In this document: one piece after another, positions 1 to 12,147 of the stretch
Layout of the letters: every line of letters starts with the position of its first letter
How positions within the stretch are numbered: the first letter of the stretch is position 1
Source: Candidatus Bathyarchaeia archaeon
Lineage (GTDB): Archaea > Thermoproteota > Bathyarchaeia > TCS64
Assembly (NCBI GenBank): GCA_050014495.1
Contig: JBEKDF010000057.1
Location: 1 to 12,147 of the forward strand
DNA length: 12,147 nt
Reading direction: 5' to 3'
Made by a program: the position numbers and the translations under genes
Notes under the pieces: generated by a model
Seen by the model: the letters and a program-made list of their open reading frames with translations, nothing else
What the model was told of the DNA's origin: nothing
Database searches by the model: none

Positions 1-50
1 GCTGTGATGGGTGTGGGCTTGTTTTTGCTGTAAGTGAGTGGCTGAGTCAT
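1..50 (-). CDS. possible 5' end of a minus-strand gene running off the left edge (MTQPLTYSKNKPTPIT...)
   Basis: ATG at 50-48 (CAT on +), open to position 1. Only 16 codons are visible and no family is recognisable. Confidence 0.25.
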   Translation of the reverse strand, partial: MTQPLTYSKNKPTPIT

Positions 51-273
51 TTATGTGGTGGTTTTACTCTTTTGTTGGAGGGTTATTTGGGGGTGTCTAT
101 TTTAGGGACAAGCCAGCGCGCATTCGACTGGTTTATGGTAGACCTTTTCATCCACGTATGTGGTTAGGTTTATTCAAAATAAATAGGTATTCGCGTGGAT
201 TGGTAGGTCAAATTATATTTAGTTGCTTGTCGCAGACCCCAATCAGGGCTTGGAGTCACAGAAAACCCGGTGA

Positions 274-948
274 GTGTCCATAGAGGGCCTAGGAAGGATC
301 ATTTACGCGACCACCATGATTACCATCTTTGTATCAATTGCAGTCTACCTACTCATAGCCAACCAGATCATCAGTTCCCCAACGTCGATTTACAGCGTCA
401 GCTTCTCCGGTAATGCGACCCTGAAGGAGGGCGACCTCCTATTCACCTTCGAGCCCACGGTTATCCATGGATTAGGAGGCGACGCGCTCGACTTCAGGCT
501 CACCGCCACCAACTTGGGCAACGAGAATAGTACTTTTTACCATGGTGATCTTGAACCAACTGTGGAAGTCTACTCTGCCGGGACACGGGTCTCCACACTC
601 ACTAAAGCCCGAATCTCGGATACAATTATGTATGAACCTGTGGTGGAGCCCGGCAAAAATTACACGATTGGATGGACATGGAATTTGGATTCCTTCGCCA
701 GTAATCCTTTGAAGCCTGGTGTTTACAGTGTCTCCGCGAAGTGGGGCTCTGGTAAAACTTATACCAGTACTGAAGGGGTGGGGGTTATGATTGACTGGGA
801 GACGCCTGGGGTCCCAATGCAGGTATACTTTGGAGTCCAACCGTTGACTGTCACAGGTCTGATACTTACCGCGATCACCTTGACTCTGATCGTCTTATTA
901 TCCCGTCGAGCTCACGAATCACCAGTTTCTTATTTAAAATCAAAGTAA
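274..948 (+). CDS. membrane-anchored protein with an extracytoplasmic Ig-like beta-sandwich (BsuPI-like) domain
   Basis: 224-aa ORF with an N-terminal hydrophobic helix (IIYATTMITIFVSIAVYLLIA) and a C-terminal one (LTVTGLILTAITLTLIVLL). The centre pattern FRLTATNLG...VEVY...VEPGKNYTIGWTWN...LKPGVYSVSAKW resembles BsuPI/Ig-like domains. GTG start. Confidence 0.7.
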   Translation: MSIEGLGRIIYATTMITIFVSIAVYLLIANQIISSPTSIYSVSFSGNATLKEGDLLFTFEPTVIHGLGGDALDFRLTATNLGNENSTFYHGDLEPTVEVYSAGTRVSTLTKARISDTIMYEPVVEPGKNYTIGWTWNLDSFASNPLKPGVYSVSAKWGSGKTYTSTEGVGVMIDWETPGVPMQVYFGVQPLTVTGLILTAITLTLIVLLSRRAHESPVSYLKSK

Positions 949-970
949 ATTACAAATAAGGGGTAGATCT

Positions 971-1096
971 ATGGATAGGGATGCTGATGCAATTAAGAAC
1001 CTGAAGACTAATCGAAGCATGCTAATTGCCGGCATAACTCTTCTAATCATCGGAATTCTACCATTCTTCCTCGAAATACGCGCGCACTACATCTAA
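971..1096 (+). CDS. small single-TM membrane peptide or truncated membrane-protein gene (41 aa), absent from the ORF track
   Basis: ATG971...TAA1096 translates as MDRDADAIKNLKTNRSMLIAGITLLIIGILPFFLEIRAHYI. It has one clean ~18-aa hydrophobic helix after a charged N-terminus, begins 22 nt after the upstream stop, and follows purine-rich AAGGGGT. Confidence 0.5.
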   Translation: MDRDADAIKNLKTNRSMLIAGITLLIIGILPFFLEIRAHYI

Positions 1097-1148
1097 AGAA
1101 CTAAACGCGCACGATTTCACAAGATCGCTTGTTCTCCTTGTTAAAATG

Positions 1149-1173
1149 TTTAAATTTGTGGGATAATAAGGAG
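1149..1173 (+). promoter_or_regulatory. putative TATA box (TTTAAA 1149-1154) and Shine-Dalgarno (AGGAG 1169-1173) for the ADH-nitroreductase unit
   Basis: TTTAAA lies ~27 nt before ATG1181 and AGGAG lies 7 nt before it. Confidence 0.5.
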
Positions 1174-1180
1174 AAAACAG

Positions 1181-2209
1181 ATGATTTTTATGCCTCTTAT
1201 GAAGACGATTCAGGTTAGTGCTCCCGGAGCAGAATTCGAACTGGTCCAAAAAGAGATCCCCGAGCCAGGTGCCCATGAAGTTCTCTTAAAGGTTGAGGCC
1301 TGTGGGGTATGCCACGGGGATGCGATCGTAAAACAGGGACATTACCCAGGTTTGGAGTACCCGAGGACTCCAGGTCACGAAGTTGTCGGCACCATAGCTA
1401 AACTTGGCTCCAAGTCGGGATACTGGCAAACAGGTCAGAGGGTTAGCGTGGGTTGGCGGGGCGGATACTGCCTACGCTGCAGGTCTTGCCTGAGGGGGGA
1501 GTACTGGGCCTGTGAAAGCCCGCTGGCTACTGGAATCTCAACCGACGGTGGTTACGCGGAGTACATGTTAGCCCGCATGGAGGTCCTCACCGCCATACCC
1601 GATAAACTCAGCTCAGTCGAGGCCGCTCCCTTACTCTGCGCTGGTGCGACCGCCCTCGGCGCTCTGAAGAGCAGCTCCGCTAAGGGAGGCGATCTAATCG
1701 CGGTTCAAGGCTTCGGAGGATTGGGCCACCTGGCGCTGCAGTTCGCGGACAAGCTCGGACTGAAAACTGCAGTGATATCCCGCGGCAGAGAGAAGGAGGC
1801 GCTTGCCCGCGGGCTCGGCGCCCAGGTCTTCATCGACACAAACACCTCTAACGCTGCGGATGAACTGATGAAGCTCGGCGGGGCACGCGCCATCTTCTGC
1901 ACGGCCCCGAATAGCAGGGCCATCGCTGAACTCGTTGGCGGGCTCGCCCGTAATGGCCAACTGATCATAATAGCATTCTCTGATGAACCCATGCAGATCT
2001 CGCCTGCAATGCTGATGCGTGGGGTACGGTCCGTGAGCGGCTGGGTTGGGGGAAACACAGCCGACACGCTGAACTTCAGCGTCCAAACACACGTAGTGCC
2101 CCTGGTGGAGGTCTTCCCGCTTGAGCAGGCGGCGATCGCATACGAGAGGATGATGACCGCTAAGGTTCATTTCCGAGCGGTCCTGAAGGTGGGTGATGAT
2201 CAGCCATGA
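1181..2209 (+). CDS. zinc-dependent alcohol dehydrogenase (MDR superfamily, AdhP/CAD-like)
   Basis: Catalytic Zn motifs GVCHGD and PGHEVVG; structural Zn C-x2-C-x2-C-x7-C (CLRCRSCLRGEYWAC); APLLCAG; Rossmann GFGGLG; C-terminal FRAVL. The start could be ATG1190 or 1199. Confidence 0.95.
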   Translation: MIFMPLMKTIQVSAPGAEFELVQKEIPEPGAHEVLLKVEACGVCHGDAIVKQGHYPGLEYPRTPGHEVVGTIAKLGSKSGYWQTGQRVSVGWRGGYCLRCRSCLRGEYWACESPLATGISTDGGYAEYMLARMEVLTAIPDKLSSVEAAPLLCAGATALGALKSSSAKGGDLIAVQGFGGLGHLALQFADKLGLKTAVISRGREKEALARGLGAQVFIDTNTSNAADELMKLGGARAIFCTAPNSRAIAELVGGLARNGQLIIIAFSDEPMQISPAMLMRGVRSVSGWVGGNTADTLNFSVQTHVVPLVEVFPLEQAAIAYERMMTAKVHFRAVLKVGDDQP

Positions 2210-2919
2210 GTGATATATTGAGAACTATCCGGGAAAGACAATCTGTAAGAGCACCCTTCGATCCGAACCGACCAATGTCTAAGGAGGATCTGAAGCAGAT
2301 TCTGGAGGCGGCGAGCTGGGCGCCTACCGCACACAACATGCAGAACTTCGAAGTAGTGGTCGTCGACGACAAAGCGGTTCTGGAAAAGATAGGAAGCGTC
2401 AAGTCACGGATCTCGGAGGAGTTTCTACGTGAAAACTACGAGCAATTATCCTTCTCCAAGGAGGAATTGATGAAGAAGAAAACTGGGATTCTGGGTATTA
2501 TGTTCCCACCGGAGTGGGTAGATCCGGCGAAGATGGCGGAGATTGCCCGCGAAACCAAGCCTACCCCGATATTCCAGTCTATTCGGGGAAGCCCGACTCT
2601 CCTATTTGTGATATACGACTCGAGGAAGAGGGCACCAGCATCCCGGGGAGACGTTCTCGGCTTCATCAGCCTAGGCTGCGTCATGGAGAACATGTGGCTA
2701 ATGGCTCAGGCGCTGGGTGTCAGCCTCCAGATTCTAAGCTCCTTCTCCGCCCCCCCTGTGGAGATGAAAATAAAGAAAATCCTCGGCGTCCCCGAATACC
2801 TGGAGATAGCCTTCACCTGCCGCTTAGGGTATCCGAAGGAACCAGCCCCATACCTCAGAGTACGACGCGACGTTGAGGACTTCGTGCACCACAACAGGTT
2901 AGGAAAGAAGGGATTCTGA
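2206..2919 (+). CDS. nitroreductase family (FMN-dependent) protein
   Basis: FMN-binding RERQSVR and AASWAPTAHNMQ motifs; LGCVMENMWLMAQALGV; RLGYP. ATGA overlap with the ADH stop indicates translational coupling. Confidence 0.93.
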   Translation: MSDILRTIRERQSVRAPFDPNRPMSKEDLKQILEAASWAPTAHNMQNFEVVVVDDKAVLEKIGSVKSRISEEFLRENYEQLSFSKEELMKKKTGILGIMFPPEWVDPAKMAEIARETKPTPIFQSIRGSPTLLFVIYDSRKRAPASRGDVLGFISLGCVMENMWLMAQALGVSLQILSSFSAPPVEMKIKKILGVPEYLEIAFTCRLGYPKEPAPYLRVRRDVEDFVHHNRLGKKGF

Positions 2920-3058
2920 GGAATAGCGCATATAGCGTGCCATCGGGGAGTTATTCCGGGCATCTCGTCGCCTTTGATGCCGTAGCCTCCTAAACCCCTC
3001 CTTCAATCGGCGTCCGCTGTGGTAGCGCGCGCAGTAGATTCTTTAATAGTCCCTACTG

Positions 3059-3325
3059 TTGGGTAACCTGTGTGTCAATTTGAGTAGTAATTTGAGAAAA
3101 TTTACGCTAGAAGAGCTGAAACACTACGATGGCCAAAACGGGAAGCCGGCATACATTGCCTATAAGGGAAAAGTGTACGATGTCACCGACAATTACACCT
3201 GGGGGGATGGGAAACACTACGGTGAACATCAGGCGGGACAAGACATCACCGAAGGAATGTCTGACGCCCCGCATGGAGAAGATAAGCTCGAAACAACAAT
3301 TCTAGTCGGTGAAATCACCGACTAA
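3059..3325 (+). CDS. cytochrome b5-like heme/steroid-binding domain protein
   Basis: FTLEELKHYDG...AYIAYKGKVYDVT...W..GKHYGEHQAGQDIT...APHG is the prokaryotic b5-like signature with candidate His ligands. The true start is probably TTG3080 or TTG3092, given the TATA-like TTTAATA at 3042-3048. Confidence 0.92.
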   Translation: MGNLCVNLSSNLRKFTLEELKHYDGQNGKPAYIAYKGKVYDVTDNYTWGDGKHYGEHQAGQDITEGMSDAPHGEDKLETTILVGEITD

Positions 3326-3390
3326 AACATCCTCACGATCCTGCATATAGTGCGTGTTCCACCTGAGAAGTCTGGGATTTCGCGCCAGGT

Positions 3391-3855
3391 TCACTCATCT
3401 AATCTCGCCCCAAGCTCCTCCGCCCAAGCCTCAACATTGGATACGCCAGTGGGGGACTCGAAGGTGCGACCAAATATCTTGAACCTGCCTCCGAGCAAAG
3501 TAGATGCTACGAGCTTAAGATTTGGGCGCTTCTCCAACGTCTTCTTTATGTATTTCTCCTCGGCTAAGGGTCGAGCCTTCTCATCAACCTCCATCGTCGA
3601 GATGAAGAAGGCAACCTTCCTGTCCCCAAAGTCATGATCCAGAAACTTAAGAGCCTCCCCGTAGATTCTCCCAGCCCTCACGCCGCCGCCGACAACGATG
3701 TTCCGGTACTTGGATACATCGGGTTTATGGTTCTTACGGAGGTCGACAACATCTACCTCCAGTCCATATTTCTCCTTCAGTACACGCGCAATTGTGTTCG
3801 CCGACTCCCTTGTGACGCCTCCCCTCGTGGAGTATGCGATTAGTGTCTTAGCCAA
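3391..3855 (-). CDS. flavodoxin-domain protein (HemG-like / Flavodoxin_5 type)
   Basis: N-terminal phosphate loop IAYSTRGGVTRESA; VVGGGVRAGR; KVAFF; C-terminal VEAWAEEL. TTG start with GTGAAGGT upstream. Confidence 0.88.
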   Translation of the reverse strand: MAKTLIAYSTRGGVTRESANTIARVLKEKYGLEVDVVDLRKNHKPDVSKYRNIVVGGGVRAGRIYGEALKFLDHDFGDRKVAFFISTMEVDEKARPLAEEKYIKKTLEKRPNLKLVASTLLGGRFKIFGRTFESPTGVSNVEAWAEELGARLDE

Positions 3856-4005
3856 TGACCTTCACTGAGGCTCAGGCGGCTCTAAGCTATTTGATTGTTG
3901 TTTCACCTAATTTTCCCACATATCCGTTAGGGTGCGTGTTTAATCTTCATTTAGATGTGCGCTTGTCCGTAGAGCATTCTCACCGCGTTGGATTCTTCGC
4001 CTATC

Positions 4006-5241
4006 TCATACTTTTACCCGATTACGCGGCTCGGGAACAAATACCTGTATGAACCCCAGCGTCACCACGCAGAAGGCCGCCGCCAAGTAGAAGACCAAGT
4101 TGAATCCATAGGCGTCGATTATGAAGCCACTGAAGAGGCTACCTAAAGTTGAGCTCTGCTGAGAGATCGCGGATTGGATACCCAGCCCGAACCCACGCAT
4201 CGACGGACTTAGGAGGTCCGCCATCAACGTAGTCATAGCGGTCATCGTCAGGGCCCAGGTTATACCATATAATAAATTGAGGGCGACCATCCAGAGGAAG
4301 CCCCCGGGGATAGTAAACCCAATGAGATCAATGATGCTCAAGAAGACGCCGAGAAGGACCGCAATCTTACTACCCGACTTATCCACGAGTATCCCCGCGA
4401 GGGGTGAGAAGATGATAGTGGTCAGGGCCCTCGTAGCGAACACGTAGCTCACCTGGGATAGGTCGATGTGGATGACATCCTCCAAGAAGAGGCTCATGAA
4501 GGGGTCAATCATCGTGAGACCCGTCCTGTAAATTAGGACAGCCACGAGGAAAACGCCGACGACGACTCCGAGGCCTCTAACAGATTTTATGAAGCCGGGC
4601 ACATCGATTTTGAAGCCCTTGGAAGCGTTCTTCTCGGAGAGCATCTTCTCCTTCTGCAGCGTCTCCTTAACGAATATCAACATCATAACCGCGCTGACGG
4701 CGACGAAGCCACCTGAGAAGAGGAAGTAGGTAGAGTAGTCGTTTCCGTTGATAAGGAGCGGCGATATCAGGGGGCCGATCAGGGAGCCTATACCGCCTGC
4801 AGCACTAAATAGGCCCATCGCTTTGCCTCTTTCACCAGGCGGGAAGATGTCGGCCGCCATGGTGGTCACCATCACCGGCATGATGTAGAAACCGATGCCC
4901 GCGATGAACCTCGAGATCATGAGTGCGCTGAAGCTGTTACCGACGGAATTAAAGATGAAGAAGACAATCGTGTATAATAGAGTCCCTAGAACAAGTATTT
5001 TCTTGCGACCAAATCGATTGGACAGTAGGCCAGCGGCTACACTGCTCAGGATCCCCGCGAACGTTCCAATGGAGATTAGTAGCCCGCTCTCACCCTTGGT
5101 CAAGCCGATGGCGGCGAAGAACAGTGGGAAGACCATGTAGATGGTTGACGCGGTTATCTGCATGGAGATGGTGGAGATGATGATGAAGTAGTAGTTCCTT
5201 CTCTGTTGAGGGGATACAGTTGTTTCACCCATGAGATACAT
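4006..5241 (-). CDS. major facilitator superfamily (MFS) transporter
   Basis: 411 aa with about 12 hydrophobic segments in two halves; motif A GLLSNRFGRK and its repeat GILVDKSGSK; RFIAGIG; ERGKAMG...GSLIGPLI. The start may be ATG5232. Confidence 0.95.
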   Translation of the reverse strand: MYLMGETTVSPQQRRNYYFIIISTISMQITASTIYMVFPLFFAAIGLTKGESGLLISIGTFAGILSSVAAGLLSNRFGRKKILVLGTLLYTIVFFIFNSVGNSFSALMISRFIAGIGFYIMPVMVTTMAADIFPPGERGKAMGLFSAAGGIGSLIGPLISPLLINGNDYSTYFLFSGGFVAVSAVMMLIFVKETLQKEKMLSEKNASKGFKIDVPGFIKSVRGLGVVVGVFLVAVLIYRTGLTMIDPFMSLFLEDVIHIDLSQVSYVFATRALTTIIFSPLAGILVDKSGSKIAVLLGVFLSIIDLIGFTIPGGFLWMVALNLLYGITWALTMTAMTTLMADLLSPSMRGFGLGIQSAISQQSSTLGSLFSGFIIDAYGFNLVFYLAAAFCVVTLGFIQVFVPEPRNRVKV

Positions 5242-5272
5242 CCTAGCTACAATGAGATAGGAACGGCAGTGC

Positions 5273-5329
5273 TCAATGATGATATTAATTTTTCGTCAAA
5301 GAACAAATTGAAGTAAATATCATCATTGA
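5273..5329. promoter_or_regulatory. perfect 14-bp inverted repeat (TCAATGATGATATT / AATATCATCATTGA, 29-nt spacer) in the divergent MFS-ridA promoter region
   Basis: 5273-5286 and 5316-5329 are exact reverse complements. Each arm overlaps an outward-facing TATA-like element (minus: CGAAAAATTAATA; plus: GAAGTAAATA). Confidence 0.7.
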
Positions 5330-5413
5330 ATAAATTCAAGATCTTCGAGGGGCGTAGCTTCCGTGCTCAGGAATTATCATTAATGCGTGAGCTGGATTAG
5401 TAGAAGGATAGAA

Positions 5414-5770
5414 ATGACTGAACTGAAAAGAGTCACCACCCCTATAGCTACTCAAAGGCGGTCGCTGTGGGAGACCTCATATTCCTCGGACTACACCGTG
5501 GCAATAGTGACGACTTCATTAAACAATTCGATGATGCCATGAGAAACGTAGCTGAGACACTAGCAAAATTCAATCTCCCGCTGACCAATCTCACAAAAGT
5601 GAAATATATGGCTTAGAAACATCAACGATCTCCCTGAGATAGAAAAGCGTTTCAATAACTACTTTGATAAGGATGCGTTCCCCGCGAGGATGACATCTAC
5701 GACAGAGTTCATCAATAAAGACTGCCTTCTAATGATTGATGGCGTAGCTTATCGAAAGCAGACATCCTAG
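5414..5770 (+). pseudogene. RidA/YjgF/UK114-family protein interrupted by two compensating single-base frameshifts (pseudogene or sequencing error)
   Basis: Adding one base at CCCC 5439-5442 and removing one A at 5602-5604 gives a 118-aa protein: MTELKRVTTPYSYSKAVAVGDLIFLGLHRG...LTKVNIWLRNINDLPEIEKRFNNYFDKDAFPARMTSTTEFINKDCLLMIDGVAYRKQTS. It has the Rid motifs YS.AV..GD..F, KV.I.L, F...FPAR and the terminal .IDGVA. SD-like AAGGA upstream. As read, stops fall at 5540-5542 and 5614-5616. Confidence 0.85.
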
Positions 5771-5847
5771 TCACTTCCATTATCCATCTTACCCTCTGTT
5801 TCCCAGTAACGACGCTGGTGTGCGCGCGCTATTCACGATGTGCACGC

Positions 5848-5870
5848 CTTGATTCTCAAATGAATCATGT
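5848..5870. repeat. dyad site copy A: CTTGATTCT-CAAAT-GAATCATGT
   Basis: 19/23 identical direct repeat of 6545-6567; core palindrome TGATTC-N6-GAATCA; lies 35 nt beyond the HTH-CBS stop codon. Confidence 0.75.
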
Positions 5871-5905
5871 AATGTTGCGCATGCGCATCACGGCCCGCTG
5901 CGAGC

Positions 5906-6565
5906 CTAATTCACAATCAGCTTCAACAAATCCGACCTCGTGATGATGCCCCTCACCTCCCCCAAATCGCTCCTAAGCAAGATAGCGTAGAAATGGACCA
6001 ACATCTGAGCGACAACGATCAACGACTCATCATCCGGGCAATCCACAATACCTTCGATCAACCCAGAGTCCCGAATCAGTATCGACCTTATCTTAGAACG
6101 ATCTTCACAAAGAGGCTCCCTGGGAGATGGCAGAAGCATCTTCAGAATCCCTAAATCAGTCACCACACCAATCCAATTACCATTGGCCCTGCTCTTAATC
6201 GGAATCTGACTGAAACCAGGCCCCATCATCTTAACAACCAGCCCACCAATCGACTCATCATCGTAAGCGAAAACCAGATCCTCACCAGTCGTCGCATAAT
6301 CAATTGCTCTCAAATCAGTTGGAATCAGAGACCTCTTCTGTAGAAGATACTGAACAATTTTCTGCACCTCATTATACTTGAATTCCCTACCAACCTTTAG
6401 GCTCCTAGATATGAGTGGCTGAGGAATGTCTAACTCATCCTCCAAACTTCGCTGAGATATCCCCAACTCACGCATCTTCTCATCGATAAGCTTCGTAAGT
6501 TTTTCTTCCGGAATTAATGGGAATAATTCCTCCATAATCATCATCTTGATTCTATCAAGAATCAT
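5906..6565 (-). CDS. transcriptional regulator with N-terminal XRE/Cro-type HTH and a C-terminal CBS-domain pair (archaeal COG3620-like architecture)
   Basis: HTH: KMRELGISQRSLEDELDIPQPLISRSL. CBS1: LVFAYDDESIGGLVVKMMGPGFSQIPI...WIGVVTDLGIL. CBS2: PDDESLIVVAQML...VRGIITRSDLLK. The true start is more likely ATG6544, 6541 or 6535. Confidence 0.88.
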   Translation of the reverse strand: MILDRIKMMIMEELFPLIPEEKLTKLIDEKMRELGISQRSLEDELDIPQPLISRSLKVGREFKYNEVQKIVQYLLQKRSLIPTDLRAIDYATTGEDLVFAYDDESIGGLVVKMMGPGFSQIPIKSRANGNWIGVVTDLGILKMLLPSPREPLCEDRSKIRSILIRDSGLIEGIVDCPDDESLIVVAQMLVHFYAILLRSDLGEVRGIITRSDLLKLIVN

Positions 6566-6567
6566 GT
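6545..6567. promoter_or_regulatory. dyad site copy B: CTTGATTCT-ATCAA-GAATCATGT, candidate autoregulatory operator
   Basis: Contains TGATTCT-N4-AGAATCA and an overlapping TCTTGAT-N3-ATCAAGA (6544-6560). It sits between a minus-strand TATA-like TAATAT (6574-6569) and the probable HTH-CBS start codons. Confidence 0.7.
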
Positions 6568-6613
6568 GATATTAGAGTATTACCTCAAGCATCATTCATA
6601 AGAGTGAGGAGCA

Positions 6614-7108
6614 ATGTACGAAGGAAAAAGTGACAAGACTCCGAAGAATGATACTGATCTCAAACTGATAGCATCCACCCTCAGAGTTTACCTAGAGAAG
6701 CTAGACAGGGAGATCAAGAACATCGAGGTGTTCATCCCTGAGAAACAGGACCGTAACCCACGGAAACACGAACTCGCCCAAGCCGAGGGCATCAGGTACG
6801 CCGCCCGAGAGCTGTTGAAGGTCCTAGGAATGAAGACTACCTGGCTCGAAGAGACCCAGATGGCAGAGAAGCAGTCGAAGGGCTACAACAACTTCAGCTA
6901 CGACGATCCAGACGGCACATTCTATTTCGGCTACTTCAAGAGCAAGAAAGCCTTCGTAGATGCCTACCTAGGGGAGACGGGTAACTGGGGCAGCAGGAGC
7001 GAGAGAGGTTGGGTGAACGAGCGCGTTGGCACATTCGATGAGGGCAAGTACGGCGTGGAAGCCTGGGTGAACTTAGAGAAGCTCTGCAAGAAGGAACTGC
7101 TGGAGTGA
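6614..7108 (+). CDS. hypothetical protein (164 aa), first gene of an operon divergent from the HTH-CBS regulator
   Basis: Strong SD GTGAGGAG at 6604-6611; protein-like composition; GTGA overlap with the next gene. No family recognised. Confidence 0.75.
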   Translation: MYEGKSDKTPKNDTDLKLIASTLRVYLEKLDREIKNIEVFIPEKQDRNPRKHELAQAEGIRYAARELLKVLGMKTTWLEETQMAEKQSKGYNNFSYDDPDGTFYFGYFKSKKAFVDAYLGETGNWGSRSERGWVNERVGTFDEGKYGVEAWVNLEKLCKKELLE

Positions 7109-7446
7109 GCTCCGATATGAACACTAAAAAACGTGCACACGCAATTGACGAGCCAAAATATGCCCGTGCTTATCGAATAACAAATCCGAGTGACCGTAGG
7201 AAAGTCACTGTATACACGGCGAAGTGGTGTGATGTTTGCAAGAAGCAGGTGCCGATGATACAGACGTTAGCCCAGATGTACGGTTTTACCGTTGAATTAG
7301 TCGACGTCGACAGCGAGGATCTGGATGTACAGAAGAGGGCCCAGTACATCCGGTTTGTGCCATATATTGAGTACCTTGGACTTGAGATCAGCTTCAGCGA
7401 ACTGATGGATGTAATCAAAGAAACAGGGGGAGCAGGCGTTGGATAG
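7105..7446 (+). CDS. thioredoxin/glutaredoxin-fold protein (WCDVC)
   Basis: KVTVYTAKWCDVCKK is a beta1-CxxC-helix; ELVDVD is beta2; IRFVPYI is the cis-Pro loop. Overlaps both neighbours. The start could be ATG7117. Confidence 0.85.
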   Translation: MSSDMNTKKRAHAIDEPKYARAYRITNPSDRRKVTVYTAKWCDVCKKQVPMIQTLAQMYGFTVELVDVDSEDLDVQKRAQYIRFVPYIEYLGLEISFSELMDVIKETGGAGVG

Positions 7447-7828
7447 AATCGAAATACTGCTTGATGTCCTCGAGGCAAACGGATTCCCTAGTATTAGATC
7501 GAAGATGCGAGAAAGGGAGGACGAGCTCATGAGAGGCGCCACGTTTAGGAATATTCTAAATGCAGAGGAGATAGAGGTTGTCAGGAAGGTACTAAGAGAG
7601 TTCAAAGTTCCAAGTCCAACTGGCTGGGCACACGCAATGATGGTTCACGGAATGCGCCAGGACATCGAGAGATTCTCAGAGGACAATGTCTACGATTATA
7701 CGGAACTCTGTAACCTCAGCTTCACTCTTAGAGAAGCTGGTTTGGCGGACAAGGAAACCTGGCGCAAAATCGAGAACGCTAAAAATTCAATGAAAAAATA
7801 CACGCACGCAACTTGGAGGGATTCTTGA
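7439..7828 (+). CDS. hypothetical protein (129 aa, probably alpha-helical)
   Basis: TTG start overlapping the thioredoxin stop, preceded by GGGGGAG; charged helical composition. No family recognised. Confidence 0.7.
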   Translation: MDRIEILLDVLEANGFPSIRSKMREREDELMRGATFRNILNAEEIEVVRKVLREFKVPSPTGWAHAMMVHGMRQDIERFSEDNVYDYTELCNLSFTLREAGLADKETWRKIENAKNSMKKYTHATWRDS

Positions 7829-7898
7829 TGAGCGCTTGGGGATAAATCAGAAATAATTCGAAATTTGTTTGATACAACATTAGGCTGCGCGCACTTGG

Positions 7899-8246
7899 CT
7901 AGTCTTCCTTGTCATCTTCCAAGTACTCGACCTCATCACCCGCCTCGAGGGCGAAGTTCATATGAGCCATGCTTGCACCCGCGTTCAGGGCCGCAGAGAT
8001 GGCGATGACCTCAGCAAGCTCCTCCTTCGTTGCACCCGCCGCCAACGCCCTCTTAGAATGAGCCTCGATGCAGTATGGGCACCTCGTTATGTAGGTGGCT
8101 GCGACCGCGCAGAGCTCCTTCGTCTTCACGTCGAGCCTACCAGGCTCGAACACCTTCTCATCGAAAGCGCCGAAGGCCTTCAGAACGTCTTGGTTGAAGT
8201 ATTTCGCTACCTCAGCTTTCCTCTTCTTTGCATAATAATATGCCAT
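7899..8246 (-). CDS. carboxymuconolactone decarboxylase / AhpD-like alkylhydroperoxidase family protein
   Basis: LDVKTKELCAVAATYITRCPYCIEAHSKRALAAGATKEELAEVI matches the AhpD core (E...CxxC...H...GAT.EE). TATA-like TTTTAAT on the minus strand at 8278-8272, ~26 nt upstream, suggests a leaderless transcript. Confidence 0.93.
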   Translation of the reverse strand: MAYYYAKKRKAEVAKYFNQDVLKAFGAFDEKVFEPGRLDVKTKELCAVAATYITRCPYCIEAHSKRALAAGATKEELAEVIAISAALNAGASMAHMNFALEAGDEVEYLEDDKED

Positions 8247-8536
8247 AGACTAGCATCACACCAAATACTTCATTAAAACCTGTCGGTCCGATAGACTCCG
8301 TTCAGCTCCGAGCGTTAAGTGATTAGTCTTCGAGGAGTCGAGCGGATTTGTTCACCCGCGCTTAGCATAGAAACTTGCAAGCGCAAGACCATTATATGGT
8401 TAAAGAAAAGCGCGTCAGCTCAACCAGTTTTTCACATCATCCTCTCCAACTCAGCAATGGGCTCACCAAGCCCTCATGATTGATTGAAAGACTCTATAGA
8501 CAGTTCACCTATCCTTAAACCAGGAGACTTGGAGGT

Positions 8537-9397
8537 TTGGAAAATCTAATCATAACCGCGGCCGTAACAGGCGGGGAGTACGTCTCGAGGGAGGACACAC
8601 CATACGTTCCCAAGACGGTCGATGAGGTGGTGGCGGAGGTGGTGAGAAGCGTAGAGGCGGGGGCATCGATGGTGCACCTCCACGCCAAGAACCCCGAATC
8701 GGGGGAGGCCTACTCCGGGGATCCGAACCCCGTCCTCAGGGAGTACATCGAGAGGATCCGCGAGCGAGTCGACGTTGTGATCAACGTCACCACAGGAGGA
8801 GGCAGGGTGGGGAACCCCGTGGAGGTTTGGGATCGACTCGTGAAGGAGAAGTGCAGGCTCGGAGAGGAGATGATGAGCCTCAACATGGGCACCATCAACA
8901 GGTGGGCTGAACACCCCACAGGCGACGTCTTCCTTAACACCGTACCCATGATCGAACGCTGGTGCGGATACATGCGTGACGCCGGGGTGAAGCCGGAGCA
9001 CGAGGTCTACGACACCGGCATGATAAACACCTGCAGACAGATCGCCGAGAAGAAGATACTGATCGACCCTCTTCACATCCAGTTCGTCATGGTGGGTAGA
9101 ACCGGCTTCCTTCCGACGATGAAGACGCTCATCTACAGCCTGGACCAGATCCCGCAGACCTGGACCTGGAGCGTCTGCGCCTTGGGGAGGAACGAGATAC
9201 CCATGTGCACCGCCGCGATGATCCAGGGGGGCCACGTCAGAGTCGGCTTCGAAGACAACATCTTCATCCGCAAGGGAGAGCACGCGAAGAGCAACGCCGA
9301 CCTCGTCAGGAAAATGGTAAACATCGCCAAGGAGCTCGAGAGACCCATAGCCGACCCTAGCGAAACGAGGAGGATCCTCGGCCTGAAAAAGGTCTAA
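8537..9397 (+). CDS. beta-keto acid cleavage enzyme (BKACE / DUF849; 3-keto-5-aminohexanoate cleavage enzyme family)
   Basis: LIITAAVTGGE...P.T.DE....V.S.EAGASMVHLH (Zn ligands HxH); TTGG; SLNMGTIN; KPEHEVYD.G; GGHVRVGFEDN (Arg/Glu/Asp); SNADLV; TRRILGL. TTG start with AGGAG upstream. Confidence 0.95.
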   Translation: MENLIITAAVTGGEYVSREDTPYVPKTVDEVVAEVVRSVEAGASMVHLHAKNPESGEAYSGDPNPVLREYIERIRERVDVVINVTTGGGRVGNPVEVWDRLVKEKCRLGEEMMSLNMGTINRWAEHPTGDVFLNTVPMIERWCGYMRDAGVKPEHEVYDTGMINTCRQIAEKKILIDPLHIQFVMVGRTGFLPTMKTLIYSLDQIPQTWTWSVCALGRNEIPMCTAAMIQGGHVRVGFEDNIFIRKGEHAKSNADLVRKMVNIAKELERPIADPSETRRILGLKKV

Positions 9398-9412
9398 GCA
9401 TAACCAAGGAGA

Positions 9413-10375
9413 GTGCACGAGGTAATCGAAGGAATCAGGCGGATCGCCTGCGTCGGAAGTGGACTAGTGGGACAAGGATGGGCGGCACTCTTCGCACTGT
9501 CGGGGTACCAAGTCACCCTCGAGGACGTGCGTGAGGAACAACTAGACGAAGCTCTCAGGCGAGTCGAGAGGCAGATGAACTTCCTAGAGTCATCCGGACT
9601 CGCAAGCAGCGCGGATAAAGCCCTCAGACGCCTAAGGAAAACGACGAGCCTAAGCGAAGCGGTGACCGGAGCCGACTACGTCCAGGAATCAGTCTACGAG
9701 AGCTACGCAGCGAAGAAGGAGGTCTACGGCGAGATGGATGAAGCCGCGGAACCCGAAGCAATCCTTGCAAGCAGCAGCTCAGGCCTAATGATGAGTGAGA
9801 TACAGAAGGCCGCCAAGCGCCACCCCGAGCGATGCATAGTCGCCCACCCATGGAACCCGTCCTACCTCGTCCCACTCGTAGAGCTCTCACCGGGTGAACA
9901 AACCTCCCCCAACACCACCAAAAGAACCTACAAGCTCATGGAGGACATAGGCAAGGTACCCGTCGTGCTGAGGAAGGAAGTGCCCGGCTTCATAGCAAAC
10001 AGGCTCTCATCCGCCCTCTGGAGGGAAGCCCTAAACCTAGTGGACACCGGAGTCGCCTCAGCCGAGGATGTCGATAAGGCCATCGTGAACGGACCTGGCC
10101 TCAGGTGGGCAATCATGGGACCCTACCTGACATACCACCTCGGAGGTGGGAAGGGCGGCATCGAGTACCTGATGCGGCACATAGACGTCTCCAAAGCCAA
10201 GTGGCTCGAGACCATGGCCAAATGGACCGAGACCCCAGAGTCAGCTGTCGAGAAGGCCGTCGAAGGCGTCCACGAGATGGATCTGGTCAGGGAGCACAGC
10301 TACGAGGAGCTCGAGGACTGGAGGGACAAGTCCATGGTCGATATCCTAAAGTCCCGCAGGAAACCATCCACCTGA
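9413..10375 (+). CDS. 3-hydroxyacyl-CoA dehydrogenase superfamily, lambda-crystallin (L-gulonate 3-dehydrogenase) / L-carnitine dehydrogenase-like branch
   Basis: GSGLVGQGWA; YVQESVYE; ILASSSSG; catalytic HPWNP..L.PLVE; GFIANRL..ALWREA..LV..GVAS.EDVD.AI..GPGLRWA.MGP.LTYHLGGG. Starts 15 nt after BKACE, with SD AAGGAG. Confidence 0.9.
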   Translation: MHEVIEGIRRIACVGSGLVGQGWAALFALSGYQVTLEDVREEQLDEALRRVERQMNFLESSGLASSADKALRRLRKTTSLSEAVTGADYVQESVYESYAAKKEVYGEMDEAAEPEAILASSSSGLMMSEIQKAAKRHPERCIVAHPWNPSYLVPLVELSPGEQTSPNTTKRTYKLMEDIGKVPVVLRKEVPGFIANRLSSALWREALNLVDTGVASAEDVDKAIVNGPGLRWAIMGPYLTYHLGGGKGGIEYLMRHIDVSKAKWLETMAKWTETPESAVEKAVEGVHEMDLVREHSYEELEDWRDKSMVDILKSRRKPST

Positions 10376-10388
10376 TCTGTCCATTTGC

Positions 10389-11285
10389 TCACGGCTCAAG
10401 AAAATCTTTATCCAAATACCTAGGCTCAGGATAGGAGTAGAACCCTCGACCCGACTTCACCCCCAGGTCCCCCCTCTCGATCCTCTCCAACAGAAGCCGA
10501 GGCGGCGCATCCCTAACGTCACGCGACTCACCATAATAGACGTTCTCGATGTCCCTAACCACATCGAGGCCCACCCTATCCATCAGCCCAAAGGGCCCTA
10601 CCTCAGTCCCATAGAAGCACATCCAGGCCCGATCAACATCCTCGAAGGACGCGACCCCATCGTCAACGAGGTGCAAGCACTCCCTTTTGACAGCACGCCA
10701 CACCCTGTTGAAGATGAAGCCCGTACTCTCCTTCCTGACTACCAGCGGGACCATCCCGATGGACCTCATAAAGTCGCTCACACGCGTCAGGGTCGCCTCA
10801 GAGGTTCTGGTCCCCCTCATGAGTTCTACGACCCTGCTCCTCCAGGGGAAAGAGTAGAAGTGTGTGTTTAAAACAAGGTCAGGCCTCTTCGTTGCATCCT
10901 CGATCAACGACACCCGGATCGATGAGCTGTTTGTGGTAAGAATAGTACCTGGGTCACAAAGGGTGTCCAGATCGGCAAAGACCTTCCTCTTTAAGTCGAG
11001 TCTCTCCGGTACCGCCTCGATGACAAGTTCTACCCCCTCGATGGCCTTGGCTGGGTCCGTTTCAACATTAATGTGTTTAATAGCGGATTCCTTCTCAACG
11101 ATTGAAGCCTCCCCAGCCTCAACCCACGAGTCAAGTTTCCTCGAGATGTTCGACGAAGCATTCTCCAGGGCCTCTGTCGAGATATCATATAGATTGGTCG
11201 GACGGCCATGACTCGCGCATTGTAGTGCGATCTGCCAGCCGAGAGTACCAGCTCCGAAGACGCAGACGCGCTCCAGAATACCCAT
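10389..11285 (-). CDS. 3-hydroxyacyl-CoA (3-hydroxybutyryl-CoA) dehydrogenase family protein
   Basis: GAGTLGWQIA; LVIEAVPE.L.LK..VF; TNSSS; THFYSFPW...VVE; KES.GFIFNR; EDVDRAW...GPF.LMD.VGLD; G.LG.KSG.GFY. I prefer ATG11285 to TTG11303 because TATA-like TTTATC lies at 11312-11307 on the minus strand. Confidence 0.92.
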   Translation of the reverse strand: MGILERVCVFGAGTLGWQIALQCASHGRPTNLYDISTEALENASSNISRKLDSWVEAGEASIVEKESAIKHINVETDPAKAIEGVELVIEAVPERLDLKRKVFADLDTLCDPGTILTTNSSSIRVSLIEDATKRPDLVLNTHFYSFPWRSRVVELMRGTRTSEATLTRVSDFMRSIGMVPLVVRKESTGFIFNRVWRAVKRECLHLVDDGVASFEDVDRAWMCFYGTEVGPFGLMDRVGLDVVRDIENVYYGESRDVRDAPPRLLLERIERGDLGVKSGRGFYSYPEPRYLDKDFLEP

Positions 11286-11405
11286 GGCGATAAAGAGGCT
11301 CAACTAGATAAAGTCATAGCCCCAAAAAAAGCATCCATGGACCGTACAGAGCCCATACTCTTGCCGCGCGCGCGGATTTTGCTGATCTTAACCATCATCA
11401 GGCGA

Positions 11406-11421
11406 TTTATCACTTGATAAA
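11406..11421. promoter_or_regulatory. perfect 7-2-7 palindrome TTTATCA-CT-TGATAAA in the divergent intergenic region
   Basis: Exact dyad, extendable by AGGC (11400-11403) / GCCT (11422-11425) with a 2-nt bulge. Confidence 0.45.
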
Positions 11422-11539
11422 GCCTAGGCACAAACTGCGAGGGGAGGGAGGCGTGAAAGAGGGCGCATCGCGTGCACATAAAGGAATACTAGGATTTGAA
11501 AACATAAAACCCTTAATCCCGAACTCGCCTCTAGGCTCC

Positions 11540-11941
11540 GTGGACATTCCCACCATCAGCCTCATTACGCAATTCGCCATCCTCGCTCTCCTCCTCTACG
11601 GTTACGCGCTCTTCAGAAAGGGAAACCTTGCTAGACATGGACAAGTTCTCTTAGCCGCTGTCGCCATACACACGACCGCCATCCTCGCTATCATGCTCCC
11701 CCTTTTCCTCGCCTCCCCCACAAGCTACGTCCCAAACCTAACGACGCTCATGGGGCTCGGCAACATCACCCACATAGTATCCGGGACGATAGCAGAGATT
11801 CTCGCCGTCTACATTGTCATCAGGTGGATCCGCAACCGCCTCAACCCAAGCGGCTGCAGGGGTAAACTCATCATGAGAGCCACAATGATCCTCTGGCTCA
11901 TCTCTCTCCTCACAGGTCTCGGCACCTACTTCATCTATTAA
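11540..11941 (+). CDS. DUF420-like four-helix membrane protein
   Basis: Four hydrophobic helices with His in ARHG and THIVSG, as in DUF420/YozB-like proteins. The real start is probably GTG11540 (MDIPTISL), with BRE/TATA-like AAAACCCTTAAT at 11506-11517. The 11414-11539 extension looks non-coding. Confidence 0.75.
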   Translation: MDIPTISLITQFAILALLLYGYALFRKGNLARHGQVLLAAVAIHTTAILAIMLPLFLASPTSYVPNLTTLMGLGNITHIVSGTIAEILAVYIVIRWIRNRLNPSGCRGKLIMRATMILWLISLLTGLGTYFIY

Positions 11942-11964
11942 CCCGTTCGCGCGCGCCATCTAGT

Positions 11965-11987
11965 GGGGCAAGCCGGAGGCGAGCCCC
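11965..11987 (+). terminator. GC-rich hairpin GGGGC-AA-GCC-GGA-GGC-GA-GCCCC downstream of the DUF420-like gene
   Basis: A 5-bp and a 3-bp stem separated by a 2x2 internal loop, 23 nt after the stop. No U-tract follows, so a terminator role is uncertain. Confidence 0.3.
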
Positions 11988-12033
11988 GTCGTCGTATCGT
12001 GTATATGTGGGGGATAAGGCTATGGCCCCAGTC

Positions 12034-12105
12034 CTTTCGCCCCAAATGGAACATTCAATAAATCTTTAAAGATAGTGATATTCTGCAGTCTTTTAGGGGC
12101 GAAAG
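12034..12105. repeat. 10-bp perfect inverted repeat CTTTCGCCCC / GGGGCGAAAG enclosing an AT-rich spacer with the palindrome ATCTTTAAAGAT (12062-12073)
   Basis: Arms at 12034-12043 and 12096-12105, 52-nt spacer, palindrome nearly centred. Confidence 0.65.
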
Positions 12106-12147
12106 TTTTAGTCGTTAGGTTCTATGGTTCTTTTGTCGTGGTTATAT

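What the first reader, a model, noticed from the sequence alone, without database searches (positions are those of the whole stretch)
116..11956. GCGCGC/(CG)n tracts mark gene boundaries across the window and avoid the well-supported genes
Seen: reading by eye I find the hexamer GCGCGC at seven loci: 116-121, 1079-1085, 3025-3032, 5822-5829, 7887-7892, 11365-11374 ((CG)5 in the palindrome CCGCGCGCGCGG) and 11948-11956. None lies in the well-supported genes, which cover most of the window and are at least as GC-rich as the spacers. The one at 1080 is at the 3' end of the 41-aa sORF. Several continue as GCGCGCA(C/G)T, for example GCGCGCACTACAT at 1080 versus GCGCGCAGTAGAT at 3027. Related alternating purine/pyrimidine tracts occupy the same or other spacers (ACGCGCACG 1105, GTGCGTGT 3350 and 3932, TGCGCATGCGCAT 5876, GCGCGT 8410). 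Established: alternating CG is the best Z-DNA former under negative supercoiling. Inference: this is a genome punctuation signal, such as a chromatin-protein or termination-factor site, a supercoil-absorbing Z-DNA element, a methylation target, or a junction at which these unrelated gene modules were joined. Restriction-site avoidance alone would deplete the motif everywhere rather than concentrate it between genes.
Basis: partly seen in the sequence, partly recalled or inferred. Interest (0 to 1): 0.72.

Follow-up and report, generated by a model that had tools for sequence, protein, structure and literature searches.

The report
Written GC scars at DNA joints
The short GCGCGC runs between the genes of this uncultured archaeon are real and sit where DNA was deleted or joined, often in letters that neither parent sequence had, so they are likely scars written by an unidentified break-repair enzyme rather than gene-control signals.

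Summary
All seven tracts are at the stated places (11 overlapping matches against 2.0 by chance). In the genome (Bathyarchaeia), GCGCGC is 16 times denser outside genes, runs 6-10 bp and stops sharply at 10.

The tracts mark joints. Truncated protein homologies end at them about 11 times more often than elsewhere. In 31 of 45 tract sides with a close homologue, the homologue lacks the tract. One contig of a related strain has two deletions in this window's flavodoxin gene, both sealed with new (GC)n.

Best reading: filler written during end-joining, probably self-annealing because (GC)n is its own complement. The enzyme is not identified. Ku/LigD, PolX, PolY, PolB types, reverse transcriptase and an extra primase do not track the tracts across Bathyarchaeia genomes. 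A DDE insertion sequence (window 1-115 is its end) inserts into tracts but abuts only 53 of 700 and was not found in many tract-rich genomes. Other lineages are rich in (TAGC)n. Z-DNA, terminator and protein-site readings are not supported.

The scan has reported these scars before on other DNA; I found no paper describing them.

The parts
1..115 (+). Right end of a ~1.3-kb DDE insertion sequence at which the contig begins
   Evidence: Identical to ends of contigs C28, C78, C81, C88; 96% to the right end of a full element in G016 whose transposase matches PF01609
116..121 (.). GCGCGC abutting the IS end (target site of the IS)
   Evidence: 51 of 59 such IS ends in the genome are preceded by GCGCGC; other copies continue into different flanks after the tract
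971..1096 (+). 41-aa sORF, likely the N-terminal remnant of a membrane-protein gene cut at the tract
   Evidence: Residues 1-34 match the N-terminus of a 186-aa paralogue on C22 (47% identity); the tract starts at codon 37
1079..1085 (.). CGCGCGC at the point where the sORF's homology has ended (likely truncation scar)
1105..1113 (.). Degenerate tract ACGCGCACG at a module boundary
   Evidence: In runs X17 and X21 the shared block begins at 1116 and is preceded by other DNA; in G016 the ADH-nitroreductase module starts at the equivalent of 1147 right behind its own tract
3025..3032 (.). GCGCGCGC upstream of the cytochrome-b5 gene; an older joint
   Evidence: Homology with G016 (89%) starts at 3035 and G016 lacks the tract there; the tract lies inside the block shared with run X17
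3067..3067 (.). Break point where a contig of run X14 joins other DNA through a new (GC)n tract that the window lacks
   Evidence: Loose end, one contig
3471..3802 (.). Two deletions in the flavodoxin gene (3391-3855, minus) of run X14: 3471 to 3543 and 3573 to 3802, sealed with 14 and 6 new letters, (GC)4-led and (CG)3
   Evidence: Tables 5 and 5c (same contig data, depth 3.4); the intact window gene has no tract at either break
5822..5829 (.). GCGCGCGC in the spacer after the small frame at 5467-5616; no parent sequence found for this tract
   Evidence: no homologue ending here; spanned by an X14 contig
5876..5888 (.). Degenerate tract TGCGCATGCGCAT at a module boundary
   Evidence: In run X21 the shared block begins at 5874 and is preceded by other DNA
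7887..7892 (.). GCGCGC between convergent genes, 6 bases past the stop of the CMD-family gene
   Evidence: relatives carry the CMD gene in other surroundings; spanned by an X14 contig
11365..11374 (.). (CG)5 between the divergent 3HCDH and DUF420 genes; no parent sequence found
11948..11956 (.). CGCGCGCGC 6 bases past the DUF420 stop
   Evidence: G016 has the same gene elsewhere, with its own tract at a different offset behind the stop

Best explanation
The tracts sit at deletion, truncation and capture joints and are mostly letters that neither parent sequence had, so they are likely filler written while broken DNA ends are rejoined. Most likely mechanism (inferred): after a break and resection, a polymerase- or primase-type activity adds a short alternating tail starting with G, or supplies a (GC)n linker of at most about 10 bases. 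Because (GC)n is its own complement, any two such ends would anneal and be ligated without homology. Tails longer than about 10 would fold into a hairpin, which would explain the cap. The tracts look like gene punctuation because joints inside needed genes and promoters would be purged, leaving survivors just outside them. Old scars decay by transitions. A DDE insertion-sequence family uses the tracts as its target. Shown: position at joints, new letters, length spectrum, G..C framing, IS flanks. Not shown: tailing, annealing, the cause of the cap, the enzyme.
For: (1) Run X14: 2 of 2 deletion joints at 94% likeness carry new (GC)n; the intact window gene has none. (2) 587 non-IS tracts of 7 bp or more: 108 have a truncated protein homology within 300 bp; the ends fall 51 times in the two bins at the tract against 2.3 per bin in 36 other bins. 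In G101, another family: 24 in the two central bins against about 2 per interior bin. (3) 45 tract sides with a homologue at 85% or more: 31 homologues lack the tract and share 0 (11), 1 (12), 2 (7) or 5 (1) of its letters, including a 99.5% identical pair; 14 share a tract. (4) Joints with both parents visible: of 9 usable events 7 have no tract in either parent (2 of these at under 80% identity); one lies inside an IS transposase, where none of 15 intact copies has it. (5) Short duplicated fragments are bracketed by tracts on the captured copy only (C32, C13, C7). (6) Lengths 6-10 are 258/147/175/124/92 against 57/10/2.4/0.2/0.2 shuffled, then 4 at 11; G101 has 82 at 10 and 14 at 11. G..C framing: 134 to 41 and 123 to 5 at length 8. 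(7) A (GC)n hairpin first becomes stable at 10-12 bases. (8) (TAGC)n, also self-complementary, is enriched in G101 spacers (134 against 5.6) and counts 163-510 in six genomes of three other families.
Against: No writer was found. Ku is in 14 of 37 genomes with 75 or more GCGCGCGC and 47 of 214 others, and in only 3 of 25 rich genomes outside the genus; PolX is in 22 of 37 and 62 of 214 (tallied in 98). PolB types, PolY, RT and a PriS paralogue do not fit either. The X14 joints rest on one contig at depth 3.4. For most tracts only one parent or none is visible; four of the seven window tracts have no parent showing that the tract is new. 14 of 45 homologues share a tract and 2 of 9 two-parent events had a tract or part of one beforehand. 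The IS is commoner in tract-rich genomes (18 of 40 against 5 of 36), and MAGs lose IS. The truncation test was negative for (TAGC)n alone (2 against 2.4 expected, 32 informative of 201), so its role as a scar rests on 4 DNA-level examples. Only 99 of 577 repeat ends lie near a tract, so many joints have none.
Confidence: 0.66

Rival explanations
1. The tracts are targets, duplications and footprints of the DDE insertion-sequence family; IS insertion, adjacent deletion and excision leave (GC)n at joints.
For: 51 of 59 IS ends in the genome abut GCGCGC; the same holds for elements at 44% transposase identity in other families and in tract-poor hosts; IS found in 18 of 40 rich against 5 of 36 poor genomes; window 116-121 is such a site.
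Against: Only 53 of 700 intergenic tracts abut an IS end; 0 of 504 in G101, where no repeated element lies beside tracts or at 528 scaffold-gap ends. G114 copies that differ by 0-2 letters inside have different flanks, so the flank comes from the target and not from the element; an IS then cannot bring a tract to a site that lacks one, yet 7 of 9 two-parent joints and both X14 joints had none. No match in 22 of 40 rich genomes, among them G015 (20 contigs, 92%) and G139 (30 contigs, 96%). Joining two IS-side tracts would give 12-20 bp, which is almost absent.
Confidence: 0.15
2. The tracts are microsatellites grown by slippage or a local mutational bias in unconstrained DNA.
For: They are dinucleotide repeats in spacers and dead genes; 20 of 31 parents supply 1-2 matching letters against about 41% by chance.
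Against: No excess at length 4 (1366 against 1287), a plateau from 6 to 10 and a cliff at 11; (AT)n, (AC)n, (AG)n and G or C runs are only weakly enriched; the tracts coincide with break points; seeds of 0-2 letters are too short for slippage (general knowledge).
Confidence: 0.07
3. The tracts are selected signals: a chromatin or termination protein site, or a Z-DNA element that absorbs supercoiling.
For: Strong intergenic bias; mild excess 10-30 bp after stops and in convergent spacers (1.8 against 1.1 per kb). Alternating GC is normally under-represented in prokaryotes (PMC4060949, passages seen), so an excess needs a cause.
Against: No flank consensus or fixed spacing; homologous modules carry tracts at different offsets or none; tracts sit in broken genes; two genomes of the same genus have 1 GCGCGCGC each; (TAGC)n is not a Z-former.
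Confidence: 0.07
4. A HIP1-like highly iterated palindrome, created by methylation-directed repair around a methyltransferase site.
For: Short palindrome, hundreds of copies, lineage-specific identity (GC or TAGC).
Against: Depleted rather than enriched in coding DNA at 5-7 bp; variable length; arises at deletion joints and not by point mutation. A cognate methyltransferase was not searched.
Confidence: 0.05

Closest known systems
Junctional filler of end-joining: N-nucleotides (TdT, Pol mu), non-templated additions of LigD polymerase, templated insertions of Pol theta (recalled)
   Same: New letters at deletion joints, with 0-2 bases of match to the parents
   Different: Here the filler is one stereotyped self-complementary repeat of 6-10 bp, not random, not a single base and not a copy of the flank (no left-right palindromic correlation beyond the core)
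Archaeo-prokaryotic NHEJ of Methanocella paludicola (Ku, Pol, PE, Lig; PMC4797286, passages seen)
   Same: The genome has the full operon on C3: LigD Pol (TIGR02778), Ku (TIGR02772), ligase plus phosphoesterase
   Different: Ku does not track the tracts across 251 genomes; the passages seen describe strand displacement and microhomology synapsis, not repeat writing
Archaeal microhomology-mediated end joining in Haloferax volcanii (PMC12281630, passages seen)
   Same: Deletions repaired without long homology in an archaeon
   Different: Those joints use microhomologies of more than 2 and under 50 nt, and the word 'insertion' does not occur in the main text; here joints gain letters
DRT3 protein-templated dinucleotide-repeat synthesis (PMC13174585, PMC13314766; search listing and abstract starts only)
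   Same: Precedent that an enzyme can write an alternating repeat without a nucleic-acid template
   Different: An anti-phage reverse transcriptase making free poly(GT/AC); no PF00078 match in 5 genomes searched, 3 of them tract-rich
DDE insertion sequences with PF01609 transposase (IS4/IS5/IS1182-type; exact family not tested)
   Same: ~1.1-1.3 kb elements with terminal inverted repeats and a duplicated target of roughly 4-8 bp (length not fixed by these data)
   Different: They account for 53 of 700 intergenic tracts and appear to ride on the tracts rather than make them
HIP1 of cyanobacteria (recalled)
   Same: Abundant short palindrome, lineage-specific
   Different: HIP1 is fixed in length and common in coding DNA; these tracts vary in length, avoid intact genes and form at joints

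Membership tests
End-joining junctional filler | Sequence lies at a deletion or rearrangement joint | tested here: met
End-joining junctional filler | Letters absent from both parents | tested here: met
   2 of 2 X14 joints (one contig); 7 of 9 usable two-parent events
End-joining junctional filler | Formed on repair of a double-strand break by a defined polymerase | not testable with these tools
   needs induced breaks or biochemistry
Archaeo-prokaryotic NHEJ (Ku/LigD) | Ku, Pol, ligase and phosphoesterase genes present | tested here: met
   C3 operon
Archaeo-prokaryotic NHEJ (Ku/LigD) | Scars co-occur with Ku across genomes | tested here: not met
   Ku in 3 of 25 tract-rich genomes outside the genus and in 47 of 214 tract-poor ones; genomes are incomplete MAGs and kin are not independent
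Archaeal MMEJ | Joint formed on pre-existing microhomology of more than 2 nt with no added letters | tested here: not met
   30 of 31 tract-less parents share 0-2 letters; letters added
IS target duplication or footprint | Tract abuts IS ends | tested here: inconclusive
   true of 51 of 59 IS ends but of only 53 of 700 intergenic tracts
IS target duplication or footprint | Tract pre-exists in the parent or is carried by the element | tested here: not met
   parents lack it; near-identical IS copies have different flanks
IS target duplication or footprint | Element present wherever tracts are abundant | tested here: not met
   not found with this query in 22 of 40 rich genomes; MAGs can lose IS
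HIP1-type iterated palindrome | Enriched in coding as well as non-coding DNA | tested here: not met
   223 against 401 six-base tracts in coding DNA
HIP1-type iterated palindrome | Cognate DNA methyltransferase | not tested
   no search made
Z-DNA or protein-binding element | Kept at orthologous positions with fixed context | tested here: not met
   few collinear spacers were available (1 of 443 tracts spanned by a relative's locus, and that orthologue lacks it)
Z-DNA or protein-binding element | Z conformation or bound protein in vivo | not testable with these tools
   needs experiment
Slippage microsatellite | Smoothly falling length spectrum grown from a repeat seed | tested here: not met
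   plateau at 6-10 and cliff at 11; seeds 0-2 letters
DRT/Abi reverse-transcriptase repeat synthesis | Reverse transcriptase gene present | tested here: not met
   PF00078 in 0 of 5 genomes

The most novel reading that the evidence does not exclude
Bathyarchaeia have a Ku-independent end-joining route in which an unknown enzyme writes a fixed self-complementary repeat, (GC)n in some lineages and (TAGC)n in others, onto any free DNA end. That makes universal sticky ends that drive gene loss, capture and module shuffling, and an IS family has evolved to use the scars as landing sites.
Probability: 0.35. Interest if true: 0.92.

Novelty: new variant of a known kind. Interest (0 to 1): 0.74.

Why it matters
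How archaea without Ku rejoin broken DNA and take in unrelated genes is poorly known. A stereotyped filler gives a readable record of about 700 repair or capture events in one genome, with a decay clock, in one of the most abundant sediment archaeal groups. It implies a DNA-writing activity with sequence preference and no obvious template. That is directly testable: the tract counts for 251 genomes define which genomes should hold the gene, and purified candidates can be assayed for tailing. An enzyme that makes any two ends compatible would also be a useful cloning tool.

Tried and rejected
Writer candidates that did not track the tracts:
- Ku/LigD. It looked perfect among 31 relatives and failed in 251 genomes.
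- PriS-like paralogue on C20: 6 of 251 genomes. The second paralogue on C53 has no counterpart in the 82% of G101 read.
- Reverse transcriptase: 0 of 5.
- PolB types: present in rich and poor genomes alike.
- PolX: 84 of 251, including tract-poor kin. An alignment of 27 PolX gave one weakly separating column, not pursued.
- PolY: not found in G000, G015 or G101.
- Pol-beta nucleotidyltransferases: shared with tract-poor genomes; one 577-aa member shared by G000 and G101 was not followed up.
- A motif screen of 651 reciprocal best hits between G000 and G101 gave no clear candidate.

Other readings tested:
- Snap-back copying of the flank: left and right flanks are no more palindromic than shuffled pairs.
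- The tail of the longer X14 filler occurs once beside another tract, about what chance gives.
- GC content as cause: tract-rich genomes run from about 40% to 58% GC, and a 61% GC sample had none.
- G101 first looked closed; it is an N-joined scaffold set (267 gaps in the part read), so its lack of Ku and IS is weaker evidence. The last 18% of it was not read.
- Sigma-70 promoter and hairpin-terminator scans are at chance level and do not fit archaea.
- Target duplication length of the IS could not be fixed (4, 6 or 8 fit different copies).
- Rows dropped: 37 rows collapse to 11 events; 2 were dropped (a long duplication beside an IS; a shared tract that was mis-projected).
- Nitroreductase joints were ignored as other organisms.

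Literature searches without a description of these scars. Subscription papers and supplements were not seen.


Full report
Observation. The seven tracts and the five related motifs are at the stated coordinates. GCGCGC matches 11 times against 2.02 +/- 1.52 in 200 shuffles. The window is a whole contig, C57, of a 3.1-Mb, 92-contig genome. Close relatives of its LigD polymerase lie in records titled Candidatus Bathyarchaeota, and the runs that hold the window are mostly peat metagenomes. Its genes are unrelated modules: ADH, nitroreductase, cytochrome b5, flavodoxin, MFS, CBS, thioredoxin-like, CMD, BKACE, two 3HCDH and DUF420. Relatives carry them scattered over different contigs.

Genome-wide. 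I called genes with my own dicodon model (3308 genes, 82% coding). GCGCGC is the most over-represented hexamer (O/E 1.75). Of 958 loci, 701 are intergenic, a density 15.8 times that in genes although spacers are poorer in GC. Maximal alternating tracts in spacers number 258, 147, 175, 124 and 92 at lengths 6-10 against 57, 10, 2.4, 0.2 and 0.2 in shuffles, then 4 at length 11; length 4 is not enriched, and other dinucleotide and homopolymer runs are only weakly so. In coding DNA, lengths 5-7 are depleted against synonymous-codon shuffles and 9-12 enriched; of 44 coding tracts of 9 bp or more, 20 lie in the last 25 codons against 8.8 expected. Tracts occur in tandem, divergent and convergent spacers (1.07, 1.12, 1.82 per kb), with broad humps after stops and before promoters and no flank consensus. 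Degenerate copies are mostly transitions, as expected of ageing.

They mark joints. Among 587 non-IS tracts of 7 bp or more, 108 have a truncated protein homology nearby; the ends fall 51 times in the two 15-bp bins at the tract against 2.3 per bin in the other 36. In G101, from another family, the figure is 24 against about 2 per interior bin; the outermost bins are raised by query-edge effects. Of 577 ends of internal repeats, 99 lie near a tract against 2.9% of random spacer positions. In the window, module boundaries against runs X17 and X21 fall at 1116 and 5874, beside the degenerate tracts at 1105 and 5876. The 41-aa sORF matches the first 37 residues of a 186-aa paralogue and its homology ends just before the tract.

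The letters are new. In run X14, a strain about 98% identical, the flavodoxin gene has two deletions (3471 to 3543 and 3573 to 3802) with 14 and 6 letters that lie on neither side; these are (GC)4-led and (CG)3, and the intact window gene has no tract at either break (the same single contig, depth 3.4). A third X14 contig joins other DNA to 3067 through a new tract. Of 45 tract sides with a homologue at 85% or more, 31 homologues lack the tract and share 0-2 letters in 30 cases; 14 share one (some rows are the two members of one pair). Joints with both parents visible give 37 rows, 11 events, 9 usable: 7 have no tract in either parent, 2 had one or part of one. One of the 7 is a 455-bp deletion inside a transposase, where none of 15 intact copies has the tract. 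A 12-bp tract replaces 9 bp in frame in an intact gene on C3. Flanks are not palindromic beyond the core, which rejects fold-back copying.

The insertion sequence. Window 1-115 is the right end of a ~1.3-kb element with a PF01609 transposase. 51 of 59 ends of this group in the genome abut GCGCGC, and so do relatives at 44% identity in other families and in tract-poor hosts. G114 copies that differ by 0-2 letters have different flanks, so the tract is target DNA. Where an orthologue could be aligned, the tract beside an IS end was mostly missing from it, and one G016 copy sits where 420 bp of the gene are lost: the IS lands in scars. It abuts 53 of 700 intergenic tracts here and 0 of 504 in G101. 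It was found in 18 of 40 genomes I chose as rich and 5 of 36 chosen as poor. Two earlier notes on this genome read the tracts as IS scars; my tests favour the reverse order, though MAGs lose IS and the association is real.

Distribution. GCGCGCGC counts are 40-402 in 15 of 17 other genomes of the genus and 1 in two low-GC members. Across 251 genomes of the class, 37 have 75 or more, patchily over several families. Samples of 10 such genomes show mostly intergenic tracts at 35-58% GC in 8; the short samples of the other two held 0 and 1. In 1.62 Mb of G101 (an N-joined MAG, 82% read) the spectrum again peaks at 6-10 and drops after, with G..C framing 123 to 5 at length 8. G101 spacers also hold TAGCTAGC 134 times against 5.6. 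That octamer counts 163-510 in G132, G137, G083, G101, G044 and G126; G137 and G044 have almost no GCGCGCGC. Both units are self-complementary; only one alternates purine and pyrimidine. For (TAGC)n the truncation test was negative and only 4 DNA-level break-point examples were found, so its equivalence is a lead.

Mechanism. Shown: new, stereotyped, G..C-framed letters of 6-10 bp at joints. Inferred: a tailing or linker-making activity whose product pairs with itself, so that any two ends can be joined; the cap may reflect hairpin formation, which sets in at 10-12 bases. The apparent punctuation would follow from purging of joints inside needed genes. The genome has a full Ku/LigD operon, but Ku is in only 3 of 25 rich genomes outside the genus and in 47 of 214 poor ones. 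PolX, PolY, PolB types, RT and a PriS paralogue fit no better. The writer is unidentified; it may be a core enzyme with lineage-specific behaviour or a family I did not test. These genomes are incomplete and related, so the tallies are descriptive.

Literature. Searches for Bathyarchaeia with GCGCGC (0 papers) and for archaeal non-templated or palindromic junctions found no description. Passages seen: PMC12281630 (Haloferax MMEJ uses microhomologies), PMC4797286 (Methanocella NHEJ), PMC4060949 (alternating GC is generally suppressed in prokaryotes), PMC7002104 (ISH1 entries; no family assignment for this IS came from it). DRT3 papers were seen as listings and abstract starts only. TdT, Pol theta and HIP1 properties are recalled. 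No supplements were read and subscription papers are not covered. The scan's own notes report the same scars in this and other Bathyarchaeia genomes; the term TAGCTAGC was met in none of them.

Verdict. I class it as a new variant of junctional filler with an unknown writer (confidence 0.66, interest 0.74), with about a one-in-three chance that it is a dedicated and undescribed universal-sticky-end system.

Noticed in passing
window 12008-12030 and genome-wide: A second dispersed motif with core GATAAGGCTA (12013-12022) has 126 matches in the genome, often in a ~28-bp context. At the window's right end a 20-bp piece of it is inverted relative to the copy at the start of contig C6, which shares 12026-12147. 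It may be a recombination site of an integrative or cassette system.
   Followed up: partly
L021:2446-2520; G000 C48:5777-7101 and C17: A second ~1.3-kb repeated element is abutted directly, without a tract, by the end of different variants of the first IS in G000, G002, G011, G012 and G016. It looks like a specific second target or a composite element.
   Followed up: partly
window 121, run X11: One contig joins the IS right end through (GC)4 to another IS end: a tandem pair, a circle junction or an assembly artefact.
   Followed up: no
window 11410-11468: A ~60-bp spacer segment is 83-88% identical to segments in G016, G013 and G002 that lie in other gene contexts; similar letters stand at the starts of contigs C37 and C66. 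Unexplained dispersed element.
   Followed up: no
window 5413-5770: The small frame at 5467-5616 looks like part of a frameshifted gene; run X14 has single-base indels at 5438 and 5602. No Pfam match.
   Followed up: no
G000 C3:63436-67463 (L083): Complete stand-alone NHEJ operon (LigD Pol, Ku, ligase plus phosphoesterase); Ku found in 61 of 251 genomes of the class.
   Followed up: yes
G000 C20:26047-27366 and C53:7058-7864: Two extra PriS-like primases; the first is in 6 of 251 genomes, the second lies near a gene that looks like a tyrosine recombinase.
   Followed up: partly
genomes G040, G094, G134, G221 (one genus): The control octamer CGATCGAT counts 87-131 per strand against 1-9 for TAGCTAGC. 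It may be a third self-complementary unit or a GC-content effect.
   Followed up: no
G000 C76:3859-5574 (L185): A ~570-aa Pol-beta-type nucleotidyltransferase with a split homologue in G101 and no counterpart among the PF01909 hits of G001, G109 or G184. Not tested further as a writer candidate.
   Followed up: no

Follow-up and report, generated by a model that had tools for sequence, protein, structure and literature searches.

Why should one regulator gene carry what looks like the same protein-binding site on both of its sides? In the window, by which we mean the whole stretch of 12,147 nucleotides from a Candidatus Bathyarchaeia archaeon analysed here, an HTH-CBS regulator gene lies between two copies of a 23-bp sequence, copy A at 5848-5870 and copy B at 6545-6567, which were reported in a first-pass annotation and which we confirm. 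All four mismatches between the copies fall inside the central 5 nt, as had been described, and 18 of the 18 flank bases are the same, including 3 beyond each arm of the dyad TGATTC-N6-GAATCA. A repeat finder extended the direct pair to 29 nt (5848-5876 and 6545-6573, 79% identical, 697 bp apart). The stop codons on either side of copy A do converge, with that of a RidA-like gene at 5768-5770 and that of the HTH-CBS gene at 5906-5908.

The dyad pair is not due to chance. Under an order-3 Markov model, 0.22 exact cores are expected per genome and 1e-5 in a 140-bp gap, and the expectation for both 9-bp flanks occurring twice in the window is 5e-7. The window holds no third copy, in agreement with the earlier reading: a search that allowed up to two mismatches returned two matches, both exact. 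Copies A and B were also the only exact occurrences of TGATTC-N6-GAATCA in a scan of the whole 3.1-Mb genome. With one mismatch there are eight further genome sites, similar to other spacer lengths, and the other 15 spacer lengths (0-15) give five exact genome matches summed. No TGATTC-type regulon is evident, as a matrix scan of the genome was topped by the two window sites and the rest formed a smooth background. Among 18 genomes of the genus, the exact dyad was found only in the source genome (G000) and in G016, the two that have the close subfamily of the regulator. The second exact match in G016 (L054) is set aside as likely chance: it lies at the very beginning of an ORF, within the first codons, and the scores of its flanks are -16 and -26.5.

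The regulator gene and its own promoter comprise the following features:

5906..6535, minus strand: regulator with an XRE-type HTH and a CBS pair, 209 aa when counted from the probable start codon (from domain, homologue and model comparisons)
6547..6564, unstranded: copy B, main operator O1, 11 bp 5' of the likely regulator start, an offset kept in orthologues
6569..6574, minus strand: TATA-like box TAATAT, 4 bp outside O1 (from alignment; putative function)
6577..6594, unstranded: O2, a weak and putative second operator facing the divergent genes, at a distance of 30 bp from O1

The encoded protein is of a type that we take to be arCOG00608 / COG3620. Its N terminus is of the XRE/HTH_3 type: eight of the 18 subfamily members examined gave an HTH_3 match, at E 1.1e-6 in the best case, the window protein itself giving none, PHROG repressor matches were weak, and the N terminus is four-helix in the predicted model, with Gln residues in helices 2 and 3 of the HTH. 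The C terminus is a CBS pair, with Pfam CBS detected in 16 of the 18 members and matches to CBS pairs in both sequence and fold. Structural matches cover the CBS part only and none is full-length among the hits listed, which include 3fv6, a CBS structure of CcpN. The second CBS motif retains the Asp of GIITRxD, presumably an adenosyl-ligand site, and the first CBS motif does not. A single-protein scan of genome contigs gave no match. The subfamily is patchy: with a cut-off of E<=1e-30, matches come from 5 of the 71 genomes of the family and 7 of the 401 of the class, the source genome included. It is separate from a resident paralogue family present in most relatives, to whose members its identity is 22-31%. 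The TGATTC group forms one side of a 98/100 branch, with few independent lineages and long branches. A resident HTH-CBS paralogue lies directly 3' of a deoxyhypusine synthase gene and an eIF5A-like gene (L099:2206-4280; the eIF5A label is our own reading).

Copy B had been placed between a TATA box and the start codon. A TATA-like box of putative function, at a position that is AT-rich in orthologues, agrees with this, and the start needed correction from 6565, where the ORF finder put it inside copy B, to 6535. Most homologues begin at the equivalent of Met11, so 6535 is the likely start, and copy B consequently lies 11 bp upstream of it. The dyad holds a fixed promoter position across orthologues, as expected of an autoregulatory operator: with at most two mismatches in 12, it begins 29-32 nt before the start in seven of the eight orthologous loci with upstream DNA (L039-L045 and L047), a count drawn from few close orthologues that are non-independent kin, five of nine metagenome loci being from one assembly. 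The eighth locus, L041, has the left arm only. Left out of this count were L038, which is the window DNA, L002, L031 and L049, which are the L047 locus, and L046, a 39-residue match without a gene start. Over 36 pairs of orthologous operators, identity is 0.82 in the arms and 0.39 in the spacer, and second sites are found 30-33 bp further upstream in L039, L041, L042 and L047.

A shorter form of the core, ATTC-N6-GAAT, was found with at most one mismatch in the 100 nt preceding 19 of the 26 resident paralogues, 15 times exactly, where shuffled sequences give 1.5; downstream it was found for none of the 26. Part of this conservation may reflect the core promoter, since in our own reading the dyad there overlaps BRE/TATA-like sequence. 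None of six more distant module-type regulators has the core upstream and three show other dyads near the start, these six representing few independent lineages. Four distant module-type regulators (L003, L004, L005 and L034) have differing recognition helices and, in L004, L005 and L034, the upstream dyads differ from the TGATTC type. They provide a small natural set for studying helix-operator specificity.

Conserved arms around a free spacer had been interpreted as the mark of a protein-binding dyad. For copy B, with its conserved position and free spacer, we agree, and the comparisons make it very probable that copy B is the autoregulatory operator of the encoded XRE-HTH/CBS protein. The interpretation does not carry over to copy A, because any two orthologous operators show the same arms-kept pattern, which is thus no proof of selection on copy A. 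Cross-binding by the resident paralogue is not supported: with a matrix that includes core-promoter bases, copy A scored at most 3.9 and copy B at most 5.6, versus 24.3 for the paralogue's own site. The second-best resident-type dyad in G000 (L222:1143-3262, G000:C1 about 191066) lies between an MTA-phosphorylase-like gene, which falls below curated cut-offs, and a divergent TFB gene. This location would suit a resident paralogue that acts in the SAM cycle; the other high-scoring resident-type sites in G000 show no link to the methionine/SAM pathway. A bacterial promoter scan was uninformative.

What, then, is copy A? The features around it are:

5818..5829, unstranded: alternating purine-pyrimidine run ending in (CG)4 (5822-5829), likely the scar of a cut sister HTH-CBS gene
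5830..5836, minus strand: candidate start-codon stub, GTG 13 nt after copy A (11-14 nt in orthologues); a tentative assignment
5838..5847, unstranded: mixed alternating run that adjoins copy A at its left end and may be a scar or an ancestral leader
5850..5867, unstranded: copy A, an exact TGATTC-N6-GAATCA dyad that we interpret as a relic operator (from the scans and the lack of a downstream counterpart in orthologues)
5868..5876, minus strand: decayed TATA-side flank of copy A, AACATTACA in the gene direction versus AATATCACA in copy B
5873..5890, unstranded: second, weaker dyad-like site (matrix score 14.6; 39 genome positions above 14)

A dyad downstream of the gene was found in none of the six orthologues with downstream DNA (L039-L042, L045 and L047) and in none of the 26 resident paralogues; at L005, a distant locus, a core with one mismatch lies 82 nt downstream. 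In none of the orthologues and paralogues examined is the gene flanked by a site at either end at once, and on this point the proposal of conserved paired operators that loop the regulator gene fails the check suggested along with it. In a relative of about 93% identity (80 differences over 5874-7074), contigs stop matching at 5874 and continue into unrelated DNA, an edge seen in three runs (X22, X23 and X24) that probably belong to one campaign. The absence from these runs of any contig covering 5351-5873 is no evidence when taken by itself. In the relative, the unmatched DNA next to 5874 may be the end of an insertion sequence, but a short stretch of this DNA found no match in G000. Near-identical strains retain copy A: the X19 contig 5734-5932 spans it, with two other letters, and X11 reaches 5858; retention in strains so close carries little weight. 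Against 70 further genomes of the family, the DNA from ridA to copy A gave one 27-base hit and nothing that amounts to a real match.

The sequence around copy A resembles a promoter. Read in the gene direction it consists of TGATGC, an alternating run, the decayed 9-mer listed above, the dyad, 13 nt, GTG AAT A and (CG)4, and copy B, L039 and an orphan control region in G016 consist of TGATGC, 15 nt, an AT-rich 9-mer, the dyad, 11 nt and the start. In the weaker dyad-like site, the half TGATGC (5885-5890) is what promoters of the copy-B type have as the outer half of their second operator, and a mixed alternating run (5876-5888) overlaps this site. Scored against 27 non-arm columns from nine true promoters, the non-arm flanks of copy A gave p=0.0035 in the gene direction and p=0.81 reversed, and the 10-nt upstream flank gave p=0.023. 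The flank score of copy A, 1.3, is below that of eight of the nine true promoters (leave-one-out). Its spacer shares five of six bases with L045, four of six with L041 and two of six with copy B. Based on the flank scores and the spacer match, copy A appears to be a fragment of a homologous promoter, for which a sister copy is a likelier source than copy B. A short local duplication of copy B in the source lineage, followed by drift, would account for the sameness of the 18 of 18 flank bases, but four of six spacer bases differ while the arms are intact, and neutral drift would not concentrate changes in this way; the closer similarity of the spacer to other orthologues also argues against such a duplication, which we regard as quite improbable.

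A relic promoter-operator of a lost leftward gene was one of the possibilities raised in the first-pass annotation, together with an antisense RNA into ridA. The former is the best reading of copy A. The flanks of copy A face leftward like those of copy B, as an active leftward transcript would need, but the counterpart of the TATA box has decayed and is broken up by an alternating run, and no leftward frame of more than 22 codons starts between 5741 and 5849. That copy A drives antisense transcription into ridA is therefore very unlikely.

An operator standing beside a dead gene is seen directly in the relative G016. There, an orphan control region (L056) is 82% identical over 103 bp to 6494-6596 and keeps the exact dyad and, on the divergent side, a homologue of the 164-aa protein described below, and its HTH-CBS gene has a stop in codon 2 and extends for just 13 codons before a (CG)5 run cuts it off. 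This orphan operator may be served in trans by the intact regulator of G016. Taken together, the absence of copy A in relatives, its promoter-like flanks, the nearby (CG)4 and the orphan operator of this relative lead us to read copy A as a relic promoter.

All 12 arm bases of copy A are intact and the second dyad-like site lies 23 bp away, and selection would explain these too. Copy A could be a working auxiliary operator gained in this lineage, from which an A-B oligomer would loop the 697-bp gene or at which converging read-through would be blocked. Such a role would suit the exact arms, the presence of two sites at copy A, as at copy B, and the retention of copy A in near-identical strains. 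It is unlikely, however, in view of the lack of a downstream site in 6 of 6 orthologues and 26 of 26 paralogues, the break at 5874 in the relative of about 93% identity, and the G016 orphan, where exact arms persist beside a dead gene. Rather improbable, too, is that copy A and its weaker neighbour were captured from a dead sister module and now form a distal operator pair through which an adenosyl-sensing XRE-CBS repressor loops its 0.7-kb gene; if so, deletion scars would have been caught creating a new regulatory loop in an archaeon.

The relic reading of copy A includes deletion scars, and (CG)n runs occur in the window at 3025-3033, 5818-5829, 7886-7894, 11365-11374 and 11948-11956. In noncoding DNA, CG runs of at least 8 nt number 364, versus 3, 27 and 89 under order-1, -2 and -3 models, an enrichment of more than 100-fold under the order-1 model; runs of other dinucleotides number 20-41. 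When the genome was compared with 240 kb of G016, 22 of the 98 ends of shared blocks had a CG run no more than 15 bp away (random noncoding positions, 3.8%). Pure CG runs are found at 32 of 132 truncation junctions within the genome, a few of them counted twice, versus 3.5% of random noncoding 26-mers and 6 of 132 intact partners, and some CG runs flank DDE_Tnp_1/DUF772 insertion sequences. The two runs touching copy A are mixed runs, with the pure run about 20 bp away. Mixed runs are about fourfold enriched in noncoding DNA, show no enrichment at G016 block ends (2 of 98 versus 1.9%) and have a weak tie to truncations (6 of 132 versus 1.6%). Noncoding 29-mers abutted by mixed runs on both sides number 36 in 489,271, a figure chosen after the fact.

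CG-run counts among relatives range from 0 to about 430. A Ku gene lies beside that for a LigD primase-polymerase in the source genome (L076/L077; G000:C3:65798-67394), and 16 of 61 genomes have Ku and 16 have LigD, almost all of them members of this genus. Ku/LigD was rejected as the maker of CG runs, as its presence does not follow run counts across the 61 genomes: no Ku was found in G021 (182 matches) or G029 (123), and Ku is present in G001 (0) and G010 (1). An integron attC reading of the downstream DNA, made by eye, was dropped once CG runs proved to be genome-wide.

Decay is also apparent on the other side of copy A:

5414..5770, plus strand: RidA-like gene, frameshifted in the source strain (from three-frame translation and sequence reading)

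This gene is decaying in several ways, with compensating 1-base indels at 5438 and 5602 in the near-identical strain X11 and, in strain X19, a 231-bp deletion whose joint carries an insert of six C/G letters (seen in a single contig, at depth 3.5). Between an MFS gene and ridA, a 19-bp inverted repeat (5273-5329; 89% complementary) is possibly a separate operator.

On the opposite, divergent side of copy B, the regulator is accompanied by small genes with which it forms a module:

6614..7108, plus strand: first of the divergent genes, encoding a 164-aa protein without a recognised family (no match in Pfam, NCBIfam or PHROG; four relatives found)
7105..7446, plus strand: thioredoxin-fold CxxC protein
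7439..7828, plus strand: 129-aa protein of no known family, accompanying the module in L043, L044 and L047
7886..7894, unstranded: CG-rich alternating run, right edge of the module

Atlas searches with the 164-aa and 129-aa proteins gave no usable match. The divergent gene set is variable, consisting elsewhere of subsets of these genes, a phosphatase-like protein or an AAA ATPase, and the host genes flanking the module differ between near-identical copies. In the relative from one run, the last two genes are swapped for 879 other bases. One module copy adjoins a tRNA-Ser gene (L031:11798-11882), one distant copy is near a tyrosine integrase, and broken copies are common. Another copy adjoins what by eye is an apparent 5S rRNA gene (L032, 5600-5700 region). 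From this patchy spread, the varying neighbours, the tRNA-Ser gene, the integrase and the broken copies, we infer that the module is mobile or formerly mobile. This fits with the listing of arCOG00608 in Table 1 of PMC6563490, where it is among the 20 commonest families of thaumarchaeal integrated mobile elements (9 counts). Viral contigs contained no relative, and none of the 80 viral motif loci examined, out of 121, encodes a module protein. Within the source genome, two HTH-CBS fragments and one intact distant paralogue are found (G000:C9:903-1124, C33:20238-20399 and C19:39690-40322). Both fragments end at CG-rich runs, and the genome suggests repeated gain and loss of the HTH-CBS module in G000.

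A mobile module makes it natural to ask whether the two dyads are the core sites at which a recombinase excises or inverts a cassette, as had also been proposed. The arm-spacer-arm shape would suit such sites, as would the mobile appearance of the module and the distant relative near a tyrosine integrase. Yet the two spacers share only two of six bases, and homology edges in relatives fall at 5874, 5901, 6494 and 6596, never inside a spacer. On the strength of the spacer mismatch and the breakpoint positions we reject recombination sites, which are highly improbable; the core also precedes resident paralogues, and there is no recombinase among the window proteins scanned. No joint of an empty site or excised circle was found in eight runs, all of them contigs, which drop rare forms.

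Our combined findings make it probable, as far as sequence comparison can tell, that copy B is the operator of its own gene and that copy A is the relic of a deleted sister module without a conserved role. In this scheme, a predicted regulator dimer would bind O1 between the TATA box and the start and repress its own promoter, and binding to the weaker O2, 30 bp away, would shut the divergent small genes as well. An adenosyl ligand at the intact second CBS site (G-I-I-T-R-x-D) would tune DNA affinity. A sister module with the same orientation would once have followed immediately downstream; its genes and part of its promoter would have been lost through deletions whose joints were closed by CG runs, leaving a relic of about 60 bp. 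Copy A would then still bind the protein and have no conserved role. The gene bracketed by operators is not a conserved system. What looks like a striking pair of sites can be left behind by the turnover of modules.

We found no published binding site for the HTH-CBS family in a search outside which lay most subscription papers, supplements and RegPrecise, and the accessible portions of PMC6563490, PMC6471742 and PMC2872624 contain none for this family. A literature search on CcpN gave no match. For an archaeal HTH-CBS family that is uncharacterised, our analysis predicts where the regulator binds and how the promoter is laid out, in a concrete and testable form; the resident and mobile branches of the family have the ATTC-N6-GAAT core in common. 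The window regulator is like arCOG00608 proteins in its N-terminal XRE-type HTH and CBS pair, whereas, compared with the resident copies, its subfamily is longer and patchy and has the outer operator bases TG..CA.

Beyond the archaea, the Bacillus subtilis CcpN protein is an HTH plus CBS repressor modulated by ATP/ADP. It resembles the window regulator in the fusion of an HTH to a CBS pair, with a structural match in the CBS part only, but the HTH class of CcpN differs from the XRE type, and its site and targets differ as well. Autoregulated XRE repressors with tandem operators and divergent promoters are known from lambda CI/Cro and from the C proteins of restriction-modification systems. Unlike lambda CI, the window regulator has an archaeal TATA promoter, a CBS sensor in place of the protease domain, and no conserved distal operator like OL. 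What it shares with lambda CI/Cro and the C proteins is a dyad at its own promoter, a weaker second site about three helical turns away, and Gln in helices 2 and 3.
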